This document shows positions 1 to 64,000 of a stretch of DNA of 64,000 bases, piece after piece (within the stretch, counting starts at the first letter, position 1; each line of letters begins with the position of its first letter). The position numbers and the translations under genes are program-made. The notes beneath the pieces were generated by a model that did not search any database, was not told the origin of the DNA, and saw only the letters and a program-made list of their open reading frames with translations. Origin of the DNA: a virus; the IMG/VR virus record IMGVR_UViG_3300048620_000016; one strand, given 5' to 3'.

Positions 1-504
1 ACCCCGGAGCCCACACCGTCCGCCACGCCGGACCCGAGCCCGACTCCGGAACCGACCGCGACTCCCACACCGGAGGCCACCGCCACATCTTCACCGTCCC
101 CGACAGTGACACCGGAGCCCACGCCGACGGCCACGCCGGAGCCGAGCCCCACCCCCGAGCCCACCGTGACGCCGACGTCGACGCCCGTGCCCACGCCGAC
201 GCCTTCGTCGACGCCCGAGCCCACACCGACCCCGACACCCTCGGTCACGCCGACGGCCACCCCAGAGCCGTCGACGAGCCCCACCCAGCCGGCGCAGCCA
301 TCCCCATCTGCGACCGAGGGTGTCGGCCCCACCCCGCAACACACCACAGCGCCCGGGACCGCAGCCCCGACCGCGGGTGTCGACAGTCGCCACGCGCTCG
401 CCAGCACCGGGAGCACCTCACCCACCCTGATCGCGCTCGCCGCGTTAGGCCTGGTGCTCGTCGGGCTGACGTTCCTCGCGGCGCGGAAGCGGGCGCAGCG
501 ATGA
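1..504 (+). CDS. 3' part of the Pro/Thr-rich LAxTG-anchored surface protein (full copy 35803-36750)
   Basis: PT/PE repeats, LASTG motif, hydrophobic segment, RKRAQR tail; truncated by window start. Confidence 0.85.
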   Translation, partial: TPEPTPSATPDPSPTPEPTATPTPEATATSSPSPTVTPEPTPTATPEPSPTPEPTVTPTSTPVPTPTPSSTPEPTPTPTPSVTPTATPEPSTSPTQPAQPSPSATEGVGPTPQHTTAPGTAAPTAGVDSRHALASTGSTSPTLIALAALGLVLVGLTFLAARKRAQR

Positions 505-878
505 CCGCCTATGCGCTGCTCGCGGTCGGCTTGATCTGGGCTGGCCTCGACATCGAGGACGACGTCGCCGACTGGTGGCTCGTCTGGGGCCTGCTGATCG
601 CGGTCGGCGCTTCGGGGCTCCTGTGGGAGTGCGCGGTGAATCGTCTCTCTGCGACCGCGCAGCAAGCGGCCGCCTGGGCGATGCCAGTCGCCGAGCGGGT
701 CGCTCTTGACTACGCGGACACTCATCGCCGCCTGGCTGCGACTGCGGAGTATCAGCGTCTTGCGGCCGCGGCCGCTGAGGAGGAAGCGAGTCGGCCGGAG
801 TGGTTCTTCGATAGGAACCGCTTCGCTCTGTTCATCGAGGTCAACACCCCGGTGATTCTCGGGAGGGCGGAGCGGTGA
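501..878 (+). CDS. Hypothetical membrane protein
   Basis: ATGA overlap with upstream gene; two N-terminal hydrophobic segments. Confidence 0.7.
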   Translation: MTAYALLAVGLIWAGLDIEDDVADWWLVWGLLIAVGASGLLWECAVNRLSATAQQAAAWAMPVAERVALDYADTHRRLAATAEYQRLAAAAAEEEASRPEWFFDRNRFALFIEVNTPVILGRAER

Positions 879-1195
879 GCTGGGGTGTTGAGTTGGAGCT
901 GCCCGACGGGGAGATCGTCGATATCGTCGACGGCCACACGTACAACCTGTCGCCGATGTGGCGTCTCGCGGGCGTCTTTACCGCGTCATCGAGCGAGTTG
1001 GAGGGCGAGCTGGCTGCGTCTGCCGGCACGCGCGCCGCGATCGGACTGCTACGGGCCGTCACGGATCCCGCAGCGTTCCGCGCGCTGAACCCTCCGAACG
1101 GTTGGGGTGACTACGACGGCTTCGTCGAGGTCCTCACCAGGTTCGCGATCGCCTGCGCTGACCACCCCACGGGCATCGTGAGGTGGAACGGGTGA
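875..1195 (+). CDS. Hypothetical phage protein
   Basis: GTGA coupling at both ends; protein-like sequence (HTYNLSPMW, PPNGWGDY). Confidence 0.75.
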   Translation: MSWGVELELPDGEIVDIVDGHTYNLSPMWRLAGVFTASSSELEGELAASAGTRAAIGLLRAVTDPAAFRALNPPNGWGDYDGFVEVLTRFAIACADHPTGIVRWNG

Positions 1196-1470
1196 GCGGC
1201 ATTGGATGGCTGGTCTTCTCGCACAGTGCGCTCGTCTTCGCGGTCATCTGCCTGTGCGTGCTGGTTCAGCGGTTGATGCACCGAGCCCACCGGGTCGACG
1301 ATCGTGTGCGCAACCTCGAGGGCATCGTGATGGCACCGCCGAAGCCGTGCCGGTCCTGCCGTTGCACCGACGCCGAGCTGCTCATGTCGGGTGGCTGGTG
1401 GGTGGAGCCCGACCTGTGCTCGTCGTGCGCCGACGACATCGCTTCCTCGCTCGAGTCGGGCCGCGGGTGA
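1192..1470 (+). CDS. Hypothetical protein with TM helix and Cys-rich C-terminus
   Basis: GTG at 1192 overlaps previous stop; CRSCRC and CSSC motifs. Confidence 0.65.
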   Translation: MSGIGWLVFSHSALVFAVICLCVLVQRLMHRAHRVDDRVRNLEGIVMAPPKPCRSCRCTDAELLMSGGWWVEPDLCSSCADDIASSLESGRG

Positions 1471-2165
1471 TGACCATGGTCGAGCTGCTGCAGCCCCGCA
1501 CGATCATCTCTCGCATCAACGGCCGCGACATCCGCCTGCTCGTCGACCACCCGTACGTCTACTTCCGGCGTGAGGATGTCGAGGACTTCGCCGATATCCC
1601 CCCGTGGGGCAACGGGGAAACGCTGCTGCTCGACGACGACCAGGTGATCGAGGTCAACGGGGTCGAGTACTACACCCTCGAAACGGTCCTCTATCGTGCC
1701 CGGTTCGACGCTCTCTCCTCGGAGAAGGGTGACGAGCTGCTCCGGTGGATTGACGCGGAGCTTGACCAGTACCTCACCCCGGAGGTCCTCGAGGCCGCGC
1801 ACCGTGCCCCGTCGTTCGCTGAGGCGTACACGGTCGCCGCGGCCGCGAAGCTGCTCGACCAGGATCCCGGCGTCTCGATGGGCCGCGATCGCCTGTTCGA
1901 GTTCATGTCCCAGCTGGGCTGGATCGAACGCAACACGACCGGCGCCGACGCGTGGATCCCAACCCGCCTCCCCACATCCCGCGACTGGGTCGCGATCCGC
2001 ACCGTGAACGTCGGCCCCCGCAAGTCCCCAACCCGCTACCTGCAGATCCACATCACCAACGCCGGCCTCGCCGAGCTCCGCCGCGCGCTCGCCGCGACCG
2101 CCCGCCCCTCCGCCCGCCCGGTCGCCCCGACCCTGTTCGACGGGTGGGCCGATGTCGACAGCTGA
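1470..2165 (+). CDS. Phage antirepressor-like protein with KilAC/ANT-type C-terminal domain
   Basis: YTVAAAAKLL...MGRDRLFEFMSQLGWI and QIHITNAGL match the antirepressor C-terminal pattern; coupled start. Confidence 0.75.
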   Translation: MTMVELLQPRTIISRINGRDIRLLVDHPYVYFRREDVEDFADIPPWGNGETLLLDDDQVIEVNGVEYYTLETVLYRARFDALSSEKGDELLRWIDAELDQYLTPEVLEAAHRAPSFAEAYTVAAAAKLLDQDPGVSMGRDRLFEFMSQLGWIERNTTGADAWIPTRLPTSRDWVAIRTVNVGPRKSPTRYLQIHITNAGLAELRRALAATARPSARPVAPTLFDGWADVDS

Positions 2166-2352
2166 CGACTGGTACGACGCGTGGCTCGCTGACCTATGCC
2201 GCCGCGCTCGCCGCACTGAGGTGCGTAAGCGCCTGACGCTCGAGCTCCGCGGTGTGCAGCACGACGTCGCGACGTCGCCCGAGCGCGCGTTCGACGAACA
2301 GACCGAGCAGCTCCGCCGCACCCTTCAACACTCGCGCGTGAGCGCAGCCTGA
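2152..2352 (+). CDS. Hypothetical protein
   Basis: Overlaps upstream stop; helical 66-aa product. Confidence 0.55.
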   Translation: MSTADDWYDAWLADLCRRARRTEVRKRLTLELRGVQHDVATSPERAFDEQTEQLRRTLQHSRVSAA

Positions 2353-2388
2353 TCCACCCGTCCCGATAACCAGGAAGGTTCCCCAACC

Positions 2389-3460
2389 ATGACCATCAAC
2401 GACGCCCCCGAGTCCGTGCTCGAGCTCCGCCAGGTGAACCCCGCGATGCTCGTCATCCGCGATCAGGCCCGTGAGGATGCCACTCCGGACGAGCAGCTCG
2501 TCGACTCCGTCCGCCGGCATGGCCTCATCCAGCCCCCGGTCGTGAAAGAGGATCCCGAGACGGGCGAGCTCGTGATCGTGACCGGCCACCGTCGTGTAGG
2601 CGCGGCGATCTTGGCTGACCTCGAGCGGATCATCGTGATCATCCGGCCCTTCGGTGGTGCGGAGATCACGCTCGAGGAGCAGATCGTCGAGAACGAGCGC
2701 CGCAAGCAGCTCACCCCGAACGATCTCACGAGAGGGTACGAGCAACTCACCCTGTTCGGACTTCGACCGGAGGACATCGCGGCCGGGCTCGGCGAGAAGG
2801 TCGACCGCGTACGCGCCGGCCTCCGCGTCGTGAAGTCCCAGAAGGCCCGCGACCTGATCGCCAACGAGCCCACGATCGACCTCGAGCGGGCCGCGATCAT
2901 CGCCGAGTTCGACGAGCACCCCAAGCTGCAGGCGAAGCTCATCGAGACCGCCACCACCCGTCCCGAGAACTTCTCACGTGACGTCGAGAGCGCGCGCAGC
3001 CAGCGTGAGGTCGACGCCCGCGTCGCAAAGCTCAAGACGACGCTGGCAGATGACAACGTGACGGTCGTCGAGGTGAGCAACTGGAGCGACAACTACTGGC
3101 GCGGCAAGGACGGCCGCGGCCGCGCGCTCGACAAGCTCGACATTCGACGGCGAAGAACACGACCGCGACACCTGGAAGGACCAAAGCAACGAAGAGGCGA
3201 TCCTCGACCTCCTCGAGTCCCGCCAGACCCCTGCACTCCGCATCGCACTTGCCATCGCGATCGCCCGCGTCGAAGAGAACCTCGACAGCGTCGCCGCACA
3301 CCGCTACTGGCCTGCACTCGCCGCCCTCGGCTACACCCTCACCGACACCGACAAAGAGCACCAGGCCCAGACCGTCGAAGCGCTCGCCGAGTGGAAGGCC
3401 GAGCGCGCCAACGAGGCCGCCGAGGATGCCGACGAGCAGGAGGACGGTGAGGAGGAATGA
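2389..3460 (+). pseudogene. ParB/Srx-domain protein with a frame disruption at about 3142
   Basis: LVDSVRRHGLIQPPVV and GHRRVGAA ParB motifs; after 3142 the protein-like frame is +1 (FDGEEH...YWPALAALGYTLTDTD...EEE) and stops at 3460, coupled to the next ATG. Confidence 0.8.
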
Positions 3461-3690
3461 TCTCGGGGTTGGCCAAGATGGCGGCGCCCGAGGATCTTCG
3501 GACCACGGCCGGCGCCCCGCGCCCGAAGTCGCTCCGGTGGCGGCCGGGCGACCCGGTCACCACCGACGGCGTTCGTTGGGTGATCCGGATCCTCACGCCC
3601 GAACGCGTGGAGCTCGAGGCCATGAACGCACGCTGCGGCATGTGGTGGACGACGACCCCCGACAAGCTCCCCGAGAAGACCGGCCGATGA
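3457..3690 (+). CDS. Hypothetical protein
   Basis: RBS gaggaggaATG; ATGA coupling at both ends. Confidence 0.7.
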   Translation: MISGLAKMAAPEDLRTTAGAPRPKSLRWRPGDPVTTDGVRWVIRILTPERVELEAMNARCGMWWTTTPDKLPEKTGR

Positions 3691-4598
3691 GCACAACACC
3701 AGGTATCAAGATCGTCTGCACCCACAAGGGCTGCAGCCGCCGCAGCGTCGCCCGCCGCCTCTGCCGCGCCCACTACCAGGTGGCGTGGAAAGCGGGCGAA
3801 TTGGGGCAGCACGAGAAGCTCCCACCGCGGGAGAAGAAGCATGACTACACCTGCCCGGACGATCACAAGCACGCCACCGCGACCACCTGCTACATCCAGC
3901 ACCAGTGCCGTTGCGACGCGTGCGTCACCGACCACAACGCCCGAGAATCCCGCCGCAGCCGGCTCAAGGCCTACGGCCGATTCGACTCCGGACTCGTCGA
4001 CGCCGAACCCGTCCGCGCCCACCTCCTTGCCCTCGCCGAGTACGGCATCGGATACAAGCGCGTCGCAGCGCTCGCCGGCGTGGGCGTGACCGGGGTCCGC
4101 ACGATCATCTGGGGACGGCAGGAGCCCGGTCGCCGCAATGGTGAGATCCCGAAGCGGGTCCCGCGGAACAAGGCGGAGGCGATTCTCGCGGTCGAGCCGC
4201 GGCTCGAGCACCTGGGCCGCCGGCAGTCCGTGAAAGCGGGCCCGTACGTGCGTCGCCTGAAAGCACTGGTCGCGCTCGGGTGGTCGCAGTCGAAGATCGC
4301 AGCCGAGCTGGGGATCGAGCGCGCAAACTTCCGGTACATCGTCGAGTACGACAAGGCCTGGCAAGCACAAGCGCACAGGAACCGGATCATGATGGGCGCA
4401 GGCACTGCTCGCGCCATCGTGGATCTGTACGACCGTTGGTCGAACGTGCGGCCGCCGGAGCGGGATCAGCGGGAGAAGATCGCGGCGACCCGCAGCCGCC
4501 GCTACGCAGCCGAGCGGGGCTGGCCCCTCCCGATGGACTGGGAAGCGATCGACAACGACTTCGAGCGCCCAACGCCCGTGCGGAGGTCTGCAGCGTGA
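3687..4598 (+). CDS. Cys/His-rich DNA-binding protein with HTH-like segments
   Basis: N-terminal CxxxGC...ARRLC..HY, CYIQHQCRCDAC, and LKALVALGWSQSKIAAELG helix-turn-helix. Confidence 0.75.
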   Translation: MSTTPGIKIVCTHKGCSRRSVARRLCRAHYQVAWKAGELGQHEKLPPREKKHDYTCPDDHKHATATTCYIQHQCRCDACVTDHNARESRRSRLKAYGRFDSGLVDAEPVRAHLLALAEYGIGYKRVAALAGVGVTGVRTIIWGRQEPGRRNGEIPKRVPRNKAEAILAVEPRLEHLGRRQSVKAGPYVRRLKALVALGWSQSKIAAELGIERANFRYIVEYDKAWQAQAHRNRIMMGAGTARAIVDLYDRWSNVRPPERDQREKIAATRSRRYAAERGWPLPMDWEAIDNDFERPTPVRRSAA

Positions 4599-5143
4599 GC
4601 GGCATCGACCTGGATCAGTACCTGCGCGAGCTCGCCTCCCTGCGAGTCCACACCGATGAGGTGATCGCCCGCGACCAGGTGATCGTCTATGGCGCGGATG
4701 TGTTCATGCACCCGTTGATGCTGATCGAGATCGAGTACGGCACGGACCTGGAGGCTCGCTCGCGCGCGGCTCTGGAGTGGATCAACGACCGCATCGAGCT
4801 GTCGGCCCTCCGATCGCTGCGGCGGTTGGACCGGCTGCACAGGAAGCCTCTCGACGCTCTCACCAGCCGTGGACCTGAGGACCTCGCCGCACGCCTCAAG
4901 GACCTCGCCCGTGCGGTCGCTGGCATGGGGGCGAGTGCGCGCGACCTGACGGGCTATCTCAGAGCGCGCACGGAGAAGATCAGCGATGACGGCGACTATC
5001 TGAGCCCGCCGTCAACGGTTCACGCGTGCCCGGAGTGCGCCCAGGGCAAGCCGTGGAACTGCACGGGATGGGCGATCGACGACCGGGACGAGATGGTGCA
5101 GTGCGAGCGCCCCGACCTCAACGAACAGGAGCAAGAGCTATGA
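4595..5143 (+). CDS. Hypothetical protein with C-terminal CPEC/C motif
   Basis: GTGA/ATGA coupling at both ends. Confidence 0.65.
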   Translation: MSGIDLDQYLRELASLRVHTDEVIARDQVIVYGADVFMHPLMLIEIEYGTDLEARSRAALEWINDRIELSALRSLRRLDRLHRKPLDALTSRGPEDLAARLKDLARAVAGMGASARDLTGYLRARTEKISDDGDYLSPPSTVHACPECAQGKPWNCTGWAIDDRDEMVQCERPDLNEQEQEL

Positions 5144-5766
5144 AGGCACACACGATGCGCCGCAAAGTGCGCGAGGGCGGCCTCGCCCATCGTCTGCTGA
5201 CGATCGCCACCGACAACCACCACTGGTACGACTGGGGACACCGCCTGATGACGCTGGTCGGCCGCTGGGACGGCACCGGCGACTACAGCATGCCGCGCGG
5301 CCGCGACCTCTGGTACCGCTTCGACTCCGACAATGAGACGAGCGGCAAGATCATCACCACGCACCGCTACACCGACGTCCGAGACATGCCGGACGCGGGC
5401 TGGAAGGTCTTCGACGTCCAGGACGACGGACACACGGTCATGCTCGGCTGGTGGGGCGACCGAATCCGCTTCTACGGGCTCAACAGGCGCGAGCTGGCAC
5501 TGTTCCGCCGGTGGGATCTCTGGGAGCGCCGCGCACGCGGTGAGTGGTTCGGCATTCGACGCTGGCTCTACTGCAAGGGTTTGCACGCCGCAGTGCACCT
5601 CCGGAAGCCGTTCGCGTGCAACACAACGCCCCCGCCGGGGTCGGGCGGCTACTCGCACTGGCACTGCGAGCTGCGCGGCAAGCACACCGAGCACCGCTTC
5701 CGCGCGTACGTATGGGTCGATGGTCGCGTAACGCACCGACCGAACGAACAGAAGCCGACGCGATGA
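5140..5766 (+). CDS. Hypothetical Trp/His-rich protein
   Basis: ATGA coupling; RBS caggagc upstream. Confidence 0.7.
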   Translation: MKAHTMRRKVREGGLAHRLLTIATDNHHWYDWGHRLMTLVGRWDGTGDYSMPRGRDLWYRFDSDNETSGKIITTHRYTDVRDMPDAGWKVFDVQDDGHTVMLGWWGDRIRFYGLNRRELALFRRWDLWERRARGEWFGIRRWLYCKGLHAAVHLRKPFACNTTPPPGSGGYSHWHCELRGKHTEHRFRAYVWVDGRVTHRPNEQKPTR

Positions 5767-6143
5767 CGCACACGGTCACCGTGACGACGAGGGTCGAAGA
5801 CGAAGGTACTCCCAACGAGTTCCGCGTCATCGAGTCGATCACGTTCAAGTGCGACGCCCCTCAGGACGCCGACTGCCGACGCTGGCCCGACTGTGGGTGC
5901 GAGTCATGGGAGTGGAACGAGGCGGGCACGCACGACCAGAACGAGCACGAGCGCGTTCCTGGCCAGAAGTGCTGGCTCACCGACTGGTTCGACGCGGAAG
6001 GCGCGATCTACGTGGGTGACGACTACGACGACATGCGCGCCGACTGCGTGCCTGCCATCGACCGTACCGGCGAGATCACCGTGGCGTGGAGCGACGAGTG
6101 GCCCGAGTGGACGTTCCTACCCGAACCGGGCGATCCCTCATGA
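5763..6143 (+). CDS. Hypothetical Cys/Trp/Asp-rich protein, paralog A
   Basis: Coupled start; near-identical to 7477-7863. Confidence 0.85.
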   Translation: MTHTVTVTTRVEDEGTPNEFRVIESITFKCDAPQDADCRRWPDCGCESWEWNEAGTHDQNEHERVPGQKCWLTDWFDAEGAIYVGDDYDDMRADCVPAIDRTGEITVAWSDEWPEWTFLPEPGDPS

Positions 6144-6373
6144 GCGCGCCGATCCTGATCCCCACGACACTCGCGAAGATCGACGCATCACTCCACACGT
6201 GCCAGGGATGCGACGTGTGCGGCAGCCTCGGATGCCTCGACTCGCATGGGCTGTGCGACGCGGTGAACCCCGAGCAGACGGCCGGGTGCTTCCGCGAGCC
6301 GTTGCATGACGGTCTGCACACATTCGAGATCGGCCGAGCCGTGACACAGGAACCGGAGGGACGCGAGCCATGA
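6140..6373 (+). CDS. Hypothetical Cys/His-rich protein
   Basis: ATGA coupling; CQGCDVC...C..H..C motif. Confidence 0.65.
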   Translation: MSAPILIPTTLAKIDASLHTCQGCDVCGSLGCLDSHGLCDAVNPEQTAGCFREPLHDGLHTFEIGRAVTQEPEGREP

Positions 6374-6954
6374 CCGTCGAACTATACCGAGGTGAGTCAG
6401 AACCGGTCGCCACGAACCCTGTGCTCAGAGGCGTCGATCTCGCGATGGATCGCCTGGTGCGCGAGGACTGCTTCACGGAGCGGACGCTGCGCGTAATTGA
6501 CGAGCTGCGTGCCGAGGTGCTCGGAGTTGCCACGCCGGATGAGGTGCGAGCGCACTACCCCACACCCGAAGTGCGCTCCGACGCGGGCCGTCGTTCGGTG
6601 GTGTCCACACCCGGGTACGAGTCGAACGGTCTCGCGAAGGCATTGCGCCGATTGCTGGACAAACACTCGCTCCACGGTGACGTTCCTGCCGACGACATTG
6701 ACGATCTGCTGGACCGATTCGACTCGGCCTCGGCGGTGTCCGCTCCACCCACCATCACCGACGAGATGGTCGAACGAGCAGCCCGAGCACTCTTCGAGGA
6801 GCCGGGCCACGACCCCGAGTCGCCCGACTACACGACGTGGGCTGACGTGGTGGCTGAGACACCGGAGCGCGCGGCGATATGGCGAGATGACGCGCGGCGC
6901 GTCATGGTCGCTGCTCTTGGGGGGAGAGGAGAAAGCCCATGGCTGACAACGTGA
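6370..6954 (+). CDS. Hypothetical protein
   Basis: RBS ggagggacgcgagccATG; ITDEMVERAARAL motif typical of actinophage early genes. Confidence 0.7.
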   Translation: MTVELYRGESEPVATNPVLRGVDLAMDRLVREDCFTERTLRVIDELRAEVLGVATPDEVRAHYPTPEVRSDAGRRSVVSTPGYESNGLAKALRRLLDKHSLHGDVPADDIDDLLDRFDSASAVSAPPTITDEMVERAARALFEEPGHDPESPDYTTWADVVAETPERAAIWRDDARRVMVAALGGRGESPWLTT

Positions 6955-7205
6955 CTCGGATTCACCCTGCTCCGAGCATCCCAAACCCGTTGACGGTGAA
7001 TCCGTGGGAGGTGCTGACCACCGCGGAGATCCAGGACGCCATCGCTCGCGCCGATATCAGGATCGATGCCGCTCTGCACACGAAGCAGTCATTGCAGCGT
7101 GAGCTCGAACGGCGGTGCGTCGAGCCGGGATGCGAGGTCTTCCCCGACGCGACCTGGGATCGGTGCGCCGAGCACCAGGCCACTCAGGAATCGGAAGGAC
7201 GGTAG
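6939..7205 (+). CDS. Hypothetical protein
   Basis: RBS ggagaaagcccATG; CVEPGC...RCAEH motif. Confidence 0.65.
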   Translation: MADNVTRIHPAPSIPNPLTVNPWEVLTTAEIQDAIARADIRIDAALHTKQSLQRELERRCVEPGCEVFPDATWDRCAEHQATQESEGR

Positions 7206-7207
7206 CC

Positions 7208-7366
7208 ATGAAGCGACTTCTATGCGCGTTGCGAGGGCACCGCTGGTACCCGACCCGGGACGGTGTTGCCGCGCGCGACTTGCCCGGAGGCGGGTGGGCG
7301 TTCGCGACCCGAGCCGTCGAGTGCTCACGCTGTGGCCAGCGACGGTACGCACCGGAGGAACGGTAG
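7208..7366 (+). CDS. Small zinc-ribbon-like protein
   Basis: RBS ggaaggacggtagccATG; LC..RGHRW...CSRCG. Confidence 0.7.
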   Translation: MKRLLCALRGHRWYPTRDGVAARDLPGGGWAFATRAVECSRCGQRRYAPEER

Positions 7367-7476
7367 CCATGGCCTACGACTGCAAGCCGTGCGAGCGCCC
7401 GGAGCCGCACGATGACCACTTCCACGGGCGCTCATGGTGCCTCGGTCTCGGTTCCCAACGAACAGGAGCAGGAACG

Positions 7477-7863
7477 ATGACGCACACAGTCACCGTCACG
7501 ACGAAAGTCGAAGACGAAGGAACTCCCGACGAGTTCCGCGTGGTCGAATCAATCACGTTCAAATGCGACTCCCCGCCCGACGCCGACTGCCGCCGCTGGC
7601 CCGACTGCGGATGCGAGTCGTGGACTTGGAACGAGGCAGGCACGCACGACGAGAGCGGGCACGAGCGCATTCCCGGACGGAAGTGTTGGCTCACCGACTG
7701 GTTCGATGCCGAGGGCGCGATCTACGTGGGCGACGACTACGACGACATGCGCGACGACTGCGTGCCTGCCATCGACCGGAGCGGCGAGATCACCGTCGAG
7801 TGGCGCGATGAGTGGCCCGAGTGGACGTTCACCCCCGAACCGACCGGTTCGGAGTCTGAGTGA
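7477..7863 (+). CDS. Hypothetical Cys/Trp/Asp-rich protein, paralog B (alternative in-frame start at 7369)
   Basis: RBS caggagcaggaacgATG; colinear with 5763-6143. Confidence 0.85.
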   Translation: MTHTVTVTTKVEDEGTPDEFRVVESITFKCDSPPDADCRRWPDCGCESWTWNEAGTHDESGHERIPGRKCWLTDWFDAEGAIYVGDDYDDMRDDCVPAIDRSGEITVEWRDEWPEWTFTPEPTGSESE

Positions 7864-9116
7864 CGAGCTGGATCGGTTGTGACTTCGACGGCTGCGCTCG
7901 CCGCCATCGCGCACGCGGCTACTGCAACGGACACCTCGAACAAGAGCGCCGCGGCAAGCCCATGACGCCCCTGCGCACCCTACCGCGCTACGCGTGGACC
8001 TATGTCGCGTACTGGCCCGACCTGCACGGCCCGGGCCTGGGCGTGCTGAAGGTGGGGCGCGCGTGGTCGCGATCGCGCATCGAGATGCTGCTCGCGTCTG
8101 GCGCTCACCTCATCGCGAACGAGGGCAACACCGACGACACGTGGGAGCGCAACGCGCTGCGGTTCCTCGCGACCCGATTCAAGCCGGCCTTCCACCGAGC
8201 CTCGGAGGCGTCGGGGATCCTCATCCGCGGGTCCGGGTGGACGGAGTGCTTCGCGGTCGACCGTGAGGACCTGGCCCTCGCCTGGGAGCTGTGCCTAGAG
8301 GCGTTCGCGTTCGGGTCGGAGTACGGCGAGAACCCGCCGAGCGCATACGCGAGGAAACCGCAGCGTCAACCGCAGCGGATGTTGGACGAGATGGAGATTA
8401 CAGATCATGCAACCGAGGTGGCCATTGAAGAGGGAACCGACCGAGCGCGATCGGGAGTTCCCGGGCTACCGGATGGCCCCGACGGAAGCGAGATTGACTG
8501 CGGAGGGCCTGTGGCGCCTCACCGACGAGCACGGCCGACGCACCCTGCAGCCCGAGGCGCTCGCCGCGGAGCTGTACTCGGCGGGCTGGCTTTCGGCGGT
8601 CAGCGTGGAAGACGCGACCGAGCGGGTGGTGCTGCATGTGCTGCAGTTGGAGGAGTCCGGGTTTCTCTCGACCTACGCCGTAGGCCCCGAGGAGTGGCTG
8701 GCGCTGCATCGGCCGCTACCCGCTCTCAGTCTCCCTGCGGAGCCCACCTCGTGGGCGGGCCGTCCGACGAGCCCCGGATTTGCGGGGTTCGATTCCACGG
8801 CTTTAGAGAGGGAGAGAGAGGAAGCGCGAGCACGCGCACGAGCACGCGCGAACGAGATCGAGCACACGAACGCCGCCTCCTGGGCTCGCTGGCAGGCCTC
8901 ACAGCGTCCACCGCAGCGCAGCACCCAGATCCCACTCGAGATGCTCGCTCCTCCCATCGGATGTCAGGACCACCCGCACGGCACCACCACCGAGGAATGC
9001 GGGCCTTGCGGCACCGCTGCAGCGCAGCGTCGGGAGTGGTTCGCCCGGGAGCGGTACGAGCGGCAGCTGGCCGACGAGGAGTTCTGGCGGCAGCAGAGCG
9101 GGGGGAGTGGCGATGA
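7860..9116 (+). CDS. Protein with N-terminal Cys/His motif and GIY-YIG-like segment; long tail overlapping the next gene
   Basis: CDFDGC...ARGYCNGH; WTYVAYW...GVLKVGRA; stop coupled to ATG 9113. The nuclease assignment is tentative. Confidence 0.55.
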   Translation: MTSWIGCDFDGCARRHRARGYCNGHLEQERRGKPMTPLRTLPRYAWTYVAYWPDLHGPGLGVLKVGRAWSRSRIEMLLASGAHLIANEGNTDDTWERNALRFLATRFKPAFHRASEASGILIRGSGWTECFAVDREDLALAWELCLEAFAFGSEYGENPPSAYARKPQRQPQRMLDEMEITDHATEVAIEEGTDRARSGVPGLPDGPDGSEIDCGGPVAPHRRARPTHPAARGARRGAVLGGLAFGGQRGRRDRAGGAACAAVGGVRVSLDLRRRPRGVAGAASAATRSQSPCGAHLVGGPSDEPRICGVRFHGFREGERGSASTRTSTRERDRAHERRLLGSLAGLTASTAAQHPDPTRDARSSHRMSGPPARHHHRGMRALRHRCSAASGVVRPGAVRAAAGRRGVLAAAERGEWR

Positions 9117-9129
9117 CGAGCCCTTCTGA
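8407..9129 (+). CDS. Putative replication initiator / replisome-organizer-like protein
   Basis: EARLTAEGLWRLTDEHGR resembles phage replication-initiator N-termini; position before late regulator. Confidence 0.55.
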   Translation: MQPRWPLKREPTERDREFPGYRMAPTEARLTAEGLWRLTDEHGRRTLQPEALAAELYSAGWLSAVSVEDATERVVLHVLQLEESGFLSTYAVGPEEWLALHRPLPALSLPAEPTSWAGRPTSPGFAGFDSTALEREREEARARARARANEIEHTNAASWARWQASQRPPQRSTQIPLEMLAPPIGCQDHPHGTTTEECGPCGTAAAQRREWFARERYERQLADEEFWRQQSGGSGDDEPF

Positions 9130-9931
9130 GGTCACCGGGTGTGCTCGTGGATGCGTGCAGGCCGGCGTGCACTACGCCGACTGCTCGATCTACGAGGACG
9201 AGCCTCCGACGCCGCGGTGCGAGGGGTGTGCACCGGCAGCAGTGGTCGACCGCCTGCTGCTGTGCGATCGCTGCTATCGCCGCACCCGGGGCCTCCTCCG
9301 GAACGCGTTCGATCTGCTCGCTCGGATGCGCACATTGACGGGTCAGGCCAAGGCCGTCGTCTACTCGCCTGTGAAGGTGTCGTCGAGTCGTGGGAGCGCG
9401 CGTGACCAGGTCGGGTCAGAGCTTCTCGACGCGATCACCGAGATCTCGTCGAACCTCAGTCGGTGGTCGCGCTACATCGACATGTCGACGCTGCGCGGGC
9501 TCGACCATGTGCTGACCGACATCGAGCAGACGTGGCGGCTCTCGGCGGCGGTGCTCGACACGCACAGCGAGGATGACACGGGAGCGCGTCACTGGTCGCT
9601 CGCTGACGCGGCCGCGCGGTGGGGCATCGAGCGCCGCGACCGCCACGTCTACCCAGCAACCACCGTGCACGAGGACGACGTCGAGGAGATCATCACACCC
9701 ATCACTGAGTGGTACGACCCGATCCTGGTTGCCCGCGATGCTGCGCGACGTGCCGGCGTCGAGGAGAGGCAGCTGCGGCGCTGGGTGCAGCGTGGGTTGC
9801 TCGAGCCCGCCGCCGTGGTGCGCGGACCGGGCGGCACGGTGACGAAGTGGTACCAGGCCTCCGCGGTCGACGCGGCCGCTGAGAAGATGCGAGACCGACG
9901 CCACGCCGGGGTGAAGCTCGCACCAGAGTGA
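9107..9931 (+). CDS. Cys-rich protein with C-terminal MerR-like HTH; putative late-gene regulator (start probably 9113)
   Basis: CARGC, CEGC, LLCDRC motifs; AARRAGVEERQLRRWVQRGLL HTH; last gene before a promoter/terminator. Confidence 0.65.
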   Translation: MAMTSPSEVTGCARGCVQAGVHYADCSIYEDEPPTPRCEGCAPAAVVDRLLLCDRCYRRTRGLLRNAFDLLARMRTLTGQAKAVVYSPVKVSSSRGSARDQVGSELLDAITEISSNLSRWSRYIDMSTLRGLDHVLTDIEQTWRLSAAVLDTHSEDDTGARHWSLADAAARWGIERRDRHVYPATTVHEDDVEEIITPITEWYDPILVARDAARRAGVEERQLRRWVQRGLLEPAAVVRGPGGTVTKWYQASAVDAAAEKMRDRRHAGVKLAPE

Positions 9932-9944
9932 GGCCCGCGCTCCG

Positions 9945-9953
9945 TGGTACGCT
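9945..9953 (+). promoter_or_regulatory. Extended -10 promoter candidate TGgTACGCT (putative late promoter)
   Basis: TGnTAnnnT match in the intergenic gap after 9931. Confidence 0.5.
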
Positions 9954-9975
9954 GTGCGTGCACGGAATCTATGCC

Positions 9976-10009
9976 AAGAGCCTCGCCCGATCGGGTGGGG
10001 CTCTTTCTG
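9976..10009 (+). terminator. Intrinsic terminator-like hairpin
   Basis: aagagcctcgcccga/tcgggtggggctctt pairs fully with two G-U wobbles; ends in ctctttct. Confidence 0.7.
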
Positions 10010-10029
10010 GTTCCTGCGTGCCGATGCTC

Positions 10030-10207
10030 CACTTTCGCTAGCCGTTCGGGTCGGTCTGCGAGTGACGTGGCCGGCACGCGCCGCCCCGCCGTGACACGCG
10101 ACACACACAGTTGCCGTTGGCAGGTCGCTCGATGCGCGCGGCGGGGCCTCTACGTGAGAACCGGTGGGCGTCGGCTGTCGAAGTCGGCGCCCACCCGGCC
10201 ACACGTC
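10030..10207 (+). ncRNA. Candidate multi-stem structured RNA upstream of HNH
   Basis: Nested stems 10064-73/10196-207, 10083-91/10139-47, 10163-76/10182-95, plus a hairpin at 10030-64; no credible ORF. Confidence 0.4.
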
Positions 10208-10227
10208 AGCGACCGACGGGAGCCGGC

Positions 10228-10515
10228 ATGCCCGATGTGATCCGCTCCCGCCAGTACAAGCTCTTCCGCGCCGAGATGAAGGCGATGTGGAAGCAGCAGG
10301 GCAGGCCCTGCGCGGCGGATGGTCAGCCGATCAACTACGACGGCCCGCCAAACGATCCCGACTCGTTCGAGCTCGACCACATCAAGGCCCGCAAGACGCA
10401 TCCGCACCTCGCTCTGGACCCGAACAATGCACAGCCCATGCACGTGCGCTGCAACAGGGCGAAGGGATCCGGCGCGATGCTCCCGACCAACGGAGAGACC
10501 ACGGAGGACTGGTGA
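10228..10515 (+). CDS. HNH endonuclease (packaging-associated, HK97 gp74-like)
   Basis: FELDHIK...DPNNAQPMHVRCNRAKG; located before terminase. Confidence 0.9.
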   Translation: MPDVIRSRQYKLFRAEMKAMWKQQGRPCAADGQPINYDGPPNDPDSFELDHIKARKTHPHLALDPNNAQPMHVRCNRAKGSGAMLPTNGETTEDW

Positions 10516-10703
10516 TGGCAACCAACACTGCAGTGCGCAGGGTCACACTCAAGGACGGCCCACTCGCGGGGCGCACGTTCGACGTGCCCCGCGCGGACAC
10601 AGAGCTCGCACACCACGCTGCACCCGGTGGTCGATACCGCCTCACCGCCAAGCAAGGCACGTGGAAGGCCGACAAGCCGACCTCGAGCGAAAGCGGCGAC
10701 TAA
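10515..10703 (+). CDS. Hypothetical protein
   Basis: TGATG coupling; VTLKDGPLAGRTFDV. Confidence 0.65.
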   Translation: MATNTAVRRVTLKDGPLAGRTFDVPRADTELAHHAAPGGRYRLTAKQGTWKADKPTSSESGD

Positions 10704-10707
10704 ACGC

Positions 10708-11049
10708 ATGGCCGCTATGACGCCCATCACCGCGCACGTGTACATCCGTGTCGATGGATCCGACGTGCTCAACGAGGTCGGCGAGGCAACGATCCCGATC
10801 GCCGCCGACATCGACGCGACACGCGACGGAGTTGGCGTGCTCCGCGTCGACCTCGTCAACCTCGCCGCGCTGCTGCACAGGGTCGCCGACTCCATCGCGC
10901 CCACGCAGGCCGAACTGATGGTCGACAGCGAAGCGGTACACGATCACAAGCCGGTTCAGCACCGCGATGGTCGACCGCCGTGGTGCAACGAGTGCGGGCT
11001 CACCGCCTCATTCCACGAGCCCAAAGGACGCTTCGATCGTCAGGGGTAG
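10708..11049 (+). CDS. Hypothetical protein
   Basis: Fills gap before terS; PVQHRDGRPPWCNECG motif. Confidence 0.6.
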   Translation: MAAMTPITAHVYIRVDGSDVLNEVGEATIPIAADIDATRDGVGVLRVDLVNLAALLHRVADSIAPTQAELMVDSEAVHDHKPVQHRDGRPPWCNECGLTASFHEPKGRFDRQG

Positions 11050-11179
11050 GGGCGTCTCCATCTCTGCAGGTCGCGACCCTAGGCGACTCCGCCGGCAGTG
11101 ATTTCCCCCACCGGGAAAGACGCGGTTGCGGACGGTCTGTCCGCGTCCGCAAAGCCCAGATGATCGGGGGTTTTACGTC
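11050..11179. promoter_or_regulatory. Probable cos/packaging region
   Basis: Non-coding gap before terS with inverted repeats ttgcggac/gtccgcaa (11126-33/11145-52) and ttccc/gggaa; position typical for HNH-type phages. Confidence 0.45.
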
Positions 11180-11647
11180 ATGGCGATGAGCCCCGAGGAA
11201 CGACGCGAGCGGGACCGCGAACGCAAGCGAGAAGCCCGGGCGAGAGAGCGCGCTGAGCGGGAGGCGAACAAGCCGGCGACCGCGCCGGAGGGCCCGCCGC
11301 CCACCGTGATGCATGACGCGGTCGACGCGGCGATCGCCGCAGCGAAGTGGTTGACCGGCACCGACGCGGCCTCCATTGCGCAGGCTCGAGCGCTCGCCGC
11401 CCGGATCGATCTGCTCGAGCACGAGGGTGAGACGACGAAGGCGCTGTCGGCGCATCGTGCGCTGTCGCAGGTGCTGAACGATTTGGGCATCACAGCGACC
11501 AGGCGGATGCAGTACGAGCTGCGGTCGTTGAAGTCGGCCCCGAGATCGGGGGGTGACGAAGACGATGAGCGGGAGCAAGGCGAAGGCGAAGCGTCGAAGC
11601 CCAGCAACGTCACGCAGCTCAGGCGGCCGGCGAAGCGCCGGTCGTAA
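11180..11647 (+). CDS. terS: Terminase small subunit
   Basis: DAASIAQARALAARID...LNDLGIT pattern; directly precedes terL. Confidence 0.8.
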   Translation: MAMSPEERRERDRERKREARARERAEREANKPATAPEGPPPTVMHDAVDAAIAAAKWLTGTDAASIAQARALAARIDLLEHEGETTKALSAHRALSQVLNDLGITATRRMQYELRSLKSAPRSGGDEDDEREQGEGEASKPSNVTQLRRPAKRRS

Positions 11648-13304
11648 GGTCTTCGGCTGCCAGACCCCGAGACTCTTCACCCCACCCAAGCGCGAGCTCA
11701 CCCCGGAGACCTCCCTCGGCTTCGAGGTGCTCGAGTTCTGGGACTGGATGCGTGACCGCCTCGAGGAGCTCGACGCGCAGCGCGTCGACGGCGATGACAA
11801 CGAGTACCTCGAGCTGCTGCCGCGGGCGCTTGAGTGGCAGCGATGGCTGCTGATCCACGCGCTCGAGCTGCTCGAGGGCGACGGGTGCGTCTTCCGGTTC
11901 CGGACGGTGCTGCTGCTCGTGGCCCGGCAGAACGGCAAGTCGACGCTGCTGACCGTGCTCATCCTGTGGCGCATGTTCCAAGACGGCGCCCGCATGATCC
12001 TCGAGACGCACGCGACCACCGAACACGCGCGCGCCGCATGGGAAGAGGCCGTCGCGGTCGCCGACGCGATCCCCGAGCTCTCCGACGAGATCGCCAAGAT
12101 CAACGAGGGTAAGGGTTCCGAGCTGCTGCTGCTCGACGGTGGGGAACGGTTCAAGATCGCCACCGCCAACCGACGCGGCGGCCGCGGCTTCCGCGGAGAT
12201 CTCGTCATCTTCGACGAGCTCCGCGAGCATCAGGACTGGCGGGCATGGTCCGCGACCTCCAAGACCACCCTCGCCCGCAAGCGCGCGCAGGTCTGGGGCG
12301 TGTCCAACGCCGGCGACCTCACCAGCGTCGTCCTCCGCCACGTGCGGAAAGTCGCGATCGCGCACATCACGGGCGAGGCGGTCGACGGCGTGCCGGCGGA
12401 GATTGCCGACACGGTCGACCTCGACTCCATCGGACTGTTCGAGTGGTCTGCGGGCACGGTCGACGGCCGCGAGGATGGGGCGCCCCGCGGGATCTGGGAC
12501 CGCGAGGGGTGGGCGCAGGCGAACCCGTCGATGGGGTACACCGACCTCGACGAGCGCGCGATCGCGAACGCCGCGGCCACCGACCCGGAGTGGGAGTTCC
12601 GCACCGAGGTCCTCTGTCAGTTCGTCAACCTCGCCGGCGCCGGGCCGTTCCCCAACGGCTCGTGGCAGTCGGCGCTGGACAGCAAGGCCGCGCGCCTCGA
12701 GCGGGACGTCACTCGTGACCGGACCAAGCCCGCCTGCTACGGCATCGACATGTCCCACGGCCGCACGATGGTCTACATCTCGATGGCGTTCTGGGACACC
12801 GAGGGCCGGATCCGGGTGGAGAACGTCGCGATGCGTGCCGGCACCGACTGGGTGCTGCCGTGGCTGCAGTCCGATCTCCGCAAGGTCAAGCCCGATCACG
12901 TCGCCTTCCAGCGCCGCGGCGCCCCGATCTCGTCCATGTGGGACCAGTTCGAGCGCGCCGGCATCGACGTGCACTCGTGGGAGGGCTCGGAGCTGTCGGA
13001 GTGGCACGGCCAGTTCTACGACCTGGTGCGCTCGGCCGCGCTCGACGAAGCACCCGATGACGAGACCGACGAGCAGCGGCTCGCGCGGATCCGAATCAGC
13101 CACGGCGGGCAGCCGGCGCTGACGACCGCGGCACTGACGGCGCAGATCAAGCCGATGGGCGACGGGTGGGCGGTCGACCGCAAGGCCTCACCGGAGGACG
13201 CGGCGCCGCTGTTGGCGGCCGTGGCCGCGGTCGGGCTGCTGCTGACCGAACCGACCGGCGGCGCTGAGTCGGCGTACGAAGAGCGCGGCCTGATGGTCGT
13301 GTGA
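11553..13304 (+). CDS. terL: Terminase large subunit
   Basis: PRLFTPP..ELTPETSLGF N-terminus, Walker A VARQNGKS, Walker B LVIFDE, ANPSMG; start GTG 11553 or ATG 11565. Confidence 0.97.
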   Translation: MTKTMSGSKAKAKRRSPATSRSSGGRRSAGRKVFGCQTPRLFTPPKRELTPETSLGFEVLEFWDWMRDRLEELDAQRVDGDDNEYLELLPRALEWQRWLLIHALELLEGDGCVFRFRTVLLLVARQNGKSTLLTVLILWRMFQDGARMILETHATTEHARAAWEEAVAVADAIPELSDEIAKINEGKGSELLLLDGGERFKIATANRRGGRGFRGDLVIFDELREHQDWRAWSATSKTTLARKRAQVWGVSNAGDLTSVVLRHVRKVAIAHITGEAVDGVPAEIADTVDLDSIGLFEWSAGTVDGREDGAPRGIWDREGWAQANPSMGYTDLDERAIANAAATDPEWEFRTEVLCQFVNLAGAGPFPNGSWQSALDSKAARLERDVTRDRTKPACYGIDMSHGRTMVYISMAFWDTEGRIRVENVAMRAGTDWVLPWLQSDLRKVKPDHVAFQRRGAPISSMWDQFERAGIDVHSWEGSELSEWHGQFYDLVRSAALDEAPDDETDEQRLARIRISHGGQPALTTAALTAQIKPMGDGWAVDRKASPEDAAPLLAAVAAVGLLLTEPTGGAESAYEERGLMVV

Positions 13305-13320
13305 CGAAGGGGGTGGCCGG

Positions 13321-13530
13321 GTGGGTGTCTTCCGGAGAGTGCTTCTGTCGCGGCGCGTGATCGTGAACCTGACCGACGGCTCGTCGATCGAGGGTGTGCT
13401 CTACCGGGATCCGGGGCAGCTGCTCGTGCTCAAGAACGCGATCTACCACGAACCCGGCACCGAGCCCGTGGCGCTCGACGGTGACACCGTCGTCGAGCGT
13501 GCTCGGGTGCTTTTCGTGCAGGCACCGTAG
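13321..13530 (+). CDS. Small protein with Sm/LSm-like pattern
   Basis: VIVNLTDGSSIEGVL...LLVLKNA...G...V...RVLFVQ resembles Sm1/Sm2 motifs. Confidence 0.7.
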   Translation: MGVFRRVLLSRRVIVNLTDGSSIEGVLYRDPGQLLVLKNAIYHEPGTEPVALDGDTVVERARVLFVQAP

Positions 13531-13541
13531 AGGAGGCCCCC

Positions 13542-15467
13542 ATGGTCTACGCCGTCTCCGAGGGGAAGCTCCTGGCCGTCCAGAAGCCGACCTACAAGGC
13601 TCCCACGTCGCTCCGCATCAACGATGACCTGTCGCAGGACTGGGCGGCGATTTACCGGCAGCAGCCGTCGGTGCGCACGGTCGTCGACTTCCTCGCGCGC
13701 AACATCGCGCAGCTGTCGCTGCACACCTTCCGTCGCGTATCTGACTCCGACAGGGAGCGGGTCACCGACCACCAGTTCGCGCAGATGATGCGCCAGCCGA
13801 ACCCGTACACGACCGGCTACCGGCTGATGTTCTCGCTGATCGCCGACCGCGGCATCTACGACCGCGCACTCTGGGTGAAGGCGTACCGCGACGGCCGGTC
13901 GATGCTCGTCCGGATCCCGCCCCGCCTGTGGACGATCGCCGACGACGACAACTGGCTGGCCCCGACCACGTTCATCATCAAGGGCAACAAGGGCGCGACC
14001 GAGATCTCCGCCGAGCAGGTGGTCTACTTCCGCGGATACAACCCCGAGGACGAGCGCTACGGGCTATCACCGATCGAGTCGCTGCGTCGCATCCTCTCCG
14101 AGGAATATGCGGCCGGGCAGATGCGCGAGCAGATCCTCCGCAACGGCGCCCGAGTTTCCGGGTACATCCAGCGCCCGAAGGACGCCCCGGCGTGGTCAGA
14201 TCCCGCGCGAGAGCGTTTCACCCAGGGCTGGCGTGGCCAGTACATGGGTCACTCGGCCACCGAGGGCGGCGGCACTCCGGTGCTCGAGGACGGCATGACG
14301 TTCGTGCCGGCGTCGCAGACGGCCGCCGACCTGCAGTACATCGAGGCGCGCAAGCTCTCCCGCGAGGAGGCCGCGGCCGCGTACTTCATCCCGCCGCCGA
14401 TGGTCGGGATCCTCGATCACGCCACCTTCGGGAATATCCAGGAGCAGCACAAGATGCTCTACCAGGACACTCTGGGCCCGATCCTGCAGGAGGTGCAGCA
14501 GGAGATTGCGCTGCAGATCCTCTCCGACTTCGATGACGCCGAGGACCTCTACAGCGAGTTCAACATGGCGGAGAAGCTGCGCGGCTCGTTCGAGGAGCAG
14601 GCGGCGCAACTGCAGACGTCGGTCGGTGCGCCCTTCCTAACCCGCAACGAGGCACGTGCGCGCGCGAACCTGCCCCGCATCGAGGGTGGCGACGAGCTCG
14701 TCGTGCCCCTCAACGTCCTCGTCGGCGGCCAGGCGTCACCTACGGACTCCGCACCACCGAAGTCGGCGGCGCTGTCGAAGGCGCTGACGGCGATCGAAAG
14801 CAAGGCGCGTGCCCCGCGCAGTTATGTCGCGAAGGCCGAGGAGGTCCTCAAGGGGTTCTTCGAGCGGCAGGCGCAGGTCGTCCGCTCGGCGCTGGGCGCG
14901 AAGGCGGATGCCGCCTGGTGGGACGCGGCACGGTGGGACCGTGAGCTCGGTGATGCGCTGTTCGCGTTGTCGGCGACGATCACCGAGGGTGTCGCGCGGG
15001 CGCAGCTGGCCAAGCTCGGTCTCGACCCGGACGACTTCGATCTGGACCGGACCCTCGCGTACCTGAAAAAGGTGGCCGGGTCGAACGCTTCGAGCATCAA
15101 CGCGGTGACCCGGATCCGCCTCGAGGAGGCGCTGCAGGATGCCGAGGACCCGCTCGCTGAGGTCTCGCATGTGTTCGACGTCGCAACCGAGGCACGCGCT
15201 CCGCAGGCGGCGTTGACGGTCGCCACGGCGGTCGCTGGTTTCGCGTCGATCGAAGCCGTCGAGCAGGTGCGTGGCACGCGCACGGCCACCAAGACGTGGA
15301 TCGTCACGTCCGGCAACCCGCGCCCATCTCACGCCCTGATGGCGGGGGAGACGGTGCCGCTCGATGACGTGTTCAGCAACGGCGCGAAGTGGCCGGGGGA
15401 TTCCTCGGCGCTCGACGTCGACGAGGTCGCCGGGTGCTCCTGCGACGTACAGATCAACTTCGAGTAG
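13542..15467 (+). CDS. Portal protein fused to a C-terminal MuF-like domain
   Basis: HK97-type portal (YGLSPIESL, VLEDGMTF, LTRNEARARANLPRIEGGDEL) plus KTWIVTSGNPRPSH...GCSC. Confidence 0.95.
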   Translation: MVYAVSEGKLLAVQKPTYKAPTSLRINDDLSQDWAAIYRQQPSVRTVVDFLARNIAQLSLHTFRRVSDSDRERVTDHQFAQMMRQPNPYTTGYRLMFSLIADRGIYDRALWVKAYRDGRSMLVRIPPRLWTIADDDNWLAPTTFIIKGNKGATEISAEQVVYFRGYNPEDERYGLSPIESLRRILSEEYAAGQMREQILRNGARVSGYIQRPKDAPAWSDPARERFTQGWRGQYMGHSATEGGGTPVLEDGMTFVPASQTAADLQYIEARKLSREEAAAAYFIPPPMVGILDHATFGNIQEQHKMLYQDTLGPILQEVQQEIALQILSDFDDAEDLYSEFNMAEKLRGSFEEQAAQLQTSVGAPFLTRNEARARANLPRIEGGDELVVPLNVLVGGQASPTDSAPPKSAALSKALTAIESKARAPRSYVAKAEEVLKGFFERQAQVVRSALGAKADAAWWDAARWDRELGDALFALSATITEGVARAQLAKLGLDPDDFDLDRTLAYLKKVAGSNASSINAVTRIRLEEALQDAEDPLAEVSHVFDVATEARAPQAALTVATAVAGFASIEAVEQVRGTRTATKTWIVTSGNPRPSHALMAGETVPLDDVFSNGAKWPGDSSALDVDEVAGCSCDVQINFE

Positions 15468-15475
15468 GAGATGCG

Positions 15476-16300
15476 ATGTTCACCAAGTCGATGCCCGTCT
15501 TTGTGAAGGCGGTCGGGGAGGCTGACGGCCTGGAGGAGGGTGTGTTCGAGGCGATCGTCTCTGTCTTCGGCAACGTCGACAGTTACGGCGACCGGATGAT
15601 CGAGGGCGCGTTCAAGGACACCCTCGACGAGTGGGCGGCGTCGGGCAACCCGATCCCGAGCTACTACTCGCACCGGATGGACGACCCCGACTACAACATC
15701 GGGGAGGTCCTGGAAGCCAAGGAGCTCCCGCCGGGCGACGCGCTGCTGCCGGAGAAGATCAAGGACCAGGGCGGCCTGTACGTGAAGGTCCAGGTGGACA
15801 TGCACGACGAGGCCCGGAAAGCCCGGCAGGTCTACCGACTTCTCAAGGGGCGCCGGCTGACGCAGTTCTCGTTCGCGTACGACGTCGTCGACTACGCGAT
15901 CGTCAAGGGCGAGAACGACGACCAGCAGGTCTGGGAGCTCCGCAAGGTGAAGCTCTACGAGGTCGGGCCCACACCGATCGGCGCGAACCAGGAGACGGAA
16001 CTTCTCGGGGTGAAGGCGGCCGGGCATCACGCCCGCCACCTCGCCGCCGAACTCAAAGCCGGCCGGGTCCTCTCGGCCAAGAACGAGAGCGAGCTGCGCA
16101 CCGCGTACGACTCGATCGGCAAGGTGCTGGCCGCTCTCGAAAACGAAGACGACAGCAAGGCCACCGGGCGCGAACCGGCCAAGGTCACCGATGAGCCCAC
16201 CGCGGCCAAGGCGACCGAGGAGCCCACGCGCGCACCGTCCGCCGCGACACGTCTGCAGCTCGAGCTCGCACTCAGCGAGTTCGAAACCATCAACGCCTGA
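15476..16300 (+). CDS. HK97-family prohead protease
   Basis: SVFGNVDSYGD, FSFAYDV, LYEVGPTPIGANQET. Confidence 0.95.
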   Translation: MFTKSMPVFVKAVGEADGLEEGVFEAIVSVFGNVDSYGDRMIEGAFKDTLDEWAASGNPIPSYYSHRMDDPDYNIGEVLEAKELPPGDALLPEKIKDQGGLYVKVQVDMHDEARKARQVYRLLKGRRLTQFSFAYDVVDYAIVKGENDDQQVWELRKVKLYEVGPTPIGANQETELLGVKAAGHHARHLAAELKAGRVLSAKNESELRTAYDSIGKVLAALENEDDSKATGREPAKVTDEPTAAKATEEPTRAPSAATRLQLELALSEFETINA

Positions 16301-16314
16301 AAGGGGCATCGCAC

Positions 16315-17622
16315 ATGAGTGTGGAAATCAAGGAGCGGATGGGCGCAGCGCTGAAGATCGCGCGCGACATCTCCGAGCTCGCGGCCAAGGAGAACCGCGA
16401 CCTCACGGCTGAGGAGAACGAGAAGGCCACCGCGGCCCTGCTCGACTACAAGGCCGCCAAGAAGGACTTCGAGCGGACGCAGTCCACCGAGCAGCTGAAG
16501 TCCGCGCTCGCCGAGATCGGCCTCGACCTCGGTCTCGAGCCCGCCGGTGAGAAGCAGGCGCCGGCGGCGTTCCGTCAGCCGTCGAAGCTGAAGACCCTCG
16601 GTGAGATGTTCGTCGAGTCCGAGCAGTACAAGGCGCTGATGAAGCAGTTCCCGTCGGGAACGATCAGCCGTGACGCTCGGGTGCAGTCCGCACCGCTGGG
16701 CGTCAAGGCGCTCATCACCGGCGCCGGCGACACCTCGGGTGGCGCGTTCGTCACCCCGGACCGCCAGGCCGACGTGGAGATGCTCGGCCGCCGGCCGCTC
16801 ACGGTCCGCGACCTCATCTCGGTGCGGCAGACCGACTCCGACACCGTCGAGTTCGTGCAGCAGCTCACGCAGCTGAACGCGGCCGACGTGGTCGCGGAGG
16901 CCACCAGCGCCGCCGCACCGACCGCGCCCGGCAGCGCCGGTCCGCTGGTGCTCAACGCGGGCGGCGGGTACAAGCCCGAGGGGTCGATGACCTTCGAGGT
17001 CGTGACCGCGACGGTCAAGACGATCGCCGAGTGGGTGCCCGCGACCAAGCGCGGCCTCGCCGACGCTTCGCAGCTGCGTGGCCTCATCGACCAGGAGCTC
17101 CGCGACGACCTCGCCGAGGCCGAAGAGGACGAGATCGTCAACGGTTCGGGCACCGGTGAGCACCTCACCGGCATCATGAACACGTCGGGGATCCAGACCC
17201 AGGCGTACTCCGCCACGGTCACCGACCTCGACCCGCTGCTCGAGACCACCCTCAAGGGCAAGACCAAGGTCAAGACGGTCGGCCGCTCGATCGCGTCCGG
17301 GTACATGCTGAACCCCGCGGACTGGGAGAAGATCCAGCTCGCCCGACTCGCGAAGAACCCGCAGAACGAGGCGGTCGCCGGCGCGATCCCGACCCTTCAC
17401 GGCCTGCCCGTGGTCGAGTCGGAGGCCATCACCGCCGGTGAGGGTCTGGTCGGCGACTTCCGCAAGGCGGTCCTCTGGGACCGCGAGCAGGCGGCGATCA
17501 GCGCGACGGACTCGCACTCGGACTTTTTCATCCGCAACCTCGTCGCGATCCTCGGCGAGGAGCGGGTGGCGTTCGGCGTGCTCCGCCCCAAGGCGTTCGT
17601 GAAGCTCGACCTCACCGCCTGA
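16315..17622 (+). CDS. Major capsid protein (HK97 fold)
   Basis: N-terminal coiled delta domain; SGGAFVTPD, VKTIAEWVPATKRGLADA, ERVAFGVLRPKAFV. Confidence 0.97.
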   Translation: MSVEIKERMGAALKIARDISELAAKENRDLTAEENEKATAALLDYKAAKKDFERTQSTEQLKSALAEIGLDLGLEPAGEKQAPAAFRQPSKLKTLGEMFVESEQYKALMKQFPSGTISRDARVQSAPLGVKALITGAGDTSGGAFVTPDRQADVEMLGRRPLTVRDLISVRQTDSDTVEFVQQLTQLNAADVVAEATSAAAPTAPGSAGPLVLNAGGGYKPEGSMTFEVVTATVKTIAEWVPATKRGLADASQLRGLIDQELRDDLAEAEEDEIVNGSGTGEHLTGIMNTSGIQTQAYSATVTDLDPLLETTLKGKTKVKTVGRSIASGYMLNPADWEKIQLARLAKNPQNEAVAGAIPTLHGLPVVESEAITAGEGLVGDFRKAVLWDREQAAISATDSHSDFFIRNLVAILGEERVAFGVLRPKAFVKLDLTA

Positions 17623-17648
17623 CATCTCACCACCGATCGGGGGTCACC

Positions 17649-18008
17649 GTGGCCAAGTGCAAAGTCTGTGGCGCGCCTCACCGCGCGTGCATGCCCACCA
17701 CCACGGTGACCCCCGTCGATACCCACATCAACCAAGGAGGTCAGACCGTGGGAACACTCAAGCCCTACGAGGTCGTCGTGCCCGGACGGCGCGGCGGGGT
17801 CACCGCCACGCTGCTGCTGTCCGATGACGACGCCAAGCGTGCCGGCGTGTTCGAGCAGCAGCCCGAGCAGAAGGCCGCACCCAAGCGCACCCGCAGCAAG
17901 GCGCGCACCCCCCGCAACAAGGCGGCCAAACCCGCCGCCGACAAGGCCTCGACGCCCGCCCCCGCGGCGCCCGTCGAGGAAGCAACAGACCCGGACGCGT
18001 CCGAGTAG
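17649..18008 (+). CDS. Small capsid-associated protein with second in-frame start at 17748
   Basis: GTG 17649 and aaggaggtcagaccGTG at 17748; K/A/P-rich tail. Confidence 0.65.
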   Translation: MAKCKVCGAPHRACMPTTTVTPVDTHINQGGQTVGTLKPYEVVVPGRRGGVTATLLLSDDDAKRAGVFEQQPEQKAAPKRTRSKARTPRNKAAKPAADKASTPAPAAPVEEATDPDASE

Positions 18009-18016
18009 CAGAGGAG

Positions 18017-18574
18017 GTGGTGATCGTGCCCAGCATCACCGACCCGTTCGCAACCGCACAGCGAATGGAAGAGCGCTCACAGGGCGCGATCACCACCACC
18101 ACTCACCCCTACCTGCACCGCGAGCTCGCCTCCGCAACGCAGGACATCCGCGACTACTGCCGCTGGCACATCGCCCCGCGGCTCCCGACCACCTTCCGAC
18201 GCCGCGGCCGCAACGCCGGAGAGATCTGGCTCCCCGCCATGCAGATCCACTCCATCGACGCGGTCACCCTCGACGGCCGCACCCTCGACCCGGCAGCGCT
18301 CGCCGCTGTCGACTTCGACCCAGACACCGGCTGGACGAGCCTGTGTGGCCGCGTCGCGGCCGTGACGTTCACCTCTGGGCACGACGTCGTCCCCGCCAAC
18401 ATCGAGACGATCACGCTCGAGCTCGCGGCCGCGGCGCTGGGAACCTCGCTCGGCTACACCCGTGAGCAGGCAGGCTCGGTATCGGTCAGCTTCGACCGCG
18501 CGGGCGGCGGCATCGACGAAGACTCGCCGACCGCGCGTCGCCTCACGGCGTACCGCATCGGCAGGCTCCCGTGA
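18017..18574 (+). CDS. Head-to-tail adaptor/connector
   Basis: IRDYCRWHIAP, FTSGHDVVP, EQAGSVSVSF; position. Confidence 0.8.
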   Translation: MVIVPSITDPFATAQRMEERSQGAITTTTHPYLHRELASATQDIRDYCRWHIAPRLPTTFRRRGRNAGEIWLPAMQIHSIDAVTLDGRTLDPAALAAVDFDPDTGWTSLCGRVAAVTFTSGHDVVPANIETITLELAAAALGTSLGYTREQAGSVSVSFDRAGGGIDEDSPTARRLTAYRIGRLP

Positions 18575-18912
18575 TCGGCGGCGCCGTCGCACGACACCGC
18601 ATCGACGTGATCCGTGCGCCCCTCGTCGACGACGGACGCGGCAACAAGGAACGCGACTGGGCCAACGCCACAGAGCGCGGCCTGACAGGCTGGGCGATCG
18701 ACGCCGGATCGACCACCGAGGACGAGGTCAACCGGGACGGCTCCGCTGTCGAGTACACGATCCGGGGCCCCTTCGCCGCAGACATCGCCGCGAGCGACCA
18801 CGTGCGCCTGCTCGGCGCCGTGTTCGAAATCACCGGCGGCATCCTCCGCCAGCCGGGCCCGAGCCCGCTCACCAGCCACACGATCATCCGACTCACTCGC
18901 TGGGAGGGCTGA
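18571..18912 (+). CDS. Head-to-tail stopper
   Basis: DDGRGNKERDW; position and coupling. Confidence 0.75.
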   Translation: MIGGAVARHRIDVIRAPLVDDGRGNKERDWANATERGLTGWAIDAGSTTEDEVNRDGSAVEYTIRGPFAADIAASDHVRLLGAVFEITGGILRQPGPSPLTSHTIIRLTRWEG

Positions 18913-19169
18913 TGGCCGCCAAGAGCATCCGCATAGCGCTGAACCCGCGAGGGGTCCGTGCGCTGCTGCAGTCGCCCGAGATCACCGAAGACCTCGAACG
19001 GCGCGGCGAAGCGATCGCCACCGCAGCCGGCGGCGCCCCCGACTTCGAGGTGCGCGCCGACCGCAACCGCGACCGCACTGTGGTGTTCGTCACTGCCGCA
19101 ACCTTCGATGGCCGCAACGCCGAGTCCGAGGACCGCGCCCTGACCCGGGCGATCGACGCGGGGAGGTGA
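18912..19169 (+). CDS. Tail completion / neck protein
   Basis: IALNPRGVRALLQSPE...ALTRAIDAGR; TGATG coupling. Confidence 0.75.
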   Translation: MAAKSIRIALNPRGVRALLQSPEITEDLERRGEAIATAAGGAPDFEVRADRNRDRTVVFVTAATFDGRNAESEDRALTRAIDAGR

Positions 19170-19588
19170 TTGTGGTCGAGCTGCTGATCCCCTCCGACGT
19201 CGAGGTCGCTGTCGTGACCGAGCTCAACGCGCGGATGCCGGACCGTGACTTCCCGGGGGCGTGGGGGACACGCATCCCGAACGATCGGGCAGAACGTAGC
19301 GAGTTCGGGCGCGTGCTGGCCGCTGGCGGTTCGGAGCGTGACCTGGTGACTGACTCACCCACCGTCGTCATCGAAGCGTTCAGCGACCGTGAGGGTCGCG
19401 CGCAGCGCATGTGTGCGGTCGCCGTCGCGGTCGTCCAGGCTGCGGTGCGCGGCGGCGCGCTCGGTGGCGTCACCGCCTATCGGGCGCGCGTGATGTCGCT
19501 GCCGCAGAACCTCCCCATGCTTTCGGTGCCTGGCCGCTTCCGGTTCACCGCCACGCTCTCCGTCGACCTGCGCAGGTCGTCGGTCTAG
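19166..19588 (+). CDS. Tail terminator protein
   Basis: AGGSERDLVTDSPTVVIEAF...RFRFTATL; precedes major tail gene. Confidence 0.75.
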   Translation: MIVVELLIPSDVEVAVVTELNARMPDRDFPGAWGTRIPNDRAERSEFGRVLAAGGSERDLVTDSPTVVIEAFSDREGRAQRMCAVAVAVVQAAVRGGALGGVTAYRARVMSLPQNLPMLSVPGRFRFTATLSVDLRRSSV

Positions 19589-19603
19589 GTTCCCCAACCT
19601 CCG

Positions 19604-19625
19604 CACCGCCCGGTCACGGGCGGTG
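19604..19625 (+). terminator. Hairpin upstream of major tail gene
   Basis: caccgcccg-gtca-cgggcggtg perfect 9-bp stem. Confidence 0.45.
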
Positions 19626-19652
19626 TTCCTCGTTGCCTGAAAGGGGCACAGC

Positions 19653-20237
19653 ATGACAGTTACGCAGGACGACGTCTTCGTCGGCGCCCCGGATCAGCAG
19701 GTCACCGGCGCGATCCTCACCGGCCCGGAGACCGACACCATCCCGACCACGATCGACGACTTTGTCGAGACCGGCCTCGCCAATTCGGGGTACGTCGGTG
19801 AGGACGGGGTGACGATCACCCCCACCGAGTCGACGGAGTCGATCAAGGACTGGTCGCTGAAGGTGATCCGCAAGATCCTCACCGAGTTCGATTCGACGAT
19901 CGCGTGGGCTCACCTGGCGCTCGACGAGTTCAGCCTGAAGAACTACATGGGCGACGACAACGTCGAGGTGACCCCGGCGACCGTCGCGCACGGCACTCAG
20001 ACTCGCGCGGCGATCGCCGGCGAGATGCGACCGGTGAAGGCCTGGTACTTCAAGATCAAGGACGGCGCTCGCCGGGCCCTGATCATGGTGCCGCACGGCC
20101 AGGTCACCGAACGCGGCGAGATCGCTCTGCTCGCATCGGCCGCGATCACGCTGCCGGTGACGCTGACGACCTACCCGGACGCCGCCGGGAAGAACATCTA
20201 CATCTTCCTCGACGACGGCAAGGTCGCATCCGCCTGA
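19653..20237 (+). CDS. Major tail protein
   Basis: GYVGEDGVTITP, IKDW, VPHGQVTERGEI, LPVTLTTYPD. Confidence 0.92.
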   Translation: MTVTQDDVFVGAPDQQVTGAILTGPETDTIPTTIDDFVETGLANSGYVGEDGVTITPTESTESIKDWSLKVIRKILTEFDSTIAWAHLALDEFSLKNYMGDDNVEVTPATVAHGTQTRAAIAGEMRPVKAWYFKIKDGARRALIMVPHGQVTERGEIALLASAAITLPVTLTTYPDAAGKNIYIFLDDGKVASA

Positions 20238-20249
20238 GTCGTTTCGACC

Positions 20250-20286
20250 GTCGCGGCTGGGTGATGGGAACCCACCCAGCCGCGAC
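20250..20286 (+). terminator. 14-bp perfect hairpin after major tail gene
   Basis: gtcgcggctgggtg / cacccagccgcgac with 9-nt loop; no U-tract. Confidence 0.55.
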
Positions 20287-20326
20287 GCCACACCATCCCG
20301 GTTCCCCACGTTGAGAGGTTCCCAAG

Positions 20327-20596
20327 ATGACCGCAGAGAAGTTCCACTACCCGCTGCCCGACGGTAGTGAGCTCGTGATCCCGAAGTACAAGCACGTGCC
20401 CTCCGGCGTGGCCCGCAAGGCCCGCCGCGAGGATGCCGGCAACCAGATCTGGACGTTCCTCGAGGCGGTGTGCGAGCCGGAGCAGATCGAACAGCTCGAC
20501 GGCCTCGACATCGGCGACTTCGCGAAGTTCGCGCACGAGTGGCAGAAGGACTCCGCTGTGAAGCCGGGGGAATCTTTGGCCTCCTCGATCTCGTAG
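20327..20596 (+). CDS. Tail assembly chaperone (G)
   Basis: Between major tail and tape measure genes; ends just after GGGGGAA. Confidence 0.9.
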   Translation: MTAEKFHYPLPDGSELVIPKYKHVPSGVARKARREDAGNQIWTFLEAVCEPEQIEQLDGLDIGDFAKFAHEWQKDSAVKPGESLASSIS

Positions 20597-20958
20597 ACGA
20601 GCATCGGGAGGCGATCGAGTTCGAGCTGATCCAGATCGGTCGGGATCTGGATCAGCTCGGCACGCCCGCGCTGTCATGGCGAGATCTCTACGTGTTGGTC
20701 CGGCGATGGCAGAAGACCCCCGGCAACGCGTTCGCGGAGTCCGTGCATGGGCACGCGGTCCCGTCGTGGTCGGAGCAGGTCCTCGCGCTGATCGTCGACG
20801 CGCTGCACGGCATCGCGTTCATCCTCAAGCGCGGCAAGGGGCAGCGCCCCAAGCGTCTGCAGCGGTGGTGGGAGAAGCGGAGAGTGCAGCGATTCGGCCG
20901 GGAGCCGATCGCGCTGTCGCAGTTCGACGCCTGGTGGAGGTCTGCCGGCAAGAAGTGA
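20566..20958 (+). CDS. Tail assembly chaperone -1 frameshift extension (GT)
   Basis: Slippery GGGGGAA at 20566-20572; the -1 frame continues GIFGLLDLVDEHREAIEFEL. Confidence 0.88.
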   Translation, partial: GGIFGLLDLVDEHREAIEFELIQIGRDLDQLGTPALSWRDLYVLVRRWQKTPGNAFAESVHGHAVPSWSEQVLALIVDALHGIAFILKRGKGQRPKRLQRWWEKRRVQRFGREPIALSQFDAWWRSAGKK

Positions 20959-20971
20959 GCGGGGGTGGCCG

Positions 20972-22948
20972 GTGTCAAGTTCCGGTGTCGAGCTCGCCAC
21001 AGTCTGGGTGCGGATGGTCCCCACCCTCGAGGGCGTCGAGGGTCACATCACGCAGGCGTTCGCGCCCGCCGAGCGGGAGGCAGCCGACTCCGGAAAGAAG
21101 TCGGGCGCCGCCTGGTCCTCCTCACTCAAGGGCGCGATCGGTGTCGCAGCGGTCGGCGCTGCAGTCGTCGCAGGATTCAAGGGCCTGTACGAGGTCGGCG
21201 CGGTCTTCGATGACGTCACCGACACCATCCGGACCGGAACCGGCCTGCAGGGGGAGGCGCTCGACGGTCTCGTCGACGTCGCCAAGCAGGTCGGCAACCA
21301 GGTGCCGGCGCAGTTCGACCAGATCGGGACGACCGTCGCCGACCTCAACACCCGCCTGGGGCTCAGTGGCGACACCCTCACCACCGTTGCATCGCAGTAC
21401 CTCGAGGCGGGCCGCATCCTCGGCGAAGAGGTCGACGTCAAGAAGACGTCGGCCGCGTTCTCCGCCTTCCGCATCGAGGGCGACGAGGTCGCCGGCGCCA
21501 TGGACACCCTGTTCCAGGTGTCGCAGGCCACCGGCGTCGGGATGAACGACCTCGCGTCAGGCGTGCAGCGCACAGCCCCCGCGCTGCAGGCGCTCGGGTT
21601 CGGCTTCGAGGATTCGGTTGCGCTGCTCGGCTCGCTCGACAAGGCCGGCCTCAACTCGCAGCAGATGATGGGCGCGCTCTCCAAGGGGCTCGTGACCCTC
21701 GCGAAGGATGGCGAGGAACCGCAGGCCGCGTTCCAGCGCGTCACCGGTGAGCTGCAGGGCTTCATCGATGAAGGCGACAAGGCCGGCGCACTGAACCTGG
21801 CATCGAAGATCTTCGGCACGCGCGGCGCCAGCCAGTTCGTGGGCGCGATCGAGTCGGGCGTGCTCAGCATGGACGACCTGATGGCGGCTACGGGCGCCAC
21901 AGGCGACACCATCCTGGGTGTCGGTGCGGAGACCGCTGACGCGGCCGAGCAGTGGCAGGTGCTCAAGAACAAGGCGCTCACCGCGCTCGAGCCGATCGGC
22001 ACCGCACTGTTCACTGCGCTCGGTGACGGGCTCGGGTTCATCAACCAGCTGCTCGACGGCGCCGACTTCTCGATGTTCGGAGAGCTGCTCGGCTACCTGT
22101 CGCCGCTCGGGATCATCTTCAAGGCGCTGCAGCCGCTCCTGCCGGAGATCATGGCGACCCTCGGCCCTGCGTTGCAGCAGGTGATGGCGGCTATGCTGCC
22201 GGTTCTGCAGACGGTCGTGGGCACGTTCTCCGAGCTGCTCGCTTCCGTGCTCCCACCGCTGTTGCCGATCATCACCATGCTCGCCGACCTGATCGGTCAG
22301 GTGCTCCTGGCGGTGACCCCGTTGCTGCCCCCGCTGATCCAGTTGGTGTCGGCGATCTTCCCGATCCTCGCCTCGGTCGTCTCGGCGCTCATGCCGGTAT
22401 TCCAGGGCGTGGTGAACATGCTGTCGACGATCCTGATCCCCGTCGTGGAGATGCTTGTCGATGTGCTCGGCGGCGTCGTCGAGTTCCTCACCGGGGTGTT
22501 CACCGGCGACTGGGAGAAGGCGTGGAACGGGATCCTCTCGATCTTCGAGGGGATCTGGAACGGCCTCGGTGACGTGTTCATCGGCGTGCTCAACGGCGTT
22601 ATCGACCTCATTAACGGTTTCCTCGGCGGACTGAACGAGGTCGGCAATTGGGTCTCGGACATGACCGGCGGCGCGATCGACATCAACTTCGGTCAGATCC
22701 CGCACCTCGCGGAGGGTGCCACCATCCTCCCTCGCCGGGGTGGGACCCTCGCTGTGCTCGCCGAGGCCGGCCGCGCAGAGACGGTCGTCGACACGGGCCT
22801 GCTCAATCGGGCGCTCGAGGAGGGTCTCGACGGTGCAGGACGGGGCGGGAATGTACAGGTCGATGTCCATCCCGCAGCAGGCATGGATGAGGTCACGATC
22901 GGCAAGATCGCAGCGTCGGAGATCGACTGGGAAATGAGGAGGGGCTGA
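20972..22948 (+). CDS. Tape measure protein
   Basis: ELATVWVRMVP start, TP901-like segment, periodic amphipathic repeats, IPHLAEGA C-terminus. Confidence 0.95.
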   Translation: MSSSGVELATVWVRMVPTLEGVEGHITQAFAPAEREAADSGKKSGAAWSSSLKGAIGVAAVGAAVVAGFKGLYEVGAVFDDVTDTIRTGTGLQGEALDGLVDVAKQVGNQVPAQFDQIGTTVADLNTRLGLSGDTLTTVASQYLEAGRILGEEVDVKKTSAAFSAFRIEGDEVAGAMDTLFQVSQATGVGMNDLASGVQRTAPALQALGFGFEDSVALLGSLDKAGLNSQQMMGALSKGLVTLAKDGEEPQAAFQRVTGELQGFIDEGDKAGALNLASKIFGTRGASQFVGAIESGVLSMDDLMAATGATGDTILGVGAETADAAEQWQVLKNKALTALEPIGTALFTALGDGLGFINQLLDGADFSMFGELLGYLSPLGIIFKALQPLLPEIMATLGPALQQVMAAMLPVLQTVVGTFSELLASVLPPLLPIITMLADLIGQVLLAVTPLLPPLIQLVSAIFPILASVVSALMPVFQGVVNMLSTILIPVVEMLVDVLGGVVEFLTGVFTGDWEKAWNGILSIFEGIWNGLGDVFIGVLNGVIDLINGFLGGLNEVGNWVSDMTGGAIDINFGQIPHLAEGATILPRRGGTLAVLAEAGRAETVVDTGLLNRALEEGLDGAGRGGNVQVDVHPAAGMDEVTIGKIAASEIDWEMRRG

Positions 22949-23715
22949 TGCGGCGCCGAGTCACCATCGACGGGTTGATCTTCGACGGCGTCGCCCGCTA
23001 CGGCGCGACCGGGTGCTACCTGATCGGGCCCGACGGGCTGACGGGCTGGGACGATGGCCCAGAGTCCCGCCGCACCGAGGTGCCGCGACCCGTCGCCTAT
23101 GGCTCTTTCGATGCTCCCGAGTTCCTGTCATCCCGCGTCTACGTGATCACCGGCACGTTGCTGGCCTCCACCCCACAAGAGCTGCGGGTGATGAAAGACA
23201 GGCTCAAAGGGGTGCTGAACGGCGCTCGCCGCGGCAAGCTCACCGTGGAGGACGACCTCGGCACACGGTGGGCGTGGGTGCGCCGCGCCGGCACACCTCG
23301 AGTGGCGGAGAAGGGGATGACGGCGACCGCCGCTGAGTTCTCGGTCACCTTCTGGGCTCCGGATCCTTGGCAGTACGGCCAGTACCGTGAGTTCACCAAC
23401 TCGCCCGCTCAGGTGCTGCAGCGCGGCAACGAGCATGCCGTTCCGATCGTCGACGTCGAGGGCAACATGCCAACCGGCTACACCATCTCGTCGCAGGGCA
23501 AGCAGTACATCGTCAGCCAGCCTCTTCTCACCGGCCAGACGCACCGGATCGACATGCGCACCGGGTGGCTGTACCGGAACGGCAGCCTGCAGTCCTCGGC
23601 GGTCGAGAAGGTCGAGACGTTCACGATCCCGCCGAACAAGCTGACGCCGGTCGGGCTCACTCCGGCCTCTGGCCTCGGGATGCTGTGGGTGAAGCTGCAC
23701 GACACGTTTGTGTGA
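22948..23715 (+). CDS. Distal tail (Dit-like) protein
   Basis: GLTGWDDG, FSVTFWAPDPWQYG; follows tape measure. Confidence 0.8.
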   Translation: MRRRVTIDGLIFDGVARYGATGCYLIGPDGLTGWDDGPESRRTEVPRPVAYGSFDAPEFLSSRVYVITGTLLASTPQELRVMKDRLKGVLNGARRGKLTVEDDLGTRWAWVRRAGTPRVAEKGMTATAAEFSVTFWAPDPWQYGQYREFTNSPAQVLQRGNEHAVPIVDVEGNMPTGYTISSQGKQYIVSQPLLTGQTHRIDMRTGWLYRNGSLQSSAVEKVETFTIPPNKLTPVGLTPASGLGMLWVKLHDTFV

Positions 23716-23727
23716 GAGGAGGTTGCT

Positions 23728-24810
23728 GTGTTCCGCACCATGGTGTTTGACACGGTCACAGGCGCGCCGCAGCTGACGGTGCACCCCACCGCCGCGACCT
23801 GGGGAGCGAAGCTCGACGGCGGGGCGCAGGGCTCGTGCACGATCCCGCTGCGCGGCTTCGGCACCCTCCCGCGCGGCTTCGCCCGCAACCTCCTGCTCGT
23901 GAACGCGCGGATGATCGCCCACATCGACGAGAACGACACAGTCATCGCGGCGGGGGTAATCCTCCGAACGGTCTACAACCGCGATACGGGCGCCGTCACT
24001 GCGAACTGGGTGGACATCCGTGAGCTCTTCCGCCAACGTCTCCCGTTCGGTGTGCTCTCGTGGGGTCCATCGGGAACGCTCAACGTCGAGGATCGAACCT
24101 ACGCGGGAGCGGTTCGCGCCATCCTCTACCGCGGCATGGGATCGGGGGACCAGCCGGCATGGGATCTTCCGATTGCGCTGCCGCCCGATGAGGGCCCAGG
24201 ATCATTCACCAAGAAGTGGAACTACTACGATGTGCCGATCATCGACGACATGCTGCGGGAGGTCGAGAAGGAAGGCATCGAAATCTACTTCGATCCGTAC
24301 ATCGCCAGCAACGGTCACCTCCGTTTCGCTACCCGCGTCGGCCGCCGAATCGCGCTCGGTGATCCGCTCGACCTGCCGGCTACGACGCCTGAGACCCGAG
24401 TGTCCGGCCTCACTGTCACCATCGACGGCTCGAAGCAGTTGACCGGGGTATTCGTAGTGGGCACAGGCACCGAAGCGGATACGAAGGTCGCGGGCGCTGG
24501 TCATGGGCCATACGACATCCCCGTTCGCGACGCGCGCCGCGCCGCCAAGGACGTGAAGTCGACGACGCGTCTGCAGCGTATCGCCGATGCGGCGCTCGAG
24601 GACAACTTCGATTACATCGTGCAGCGCTCCTACGGCGTGCGTCTGGGCTCCCCGGTGAATGCCGGCCACGTGAAGCCTGGCCACCTTCTTCGGATGGACG
24701 TGCAGGGCGACGACTGGCTCGCTGACCTCCGAACCACCCAGCGTGTCCTCAGCGTCTCTGGGGACCTCACCGAGAACGTGAAAGTCGAGTCGCAGTCCTA
24801 TGGCGGATGA
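23728..24810 (+). CDS. Minor tail / baseplate hub protein
   Basis: Siphoviral minor tail pattern; position. Confidence 0.75.
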   Translation: MFRTMVFDTVTGAPQLTVHPTAATWGAKLDGGAQGSCTIPLRGFGTLPRGFARNLLLVNARMIAHIDENDTVIAAGVILRTVYNRDTGAVTANWVDIRELFRQRLPFGVLSWGPSGTLNVEDRTYAGAVRAILYRGMGSGDQPAWDLPIALPPDEGPGSFTKKWNYYDVPIIDDMLREVEKEGIEIYFDPYIASNGHLRFATRVGRRIALGDPLDLPATTPETRVSGLTVTIDGSKQLTGVFVVGTGTEADTKVAGAGHGPYDIPVRDARRAAKDVKSTTRLQRIADAALEDNFDYIVQRSYGVRLGSPVNAGHVKPGHLLRMDVQGDDWLADLRTTQRVLSVSGDLTENVKVESQSYGG

Positions 24811-25417
24811 CCTCAGTTCCAACCCGCAGTTCCGTGACCTTATGGATCGCGTGTCGAGCCTCGAGCGGGGGACGCCGCTCTACTCGGCCTCCGTGACCGA
24901 AGGCGAGCTGCGATTCATCGGCGGAAAGCTCCGTATTGAGTCAGGCGGTCGCATGGAGATCGAGGGCACGCTCGAGGTCAATGGCACCACCACGGTCACG
25001 GGAACCTTCAACGTCGCCGGCCCGTGGGAGCTCGAGGGGAACGGGGAGATCACCGGCGATGTCGACCTCAGCGGTGACATGGACGTCACGGGCGACATCG
25101 AGGTGCTCTCTGGCGGCCGGATCAAGATCGGCAACATCATTCTCAACCCCACCGACGAAGGCGGATCTCTCGACTTCGGCGGCGGCAAGAAGGTCCACGC
25201 AGGGTCCGGGTTCCTCGGGCTCTACAACGGATCCTCGTTCATCGCGTTCAACTCATCCGGCGTCGGGATGGGCGGCGCTTCGGGACCAGTGCTGAACATT
25301 GGACCGAGCGGTCTGCAGATCAGCAACCTGCCCACCCGGACTGCCACGGAGACAGGCCTGGGCCCGGGCGCACTCTTCTACCAAGCGGGATTCATCTACA
25401 GAGTCGTCCCCGGCTAG
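24800..25417 (+). CDS. Minor tail protein with Gly-rich beta repeats
   Basis: DLMDRVSSLERGTPL then G-x-V-x-I repeats. Confidence 0.7.
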   Translation: MADDLSSNPQFRDLMDRVSSLERGTPLYSASVTEGELRFIGGKLRIESGGRMEIEGTLEVNGTTTVTGTFNVAGPWELEGNGEITGDVDLSGDMDVTGDIEVLSGGRIKIGNIILNPTDEGGSLDFGGGKKVHAGSGFLGLYNGSSFIAFNSSGVGMGGASGPVLNIGPSGLQISNLPTRTATETGLGPGALFYQAGFIYRVVPG

Positions 25418-25833
25418 GGGCAGAGGTTCAAGCGTGCTGCGGTGATGATCGCGCTGCTGTCGAGGTAATAGCCTCCGACATTCGGCTCCTCGCCCTCGAT
25501 GAGGACCATGGTCTCTCCAGACTCACCCGATGCGAGCCGATCACAGGCATCCTGACCAGCGGCGAGCAGCTGCTCGTCGGTCGCGTTCGGGATCTGAGTG
25601 CGGAACGCAGTCTGCCGCTCGCGGACCGCGGCGAGGAAAGCCTCATCATCGGCGTCCGCTGCGGGGCTCTCGGCAACGAGGGGTGGCGGCGTGCTCTCCA
25701 TCGTCTCTGGCGCGGCCGCTGAGGCGGCTGGAGCGCTCGCGGTGGGGGCGACGGTGGGGTCGGGGCCTGAGCAGCCAGTGAGAGCTAGGACGGCCAGTAT
25801 CGCGGCGGTGACGCCGAATGTAATCTTGGGCAC
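25414..25833 (-). CDS. DUF732-like lipoprotein (antisense moron)
   Basis: RBS gggaggtcatcGTG; lipobox LTGC; DDEAFLAAVR...AGQDACDRL..G...AARLNLCP. Confidence 0.8.
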   Translation of the reverse strand: MPKITFGVTAAILAVLALTGCSGPDPTVAPTASAPAASAAAPETMESTPPPLVAESPAADADDEAFLAAVRERQTAFRTQIPNATDEQLLAAGQDACDRLASGESGETMVLIEGEEPNVGGYYLDSSAIITAARLNLCP

Positions 25834-25860
25834 GATGACCTCCCTGTAGGTCGTCTCTGG

Positions 25861-25886
25861 CCCGGACGAGTGACCGCTCGTTCGGG
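25861..25886. terminator. Hairpin upstream of lipoprotein gene
   Basis: cccggacgag / ctcgttcggg, one G-U wobble. Confidence 0.4.
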
Positions 25887-25946
25887 CCTTCTCTGTGCCC
25901 GTCACGTTAGCGCACTCCCGCGTGCGGGGGACAGAGGAGGGGCCGG

Positions 25947-26402
25947 ATGAGCTCGTACACCTATACCGGCACACTCACCGACATCGGGCTGGGTGTTCTG
26001 GCGGGGTCGTCGCCGGTGATGCGGGTGCGTCCGGCGGTGGAAGCGTTCGGTCCCGATGGGATCGTGTCGGCGGTGCCGGTTCCCGTCGCCGTTGATCCAG
26101 GATCCGGGGTCTTCTCGATGTTGCTCTACCCGTCGGGTGAACTCCGCCCCGCGATGGGCGGGGCGGTTGGCGTCGATTACGTCATCGAGGTTGGCCGGTT
26201 CGAGGGCACGATCGATGGCCTTGTGTTCAGCAGCATCGACGTTTGGAAGTTCACTGCTGCGGCGGGTGGGGGAAACGTCGGCGAGATGGCGGGCGGTTCG
26301 CTGCTGGCTGTGTGGGTGGGTCCGCCGTGGCCGCCAGCCCCGTTGCCGGCAGGGCTGTACATCGACATCACACCACCGAACGCGTTCGGAATCGTTTCTT
26401 GA
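25947..26402 (+). CDS. Putative tail-fibre-associated protein
   Basis: RBS gaggaggggccggATG; beta-rich; precedes fibre gene. Confidence 0.65.
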   Translation: MSSYTYTGTLTDIGLGVLAGSSPVMRVRPAVEAFGPDGIVSAVPVPVAVDPGSGVFSMLLYPSGELRPAMGGAVGVDYVIEVGRFEGTIDGLVFSSIDVWKFTAAAGGGNVGEMAGGSLLAVWVGPPWPPAPLPAGLYIDITPPNAFGIVS

Positions 26403-26421
26403 CTCGAAGGGGGATTGCGCA

Positions 26422-28197
26422 ATGGCGCTTCCAGCAGGGGTAGCTCAGCTCGGCACATTCAAAGGTGCGAAGGGGGACCGTGGTCCTGCCGGGACGTTCG
26501 CGTCTGCGGGGGCGACGTCCGTGGCGCCGGGGGCGTCCGCGTCGGCGGTGTTGTCGGGTCCGGAGGGTGCCCGTCACGTTCAGTTCTCGATCCCTCGGGG
26601 CTTGCCGGGCGTGAACGCGGTTCCTGCTGATGAGGCGATCGCCGCTTACCTTGCAGCGGAGGGGTCCCAGTCCAACGCGGCTGTCGAGGCTCTGCTCGCT
26701 ACGTTCCCAACTTCGCCTTCTGCGATCGCGGCGATCAGCCCTGACCGTTTGGTGGTGTGGGGTGATTCGATCGCGGAGACCGGCGAGGTCGACGGCACGT
26801 CCTACCTGGCGCTTGTGGCAGGGTCGTTGGGCATTTCGCGCTTCAATGGCGCGTGGTGGGGTCAGAACAGCATCGAGATCGCCGCCCGGCAAGGGGGGCG
26901 CATGCAGCTGCTCACCTTCGCGTCGAACACGATTCCTGCCTCCGGTTCGGTCGTCGTCACATGCGAGACGTCGCCGATCGGTGGTACGGCGGGGCGTGGG
27001 CCGGAGGCCGGCGTACTCACAGGAACAGTCCAAGGTGTGCGGGGGGTTCTGTCGTGGGCAGGTTCGGACCTGATCTTCACTCGCGCGGCCGCGGGAGAAG
27101 CTGTCGTGTTGCCGGGGGCGGTACCGTTCATTGGGGAAGCGGCTCGTGCCTACCGGGGTGATGTCACGCTTCTCGCTGCAGGCCGCAACGGCACTCACAT
27201 CCTCGACCGTTTGATCGACGCGCACCGCGGCATGGTGCAGTTCACGAACCCGCGCTTCGCGGTGCTCGGAATCCTGCCCTGGGAGGGCACCGATCCGACG
27301 CACACCGAGGACCCCGCTAACGCGGCGCTGCGTGCGCTGTGGCCGGACAGGTTTGTCGACCTGAAGGCGTGGCTGATGTCGGTTCGTTCCTCTCACGCGA
27401 TCGCGTATGAGTTCACATCAGGGGATCTCGCTCACATCGCTGCTGGCTTCGTCCCGGGCGGGTATCGCACCGACGGTGTGCACCCGACCCTGCGAGGCCG
27501 CCATGCGATCGCGTACGCGGTGCGGGAGCACTTGCTCTTCAACATCCCCGATCTCGAGCTAGCCCCCGGCTATCGTCCGGTTCCGTCGCCTTCAGAGACA
27601 CCCGATCACTCCTGGGTGACGGACGGTCTCTTCCCGGGGCTGCAGCTCGAAGTGCTGCAGCCCCGAGACGGGGTGACCGTCGCCCGTCAAGACACTCCAA
27701 GCGCCAGGCCCTTCGCCGACATCGACGCAGCCGCTTTCGACTCGCCGGTGTACAAGTTGGGCACAGGGTACAACGCGGCTCTCACGTTGGGGACGACACC
27801 GGCGGCGGCGACCACGTTCATGATCGGGCGGCTTCGAACGATCGCGACGTCGAAGATCATCGCGTCCACGGCCGGCGGCATCTTCCGCACCAATGGTACG
27901 CCCGTCAAGTGGGGCATGACATCGGGTGGGGGCAACTTCACTTCCGCAGTGAACGCGGACACCCTCCCGCACGTGTTCGCCTGGGTGCAGAACGGCGCGT
28001 CGTCGTCGCTGTGGGTCGACGGGGTGAAGATCGCCACCGGGACGCTCTCGGCCCCCTCAGGTACCAACGCGACATGGGGTGACGTCGGGATCGGCGCCGA
28101 CCTGAACGTGGCCGGTCAGTTCGTTTACCGGTCAGCACTATCGGACGCGCAGATCGCAGCGATCAGCGCTGAGCTGATGGAGGTGTTGAACGCATGA
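26422..28197 (+). CDS. Tail fibre/spike with SGNH hydrolase and LamG-like domains
   Basis: GAKGDRGPAG start, WGDS...GRN...DGVHPT SGNH blocks, PHVFAWVQNGASSSLWVDG...LSDAQIAAI LamG-type end. Confidence 0.8.
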   Translation: MALPAGVAQLGTFKGAKGDRGPAGTFASAGATSVAPGASASAVLSGPEGARHVQFSIPRGLPGVNAVPADEAIAAYLAAEGSQSNAAVEALLATFPTSPSAIAAISPDRLVVWGDSIAETGEVDGTSYLALVAGSLGISRFNGAWWGQNSIEIAARQGGRMQLLTFASNTIPASGSVVVTCETSPIGGTAGRGPEAGVLTGTVQGVRGVLSWAGSDLIFTRAAAGEAVVLPGAVPFIGEAARAYRGDVTLLAAGRNGTHILDRLIDAHRGMVQFTNPRFAVLGILPWEGTDPTHTEDPANAALRALWPDRFVDLKAWLMSVRSSHAIAYEFTSGDLAHIAAGFVPGGYRTDGVHPTLRGRHAIAYAVREHLLFNIPDLELAPGYRPVPSPSETPDHSWVTDGLFPGLQLEVLQPRDGVTVARQDTPSARPFADIDAAAFDSPVYKLGTGYNAALTLGTTPAAATTFMIGRLRTIATSKIIASTAGGIFRTNGTPVKWGMTSGGGNFTSAVNADTLPHVFAWVQNGASSSLWVDGVKIATGTLSAPSGTNATWGDVGIGADLNVAGQFVYRSALSDAQIAAISAELMEVLNA

Positions 28198-28319
28198 ACG
28201 CAGAAAGGCCGACCGTCGAGCCGACCGTTCAGACGGGCATTCCAGAGGCGGTCTCCGACCTCGACCTCATGTTCGAGTTCGGAGATCCTCGCGGGGAGAA
28301 CGGCGGGGGTGGGCGATGA
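28194..28319 (+). CDS. 41-aa protein preceding the endolysin (not in ORF track)
   Basis: ATGA overlaps at both ends; MNAERPTVEPTVQTGIPEAVSDLDLMFEFGDPRGENGGGGR. Confidence 0.55.
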   Translation: MNAERPTVEPTVQTGIPEAVSDLDLMFEFGDPRGENGGGGR

Positions 28320-29113
28320 ACGCGCTCACCCTCGTCCGTTCCGCGCTCGCCGAGTGGCGCCGCAATCGGGGCAACGAGTCGCTCTACTACGCATGCCAGC
28401 ACTTCGACGGCTGGTACGTGCAGTGGGCTTTCGAGGGCTTCACCCGGAAGGCGGAGCGCACGATCCTCCGCTACAGCACCGCGCAGCTCGCCGCGAACGC
28501 AGCTCCCATGCGCCTCGGCGTGACGAAGGTCAACGACAAGCGCATCCAGCCCGGAGACAACCTGTACTTCCGGTACGGGAAGCCCGGCCACGTGGTGACG
28601 GCGGTCGGGTGGGATGGCGATCGCCTCCTCGTCTCCGACACCTCCAACTCCGGCGACACGGTCATCAAGCTCACCAACAACGTGAAGATCACCCACGCGG
28701 ACACTCTCAAGCTGCCGTTCGTCGGCGCGTCGGCGCGCAACGGCCGCAACCTGCCGCGCACCGGCCTCACCGCCTACCAGCACTCGACGCCTGCGGGCGG
28801 CGGCGGCACTCCGGTCCCCAAGCCGACGCCGACGCCGGATCCCGAACCCACCCCCCGGAAGGACCTCGACATGGCCACCCTGTACGGCATCGCGAAGGAC
28901 GACATCAACGTCTATGCCCTGAACACCGAGACCGGCGACGTTCGGCACGTCACCGCGGAGGAGTGGCTGCTCGTCAACGACGCTTACGCGGCCGCCGGCG
29001 TCCCCGTGCCTTACTCGCGCCGCAAGCTGAGCAAGAAGCAGATGCTCAAGCTCGTCGAGGACACCAAGGCGCGCGGGAGCATTCGTGTGGCGGTCCAAGC
29101 GAGCGGGGTATGA
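28316..29113 (+). CDS. Putative endolysin (divergent CHAP/NlpC-P60-like peptidase, Pro linker, C-terminal domain)
   Basis: YACQHF Cys and PGDNLYF...GHV His motifs; first large gene of the lysis cassette. Confidence 0.65.
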   Translation: MNALTLVRSALAEWRRNRGNESLYYACQHFDGWYVQWAFEGFTRKAERTILRYSTAQLAANAAPMRLGVTKVNDKRIQPGDNLYFRYGKPGHVVTAVGWDGDRLLVSDTSNSGDTVIKLTNNVKITHADTLKLPFVGASARNGRNLPRTGLTAYQHSTPAGGGGTPVPKPTPTPDPEPTPRKDLDMATLYGIAKDDINVYALNTETGDVRHVTAEEWLLVNDAYAAAGVPVPYSRRKLSKKQMLKLVEDTKARGSIRVAVQASGV

Positions 29114-29604
29114 GCATGGACCGCCACCCCGTCGCCACTGCGCGCCGGCGCCGCTTCGAGGCGTTCATCCGCCTCCTCGATCTGATCGTGTACGCGGGCG
29201 TGTTTCTCGGAGGCGTGTACGCGCTTCTCGGCACGCCGGCGACCGTTGCAGATGAGCTGCAGGGCGCGGAATGGCTGGTGATGCTCTGGGCGCTGCTGCT
29301 GCTCGTCGGAGGGCTGTCCGGATTCGTCGGCAGGCTCACGCGGTACTGGTTCGTCGAGGTCCCCGCCACCGTGCTCGCATTCTTCGGGATCGTGATCTAT
29401 TTCGTGGTCCTCGGTCGCTTCGCCTTCACGTCGATCACCGCCGCAGTCGCAGCCGCCATGGTCCTGGTCGCGCAGGTTGCCATGGCCCGGCGGTGGGCTG
29501 AGCTGCAGATCTTCGCGACCGATCCCGATGCGACCGACTTCAAGACCCGGATGGCCGACGCGCTCCGGAGGCGAACGACGAACTTCGTCCACCGCCACCG
29601 ATAG
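29110..29604 (+). CDS. Four-TM membrane protein of the lysis cassette
   Basis: ATGA coupling; four hydrophobic helices. Confidence 0.75.
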   Translation: MSMDRHPVATARRRRFEAFIRLLDLIVYAGVFLGGVYALLGTPATVADELQGAEWLVMLWALLLLVGGLSGFVGRLTRYWFVEVPATVLAFFGIVIYFVVLGRFAFTSITAAVAAAMVLVAQVAMARRWAELQIFATDPDATDFKTRMADALRRRTTNFVHRHR

Positions 29605-29615
29605 GGGAGAGCTAC

Positions 29616-29978
29616 ATGGCTGACATGAACTGGGTTGCCACCATCGTCGGCGTCCTCTTCGCCGGCGGGATCGGCGCCACGATCCGGGAGATCGTCGGCG
29701 TCGTCACCCTCGCCCGCAAGGGCGTGTCCGGGAAAGAGCAGAAGAGGCGCGACGACATCGTCGCGCAGCGCGACTACGCGCTCGCGCAGATGCGCGCCGC
29801 GCAGTCCGAAGCCGACGCGCACGAGGCCCGCGCAGACCGGGAAGCGGTGCGCCGGCAGAAGTGGCAGGAGGAGGTCGCGAAACTCCGCCGCCTCGCCATC
29901 GAGCACGGACGTGACCCCGGCCCGTGGCCCGACATCGACGAAACAACAGACCCCATCCGCCCCTTCAAAAAGGAGTAA
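29616..29978 (+). CDS. Single-TM plus coiled-coil lysis-cassette protein
   Basis: WVATIVGVLFAGGIG then charged helix; RBS ggggagagctacATG. Confidence 0.75.
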   Translation: MADMNWVATIVGVLFAGGIGATIREIVGVVTLARKGVSGKEQKRRDDIVAQRDYALAQMRAAQSEADAHEARADREAVRRQKWQEEVAKLRRLAIEHGRDPGPWPDIDETTDPIRPFKKE

Positions 29979-29980
29979 CT

Positions 29981-30409
29981 ATGAAGAAACTCGCCGCACG
30001 CGCGCTCGCTGCCGTGCTCCTGTCCCTCGCGCTGGTCGCAGTCGGCGCGCCGGCGCACGCTGCCGACGCCGCGGCCTTCGCGGTCGCGTTCACCCTCGAC
30101 CCGCTCACGGTTGTGCAGCTGCTCCTCGCGTTCGCGCTGCCCGTCCTGGTGGGCCTGGTGACCACGCGGGTGACCTCGCCCGCCCGCAAGGCGTGGCTGC
30201 TCGCCGGCCTTTCGTTGCTCGCTTCGCTGCTGCTCGAGCTGGCGCGTTCCCTGCAGGACTCGAGCACCTACGATCTGGGGATCGCGCTGCTGGCTGCGCT
30301 GCCGGCATTCGTCGTGTCGGTGGCGTCGCACTACGGCCTGTGGAAGCCGACGGGTGTGGCCGACAAGGTCCAGTCGATCGGTTCCACCGACTCGGACGGG
30401 AGGGGCTGA
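29981..30409 (+). CDS. Holin-like protein with N-terminal signal-peptide-like extension
   Basis: RBS aaggagtaactATG; LPVLVGLVT and HYGLWKPTG actinophage holin motifs. Confidence 0.8.
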   Translation: MKKLAARALAAVLLSLALVAVGAPAHAADAAAFAVAFTLDPLTVVQLLLAFALPVLVGLVTTRVTSPARKAWLLAGLSLLASLLLELARSLQDSSTYDLGIALLAALPAFVVSVASHYGLWKPTGVADKVQSIGSTDSDGRG

Positions 30410-30410
30410 C

Positions 30411-30758
30411 GTGGCTCTGAATGACGCGATCCTCAACATCGCCGCGGAGGCGATCGCCGACGCCGCCATGTAGGCGGCGATCCACACCGCCGCGCCCAAC
30501 AGTGCGGGCTCCAACCAGTCCGCGGCCGCGCGTGAGCTGATCCCGTGGGCGGCAGCGACAACCGGTGACCTGTCGTTGACGGGACCGATCGACTTCGAGG
30601 GCGGCGCCGCCTCGGGTGCGGCTACGCACCTGGGGTTCTGGTCGGCGCCGACCGGCGGCGTGTTCTACGGCTTCGTCCCTCTGACTGGTGACCAGTCGTT
30701 CAACGCGGCGGGGGAGTACACGGTCAACTCGATCAGCCTCAACGGCTCCGCGGCCTGA
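30411..30758 (+). pseudogene. Tail-fibre-module small protein interrupted by in-frame TAG at 30471-30473
   Basis: MALNDAILNIAAEAIADAAM*AAIHTAAP...THLGFWSAPTGGVFYG...; protein-like on both sides of the stop. Confidence 0.75.
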
Positions 30759-32800
30759 TGGCGACCCCGTCTCTCGGCTCGTACCTGTTCTCCCGAGTGA
30801 CGGGGCTCAGCCGCTCCGTGGACGTGTCCGCGCTCCCTGACGGGTCGTGGATGCTCGCCACCGTCTTCCAGGGCGGGTCGAACGTCCTCACCCTCACCCC
30901 GCCCGCGGGCTGGGTGCCGCTCGTTGCTCGCCAGCCGATCGGCACCAGGTCGTTCACGGTCTGGGGCAAGGTGAAAGCGTCGGGCGACGCGACGATGACC
31001 TGGTCGACCTCAGAGTCCGCGCCGATCTCCCTCGTCGTCGCACATGGGCCCGGGCCGTGCCGTCCGGTCACTGAGTGGGTCGTGGGCCTTGTGGGCGTCC
31101 GCTCGGCCGCCAACGCTATCGGCGGCCAGTCTGTGCAGGCAGGAACCGACACCACCACCGTGGCACCCGCGATCACCGTGCCGGCAGAGACACGTGTCAT
31201 GACCGCATCGCTCGAGGCGACGACGGCGGCGGAGTCCAACATCGTCTCCGTGTCCGGTGCGACAGCATGGGCGTACATCAACCCCACGAACGTGACCGAG
31301 TCAACCTTCCTCGCGTCCGTCGACAAGACGACTGCCGGCGCAACCGGCCCGGTCACCACGACGTACGTCAACACGCAATCAGCGAACGCCGGCGCCGTGC
31401 AGATCGGCATCCCCGCTCCCGCCGCGACCGCGGCCGCGGGAACCGCATCCGGAGGCTTCACCTTCACGGCTGCAGCGGCCGGCGAGATCTCGCCCCTCCC
31501 CGGATTCGACTCGATCGACCAGGTGCTCCACACCCCCGGAGCCACCTGGGCGCACCGAGGCGGATCCGCGAACTGGCCAGAGATGACCGACTACGCCTAC
31601 ACCCGCGCCGCAGCGCACGGGTACGGGGTGCTCGAGTTCTCCTGCGCACGCACCTCCGACGGATGGTGGTTCGGGCTCCACGACGCGAACCTGGACCGTA
31701 CGTCCGGGCTCAGCGGATCACCGAGCGTGTCGACCATGACACGCGCCGCCGTCGAGGCCTACCAGATCACGCTCAACGCAGGCGGGAACCCCCAGCCCTA
31801 CTACGGGCTGATCGAGTTCCTGCAGAAGTGGACCCAGACCCACGTCGTGGTCATCGACCCGAAGAACGCCCTGTCGTTCTCGGCCGAACTGCTCGACCTC
31901 ATCGAGCTCCACGTACCGGATGCGCAAGACCGAGTCGTCATGAAGTTCTTCGGCGTCGGAGGTGGCGCACTCACGTTCGCGGACCTGTGCCGCGCCCGCG
32001 GGTTCACCACCTGGGGGTACTTCTACCAAGCCGACTACGACTCCGGAGCGCTCGCCGCCAACCATGCCCGATGGGACTGGTTGGGGATGAACCTCGCGGC
32101 CACCACCGCGTGGACGGGCGGGACGTACCCGGCGATCGGATCCTACGGTCAGCCCGTCGTCGCGCACATCATCCAGTCGCAAGCCGAGTACGACGCCTCG
32201 ATCGCCAAGGGCGCGACCATGGTGCAGGTCGGGAACGTCGCCGGCGTCCAGCGCGTCGGGGTCGAATCGGTGATCCCTGACGGCGACGCATCCGCGTCGT
32301 GGATCTTCCTGGCCACCGCAGCGGGCAGCAGACGCGCCCAGGGCACCGCAGGCGCCGCTCTCGCGTACGACGCGGCCGCGTCTGGCACCACGAGCCGCAC
32401 TGGGTCGGCAGAGGCCGCCTGGGCGGTCGAGGGGGCCGCTGCCGGGTGGCGGCAGTCGCAGGGCGAGGGTCACGCGTCGCTCACGTTCGAGCTCGTCGCG
32501 TCGTCCTCGTCGACGTCGGAGGGATCCGCCGCCGGCGCACTCACCCTCACGCTGTCGGCCGAGGGTGCGACGGTGACGGCCGGCGCCGCAGCTGGCGCGT
32601 TCGTGATCGCCGCGGCCGCGGATGGGTCAGCGCCGGATGGGCAGCGCGTCGGTGTCGCGTCCGGGTCGTGGACCTTCGACGTTCACGCCTCGTCGACGGC
32701 CGTCGCGATCCCGGACCGGCCGCAGCTGGTCGGTAGCATGCCGCGGCACACACTGGCCGGCTTCGCCCCGGACCGCACGTTGAGAGGAGCACGCGGATGA
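30758..32800 (+). CDS. Putative virion protein with glycerophosphodiester phosphodiesterase (GDPD) domain
   Basis: WAHRGGSANWPEMT...VLEFSCARTSDG...LHD; beta-rich N-terminus; Ala/Gly/Ser repeats at C-terminus. Confidence 0.8.
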   Translation: MATPSLGSYLFSRVTGLSRSVDVSALPDGSWMLATVFQGGSNVLTLTPPAGWVPLVARQPIGTRSFTVWGKVKASGDATMTWSTSESAPISLVVAHGPGPCRPVTEWVVGLVGVRSAANAIGGQSVQAGTDTTTVAPAITVPAETRVMTASLEATTAAESNIVSVSGATAWAYINPTNVTESTFLASVDKTTAGATGPVTTTYVNTQSANAGAVQIGIPAPAATAAAGTASGGFTFTAAAAGEISPLPGFDSIDQVLHTPGATWAHRGGSANWPEMTDYAYTRAAAHGYGVLEFSCARTSDGWWFGLHDANLDRTSGLSGSPSVSTMTRAAVEAYQITLNAGGNPQPYYGLIEFLQKWTQTHVVVIDPKNALSFSAELLDLIELHVPDAQDRVVMKFFGVGGGALTFADLCRARGFTTWGYFYQADYDSGALAANHARWDWLGMNLAATTAWTGGTYPAIGSYGQPVVAHIIQSQAEYDASIAKGATMVQVGNVAGVQRVGVESVIPDGDASASWIFLATAAGSRRAQGTAGAALAYDAAASGTTSRTGSAEAAWAVEGAAAGWRQSQGEGHASLTFELVASSSSTSEGSAAGALTLTLSAEGATVTAGAAAGAFVIAAAADGSAPDGQRVGVASGSWTFDVHASSTAVAIPDRPQLVGSMPRHTLAGFAPDRTLRGARG

Positions 32801-33090
32801 TCATCGTCAAGACGGGCGATCGCTACCCGATCGAGTTCACCGCGAACATGCCTCTCGCAGACGCGGAGGTCAGGTTGTTCGCCACGCGCCTCCCCTCGGG
32901 CGTCCGCCTCGAGCTCGAGTGCACCAAGCTGGAAGCCACCGGCTCCGTCCAGCACGTGCTCACAGGCGAGCTCGAGCCTGGCGACTACGGCGTCGAGCTC
33001 GAGGTCACCACCGGCACAGTGGAAGTGACCTTCCCAACACCGCAGGACCCCTCGGAACCGCCGTACGAGCTGCTCCGAGTGCTCGACTGA
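32797..33090 (+). CDS. BppU-N-like (baseplate upper) small protein
   Basis: VKTGDRYPIEF...GDYGVELEVT...TFPT pattern. Confidence 0.6.
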   Translation: MIIVKTGDRYPIEFTANMPLADAEVRLFATRLPSGVRLELECTKLEATGSVQHVLTGELEPGDYGVELEVTTGTVEVTFPTPQDPSEPPYELLRVLD

Positions 33091-33091
33091 C

Positions 33092-33136
33092 AAGCGCCCC
33101 CTCACTGGCTCTCACGCCACGGAGGGGGCGCTTTCG
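33092..33136. terminator. Terminator between convergent late operon and minus-strand gene
   Basis: aagcgccccctc / gagggggcgctt plus inner tggc/gcca stem, then ttc. Confidence 0.8.
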
Positions 33137-33142
33137 TCGGTA

Positions 33143-33514
33143 TCAGGGGATCTCCTCGACGGCGCCTGACCACACCCAGCAGCGGTGTGCAGTGTCGGCG
33201 ATAGTGAACTCGATGCCGACCGCGTCCGCCGTCCACCGCGCCGCGACCGCTTCGACCTGCAGCGGCACGTCACCGAACCGCACCCACGCTCTCACCTTGC
33301 GGCGGGGCTTCGGGTCGATCGTCAGGGGAACCTCGTCGAGGCGGAGCTCCTGGCCAGAGAGGGTCTGCAGCTTCGCATTGCGCGAGACGGTCTGCATCAC
33401 CCGCTCGTTCATCTGCCGGTCGATCGAGTCGGCGTATCGCCTGTTGGTCCCCACAGCCAGGTTCCCCCTTCCCCGGCCGGCATCCATGCTAGACGGCCAC
33501 CTCCGACACACCAA
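33143..33514 (-). CDS. Hypothetical protein (true start probably downstream, near MGTNRRY)
   Basis: GTNRRY...VRAWVRFG...ARWTADAVGIEF...CWVWSGAV; protein-like. Confidence 0.7.
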   Translation of the reverse strand: MVCRRWPSSMDAGRGRGNLAVGTNRRYADSIDRQMNERVMQTVSRNAKLQTLSGQELRLDEVPLTIDPKPRRKVRAWVRFGDVPLQVEAVAARWTADAVGIEFTIADTAHRCWVWSGAVEEIP

Positions 33515-33563
33515 CGCCCCGCCAGGCTCTCACCGGTATGGTGACGCCAGGCGGGGCGTTTTC
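33513..33563. terminator. Long hairpin downstream of the tRNA
   Basis: aacgccccgcc/ggcggggcgtt, ggc/gcc and tcacc/ggtga stems. Confidence 0.7.
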
Positions 33564-33591
33564 GTGCGTCAGGCGGTGCTGGGGATCCCTG

Positions 33592-33664
33592 TGCCCCCGG
33601 CGCGACTCGAACGCGCAACCGTCGGATTAGAAGGCCGATGCTCTATCCATTGAGCTACGGAGGC
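33592..33664 (-). tRNA. trnR: tRNA-Arg(UCU), complete 73 nt, CCA not encoded
   Basis: GCCTCCG acceptor, GCTC/GAGC D-stem, CTTCTAA anticodon loop, GCGCG-TTCGAGT-CGCGC T-arm. Confidence 0.96.
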
Positions 33665-33672
33665 TGACCGCT

Positions 33673-34527
33673 CTACGCTACCCGTCGGCCCGACTTCTCG
33701 GGAACTCGCACGAGCGGCAGCTGCAGCATCGCGGCCTCGATCGTGGAGTCGCGGACGCGCGCGTACTTCTGCACGGTCTGCTCGTCGCTGTGCCGCATCG
33801 CGGCCGCTACGACGGTCGTAGACGCGCCGGCGTCGATGAGCTCGGTCGCGAACCACGCCCGCATCTGGTGTGGCCGGTGCGCGACCCCCGCACGCTTGAA
33901 AGCCTTCGAGAGCACGTTCGACACGTTCGACGCGGTCACGTGCTCGCCGGGCCGCGTGGGCGAGGCGAACAGCCACCCATCCGTCCGCCACGTCTCGAGG
34001 TGCTCCCACACGAGCGGGTGGATCGGCCGCCAGACTTCCTTCCCCGCCTTCGCATCCTTCGACAGGATCCGCCGCCGCGACCAGTCGATCGAGCTCCCCG
34101 ACACTGCCGCGATCTCCGCAGCACGGAACCCCTGGTAGGAGTACAGCAGCACCCACAGGCGGGTGCGCCGGTAGATCCCGGAGTGGAGCACGTGCTCGAT
34201 GTCCTCCGTCGTGACAGGGTCGGGCTCCGACTTCGGCACCCGCACCTTTGGGAGCTTCGCCGCCGGGTTGTCGAGGCGGAACTCCTCGTCCTGCATCCAG
34301 GTGAAGAACCCGTATAGGAACGACTTGAAGTGCGCGCGGGTGGATGCCTTGATCCCGGGGCGTGCGAGGTCCCGGATCAGGTCGTGACGGGTCACGGTCA
34401 TCAAGGTCTTGTCGGTGCGGCGGAGCATCGCACGCAGCGTGTACGTGCGTTCTCGGATGCTCTTCTGAGTCGATCCGGATGCGATCTGAAACGCGGTCCA
34501 GAAGTCGATATAGGCGTCGTCGTCCAT
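33673..34527 (-). CDS. int: Tyrosine integrase/recombinase lacking an N-terminal arm-binding domain
   Basis: GFRAAE, KAGK, HQMR, RH, KY catalytic residues; RBS ggagaagctATG; 284 aa. Confidence 0.95.
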   Translation of the reverse strand: MDDDAYIDFWTAFQIASGSTQKSIRERTYTLRAMLRRTDKTLMTVTRHDLIRDLARPGIKASTRAHFKSFLYGFFTWMQDEEFRLDNPAAKLPKVRVPKSEPDPVTTEDIEHVLHSGIYRRTRLWVLLYSYQGFRAAEIAAVSGSSIDWSRRRILSKDAKAGKEVWRPIHPLVWEHLETWRTDGWLFASPTRPGEHVTASNVSNVLSKAFKRAGVAHRPHQMRAWFATELIDAGASTTVVAAAMRHSDEQTVQKYARVRDSTIEAAMLQLPLVRVPEKSGRRVA

Positions 34528-34601
34528 AGCTTCTCCAGTTCCGGGGAGGTCTTTGGAGACTACGGACAACCAGCCGGCCGTCGCGGGGGGAGCGGCCGTG
34601 A

Positions 34602-43453: not shown

Positions 43454-43612
43454 ATGAAGCGACTTCTATGCGCGTTGCGAGGGCACCGCTGGTACCCGAC
43501 CCGGGACGGTGTTGCCGCGCGCGACTTGCCCGGAGGCGGGTGGGCGTTCGCGACCCGAGCCGTCGAGTGCTCACGCTGTGGCCAGCGACGGTACGCACCG
43601 GAGGAACGGTAG
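43454..43612 (+). CDS. Copy 2, small zinc-ribbon-like protein
   Basis: Repeat at +36,246. Confidence 0.7.
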   Translation: MKRLLCALRGHRWYPTRDGVAARDLPGGGWAFATRAVECSRCGQRRYAPEER

Positions 43613-43722
43613 CCATGGCCTACGACTGCAAGCCGTGCGAGCGCCCGGAGCCGCACGATGACCACTTCCACGGGCGCTCATGGTGCCTCGGTCTCGGTTC
43701 CCAACGAACAGGAGCAGGAACG

Positions 43723-44109
43723 ATGACGCACACAGTCACCGTCACGACGAAAGTCGAAGACGAAGGAACTCCCGACGAGTTCCGCGTGGTCGAATCAATC
43801 ACGTTCAAATGCGACTCCCCGCCCGACGCCGACTGCCGCCGCTGGCCCGACTGCGGATGCGAGTCGTGGACTTGGAACGAGGCAGGCACGCACGACGAGA
43901 GCGGGCACGAGCGCATTCCCGGACGGAAGTGTTGGCTCACCGACTGGTTCGATGCCGAGGGCGCGATCTACGTGGGCGACGACTACGACGACATGCGCGA
44001 CGACTGCGTGCCTGCCATCGACCGGAGCGGCGAGATCACCGTCGAGTGGCGCGATGAGTGGCCCGAGTGGACGTTCACCCCCGAACCGACCGGTTCGGAG
44101 TCTGAGTGA
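43723..44109 (+). CDS. Copy 2, paralog B
   Basis: Repeat at +36,246. Confidence 0.85.
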   Translation: MTHTVTVTTKVEDEGTPDEFRVVESITFKCDSPPDADCRRWPDCGCESWTWNEAGTHDESGHERIPGRKCWLTDWFDAEGAIYVGDDYDDMRDDCVPAIDRSGEITVEWRDEWPEWTFTPEPTGSESE

Positions 44110-45362
44110 CGAGCTGGATCGGTTGTGACTTCGACGGCTGCGCTCGCCGCCATCGCGCACGCGGCTACTGCAACGGACACCTCGAACAAGAGCGCCGCGG
44201 CAAGCCCATGACGCCCCTGCGCACCCTACCGCGCTACGCGTGGACCTATGTCGCGTACTGGCCCGACCTGCACGGCCCGGGCCTGGGCGTGCTGAAGGTG
44301 GGGCGCGCGTGGTCGCGATCGCGCATCGAGATGCTGCTCGCGTCTGGCGCTCACCTCATCGCGAACGAGGGCAACACCGACGACACGTGGGAGCGCAACG
44401 CGCTGCGGTTCCTCGCGACCCGATTCAAGCCGGCCTTCCACCGAGCCTCGGAGGCGTCGGGGATCCTCATCCGCGGGTCCGGGTGGACGGAGTGCTTCGC
44501 GGTCGACCGTGAGGACCTGGCCCTCGCCTGGGAGCTGTGCCTAGAGGCGTTCGCGTTCGGGTCGGAGTACGGCGAGAACCCGCCGAGCGCATACGCGAGG
44601 AAACCGCAGCGTCAACCGCAGCGGATGTTGGACGAGATGGAGATTACAGATCATGCAACCGAGGTGGCCATTGAAGAGGGAACCGACCGAGCGCGATCGG
44701 GAGTTCCCGGGCTACCGGATGGCCCCGACGGAAGCGAGATTGACTGCGGAGGGCCTGTGGCGCCTCACCGACGAGCACGGCCGACGCACCCTGCAGCCCG
44801 AGGCGCTCGCCGCGGAGCTGTACTCGGCGGGCTGGCTTTCGGCGGTCAGCGTGGAAGACGCGACCGAGCGGGTGGTGCTGCATGTGCTGCAGTTGGAGGA
44901 GTCCGGGTTTCTCTCGACCTACGCCGTAGGCCCCGAGGAGTGGCTGGCGCTGCATCGGCCGCTACCCGCTCTCAGTCTCCCTGCGGAGCCCACCTCGTGG
45001 GCGGGCCGTCCGACGAGCCCCGGATTTGCGGGGTTCGATTCCACGGCTTTAGAGAGGGAGAGAGAGGAAGCGCGAGCACGCGCACGAGCACGCGCGAACG
45101 AGATCGAGCACACGAACGCCGCCTCCTGGGCTCGCTGGCAGGCCTCACAGCGTCCACCGCAGCGCAGCACCCAGATCCCACTCGAGATGCTCGCTCCTCC
45201 CATCGGATGTCAGGACCACCCGCACGGCACCACCACCGAGGAATGCGGGCCTTGCGGCACCGCTGCAGCGCAGCGTCGGGAGTGGTTCGCCCGGGAGCGG
45301 TACGAGCGGCAGCTGGCCGACGAGGAGTTCTGGCGGCAGCAGAGCGGGGGGAGTGGCGATGA
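44106..45362 (+). CDS. Copy 2 of 7860-9116
   Basis: Repeat at +36,246. Confidence 0.55.
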   Translation: MTSWIGCDFDGCARRHRARGYCNGHLEQERRGKPMTPLRTLPRYAWTYVAYWPDLHGPGLGVLKVGRAWSRSRIEMLLASGAHLIANEGNTDDTWERNALRFLATRFKPAFHRASEASGILIRGSGWTECFAVDREDLALAWELCLEAFAFGSEYGENPPSAYARKPQRQPQRMLDEMEITDHATEVAIEEGTDRARSGVPGLPDGPDGSEIDCGGPVAPHRRARPTHPAARGARRGAVLGGLAFGGQRGRRDRAGGAACAAVGGVRVSLDLRRRPRGVAGAASAATRSQSPCGAHLVGGPSDEPRICGVRFHGFREGERGSASTRTSTRERDRAHERRLLGSLAGLTASTAAQHPDPTRDARSSHRMSGPPARHHHRGMRALRHRCSAASGVVRPGAVRAAAGRRGVLAAAERGEWR

Positions 45363-45375
45363 CGAGCCCTTCTGA
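44653..45375 (+). CDS. Copy 2, putative replication initiator
   Basis: Repeat at +36,246. Confidence 0.55.
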   Translation: MQPRWPLKREPTERDREFPGYRMAPTEARLTAEGLWRLTDEHGRRTLQPEALAAELYSAGWLSAVSVEDATERVVLHVLQLEESGFLSTYAVGPEEWLALHRPLPALSLPAEPTSWAGRPTSPGFAGFDSTALEREREEARARARARANEIEHTNAASWARWQASQRPPQRSTQIPLEMLAPPIGCQDHPHGTTTEECGPCGTAAAQRREWFARERYERQLADEEFWRQQSGGSGDDEPF

Positions 45376-46177
45376 GGTCACCGGGTGTGCTCGTGGATGC
45401 GTGCAGGCCGGCGTGCACTACGCCGACTGCTCGATCTACGAGGACGAGCCTCCGACGCCGCGGTGCGAGGGGTGTGCACCGGCAGCAGTGGTCGACCGCC
45501 TGCTGCTGTGCGATCGCTGCTATCGCCGCACCCGGGGCCTCCTCCGGAACGCGTTCGATCTGCTCGCTCGGATGCGCACATTGACGGGTCAGGCCAAGGC
45601 CGTCGTCTACTCGCCTGTGAAGGTGTCGTCGAGTCGTGGGAGCGCGCGTGACCAGGTCGGGTCAGAGCTTCTCGACGCGATCACCGAGATCTCGTCGAAC
45701 CTCAGTCGGTGGTCGCGCTACATCGACATGTCGACGCTGCGCGGGCTCGACCATGTGCTGACCGACATCGAGCAGACGTGGCGGCTCTCGGCGGCGGTGC
45801 TCGACACGCACAGCGAGGATGACACGGGAGCGCGTCACTGGTCGCTCGCTGACGCGGCCGCGCGGTGGGGCATCGAGCGCCGCGACCGCCACGTCTACCC
45901 AGCAACCACCGTGCACGAGGACGACGTCGAGGAGATCATCACACCCATCACTGAGTGGTACGACCCGATCCTGGTTGCCCGCGATGCTGCGCGACGTGCC
46001 GGCGTCGAGGAGAGGCAGCTGCGGCGCTGGGTGCAGCGTGGGTTGCTCGAGCCCGCCGCCGTGGTGCGCGGACCGGGCGGCACGGTGACGAAGTGGTACC
46101 AGGCCTCCGCGGTCGACGCGGCCGCTGAGAAGATGCGAGACCGACGCCACGCCGGGGTGAAGCTCGCACCAGAGTGA
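45353..46177 (+). CDS. Copy 2, Cys-rich/HTH putative late regulator
   Basis: Repeat at +36,246. Confidence 0.65.
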   Translation: MAMTSPSEVTGCARGCVQAGVHYADCSIYEDEPPTPRCEGCAPAAVVDRLLLCDRCYRRTRGLLRNAFDLLARMRTLTGQAKAVVYSPVKVSSSRGSARDQVGSELLDAITEISSNLSRWSRYIDMSTLRGLDHVLTDIEQTWRLSAAVLDTHSEDDTGARHWSLADAAARWGIERRDRHVYPATTVHEDDVEEIITPITEWYDPILVARDAARRAGVEERQLRRWVQRGLLEPAAVVRGPGGTVTKWYQASAVDAAAEKMRDRRHAGVKLAPE

Positions 46178-46221
46178 GGCCCGCGCTCCGTGGTACGCTG
46201 TGCGTGCACGGAATCTATGCC

Positions 46222-46255
46222 AAGAGCCTCGCCCGATCGGGTGGGGCTCTTTCTG
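46222..46255 (+). terminator. Copy 2, terminator-like hairpin
   Basis: Repeat at +36,246. Confidence 0.7.
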
Positions 46256-46275
46256 GTTCCTGCGTGCCGATGCTC

Positions 46276-46453
46276 CACTTTCGCTAGCCGTTCGGGTCGG
46301 TCTGCGAGTGACGTGGCCGGCACGCGCCGCCCCGCCGTGACACGCGACACACACAGTTGCCGTTGGCAGGTCGCTCGATGCGCGCGGCGGGGCCTCTACG
46401 TGAGAACCGGTGGGCGTCGGCTGTCGAAGTCGGCGCCCACCCGGCCACACGTC
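46276..46453 (+). ncRNA. Copy 2, candidate structured RNA
   Basis: Repeat at +36,246. Confidence 0.4.
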
Positions 46454-46473
46454 AGCGACCGACGGGAGCCGGC

Positions 46474-46761
46474 ATGCCCGATGTGATCCGCTCCCGCCAG
46501 TACAAGCTCTTCCGCGCCGAGATGAAGGCGATGTGGAAGCAGCAGGGCAGGCCCTGCGCGGCGGATGGTCAGCCGATCAACTACGACGGCCCGCCAAACG
46601 ATCCCGACTCGTTCGAGCTCGACCACATCAAGGCCCGCAAGACGCATCCGCACCTCGCTCTGGACCCGAACAATGCACAGCCCATGCACGTGCGCTGCAA
46701 CAGGGCGAAGGGATCCGGCGCGATGCTCCCGACCAACGGAGAGACCACGGAGGACTGGTGA
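46474..46761 (+). CDS. Copy 2, HNH endonuclease
   Basis: Repeat at +36,246. Confidence 0.9.
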   Translation: MPDVIRSRQYKLFRAEMKAMWKQQGRPCAADGQPINYDGPPNDPDSFELDHIKARKTHPHLALDPNNAQPMHVRCNRAKGSGAMLPTNGETTEDW

Positions 46762-46949
46762 TGGCAACCAACACTGCAGTGCGCAGGGTCACACTCAAGG
46801 ACGGCCCACTCGCGGGGCGCACGTTCGACGTGCCCCGCGCGGACACAGAGCTCGCACACCACGCTGCACCCGGTGGTCGATACCGCCTCACCGCCAAGCA
46901 AGGCACGTGGAAGGCCGACAAGCCGACCTCGAGCGAAAGCGGCGACTAA
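46761..46949 (+). CDS. Copy 2 of 10515-10703, hypothetical
   Basis: Repeat at +36,246. Confidence 0.65.
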   Translation: MATNTAVRRVTLKDGPLAGRTFDVPRADTELAHHAAPGGRYRLTAKQGTWKADKPTSSESGD

Positions 46950-46953
46950 ACGC

Positions 46954-47295
46954 ATGGCCGCTATGACGCCCATCACCGCGCACGTGTACATCCGTGTCGA
47001 TGGATCCGACGTGCTCAACGAGGTCGGCGAGGCAACGATCCCGATCGCCGCCGACATCGACGCGACACGCGACGGAGTTGGCGTGCTCCGCGTCGACCTC
47101 GTCAACCTCGCCGCGCTGCTGCACAGGGTCGCCGACTCCATCGCGCCCACGCAGGCCGAACTGATGGTCGACAGCGAAGCGGTACACGATCACAAGCCGG
47201 TTCAGCACCGCGATGGTCGACCGCCGTGGTGCAACGAGTGCGGGCTCACCGCCTCATTCCACGAGCCCAAAGGACGCTTCGATCGTCAGGGGTAG
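46954..47295 (+). CDS. Copy 2 of 10708-11049, hypothetical
   Basis: Repeat at +36,246. Confidence 0.6.
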   Translation: MAAMTPITAHVYIRVDGSDVLNEVGEATIPIAADIDATRDGVGVLRVDLVNLAALLHRVADSIAPTQAELMVDSEAVHDHKPVQHRDGRPPWCNECGLTASFHEPKGRFDRQG

Positions 47296-47425
47296 GGGCG
47301 TCTCCATCTCTGCAGGTCGCGACCCTAGGCGACTCCGCCGGCAGTGATTTCCCCCACCGGGAAAGACGCGGTTGCGGACGGTCTGTCCGCGTCCGCAAAG
47401 CCCAGATGATCGGGGGTTTTACGTC

Positions 47426-47893
47426 ATGGCGATGAGCCCCGAGGAACGACGCGAGCGGGACCGCGAACGCAAGCGAGAAGCCCGGGCGAGAGAGCGCGCT
47501 GAGCGGGAGGCGAACAAGCCGGCGACCGCGCCGGAGGGCCCGCCGCCCACCGTGATGCATGACGCGGTCGACGCGGCGATCGCCGCAGCGAAGTGGTTGA
47601 CCGGCACCGACGCGGCCTCCATTGCGCAGGCTCGAGCGCTCGCCGCCCGGATCGATCTGCTCGAGCACGAGGGTGAGACGACGAAGGCGCTGTCGGCGCA
47701 TCGTGCGCTGTCGCAGGTGCTGAACGATTTGGGCATCACAGCGACCAGGCGGATGCAGTACGAGCTGCGGTCGTTGAAGTCGGCCCCGAGATCGGGGGGT
47801 GACGAAGACGATGAGCGGGAGCAAGGCGAAGGCGAAGCGTCGAAGCCCAGCAACGTCACGCAGCTCAGGCGGCCGGCGAAGCGCCGGTCGTAA
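47426..47893 (+). CDS. terS: Copy 2, terminase small subunit
   Basis: Repeat at +36,246. Confidence 0.8.
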   Translation: MAMSPEERRERDRERKREARARERAEREANKPATAPEGPPPTVMHDAVDAAIAAAKWLTGTDAASIAQARALAARIDLLEHEGETTKALSAHRALSQVLNDLGITATRRMQYELRSLKSAPRSGGDEDDEREQGEGEASKPSNVTQLRRPAKRRS

Positions 47894-49550
47894 GGTCTTC
47901 GGCTGCCAGACCCCGAGACTCTTCACCCCACCCAAGCGCGAGCTCACCCCGGAGACCTCCCTCGGCTTCGAGGTGCTCGAGTTCTGGGACTGGATGCGTG
48001 ACCGCCTCGAGGAGCTCGACGCGCAGCGCGTCGACGGCGATGACAACGAGTACCTCGAGCTGCTGCCGCGGGCGCTTGAGTGGCAGCGATGGCTGCTGAT
48101 CCACGCGCTCGAGCTGCTCGAGGGCGACGGGTGCGTCTTCCGGTTCCGGACGGTGCTGCTGCTCGTGGCCCGGCAGAACGGCAAGTCGACGCTGCTGACC
48201 GTGCTCATCCTGTGGCGCATGTTCCAAGACGGCGCCCGCATGATCCTCGAGACGCACGCGACCACCGAACACGCGCGCGCCGCATGGGAAGAGGCCGTCG
48301 CGGTCGCCGACGCGATCCCCGAGCTCTCCGACGAGATCGCCAAGATCAACGAGGGTAAGGGTTCCGAGCTGCTGCTGCTCGACGGTGGGGAACGGTTCAA
48401 GATCGCCACCGCCAACCGACGCGGCGGCCGCGGCTTCCGCGGAGATCTCGTCATCTTCGACGAGCTCCGCGAGCATCAGGACTGGCGGGCATGGTCCGCG
48501 ACCTCCAAGACCACCCTCGCCCGCAAGCGCGCGCAGGTCTGGGGCGTGTCCAACGCCGGCGACCTCACCAGCGTCGTCCTCCGCCACGTGCGGAAAGTCG
48601 CGATCGCGCACATCACGGGCGAGGCGGTCGACGGCGTGCCGGCGGAGATTGCCGACACGGTCGACCTCGACTCCATCGGACTGTTCGAGTGGTCTGCGGG
48701 CACGGTCGACGGCCGCGAGGATGGGGCGCCCCGCGGGATCTGGGACCGCGAGGGGTGGGCGCAGGCGAACCCGTCGATGGGGTACACCGACCTCGACGAG
48801 CGCGCGATCGCGAACGCCGCGGCCACCGACCCGGAGTGGGAGTTCCGCACCGAGGTCCTCTGTCAGTTCGTCAACCTCGCCGGCGCCGGGCCGTTCCCCA
48901 ACGGCTCGTGGCAGTCGGCGCTGGACAGCAAGGCCGCGCGCCTCGAGCGGGACGTCACTCGTGACCGGACCAAGCCCGCCTGCTACGGCATCGACATGTC
49001 CCACGGCCGCACGATGGTCTACATCTCGATGGCGTTCTGGGACACCGAGGGCCGGATCCGGGTGGAGAACGTCGCGATGCGTGCCGGCACCGACTGGGTG
49101 CTGCCGTGGCTGCAGTCCGATCTCCGCAAGGTCAAGCCCGATCACGTCGCCTTCCAGCGCCGCGGCGCCCCGATCTCGTCCATGTGGGACCAGTTCGAGC
49201 GCGCCGGCATCGACGTGCACTCGTGGGAGGGCTCGGAGCTGTCGGAGTGGCACGGCCAGTTCTACGACCTGGTGCGCTCGGCCGCGCTCGACGAAGCACC
49301 CGATGACGAGACCGACGAGCAGCGGCTCGCGCGGATCCGAATCAGCCACGGCGGGCAGCCGGCGCTGACGACCGCGGCACTGACGGCGCAGATCAAGCCG
49401 ATGGGCGACGGGTGGGCGGTCGACCGCAAGGCCTCACCGGAGGACGCGGCGCCGCTGTTGGCGGCCGTGGCCGCGGTCGGGCTGCTGCTGACCGAACCGA
49501 CCGGCGGCGCTGAGTCGGCGTACGAAGAGCGCGGCCTGATGGTCGTGTGA
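47799..49550 (+). CDS. terL: Copy 2, terminase large subunit
   Basis: Repeat at +36,246; Walker A/B motifs. Confidence 0.97.
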   Translation: MTKTMSGSKAKAKRRSPATSRSSGGRRSAGRKVFGCQTPRLFTPPKRELTPETSLGFEVLEFWDWMRDRLEELDAQRVDGDDNEYLELLPRALEWQRWLLIHALELLEGDGCVFRFRTVLLLVARQNGKSTLLTVLILWRMFQDGARMILETHATTEHARAAWEEAVAVADAIPELSDEIAKINEGKGSELLLLDGGERFKIATANRRGGRGFRGDLVIFDELREHQDWRAWSATSKTTLARKRAQVWGVSNAGDLTSVVLRHVRKVAIAHITGEAVDGVPAEIADTVDLDSIGLFEWSAGTVDGREDGAPRGIWDREGWAQANPSMGYTDLDERAIANAAATDPEWEFRTEVLCQFVNLAGAGPFPNGSWQSALDSKAARLERDVTRDRTKPACYGIDMSHGRTMVYISMAFWDTEGRIRVENVAMRAGTDWVLPWLQSDLRKVKPDHVAFQRRGAPISSMWDQFERAGIDVHSWEGSELSEWHGQFYDLVRSAALDEAPDDETDEQRLARIRISHGGQPALTTAALTAQIKPMGDGWAVDRKASPEDAAPLLAAVAAVGLLLTEPTGGAESAYEERGLMVV

Positions 49551-49566
49551 CGAAGGGGGTGGCCGG

Positions 49567-49776
49567 GTGGGTGTCTTCCGGAGAGTGCTTCTGTCGCGGC
49601 GCGTGATCGTGAACCTGACCGACGGCTCGTCGATCGAGGGTGTGCTCTACCGGGATCCGGGGCAGCTGCTCGTGCTCAAGAACGCGATCTACCACGAACC
49701 CGGCACCGAGCCCGTGGCGCTCGACGGTGACACCGTCGTCGAGCGTGCTCGGGTGCTTTTCGTGCAGGCACCGTAG
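49567..49776 (+). CDS. Copy 2, Sm/LSm-like small protein
   Basis: Repeat at +36,246. Confidence 0.7.
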   Translation: MGVFRRVLLSRRVIVNLTDGSSIEGVLYRDPGQLLVLKNAIYHEPGTEPVALDGDTVVERARVLFVQAP

Positions 49777-49787
49777 AGGAGGCCCCC

Positions 49788-51713
49788 ATGGTCTACGCCG
49801 TCTCCGAGGGGAAGCTCCTGGCCGTCCAGAAGCCGACCTACAAGGCTCCCACGTCGCTCCGCATCAACGATGACCTGTCGCAGGACTGGGCGGCGATTTA
49901 CCGGCAGCAGCCGTCGGTGCGCACGGTCGTCGACTTCCTCGCGCGCAACATCGCGCAGCTGTCGCTGCACACCTTCCGTCGCGTATCTGACTCCGACAGG
50001 GAGCGGGTCACCGACCACCAGTTCGCGCAGATGATGCGCCAGCCGAACCCGTACACGACCGGCTACCGGCTGATGTTCTCGCTGATCGCCGACCGCGGCA
50101 TCTACGACCGCGCACTCTGGGTGAAGGCGTACCGCGACGGCCGGTCGATGCTCGTCCGGATCCCGCCCCGCCTGTGGACGATCGCCGACGACGACAACTG
50201 GCTGGCCCCGACCACGTTCATCATCAAGGGCAACAAGGGCGCGACCGAGATCTCCGCCGAGCAGGTGGTCTACTTCCGCGGATACAACCCCGAGGACGAG
50301 CGCTACGGGCTATCACCGATCGAGTCGCTGCGTCGCATCCTCTCCGAGGAATATGCGGCCGGGCAGATGCGCGAGCAGATCCTCCGCAACGGCGCCCGAG
50401 TTTCCGGGTACATCCAGCGCCCGAAGGACGCCCCGGCGTGGTCAGATCCCGCGCGAGAGCGTTTCACCCAGGGCTGGCGTGGCCAGTACATGGGTCACTC
50501 GGCCACCGAGGGCGGCGGCACTCCGGTGCTCGAGGACGGCATGACGTTCGTGCCGGCGTCGCAGACGGCCGCCGACCTGCAGTACATCGAGGCGCGCAAG
50601 CTCTCCCGCGAGGAGGCCGCGGCCGCGTACTTCATCCCGCCGCCGATGGTCGGGATCCTCGATCACGCCACCTTCGGGAATATCCAGGAGCAGCACAAGA
50701 TGCTCTACCAGGACACTCTGGGCCCGATCCTGCAGGAGGTGCAGCAGGAGATTGCGCTGCAGATCCTCTCCGACTTCGATGACGCCGAGGACCTCTACAG
50801 CGAGTTCAACATGGCGGAGAAGCTGCGCGGCTCGTTCGAGGAGCAGGCGGCGCAACTGCAGACGTCGGTCGGTGCGCCCTTCCTAACCCGCAACGAGGCA
50901 CGTGCGCGCGCGAACCTGCCCCGCATCGAGGGTGGCGACGAGCTCGTCGTGCCCCTCAACGTCCTCGTCGGCGGCCAGGCGTCACCTACGGACTCCGCAC
51001 CACCGAAGTCGGCGGCGCTGTCGAAGGCGCTGACGGCGATCGAAAGCAAGGCGCGTGCCCCGCGCAGTTATGTCGCGAAGGCCGAGGAGGTCCTCAAGGG
51101 GTTCTTCGAGCGGCAGGCGCAGGTCGTCCGCTCGGCGCTGGGCGCGAAGGCGGATGCCGCCTGGTGGGACGCGGCACGGTGGGACCGTGAGCTCGGTGAT
51201 GCGCTGTTCGCGTTGTCGGCGACGATCACCGAGGGTGTCGCGCGGGCGCAGCTGGCCAAGCTCGGTCTCGACCCGGACGACTTCGATCTGGACCGGACCC
51301 TCGCGTACCTGAAAAAGGTGGCCGGGTCGAACGCTTCGAGCATCAACGCGGTGACCCGGATCCGCCTCGAGGAGGCGCTGCAGGATGCCGAGGACCCGCT
51401 CGCTGAGGTCTCGCATGTGTTCGACGTCGCAACCGAGGCACGCGCTCCGCAGGCGGCGTTGACGGTCGCCACGGCGGTCGCTGGTTTCGCGTCGATCGAA
51501 GCCGTCGAGCAGGTGCGTGGCACGCGCACGGCCACCAAGACGTGGATCGTCACGTCCGGCAACCCGCGCCCATCTCACGCCCTGATGGCGGGGGAGACGG
51601 TGCCGCTCGATGACGTGTTCAGCAACGGCGCGAAGTGGCCGGGGGATTCCTCGGCGCTCGACGTCGACGAGGTCGCCGGGTGCTCCTGCGACGTACAGAT
51701 CAACTTCGAGTAG
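49788..51713 (+). CDS. Copy 2, portal-MuF fusion
   Basis: Repeat at +36,246. Confidence 0.95.
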   Translation: MVYAVSEGKLLAVQKPTYKAPTSLRINDDLSQDWAAIYRQQPSVRTVVDFLARNIAQLSLHTFRRVSDSDRERVTDHQFAQMMRQPNPYTTGYRLMFSLIADRGIYDRALWVKAYRDGRSMLVRIPPRLWTIADDDNWLAPTTFIIKGNKGATEISAEQVVYFRGYNPEDERYGLSPIESLRRILSEEYAAGQMREQILRNGARVSGYIQRPKDAPAWSDPARERFTQGWRGQYMGHSATEGGGTPVLEDGMTFVPASQTAADLQYIEARKLSREEAAAAYFIPPPMVGILDHATFGNIQEQHKMLYQDTLGPILQEVQQEIALQILSDFDDAEDLYSEFNMAEKLRGSFEEQAAQLQTSVGAPFLTRNEARARANLPRIEGGDELVVPLNVLVGGQASPTDSAPPKSAALSKALTAIESKARAPRSYVAKAEEVLKGFFERQAQVVRSALGAKADAAWWDAARWDRELGDALFALSATITEGVARAQLAKLGLDPDDFDLDRTLAYLKKVAGSNASSINAVTRIRLEEALQDAEDPLAEVSHVFDVATEARAPQAALTVATAVAGFASIEAVEQVRGTRTATKTWIVTSGNPRPSHALMAGETVPLDDVFSNGAKWPGDSSALDVDEVAGCSCDVQINFE

Positions 51714-51721
51714 GAGATGCG

Positions 51722-52546
51722 ATGTTCACCAAGTCGATGCCCGTCTTTGTGAAGGCGGTCGGGGAGGCTGACGGCCTGGAGGAGGGTGTGTTCGAGGCGA
51801 TCGTCTCTGTCTTCGGCAACGTCGACAGTTACGGCGACCGGATGATCGAGGGCGCGTTCAAGGACACCCTCGACGAGTGGGCGGCGTCGGGCAACCCGAT
51901 CCCGAGCTACTACTCGCACCGGATGGACGACCCCGACTACAACATCGGGGAGGTCCTGGAAGCCAAGGAGCTCCCGCCGGGCGACGCGCTGCTGCCGGAG
52001 AAGATCAAGGACCAGGGCGGCCTGTACGTGAAGGTCCAGGTGGACATGCACGACGAGGCCCGGAAAGCCCGGCAGGTCTACCGACTTCTCAAGGGGCGCC
52101 GGCTGACGCAGTTCTCGTTCGCGTACGACGTCGTCGACTACGCGATCGTCAAGGGCGAGAACGACGACCAGCAGGTCTGGGAGCTCCGCAAGGTGAAGCT
52201 CTACGAGGTCGGGCCCACACCGATCGGCGCGAACCAGGAGACGGAACTTCTCGGGGTGAAGGCGGCCGGGCATCACGCCCGCCACCTCGCCGCCGAACTC
52301 AAAGCCGGCCGGGTCCTCTCGGCCAAGAACGAGAGCGAGCTGCGCACCGCGTACGACTCGATCGGCAAGGTGCTGGCCGCTCTCGAAAACGAAGACGACA
52401 GCAAGGCCACCGGGCGCGAACCGGCCAAGGTCACCGATGAGCCCACCGCGGCCAAGGCGACCGAGGAGCCCACGCGCGCACCGTCCGCCGCGACACGTCT
52501 GCAGCTCGAGCTCGCACTCAGCGAGTTCGAAACCATCAACGCCTGA
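51722..52546 (+). CDS. Copy 2, prohead protease
   Basis: Repeat at +36,246. Confidence 0.95.
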   Translation: MFTKSMPVFVKAVGEADGLEEGVFEAIVSVFGNVDSYGDRMIEGAFKDTLDEWAASGNPIPSYYSHRMDDPDYNIGEVLEAKELPPGDALLPEKIKDQGGLYVKVQVDMHDEARKARQVYRLLKGRRLTQFSFAYDVVDYAIVKGENDDQQVWELRKVKLYEVGPTPIGANQETELLGVKAAGHHARHLAAELKAGRVLSAKNESELRTAYDSIGKVLAALENEDDSKATGREPAKVTDEPTAAKATEEPTRAPSAATRLQLELALSEFETINA

Positions 52547-52560
52547 AAGGGGCATCGCAC

Positions 52561-53868
52561 ATGAGTGTGGAAATCAAGGAGCGGATGGGCGCAGCGCTGA
52601 AGATCGCGCGCGACATCTCCGAGCTCGCGGCCAAGGAGAACCGCGACCTCACGGCTGAGGAGAACGAGAAGGCCACCGCGGCCCTGCTCGACTACAAGGC
52701 CGCCAAGAAGGACTTCGAGCGGACGCAGTCCACCGAGCAGCTGAAGTCCGCGCTCGCCGAGATCGGCCTCGACCTCGGTCTCGAGCCCGCCGGTGAGAAG
52801 CAGGCGCCGGCGGCGTTCCGTCAGCCGTCGAAGCTGAAGACCCTCGGTGAGATGTTCGTCGAGTCCGAGCAGTACAAGGCGCTGATGAAGCAGTTCCCGT
52901 CGGGAACGATCAGCCGTGACGCTCGGGTGCAGTCCGCACCGCTGGGCGTCAAGGCGCTCATCACCGGCGCCGGCGACACCTCGGGTGGCGCGTTCGTCAC
53001 CCCGGACCGCCAGGCCGACGTGGAGATGCTCGGCCGCCGGCCGCTCACGGTCCGCGACCTCATCTCGGTGCGGCAGACCGACTCCGACACCGTCGAGTTC
53101 GTGCAGCAGCTCACGCAGCTGAACGCGGCCGACGTGGTCGCGGAGGCCACCAGCGCCGCCGCACCGACCGCGCCCGGCAGCGCCGGTCCGCTGGTGCTCA
53201 ACGCGGGCGGCGGGTACAAGCCCGAGGGGTCGATGACCTTCGAGGTCGTGACCGCGACGGTCAAGACGATCGCCGAGTGGGTGCCCGCGACCAAGCGCGG
53301 CCTCGCCGACGCTTCGCAGCTGCGTGGCCTCATCGACCAGGAGCTCCGCGACGACCTCGCCGAGGCCGAAGAGGACGAGATCGTCAACGGTTCGGGCACC
53401 GGTGAGCACCTCACCGGCATCATGAACACGTCGGGGATCCAGACCCAGGCGTACTCCGCCACGGTCACCGACCTCGACCCGCTGCTCGAGACCACCCTCA
53501 AGGGCAAGACCAAGGTCAAGACGGTCGGCCGCTCGATCGCGTCCGGGTACATGCTGAACCCCGCGGACTGGGAGAAGATCCAGCTCGCCCGACTCGCGAA
53601 GAACCCGCAGAACGAGGCGGTCGCCGGCGCGATCCCGACCCTTCACGGCCTGCCCGTGGTCGAGTCGGAGGCCATCACCGCCGGTGAGGGTCTGGTCGGC
53701 GACTTCCGCAAGGCGGTCCTCTGGGACCGCGAGCAGGCGGCGATCAGCGCGACGGACTCGCACTCGGACTTTTTCATCCGCAACCTCGTCGCGATCCTCG
53801 GCGAGGAGCGGGTGGCGTTCGGCGTGCTCCGCCCCAAGGCGTTCGTGAAGCTCGACCTCACCGCCTGA
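52561..53868 (+). CDS. Copy 2, major capsid protein
   Basis: Repeat at +36,246. Confidence 0.97.
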   Translation: MSVEIKERMGAALKIARDISELAAKENRDLTAEENEKATAALLDYKAAKKDFERTQSTEQLKSALAEIGLDLGLEPAGEKQAPAAFRQPSKLKTLGEMFVESEQYKALMKQFPSGTISRDARVQSAPLGVKALITGAGDTSGGAFVTPDRQADVEMLGRRPLTVRDLISVRQTDSDTVEFVQQLTQLNAADVVAEATSAAAPTAPGSAGPLVLNAGGGYKPEGSMTFEVVTATVKTIAEWVPATKRGLADASQLRGLIDQELRDDLAEAEEDEIVNGSGTGEHLTGIMNTSGIQTQAYSATVTDLDPLLETTLKGKTKVKTVGRSIASGYMLNPADWEKIQLARLAKNPQNEAVAGAIPTLHGLPVVESEAITAGEGLVGDFRKAVLWDREQAAISATDSHSDFFIRNLVAILGEERVAFGVLRPKAFVKLDLTA

Positions 53869-53894
53869 CATCTCACCACCGATCGGGGGTCACC

Positions 53895-54254
53895 GTGGCC
53901 AAGTGCAAAGTCTGTGGCGCGCCTCACCGCGCGTGCATGCCCACCACCACGGTGACCCCCGTCGATACCCACATCAACCAAGGAGGTCAGACCGTGGGAA
54001 CACTCAAGCCCTACGAGGTCGTCGTGCCCGGACGGCGCGGCGGGGTCACCGCCACGCTGCTGCTGTCCGATGACGACGCCAAGCGTGCCGGCGTGTTCGA
54101 GCAGCAGCCCGAGCAGAAGGCCGCACCCAAGCGCACCCGCAGCAAGGCGCGCACCCCCCGCAACAAGGCGGCCAAACCCGCCGCCGACAAGGCCTCGACG
54201 CCCGCCCCCGCGGCGCCCGTCGAGGAAGCAACAGACCCGGACGCGTCCGAGTAG
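53895..54254 (+). CDS. Copy 2, small capsid-associated protein
   Basis: Repeat at +36,246. Confidence 0.65.
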   Translation: MAKCKVCGAPHRACMPTTTVTPVDTHINQGGQTVGTLKPYEVVVPGRRGGVTATLLLSDDDAKRAGVFEQQPEQKAAPKRTRSKARTPRNKAAKPAADKASTPAPAAPVEEATDPDASE

Positions 54255-54262
54255 CAGAGGAG

Positions 54263-54820
54263 GTGGTGATCGTGCCCAGCATCACCGACCCGTTCGCAAC
54301 CGCACAGCGAATGGAAGAGCGCTCACAGGGCGCGATCACCACCACCACTCACCCCTACCTGCACCGCGAGCTCGCCTCCGCAACGCAGGACATCCGCGAC
54401 TACTGCCGCTGGCACATCGCCCCGCGGCTCCCGACCACCTTCCGACGCCGCGGCCGCAACGCCGGAGAGATCTGGCTCCCCGCCATGCAGATCCACTCCA
54501 TCGACGCGGTCACCCTCGACGGCCGCACCCTCGACCCGGCAGCGCTCGCCGCTGTCGACTTCGACCCAGACACCGGCTGGACGAGCCTGTGTGGCCGCGT
54601 CGCGGCCGTGACGTTCACCTCTGGGCACGACGTCGTCCCCGCCAACATCGAGACGATCACGCTCGAGCTCGCGGCCGCGGCGCTGGGAACCTCGCTCGGC
54701 TACACCCGTGAGCAGGCAGGCTCGGTATCGGTCAGCTTCGACCGCGCGGGCGGCGGCATCGACGAAGACTCGCCGACCGCGCGTCGCCTCACGGCGTACC
54801 GCATCGGCAGGCTCCCGTGA
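54263..54820 (+). CDS. Copy 2, head-to-tail adaptor
   Basis: Repeat at +36,246. Confidence 0.8.
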   Translation: MVIVPSITDPFATAQRMEERSQGAITTTTHPYLHRELASATQDIRDYCRWHIAPRLPTTFRRRGRNAGEIWLPAMQIHSIDAVTLDGRTLDPAALAAVDFDPDTGWTSLCGRVAAVTFTSGHDVVPANIETITLELAAAALGTSLGYTREQAGSVSVSFDRAGGGIDEDSPTARRLTAYRIGRLP

Positions 54821-55158
54821 TCGGCGGCGCCGTCGCACGACACCGCATCGACGTGATCCGTGCGCCCCTCGTCGACGACGGACGCGGCAACAAGGAACGC
54901 GACTGGGCCAACGCCACAGAGCGCGGCCTGACAGGCTGGGCGATCGACGCCGGATCGACCACCGAGGACGAGGTCAACCGGGACGGCTCCGCTGTCGAGT
55001 ACACGATCCGGGGCCCCTTCGCCGCAGACATCGCCGCGAGCGACCACGTGCGCCTGCTCGGCGCCGTGTTCGAAATCACCGGCGGCATCCTCCGCCAGCC
55101 GGGCCCGAGCCCGCTCACCAGCCACACGATCATCCGACTCACTCGCTGGGAGGGCTGA
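54817..55158 (+). CDS. Copy 2, head-to-tail stopper
   Basis: Repeat at +36,246. Confidence 0.75.
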   Translation: MIGGAVARHRIDVIRAPLVDDGRGNKERDWANATERGLTGWAIDAGSTTEDEVNRDGSAVEYTIRGPFAADIAASDHVRLLGAVFEITGGILRQPGPSPLTSHTIIRLTRWEG

Positions 55159-55415
55159 TGGCCGCCAAGAGCATCCGCATAGCGCTGAACCCGCGAGGGG
55201 TCCGTGCGCTGCTGCAGTCGCCCGAGATCACCGAAGACCTCGAACGGCGCGGCGAAGCGATCGCCACCGCAGCCGGCGGCGCCCCCGACTTCGAGGTGCG
55301 CGCCGACCGCAACCGCGACCGCACTGTGGTGTTCGTCACTGCCGCAACCTTCGATGGCCGCAACGCCGAGTCCGAGGACCGCGCCCTGACCCGGGCGATC
55401 GACGCGGGGAGGTGA
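55158..55415 (+). CDS. Copy 2, tail completion/neck protein
   Basis: Repeat at +36,246. Confidence 0.75.
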   Translation: MAAKSIRIALNPRGVRALLQSPEITEDLERRGEAIATAAGGAPDFEVRADRNRDRTVVFVTAATFDGRNAESEDRALTRAIDAGR

Positions 55416-55834
55416 TTGTGGTCGAGCTGCTGATCCCCTCCGACGTCGAGGTCGCTGTCGTGACCGAGCTCAACGCGCGGATGCCGGACCGTGACTTCCC
55501 GGGGGCGTGGGGGACACGCATCCCGAACGATCGGGCAGAACGTAGCGAGTTCGGGCGCGTGCTGGCCGCTGGCGGTTCGGAGCGTGACCTGGTGACTGAC
55601 TCACCCACCGTCGTCATCGAAGCGTTCAGCGACCGTGAGGGTCGCGCGCAGCGCATGTGTGCGGTCGCCGTCGCGGTCGTCCAGGCTGCGGTGCGCGGCG
55701 GCGCGCTCGGTGGCGTCACCGCCTATCGGGCGCGCGTGATGTCGCTGCCGCAGAACCTCCCCATGCTTTCGGTGCCTGGCCGCTTCCGGTTCACCGCCAC
55801 GCTCTCCGTCGACCTGCGCAGGTCGTCGGTCTAG
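55412..55834 (+). CDS. Copy 2, tail terminator
   Basis: Repeat at +36,246. Confidence 0.75.
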   Translation: MIVVELLIPSDVEVAVVTELNARMPDRDFPGAWGTRIPNDRAERSEFGRVLAAGGSERDLVTDSPTVVIEAFSDREGRAQRMCAVAVAVVQAAVRGGALGGVTAYRARVMSLPQNLPMLSVPGRFRFTATLSVDLRRSSV

Positions 55835-55898
55835 GTTCCCCAACCTCCGCACCGCCCGGTCACGGGCGGTGTTCCTCGTTGCCTGAAAGGGGCACAGC

Positions 55899-56483
55899 AT
55901 GACAGTTACGCAGGACGACGTCTTCGTCGGCGCCCCGGATCAGCAGGTCACCGGCGCGATCCTCACCGGCCCGGAGACCGACACCATCCCGACCACGATC
56001 GACGACTTTGTCGAGACCGGCCTCGCCAATTCGGGGTACGTCGGTGAGGACGGGGTGACGATCACCCCCACCGAGTCGACGGAGTCGATCAAGGACTGGT
56101 CGCTGAAGGTGATCCGCAAGATCCTCACCGAGTTCGATTCGACGATCGCGTGGGCTCACCTGGCGCTCGACGAGTTCAGCCTGAAGAACTACATGGGCGA
56201 CGACAACGTCGAGGTGACCCCGGCGACCGTCGCGCACGGCACTCAGACTCGCGCGGCGATCGCCGGCGAGATGCGACCGGTGAAGGCCTGGTACTTCAAG
56301 ATCAAGGACGGCGCTCGCCGGGCCCTGATCATGGTGCCGCACGGCCAGGTCACCGAACGCGGCGAGATCGCTCTGCTCGCATCGGCCGCGATCACGCTGC
56401 CGGTGACGCTGACGACCTACCCGGACGCCGCCGGGAAGAACATCTACATCTTCCTCGACGACGGCAAGGTCGCATCCGCCTGA
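55899..56483 (+). CDS. Copy 2, major tail protein
   Basis: Repeat at +36,246. Confidence 0.92.
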   Translation: MTVTQDDVFVGAPDQQVTGAILTGPETDTIPTTIDDFVETGLANSGYVGEDGVTITPTESTESIKDWSLKVIRKILTEFDSTIAWAHLALDEFSLKNYMGDDNVEVTPATVAHGTQTRAAIAGEMRPVKAWYFKIKDGARRALIMVPHGQVTERGEIALLASAAITLPVTLTTYPDAAGKNIYIFLDDGKVASA

Positions 56484-56572
56484 GTCGTTTCGACCGTCGC
56501 GGCTGGGTGATGGGAACCCACCCAGCCGCGACGCCACACCATCCCGGTTCCCCACGTTGAGAGGTTCCCAAG

Positions 56573-56842
56573 ATGACCGCAGAGAAGTTCCACTACCCGC
56601 TGCCCGACGGTAGTGAGCTCGTGATCCCGAAGTACAAGCACGTGCCCTCCGGCGTGGCCCGCAAGGCCCGCCGCGAGGATGCCGGCAACCAGATCTGGAC
56701 GTTCCTCGAGGCGGTGTGCGAGCCGGAGCAGATCGAACAGCTCGACGGCCTCGACATCGGCGACTTCGCGAAGTTCGCGCACGAGTGGCAGAAGGACTCC
56801 GCTGTGAAGCCGGGGGAATCTTTGGCCTCCTCGATCTCGTAG
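56573..56842 (+). CDS. Copy 2, tail assembly chaperone G
   Basis: Repeat at +36,246. Confidence 0.9.
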   Translation: MTAEKFHYPLPDGSELVIPKYKHVPSGVARKARREDAGNQIWTFLEAVCEPEQIEQLDGLDIGDFAKFAHEWQKDSAVKPGESLASSIS

Positions 56843-57204
56843 ACGAGCATCGGGAGGCGATCGAGTTCGAGCTGATCCAGATCGGTCGGGATCTGGATCA
56901 GCTCGGCACGCCCGCGCTGTCATGGCGAGATCTCTACGTGTTGGTCCGGCGATGGCAGAAGACCCCCGGCAACGCGTTCGCGGAGTCCGTGCATGGGCAC
57001 GCGGTCCCGTCGTGGTCGGAGCAGGTCCTCGCGCTGATCGTCGACGCGCTGCACGGCATCGCGTTCATCCTCAAGCGCGGCAAGGGGCAGCGCCCCAAGC
57101 GTCTGCAGCGGTGGTGGGAGAAGCGGAGAGTGCAGCGATTCGGCCGGGAGCCGATCGCGCTGTCGCAGTTCGACGCCTGGTGGAGGTCTGCCGGCAAGAA
57201 GTGA
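56812..57204 (+). CDS. Copy 2, chaperone -1 frameshift extension
   Basis: GGGGGAA at 56812-56818. Confidence 0.88.
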   Translation, partial: GGIFGLLDLVDEHREAIEFELIQIGRDLDQLGTPALSWRDLYVLVRRWQKTPGNAFAESVHGHAVPSWSEQVLALIVDALHGIAFILKRGKGQRPKRLQRWWEKRRVQRFGREPIALSQFDAWWRSAGKK

Positions 57205-57217
57205 GCGGGGGTGGCCG

Positions 57218-59194
57218 GTGTCAAGTTCCGGTGTCGAGCTCGCCACAGTCTGGGTGCGGATGGTCCCCACCCTCGAGGGCGTCGAGGGTCACATCACGCA
57301 GGCGTTCGCGCCCGCCGAGCGGGAGGCAGCCGACTCCGGAAAGAAGTCGGGCGCCGCCTGGTCCTCCTCACTCAAGGGCGCGATCGGTGTCGCAGCGGTC
57401 GGCGCTGCAGTCGTCGCAGGATTCAAGGGCCTGTACGAGGTCGGCGCGGTCTTCGATGACGTCACCGACACCATCCGGACCGGAACCGGCCTGCAGGGGG
57501 AGGCGCTCGACGGTCTCGTCGACGTCGCCAAGCAGGTCGGCAACCAGGTGCCGGCGCAGTTCGACCAGATCGGGACGACCGTCGCCGACCTCAACACCCG
57601 CCTGGGGCTCAGTGGCGACACCCTCACCACCGTTGCATCGCAGTACCTCGAGGCGGGCCGCATCCTCGGCGAAGAGGTCGACGTCAAGAAGACGTCGGCC
57701 GCGTTCTCCGCCTTCCGCATCGAGGGCGACGAGGTCGCCGGCGCCATGGACACCCTGTTCCAGGTGTCGCAGGCCACCGGCGTCGGGATGAACGACCTCG
57801 CGTCAGGCGTGCAGCGCACAGCCCCCGCGCTGCAGGCGCTCGGGTTCGGCTTCGAGGATTCGGTTGCGCTGCTCGGCTCGCTCGACAAGGCCGGCCTCAA
57901 CTCGCAGCAGATGATGGGCGCGCTCTCCAAGGGGCTCGTGACCCTCGCGAAGGATGGCGAGGAACCGCAGGCCGCGTTCCAGCGCGTCACCGGTGAGCTG
58001 CAGGGCTTCATCGATGAAGGCGACAAGGCCGGCGCACTGAACCTGGCATCGAAGATCTTCGGCACGCGCGGCGCCAGCCAGTTCGTGGGCGCGATCGAGT
58101 CGGGCGTGCTCAGCATGGACGACCTGATGGCGGCTACGGGCGCCACAGGCGACACCATCCTGGGTGTCGGTGCGGAGACCGCTGACGCGGCCGAGCAGTG
58201 GCAGGTGCTCAAGAACAAGGCGCTCACCGCGCTCGAGCCGATCGGCACCGCACTGTTCACTGCGCTCGGTGACGGGCTCGGGTTCATCAACCAGCTGCTC
58301 GACGGCGCCGACTTCTCGATGTTCGGAGAGCTGCTCGGCTACCTGTCGCCGCTCGGGATCATCTTCAAGGCGCTGCAGCCGCTCCTGCCGGAGATCATGG
58401 CGACCCTCGGCCCTGCGTTGCAGCAGGTGATGGCGGCTATGCTGCCGGTTCTGCAGACGGTCGTGGGCACGTTCTCCGAGCTGCTCGCTTCCGTGCTCCC
58501 ACCGCTGTTGCCGATCATCACCATGCTCGCCGACCTGATCGGTCAGGTGCTCCTGGCGGTGACCCCGTTGCTGCCCCCGCTGATCCAGTTGGTGTCGGCG
58601 ATCTTCCCGATCCTCGCCTCGGTCGTCTCGGCGCTCATGCCGGTATTCCAGGGCGTGGTGAACATGCTGTCGACGATCCTGATCCCCGTCGTGGAGATGC
58701 TTGTCGATGTGCTCGGCGGCGTCGTCGAGTTCCTCACCGGGGTGTTCACCGGCGACTGGGAGAAGGCGTGGAACGGGATCCTCTCGATCTTCGAGGGGAT
58801 CTGGAACGGCCTCGGTGACGTGTTCATCGGCGTGCTCAACGGCGTTATCGACCTCATTAACGGTTTCCTCGGCGGACTGAACGAGGTCGGCAATTGGGTC
58901 TCGGACATGACCGGCGGCGCGATCGACATCAACTTCGGTCAGATCCCGCACCTCGCGGAGGGTGCCACCATCCTCCCTCGCCGGGGTGGGACCCTCGCTG
59001 TGCTCGCCGAGGCCGGCCGCGCAGAGACGGTCGTCGACACGGGCCTGCTCAATCGGGCGCTCGAGGAGGGTCTCGACGGTGCAGGACGGGGCGGGAATGT
59101 ACAGGTCGATGTCCATCCCGCAGCAGGCATGGATGAGGTCACGATCGGCAAGATCGCAGCGTCGGAGATCGACTGGGAAATGAGGAGGGGCTGA
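57218..59194 (+). CDS. Copy 2, tape measure protein
   Basis: Repeat at +36,246. Confidence 0.95.
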   Translation: MSSSGVELATVWVRMVPTLEGVEGHITQAFAPAEREAADSGKKSGAAWSSSLKGAIGVAAVGAAVVAGFKGLYEVGAVFDDVTDTIRTGTGLQGEALDGLVDVAKQVGNQVPAQFDQIGTTVADLNTRLGLSGDTLTTVASQYLEAGRILGEEVDVKKTSAAFSAFRIEGDEVAGAMDTLFQVSQATGVGMNDLASGVQRTAPALQALGFGFEDSVALLGSLDKAGLNSQQMMGALSKGLVTLAKDGEEPQAAFQRVTGELQGFIDEGDKAGALNLASKIFGTRGASQFVGAIESGVLSMDDLMAATGATGDTILGVGAETADAAEQWQVLKNKALTALEPIGTALFTALGDGLGFINQLLDGADFSMFGELLGYLSPLGIIFKALQPLLPEIMATLGPALQQVMAAMLPVLQTVVGTFSELLASVLPPLLPIITMLADLIGQVLLAVTPLLPPLIQLVSAIFPILASVVSALMPVFQGVVNMLSTILIPVVEMLVDVLGGVVEFLTGVFTGDWEKAWNGILSIFEGIWNGLGDVFIGVLNGVIDLINGFLGGLNEVGNWVSDMTGGAIDINFGQIPHLAEGATILPRRGGTLAVLAEAGRAETVVDTGLLNRALEEGLDGAGRGGNVQVDVHPAAGMDEVTIGKIAASEIDWEMRRG

Positions 59195-59961
59195 TGCGGC
59201 GCCGAGTCACCATCGACGGGTTGATCTTCGACGGCGTCGCCCGCTACGGCGCGACCGGGTGCTACCTGATCGGGCCCGACGGGCTGACGGGCTGGGACGA
59301 TGGCCCAGAGTCCCGCCGCACCGAGGTGCCGCGACCCGTCGCCTATGGCTCTTTCGATGCTCCCGAGTTCCTGTCATCCCGCGTCTACGTGATCACCGGC
59401 ACGTTGCTGGCCTCCACCCCACAAGAGCTGCGGGTGATGAAAGACAGGCTCAAAGGGGTGCTGAACGGCGCTCGCCGCGGCAAGCTCACCGTGGAGGACG
59501 ACCTCGGCACACGGTGGGCGTGGGTGCGCCGCGCCGGCACACCTCGAGTGGCGGAGAAGGGGATGACGGCGACCGCCGCTGAGTTCTCGGTCACCTTCTG
59601 GGCTCCGGATCCTTGGCAGTACGGCCAGTACCGTGAGTTCACCAACTCGCCCGCTCAGGTGCTGCAGCGCGGCAACGAGCATGCCGTTCCGATCGTCGAC
59701 GTCGAGGGCAACATGCCAACCGGCTACACCATCTCGTCGCAGGGCAAGCAGTACATCGTCAGCCAGCCTCTTCTCACCGGCCAGACGCACCGGATCGACA
59801 TGCGCACCGGGTGGCTGTACCGGAACGGCAGCCTGCAGTCCTCGGCGGTCGAGAAGGTCGAGACGTTCACGATCCCGCCGAACAAGCTGACGCCGGTCGG
59901 GCTCACTCCGGCCTCTGGCCTCGGGATGCTGTGGGTGAAGCTGCACGACACGTTTGTGTGA
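59194..59961 (+). CDS. Copy 2, distal tail protein
   Basis: Repeat at +36,246. Confidence 0.8.
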   Translation: MRRRVTIDGLIFDGVARYGATGCYLIGPDGLTGWDDGPESRRTEVPRPVAYGSFDAPEFLSSRVYVITGTLLASTPQELRVMKDRLKGVLNGARRGKLTVEDDLGTRWAWVRRAGTPRVAEKGMTATAAEFSVTFWAPDPWQYGQYREFTNSPAQVLQRGNEHAVPIVDVEGNMPTGYTISSQGKQYIVSQPLLTGQTHRIDMRTGWLYRNGSLQSSAVEKVETFTIPPNKLTPVGLTPASGLGMLWVKLHDTFV

Positions 59962-59973
59962 GAGGAGGTTGCT

Positions 59974-61056
59974 GTGTTCCGCACCATGGTGTTTGACACG
60001 GTCACAGGCGCGCCGCAGCTGACGGTGCACCCCACCGCCGCGACCTGGGGAGCGAAGCTCGACGGCGGGGCGCAGGGCTCGTGCACGATCCCGCTGCGCG
60101 GCTTCGGCACCCTCCCGCGCGGCTTCGCCCGCAACCTCCTGCTCGTGAACGCGCGGATGATCGCCCACATCGACGAGAACGACACAGTCATCGCGGCGGG
60201 GGTAATCCTCCGAACGGTCTACAACCGCGATACGGGCGCCGTCACTGCGAACTGGGTGGACATCCGTGAGCTCTTCCGCCAACGTCTCCCGTTCGGTGTG
60301 CTCTCGTGGGGTCCATCGGGAACGCTCAACGTCGAGGATCGAACCTACGCGGGAGCGGTTCGCGCCATCCTCTACCGCGGCATGGGATCGGGGGACCAGC
60401 CGGCATGGGATCTTCCGATTGCGCTGCCGCCCGATGAGGGCCCAGGATCATTCACCAAGAAGTGGAACTACTACGATGTGCCGATCATCGACGACATGCT
60501 GCGGGAGGTCGAGAAGGAAGGCATCGAAATCTACTTCGATCCGTACATCGCCAGCAACGGTCACCTCCGTTTCGCTACCCGCGTCGGCCGCCGAATCGCG
60601 CTCGGTGATCCGCTCGACCTGCCGGCTACGACGCCTGAGACCCGAGTGTCCGGCCTCACTGTCACCATCGACGGCTCGAAGCAGTTGACCGGGGTATTCG
60701 TAGTGGGCACAGGCACCGAAGCGGATACGAAGGTCGCGGGCGCTGGTCATGGGCCATACGACATCCCCGTTCGCGACGCGCGCCGCGCCGCCAAGGACGT
60801 GAAGTCGACGACGCGTCTGCAGCGTATCGCCGATGCGGCGCTCGAGGACAACTTCGATTACATCGTGCAGCGCTCCTACGGCGTGCGTCTGGGCTCCCCG
60901 GTGAATGCCGGCCACGTGAAGCCTGGCCACCTTCTTCGGATGGACGTGCAGGGCGACGACTGGCTCGCTGACCTCCGAACCACCCAGCGTGTCCTCAGCG
61001 TCTCTGGGGACCTCACCGAGAACGTGAAAGTCGAGTCGCAGTCCTATGGCGGATGA
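59974..61056 (+). CDS. Copy 2, minor tail/hub protein
   Basis: Repeat at +36,246. Confidence 0.75.
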   Translation: MFRTMVFDTVTGAPQLTVHPTAATWGAKLDGGAQGSCTIPLRGFGTLPRGFARNLLLVNARMIAHIDENDTVIAAGVILRTVYNRDTGAVTANWVDIRELFRQRLPFGVLSWGPSGTLNVEDRTYAGAVRAILYRGMGSGDQPAWDLPIALPPDEGPGSFTKKWNYYDVPIIDDMLREVEKEGIEIYFDPYIASNGHLRFATRVGRRIALGDPLDLPATTPETRVSGLTVTIDGSKQLTGVFVVGTGTEADTKVAGAGHGPYDIPVRDARRAAKDVKSTTRLQRIADAALEDNFDYIVQRSYGVRLGSPVNAGHVKPGHLLRMDVQGDDWLADLRTTQRVLSVSGDLTENVKVESQSYGG

Positions 61057-61663
61057 CCTCAGTTCCAACCCGCAGTTCCGTGACCTTATGGATCGCGTGT
61101 CGAGCCTCGAGCGGGGGACGCCGCTCTACTCGGCCTCCGTGACCGAAGGCGAGCTGCGATTCATCGGCGGAAAGCTCCGTATTGAGTCAGGCGGTCGCAT
61201 GGAGATCGAGGGCACGCTCGAGGTCAATGGCACCACCACGGTCACGGGAACCTTCAACGTCGCCGGCCCGTGGGAGCTCGAGGGGAACGGGGAGATCACC
61301 GGCGATGTCGACCTCAGCGGTGACATGGACGTCACGGGCGACATCGAGGTGCTCTCTGGCGGCCGGATCAAGATCGGCAACATCATTCTCAACCCCACCG
61401 ACGAAGGCGGATCTCTCGACTTCGGCGGCGGCAAGAAGGTCCACGCAGGGTCCGGGTTCCTCGGGCTCTACAACGGATCCTCGTTCATCGCGTTCAACTC
61501 ATCCGGCGTCGGGATGGGCGGCGCTTCGGGACCAGTGCTGAACATTGGACCGAGCGGTCTGCAGATCAGCAACCTGCCCACCCGGACTGCCACGGAGACA
61601 GGCCTGGGCCCGGGCGCACTCTTCTACCAAGCGGGATTCATCTACAGAGTCGTCCCCGGCTAG
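61046..61663 (+). CDS. Copy 2, minor tail protein
   Basis: Repeat at +36,246. Confidence 0.7.
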   Translation: MADDLSSNPQFRDLMDRVSSLERGTPLYSASVTEGELRFIGGKLRIESGGRMEIEGTLEVNGTTTVTGTFNVAGPWELEGNGEITGDVDLSGDMDVTGDIEVLSGGRIKIGNIILNPTDEGGSLDFGGGKKVHAGSGFLGLYNGSSFIAFNSSGVGMGGASGPVLNIGPSGLQISNLPTRTATETGLGPGALFYQAGFIYRVVPG

Positions 61664-62079
61664 GGGCAGAGGTTCAAGCGTGCTGCGGTGATGATCGCGC
61701 TGCTGTCGAGGTAATAGCCTCCGACATTCGGCTCCTCGCCCTCGATGAGGACCATGGTCTCTCCAGACTCACCCGATGCGAGCCGATCACAGGCATCCTG
61801 ACCAGCGGCGAGCAGCTGCTCGTCGGTCGCGTTCGGGATCTGAGTGCGGAACGCAGTCTGCCGCTCGCGGACCGCGGCGAGGAAAGCCTCATCATCGGCG
61901 TCCGCTGCGGGGCTCTCGGCAACGAGGGGTGGCGGCGTGCTCTCCATCGTCTCTGGCGCGGCCGCTGAGGCGGCTGGAGCGCTCGCGGTGGGGGCGACGG
62001 TGGGGTCGGGGCCTGAGCAGCCAGTGAGAGCTAGGACGGCCAGTATCGCGGCGGTGACGCCGAATGTAATCTTGGGCAC
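61660..62079 (-). CDS. Copy 2, DUF732-like lipoprotein
   Basis: Repeat at +36,246. Confidence 0.8.
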   Translation of the reverse strand: MPKITFGVTAAILAVLALTGCSGPDPTVAPTASAPAASAAAPETMESTPPPLVAESPAADADDEAFLAAVRERQTAFRTQIPNATDEQLLAAGQDACDRLASGESGETMVLIEGEEPNVGGYYLDSSAIITAARLNLCP

Positions 62080-62192
62080 GATGACCTCCCTGTAGGTCGT
62101 CTCTGGCCCGGACGAGTGACCGCTCGTTCGGGCCTTCTCTGTGCCCGTCACGTTAGCGCACTCCCGCGTGCGGGGGACAGAGGAGGGGCCGG

Positions 62193-62648
62193 ATGAGCTC
62201 GTACACCTATACCGGCACACTCACCGACATCGGGCTGGGTGTTCTGGCGGGGTCGTCGCCGGTGATGCGGGTGCGTCCGGCGGTGGAAGCGTTCGGTCCC
62301 GATGGGATCGTGTCGGCGGTGCCGGTTCCCGTCGCCGTTGATCCAGGATCCGGGGTCTTCTCGATGTTGCTCTACCCGTCGGGTGAACTCCGCCCCGCGA
62401 TGGGCGGGGCGGTTGGCGTCGATTACGTCATCGAGGTTGGCCGGTTCGAGGGCACGATCGATGGCCTTGTGTTCAGCAGCATCGACGTTTGGAAGTTCAC
62501 TGCTGCGGCGGGTGGGGGAAACGTCGGCGAGATGGCGGGCGGTTCGCTGCTGGCTGTGTGGGTGGGTCCGCCGTGGCCGCCAGCCCCGTTGCCGGCAGGG
62601 CTGTACATCGACATCACACCACCGAACGCGTTCGGAATCGTTTCTTGA
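62193..62648 (+). CDS. Copy 2, tail-fibre-associated protein
   Basis: Repeat at +36,246. Confidence 0.65.
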   Translation: MSSYTYTGTLTDIGLGVLAGSSPVMRVRPAVEAFGPDGIVSAVPVPVAVDPGSGVFSMLLYPSGELRPAMGGAVGVDYVIEVGRFEGTIDGLVFSSIDVWKFTAAAGGGNVGEMAGGSLLAVWVGPPWPPAPLPAGLYIDITPPNAFGIVS

Positions 62649-62667
62649 CTCGAAGGGGGATTGCGCA

Positions 62668-64000
62668 ATGGCGCTTCCAGCAGGGGTAGCTCAGCTCGGC
62701 ACATTCAAAGGTGCGAAGGGGGACCGTGGTCCTGCCGGGACGTTCGCGTCTGCGGGGGCGACGTCCGTGGCGCCGGGGGCGTCCGCGTCGGCGGTGTTGT
62801 CGGGTCCGGAGGGTGCCCGTCACGTTCAGTTCTCGATCCCTCGGGGCTTGCCGGGCGTGAACGCGGTTCCTGCTGATGAGGCGATCGCCGCTTACCTTGC
62901 AGCGGAGGGGTCCCAGTCCAACGCGGCTGTCGAGGCTCTGCTCGCTACGTTCCCAACTTCGCCTTCTGCGATCGCGGCGATCAGCCCTGACCGTTTGGTG
63001 GTGTGGGGTGATTCGATCGCGGAGACCGGCGAGGTCGACGGCACGTCCTACCTGGCGCTTGTGGCAGGGTCGTTGGGCATTTCGCGCTTCAATGGCGCGT
63101 GGTGGGGTCAGAACAGCATCGAGATCGCCGCCCGGCAAGGGGGGCGCATGCAGCTGCTCACCTTCGCGTCGAACACGATTCCTGCCTCCGGTTCGGTCGT
63201 CGTCACATGCGAGACGTCGCCGATCGGTGGTACGGCGGGGCGTGGGCCGGAGGCCGGCGTACTCACAGGAACAGTCCAAGGTGTGCGGGGGGTTCTGTCG
63301 TGGGCAGGTTCGGACCTGATCTTCACTCGCGCGGCCGCGGGAGAAGCTGTCGTGTTGCCGGGGGCGGTACCGTTCATTGGGGAAGCGGCTCGTGCCTACC
63401 GGGGTGATGTCACGCTTCTCGCTGCAGGCCGCAACGGCACTCACATCCTCGACCGTTTGATCGACGCGCACCGCGGCATGGTGCAGTTCACGAACCCGCG
63501 CTTCGCGGTGCTCGGAATCCTGCCCTGGGAGGGCACCGATCCGACGCACACCGAGGACCCCGCTAACGCGGCGCTGCGTGCGCTGTGGCCGGACAGGTTT
63601 GTCGACCTGAAGGCGTGGCTGATGTCGGTTCGTTCCTCTCACGCGATCGCGTATGAGTTCACATCAGGGGATCTCGCTCACATCGCTGCTGGCTTCGTCC
63701 CGGGCGGGTATCGCACCGACGGTGTGCACCCGACCCTGCGAGGCCGCCATGCGATCGCGTACGCGGTGCGGGAGCACTTGCTCTTCAACATCCCCGATCT
63801 CGAGCTAGCCCCCGGCTATCGTCCGGTTCCGTCGCCTTCAGAGACACCCGATCACTCCTGGGTGACGGACGGTCTCTTCCCGGGGCTGCAGCTCGAAGTG
63901 CTGCAGCCCCGAGACGGGGTGACCGTCGCCCGTCAAGACACTCCAAGCGCCAGGCCCTTCGCCGACATCGACGCAGCCGCTTTCGACTCGCCGGTGTACA
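62668..64000 (+). CDS. Copy 2, SGNH tail fibre (truncated by window end)
   Basis: Repeat at +36,246. Confidence 0.8.
   Translation, partial: MALPAGVAQLGTFKGAKGDRGPAGTFASAGATSVAPGASASAVLSGPEGARHVQFSIPRGLPGVNAVPADEAIAAYLAAEGSQSNAAVEALLATFPTSPSAIAAISPDRLVVWGDSIAETGEVDGTSYLALVAGSLGISRFNGAWWGQNSIEIAARQGGRMQLLTFASNTIPASGSVVVTCETSPIGGTAGRGPEAGVLTGTVQGVRGVLSWAGSDLIFTRAAAGEAVVLPGAVPFIGEAARAYRGDVTLLAAGRNGTHILDRLIDAHRGMVQFTNPRFAVLGILPWEGTDPTHTEDPANAALRALWPDRFVDLKAWLMSVRSSHAIAYEFTSGDLAHIAAGFVPGGYRTDGVHPTLRGRHAIAYAVREHLLFNIPDLELAPGYRPVPSPSETPDHSWVTDGLFPGLQLEVLQPRDGVTVARQDTPSARPFADIDAAAFDSPVY

Follow-up and report, generated by a model that had tools for sequence, protein, structure and literature searches.

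In tRNA-dependent lysogeny, as described for mycobacteriophage Fionnbharth (K4), for phages of clusters L, K6 and X and for the Gordonia clusters CQ2/DL, a tyrosine integrase uses a short core of 8–17 bp within a host tRNA gene, the junction rebuilds no tRNA, and the phage carries a tRNA of matching isotype, which in Gaia lies downstream of int (Guerrero-Bustamante and Hatfull 2024, PMC10865867). Deleting the cognate phage tRNA leads to clear plaques and blocks viable integration (PMC10865867). The integrases of these phages are lambda-like with an arm-binding domain, attP is intergenic where it is described, and the targets are tRNA-Lys(UUU), tRNA-Ile2 and tRNA-Leu(CAA). Integration-dependent immunity is treated in that study as a separate system; it is known from the mycobacteriophages BPs, Brujita and Charlie as well as from clusters G, I, N and P (PMC3694055, PMC4557955). 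In the BPs type, int and rep point leftward and a small HTH gene rightward, attP lies in the 3' part of rep, and Rep is truncated by integration; in the usual form attP carries the tRNA's 3' half and the host gene is rebuilt.

The two mechanisms are thus known apart, and we found no paper in the open-access literature that describes both in one cassette. We report here a phage genome in which they appear to be united. In the reading that we favour, with a probability of about 0.87, the complete tRNA-Arg(UCU) gene behind int is the replacement for a host tRNA-Arg(UCU) gene that integration splits, as part of a combined lysogeny switch that leaves the lysogen dependent on the phage copy. The nearest precedent for such a union is a pair of tandem prophages of Mycobacterium abscessus, prophiT36-2a/2b, which likewise combine integration-dependent immunity with an impaired tRNA-Thr at attL, speculated to be complemented by a prophage tRNA-Thr (PMC9934374). 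That case differs in its 40-bp core with two acceptor-stem mismatches and in the tRNA coming from the second prophage, and it is a single case rather than a self-contained, conserved cassette.

The window (the whole stretch of DNA that was analysed, 64,000 nt) is a 36,246-bp unit written 1.77 times, with positions 1–27754 exactly equal to 36247–64000, and hence represents a circular genome; anything found in either of these segments turns up twice. Its genes for terminase, portal, major head, tape measure and tail fibre identify it as a tailed temperate phage in the free or excised form. Window positions 33000–35400 were compared with four runs, two of DNA (X1 and X2) and two of RNA (X3 and X4), and all runs with phage sequence are 2025 algal metagenomes. 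X1 and X2 are possibly the source of the window; their junction contigs nonetheless constitute information that is absent from it. X3 and X4 were used as contigs only, and X3, which contains both att junctions too, may include DNA.

A complete 73-nt cloverleaf directly behind int had been proposed from the sequence, and it holds: ARAGORN calls a tRNA-Arg(TCT) at 33591–33664 on the minus strand, and Rfam RF00005 matches 33592–33664 across the whole model (65.1 bits, E 2.5e-13). The surroundings are also as first described, with exactly 8 nt between the integrase stop codon (33673–33675) and the first base of the tRNA, a TAGCGT hexamer (33680–33675) that shares the T of that stop codon, and a long hairpin downstream (~33502–33573; z = -5.9 against shuffles; Table 1). 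A strict scan did not call this hairpin; judging by a T run on the plus strand, it probably serves at least as terminator of the oncoming tail-gene operon. Behind it lies a minus-strand ORF (33143–33514) with an uncertain start and with no match in Pfam or PHROG, which could be a gene expressed in the lysogen.

Table 1. Features of the integration and immunity region, in window coordinates.
Feature	Position	Strand	Remarks
Long hairpin separating the tRNA from the convergent tail-gene operon; probable (bidirectional) terminator	33502..33573		Fold z -5.9; predicted function
Phage tRNA-Arg(UCU) gene, 73 nt, CCA not encoded	33592..33664	-	ARAGORN, Rfam; 83% identical to host gene
-10-like box TAGCGT, 10 nt before the tRNA	33675..33680	-	Position kept in 30/35 family members; putative promoter activity
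Tyrosine integrase, 284 aa, C-terminus ...RRVA	33673..34527	-	PF00589; 77% identity with Int of Microbacterium phage Min1
Immunity repressor, 112 aa in free phage, 94 aa in prophage	34602..34940	-	phrog_2328, E 4e-18
attP crossover core TAATCCG	34657..34663	+	Same as host tRNA immediately 3' of the anticodon centre; contig branching
Decayed tRNA 3' half in repressor gene, acceptor strand lost	34657..34693	+	Identity to host 17/22 as far as the T loop, 23/37 in all
Small MerR-type HTH gene, divergent, cro position	35049..35267	+	PHROG matches: excisionase/transcriptional regulator

Contigs of both DNA runs cross 33000–34663 and show neither a difference nor a joint or loose end at the phage tRNA. 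They branch about 1 kb away, at 34651 and 34663, inside the repressor gene, and in X1, X2 and X3 the loose ends carry the 5' half of a tRNA-Arg before 34651 and the 3' half behind 34663. In X1, attP, attL and attR stand side by side (unitig depth 76, 107 and 65, against 207–213 for the phage arms); the X2 listing gives only the junction contigs. Since within 34651–34686 the attL record has one letter unlike the window and the attR records have none, the crossover must lie to the right of 34656, that is, within TAATCCG. The prophage junctions, whose location the preliminary description had suggested as a check, are attL and attR contigs that join the phage to the halves of a different, host tRNA-Arg(UCU). 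The reassembled attB is a valid tRNA-Arg(UCU) by ARAGORN, mismatched to the phage gene at 11 positions, with a gap besides. Exact copies of its central 36 nt are found in at least five Microbacterium genomes among the matches listed in a pattern search of 151 genomes, a survey with a chance background whose matches are not a copy-number count. As the host gene differs from the phage gene and its centre recurs in this genus, misassembly of host DNA does not explain the phage tRNA, and the host very probably belongs to Microbacterium.

Integration splits the host tRNA-Arg(UCU) gene, and the acceptor stem cannot form at attL; the gene is not rebuilt there because the phage copy of the tRNA 3' half has decayed. 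At its default threshold ARAGORN finds no tRNA at attL or attR, and calls attB; when relaxed (-ps80) it calls an 80-nt tRNA at attL, yet it then calls spurious ones at attP too. As in tRNA-dependent lysogeny, then, a tyrosine integrase has its attB in a host tRNA gene, the core is short (7 bp), the junction rebuilds no tRNA, and a full cognate phage tRNA is present, downstream of int as in Gaia. The locus differs from the published systems in its integrase, which is too short for an N-terminal arm-binding domain, in an attP that lies in the repressor gene, in its Arg-UCU target and Microbacterium host, and in the decayed tRNA half that is still visible in attP. Neither Arg-UCU nor Microbacterium is listed in PMC10865867, and its Table 2 includes neither Min1 nor cluster FF.

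The same recombination alters the repressor. At attL the codons GAT TAC become GAT TAG, with a host-derived TAG, so that the protein stops at residue 94 (...PSPD-stop) and loses an 18-aa tail (...RAAS). This repressor is homologous to those of Babsiella, of Gordonia phages and of prophi62-3, whose record notes attP within the repressor. The position of the core within the repressor ORF, the leftward int and rep, the rightward cro-like gene and the integrase without an arm-binding domain all follow the BPs type, although the rightward gene may instead be an excisionase. The locus departs from that type in having the tRNA as a fourth gene and in its 18-aa tail ending in AAS. Neither viral Rep (RAAS) nor Int (RRVA) ends in a canonical AA, and many relatives do. 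By analogy with BPs, the short repressor is presumably the stable, active form, the long one being subject to tail-dependent proteolysis. An imperfect inverted repeat between the rep and cro genes (34980–35033) is a likely operator or divergent promoter region.

The mechanism that we propose starts from what the junctions in the samples record: Int joins the 7-bp core within the repressor gene to the tRNA-Arg(UCU) gene of the host, which is left split and, the phage's 3' half having decayed, is not rebuilt at attL, and the same event brings the TAG into the repressor frame and removes the C-terminal tail. The shortened repressor would then be stable and active, as in BPs. The host is expected to have a single UCU tRNA as sole reader of AGA codons, as Fionnbharth and the comparative data suggest, and the lysogen would depend on the phage tRNA; this dependence is modelled on the tRNA-deletion phenotype in PMC10865867. 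Since the prophage separates int from the repressor promoter, the tRNA would rely for its transcription on a -10 box of its own.

The preliminary description had held the tRNA to be an expressed gene co-regulated with int. What holds of this is that the tRNA is a phage gene with a promoter-like box of its own; co-regulation in the lysogen is unlikely. A TAnnnT box ends 8–14 nt upstream of the tRNA in 30 of 35 family members (4.5% in shuffles), and in 10 of the 35 the tRNA lies on the strand opposite to int. The hexamer singled out in the preliminary description is thus conserved, and it speaks for a tRNA independent of int. Furthermore, if the BPs layout applies, integration leaves the repressor promoter at one end of the prophage and int with the tRNA at the other, so that the tRNA would need its own promoter. 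A strict sigma-70 scan of 33000–35400, which requires a -35 box, found no promoter, and the evidence for the -10 box thus rests on its conservation. Read-through from int into the tRNA early in infection is possible. One X3 contig (33591–33798) spans the int 3' end and the tRNA; since this run has both att junctions and may contain DNA, we do not regard the contig as proving expression or co-transcription of int and the tRNA.

Integrase homologues were taken from genomes and from viral and metagenome contigs, and 44 distinct relatives with an integrase identity of 39% or more and with downstream DNA were counted. A tRNA-Arg(UCU) lies behind int in 34 of them and a disrupted one in 1, with none in the remaining 9; the tRNA-bearing relatives group as one well-supported clade in a quick tree. 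At 13 loci attR could be seen upstream of int, and all 13 run from the 3' half of the host tRNA through GATTAC into an orphan repressor tail, whose end is AA or similar in most. Microcella alkaliphila and a Citricoccus each have both junctions on a single contig, with an attL that is not a tRNA and a truncated prophage repressor (...PSD-stop); in Cryobacterium fucosi attR is seen and the host 5' half stands at a contig end. In the Microcella, Citricoccus and Cryobacterium lysogen genomes, which are draft assemblies, no intact tRNA-Arg(UCU) other than the phage copy was found. Two close relatives without the tRNA (L001 and L046) are located elsewhere, in genomes where the host tRNA-Arg(UCU) is intact beside tRNA-His.

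Microbacterium phage Min1, whose Int is the closest to that of our phage, and the Arthrobacter cluster FF phages (Nandita, QuinnAvery and others; Int 42% identical) have a homologous integrase with tRNA-Arg(UCU) behind it, and upstream the same GATTAC core together with what is left of a T loop, within a repressor-like tail. Cluster FF differs in that its tRNA is turned towards int and there is usually a second integrase; the genome announcements place the tRNA-Arg(TCT) between the integrases or beside them, with no attP or function (PMC13097055, PMC12628072). The Min1 record (EF579802.1, L013) has the same cassette at 1–1024, where the match to int falls into two pieces and an annotated CDS (1–771) overruns an unannotated tRNA-Arg(UCU) at 42–117. 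Min1 was reported to integrate in plasmid pMN1 (PMC9030533), which a chromosomal tRNA target does not explain.

A sister clade, at 32–42% identity, targets tRNA-Val(UAC) and has its repressor truncated likewise. Where a tRNA-Val(UAC) lies behind int, attL is broken in 4 of 4 prophages, and where it is absent the host tRNA is rebuilt in 6 of 6, as in the usual BPs form; these are raw prophage counts that ignore kinship, with the tRNA-positive rows in at least three places. In one further case attR was found together with a phage tRNA of the same type, tRNA-Lys(UUU); its attL was looked for and not found. The tRNA half within the repressor gene is intact in the six Val prophages, is left with its T loop in our phage, Min1, G271 and Nandita, and is gone in Microcella and Citricoccus. 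The direction of change between a long core and tRNA dependence was left open in PMC10865867. We consider the chances about even that this armless-integrase family reached an immunity switch and prophage dependence in one recombination several times (Arg-UCU, Val-UAC and probably Lys-UUU), and that the decay of the tRNA half in the repressor gene records the order, with the long core first and decay after tRNA capture.

The alternative closest to our reading has the same integration geometry, with a phage tRNA that is only helpful: the host would survive the loss of its rare UCU tRNA through a second copy, residual activity of the attL hybrid or dispensability of the gene, and the phage copy would restore fitness. 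AGA is rare in these GC-rich genomes, and the cell might do without the host tRNA, much as Streptomyces can without bldA. In a few Microbacterium genomes there are 2–3 UCU-like matches among those listed, over the chance background of the survey, and the attL hybrid retains the anticodon and the T loop and scores at the relaxed threshold. That hybrid cannot form an acceptor stem, however, the association in the Val clade is clean even if counted without regard to kinship, and no prophage with a split host UCU tRNA lacking a phage replacement was present among the genomes examined. We regard a phage copy of this kind as improbable, and dependence of the lysogen as the better account.

Far less probable is a role in lytic translation, through codon supply or defence against tRNA nucleases, with the gene behind int by chance or co-transcribed with it. 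The shared strand, the distance of 8 nt and the single RNA-run contig over both genes would fit such a role, but the tRNA isotype always equals the integration target (Arg-UCU, Val-UAC, Lys-UUU) and the tRNA is opposite to int in 10 of 35 members. Codon compensation was rejected as well: int and the repressor have no AGA codon by exact count, so that codon supply for int is not the reason, and the structural genes have 0–2 each in a crude ORF set. The preliminary description had also raised the possibilities that attP is the whole tRNA, duplicated by integration, or that the tRNA is host DNA mis-joined in assembly. The TAATCCG 7-mer is indeed common to the phage tRNA and the host gene, and tRNA-targeting attP sites often adjoin int. 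The contigs of the two DNA runs, however, pass over the tRNA without a break and have their only branch points in the repressor gene, where the crossover lies, the host and phage genes differ, and the virion genomes of Min1 and cluster FF have the same layout. Both possibilities are already refuted for the main integration route, and we give them next to no weight. Replacement of the split host tRNA remains the reading that we favour.

If this reading is true, one recombination turns immunity on and at the same time renders the cell dependent on its prophage. It would give a concrete function to lone phage tRNAs annotated without explanation, as in Min1 and Arthrobacter cluster FF, and would add a new integrase type, isotype and host family to those with tRNA-dependent lysogeny. 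The predicted phenotype is directly testable, since there are cluster FF phages, and a lysogen of QuinnAvery, on Arthrobacter globiformis B-2979 (PMC13097055). Prophage finders that seek long tRNA repeats would either take the phage tRNA for the boundary or miss the boundary, and vectors for integration built from these phages would require the tRNA. Natural pairs of long-core and short-core phages make the evolution of tRNA dependence directly comparable.

Several minor observations concern the tRNAs themselves. The TAATCCG 7-mer within the phage tRNA (33623–33629) is inverted relative to the attP core and ~1 kb from it. Int could in principle invert the int segment between the two, or a second phage could enter the prophage tRNA; the four runs contain no joints of such an inversion or of tandem integration, a comparison that rare events could escape. 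The tRNA-Arg(UCU) of the Cryobacterium prophage (L003, 10891–10963) has an anticodon arm without the TAATC core and could not be a target; tRNAs of this type are resident chromosomal genes in many Microbacterium genomes among the matches listed. Across Microbacterium species the chromosomal tRNA-Arg(UCU) is strikingly variable, with some variants near-identical to phage copies, and exchange with phages is possible. In another relative (L114, 3890–4530) an inverted, abnormal tRNA-Arg(UCU)-like sequence stands behind int, with a tRNA 3' half ~560 bp on, which looks like a rearranged or interrupted phage tRNA.

Elsewhere in the phage genome, the early region has two 389-bp copies that are 87% identical (5740–6128 and 7454–7842), and direct repeats of ~68–82 bp with 72–81% identity, at 36171–36422 (wrapping to 1–198), lie within a 315-aa ORF. 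A 680-aa gene with a glycerophosphodiester phosphodiesterase (GDPD) domain is found at the end of the structural/lysis region (30758–32800).
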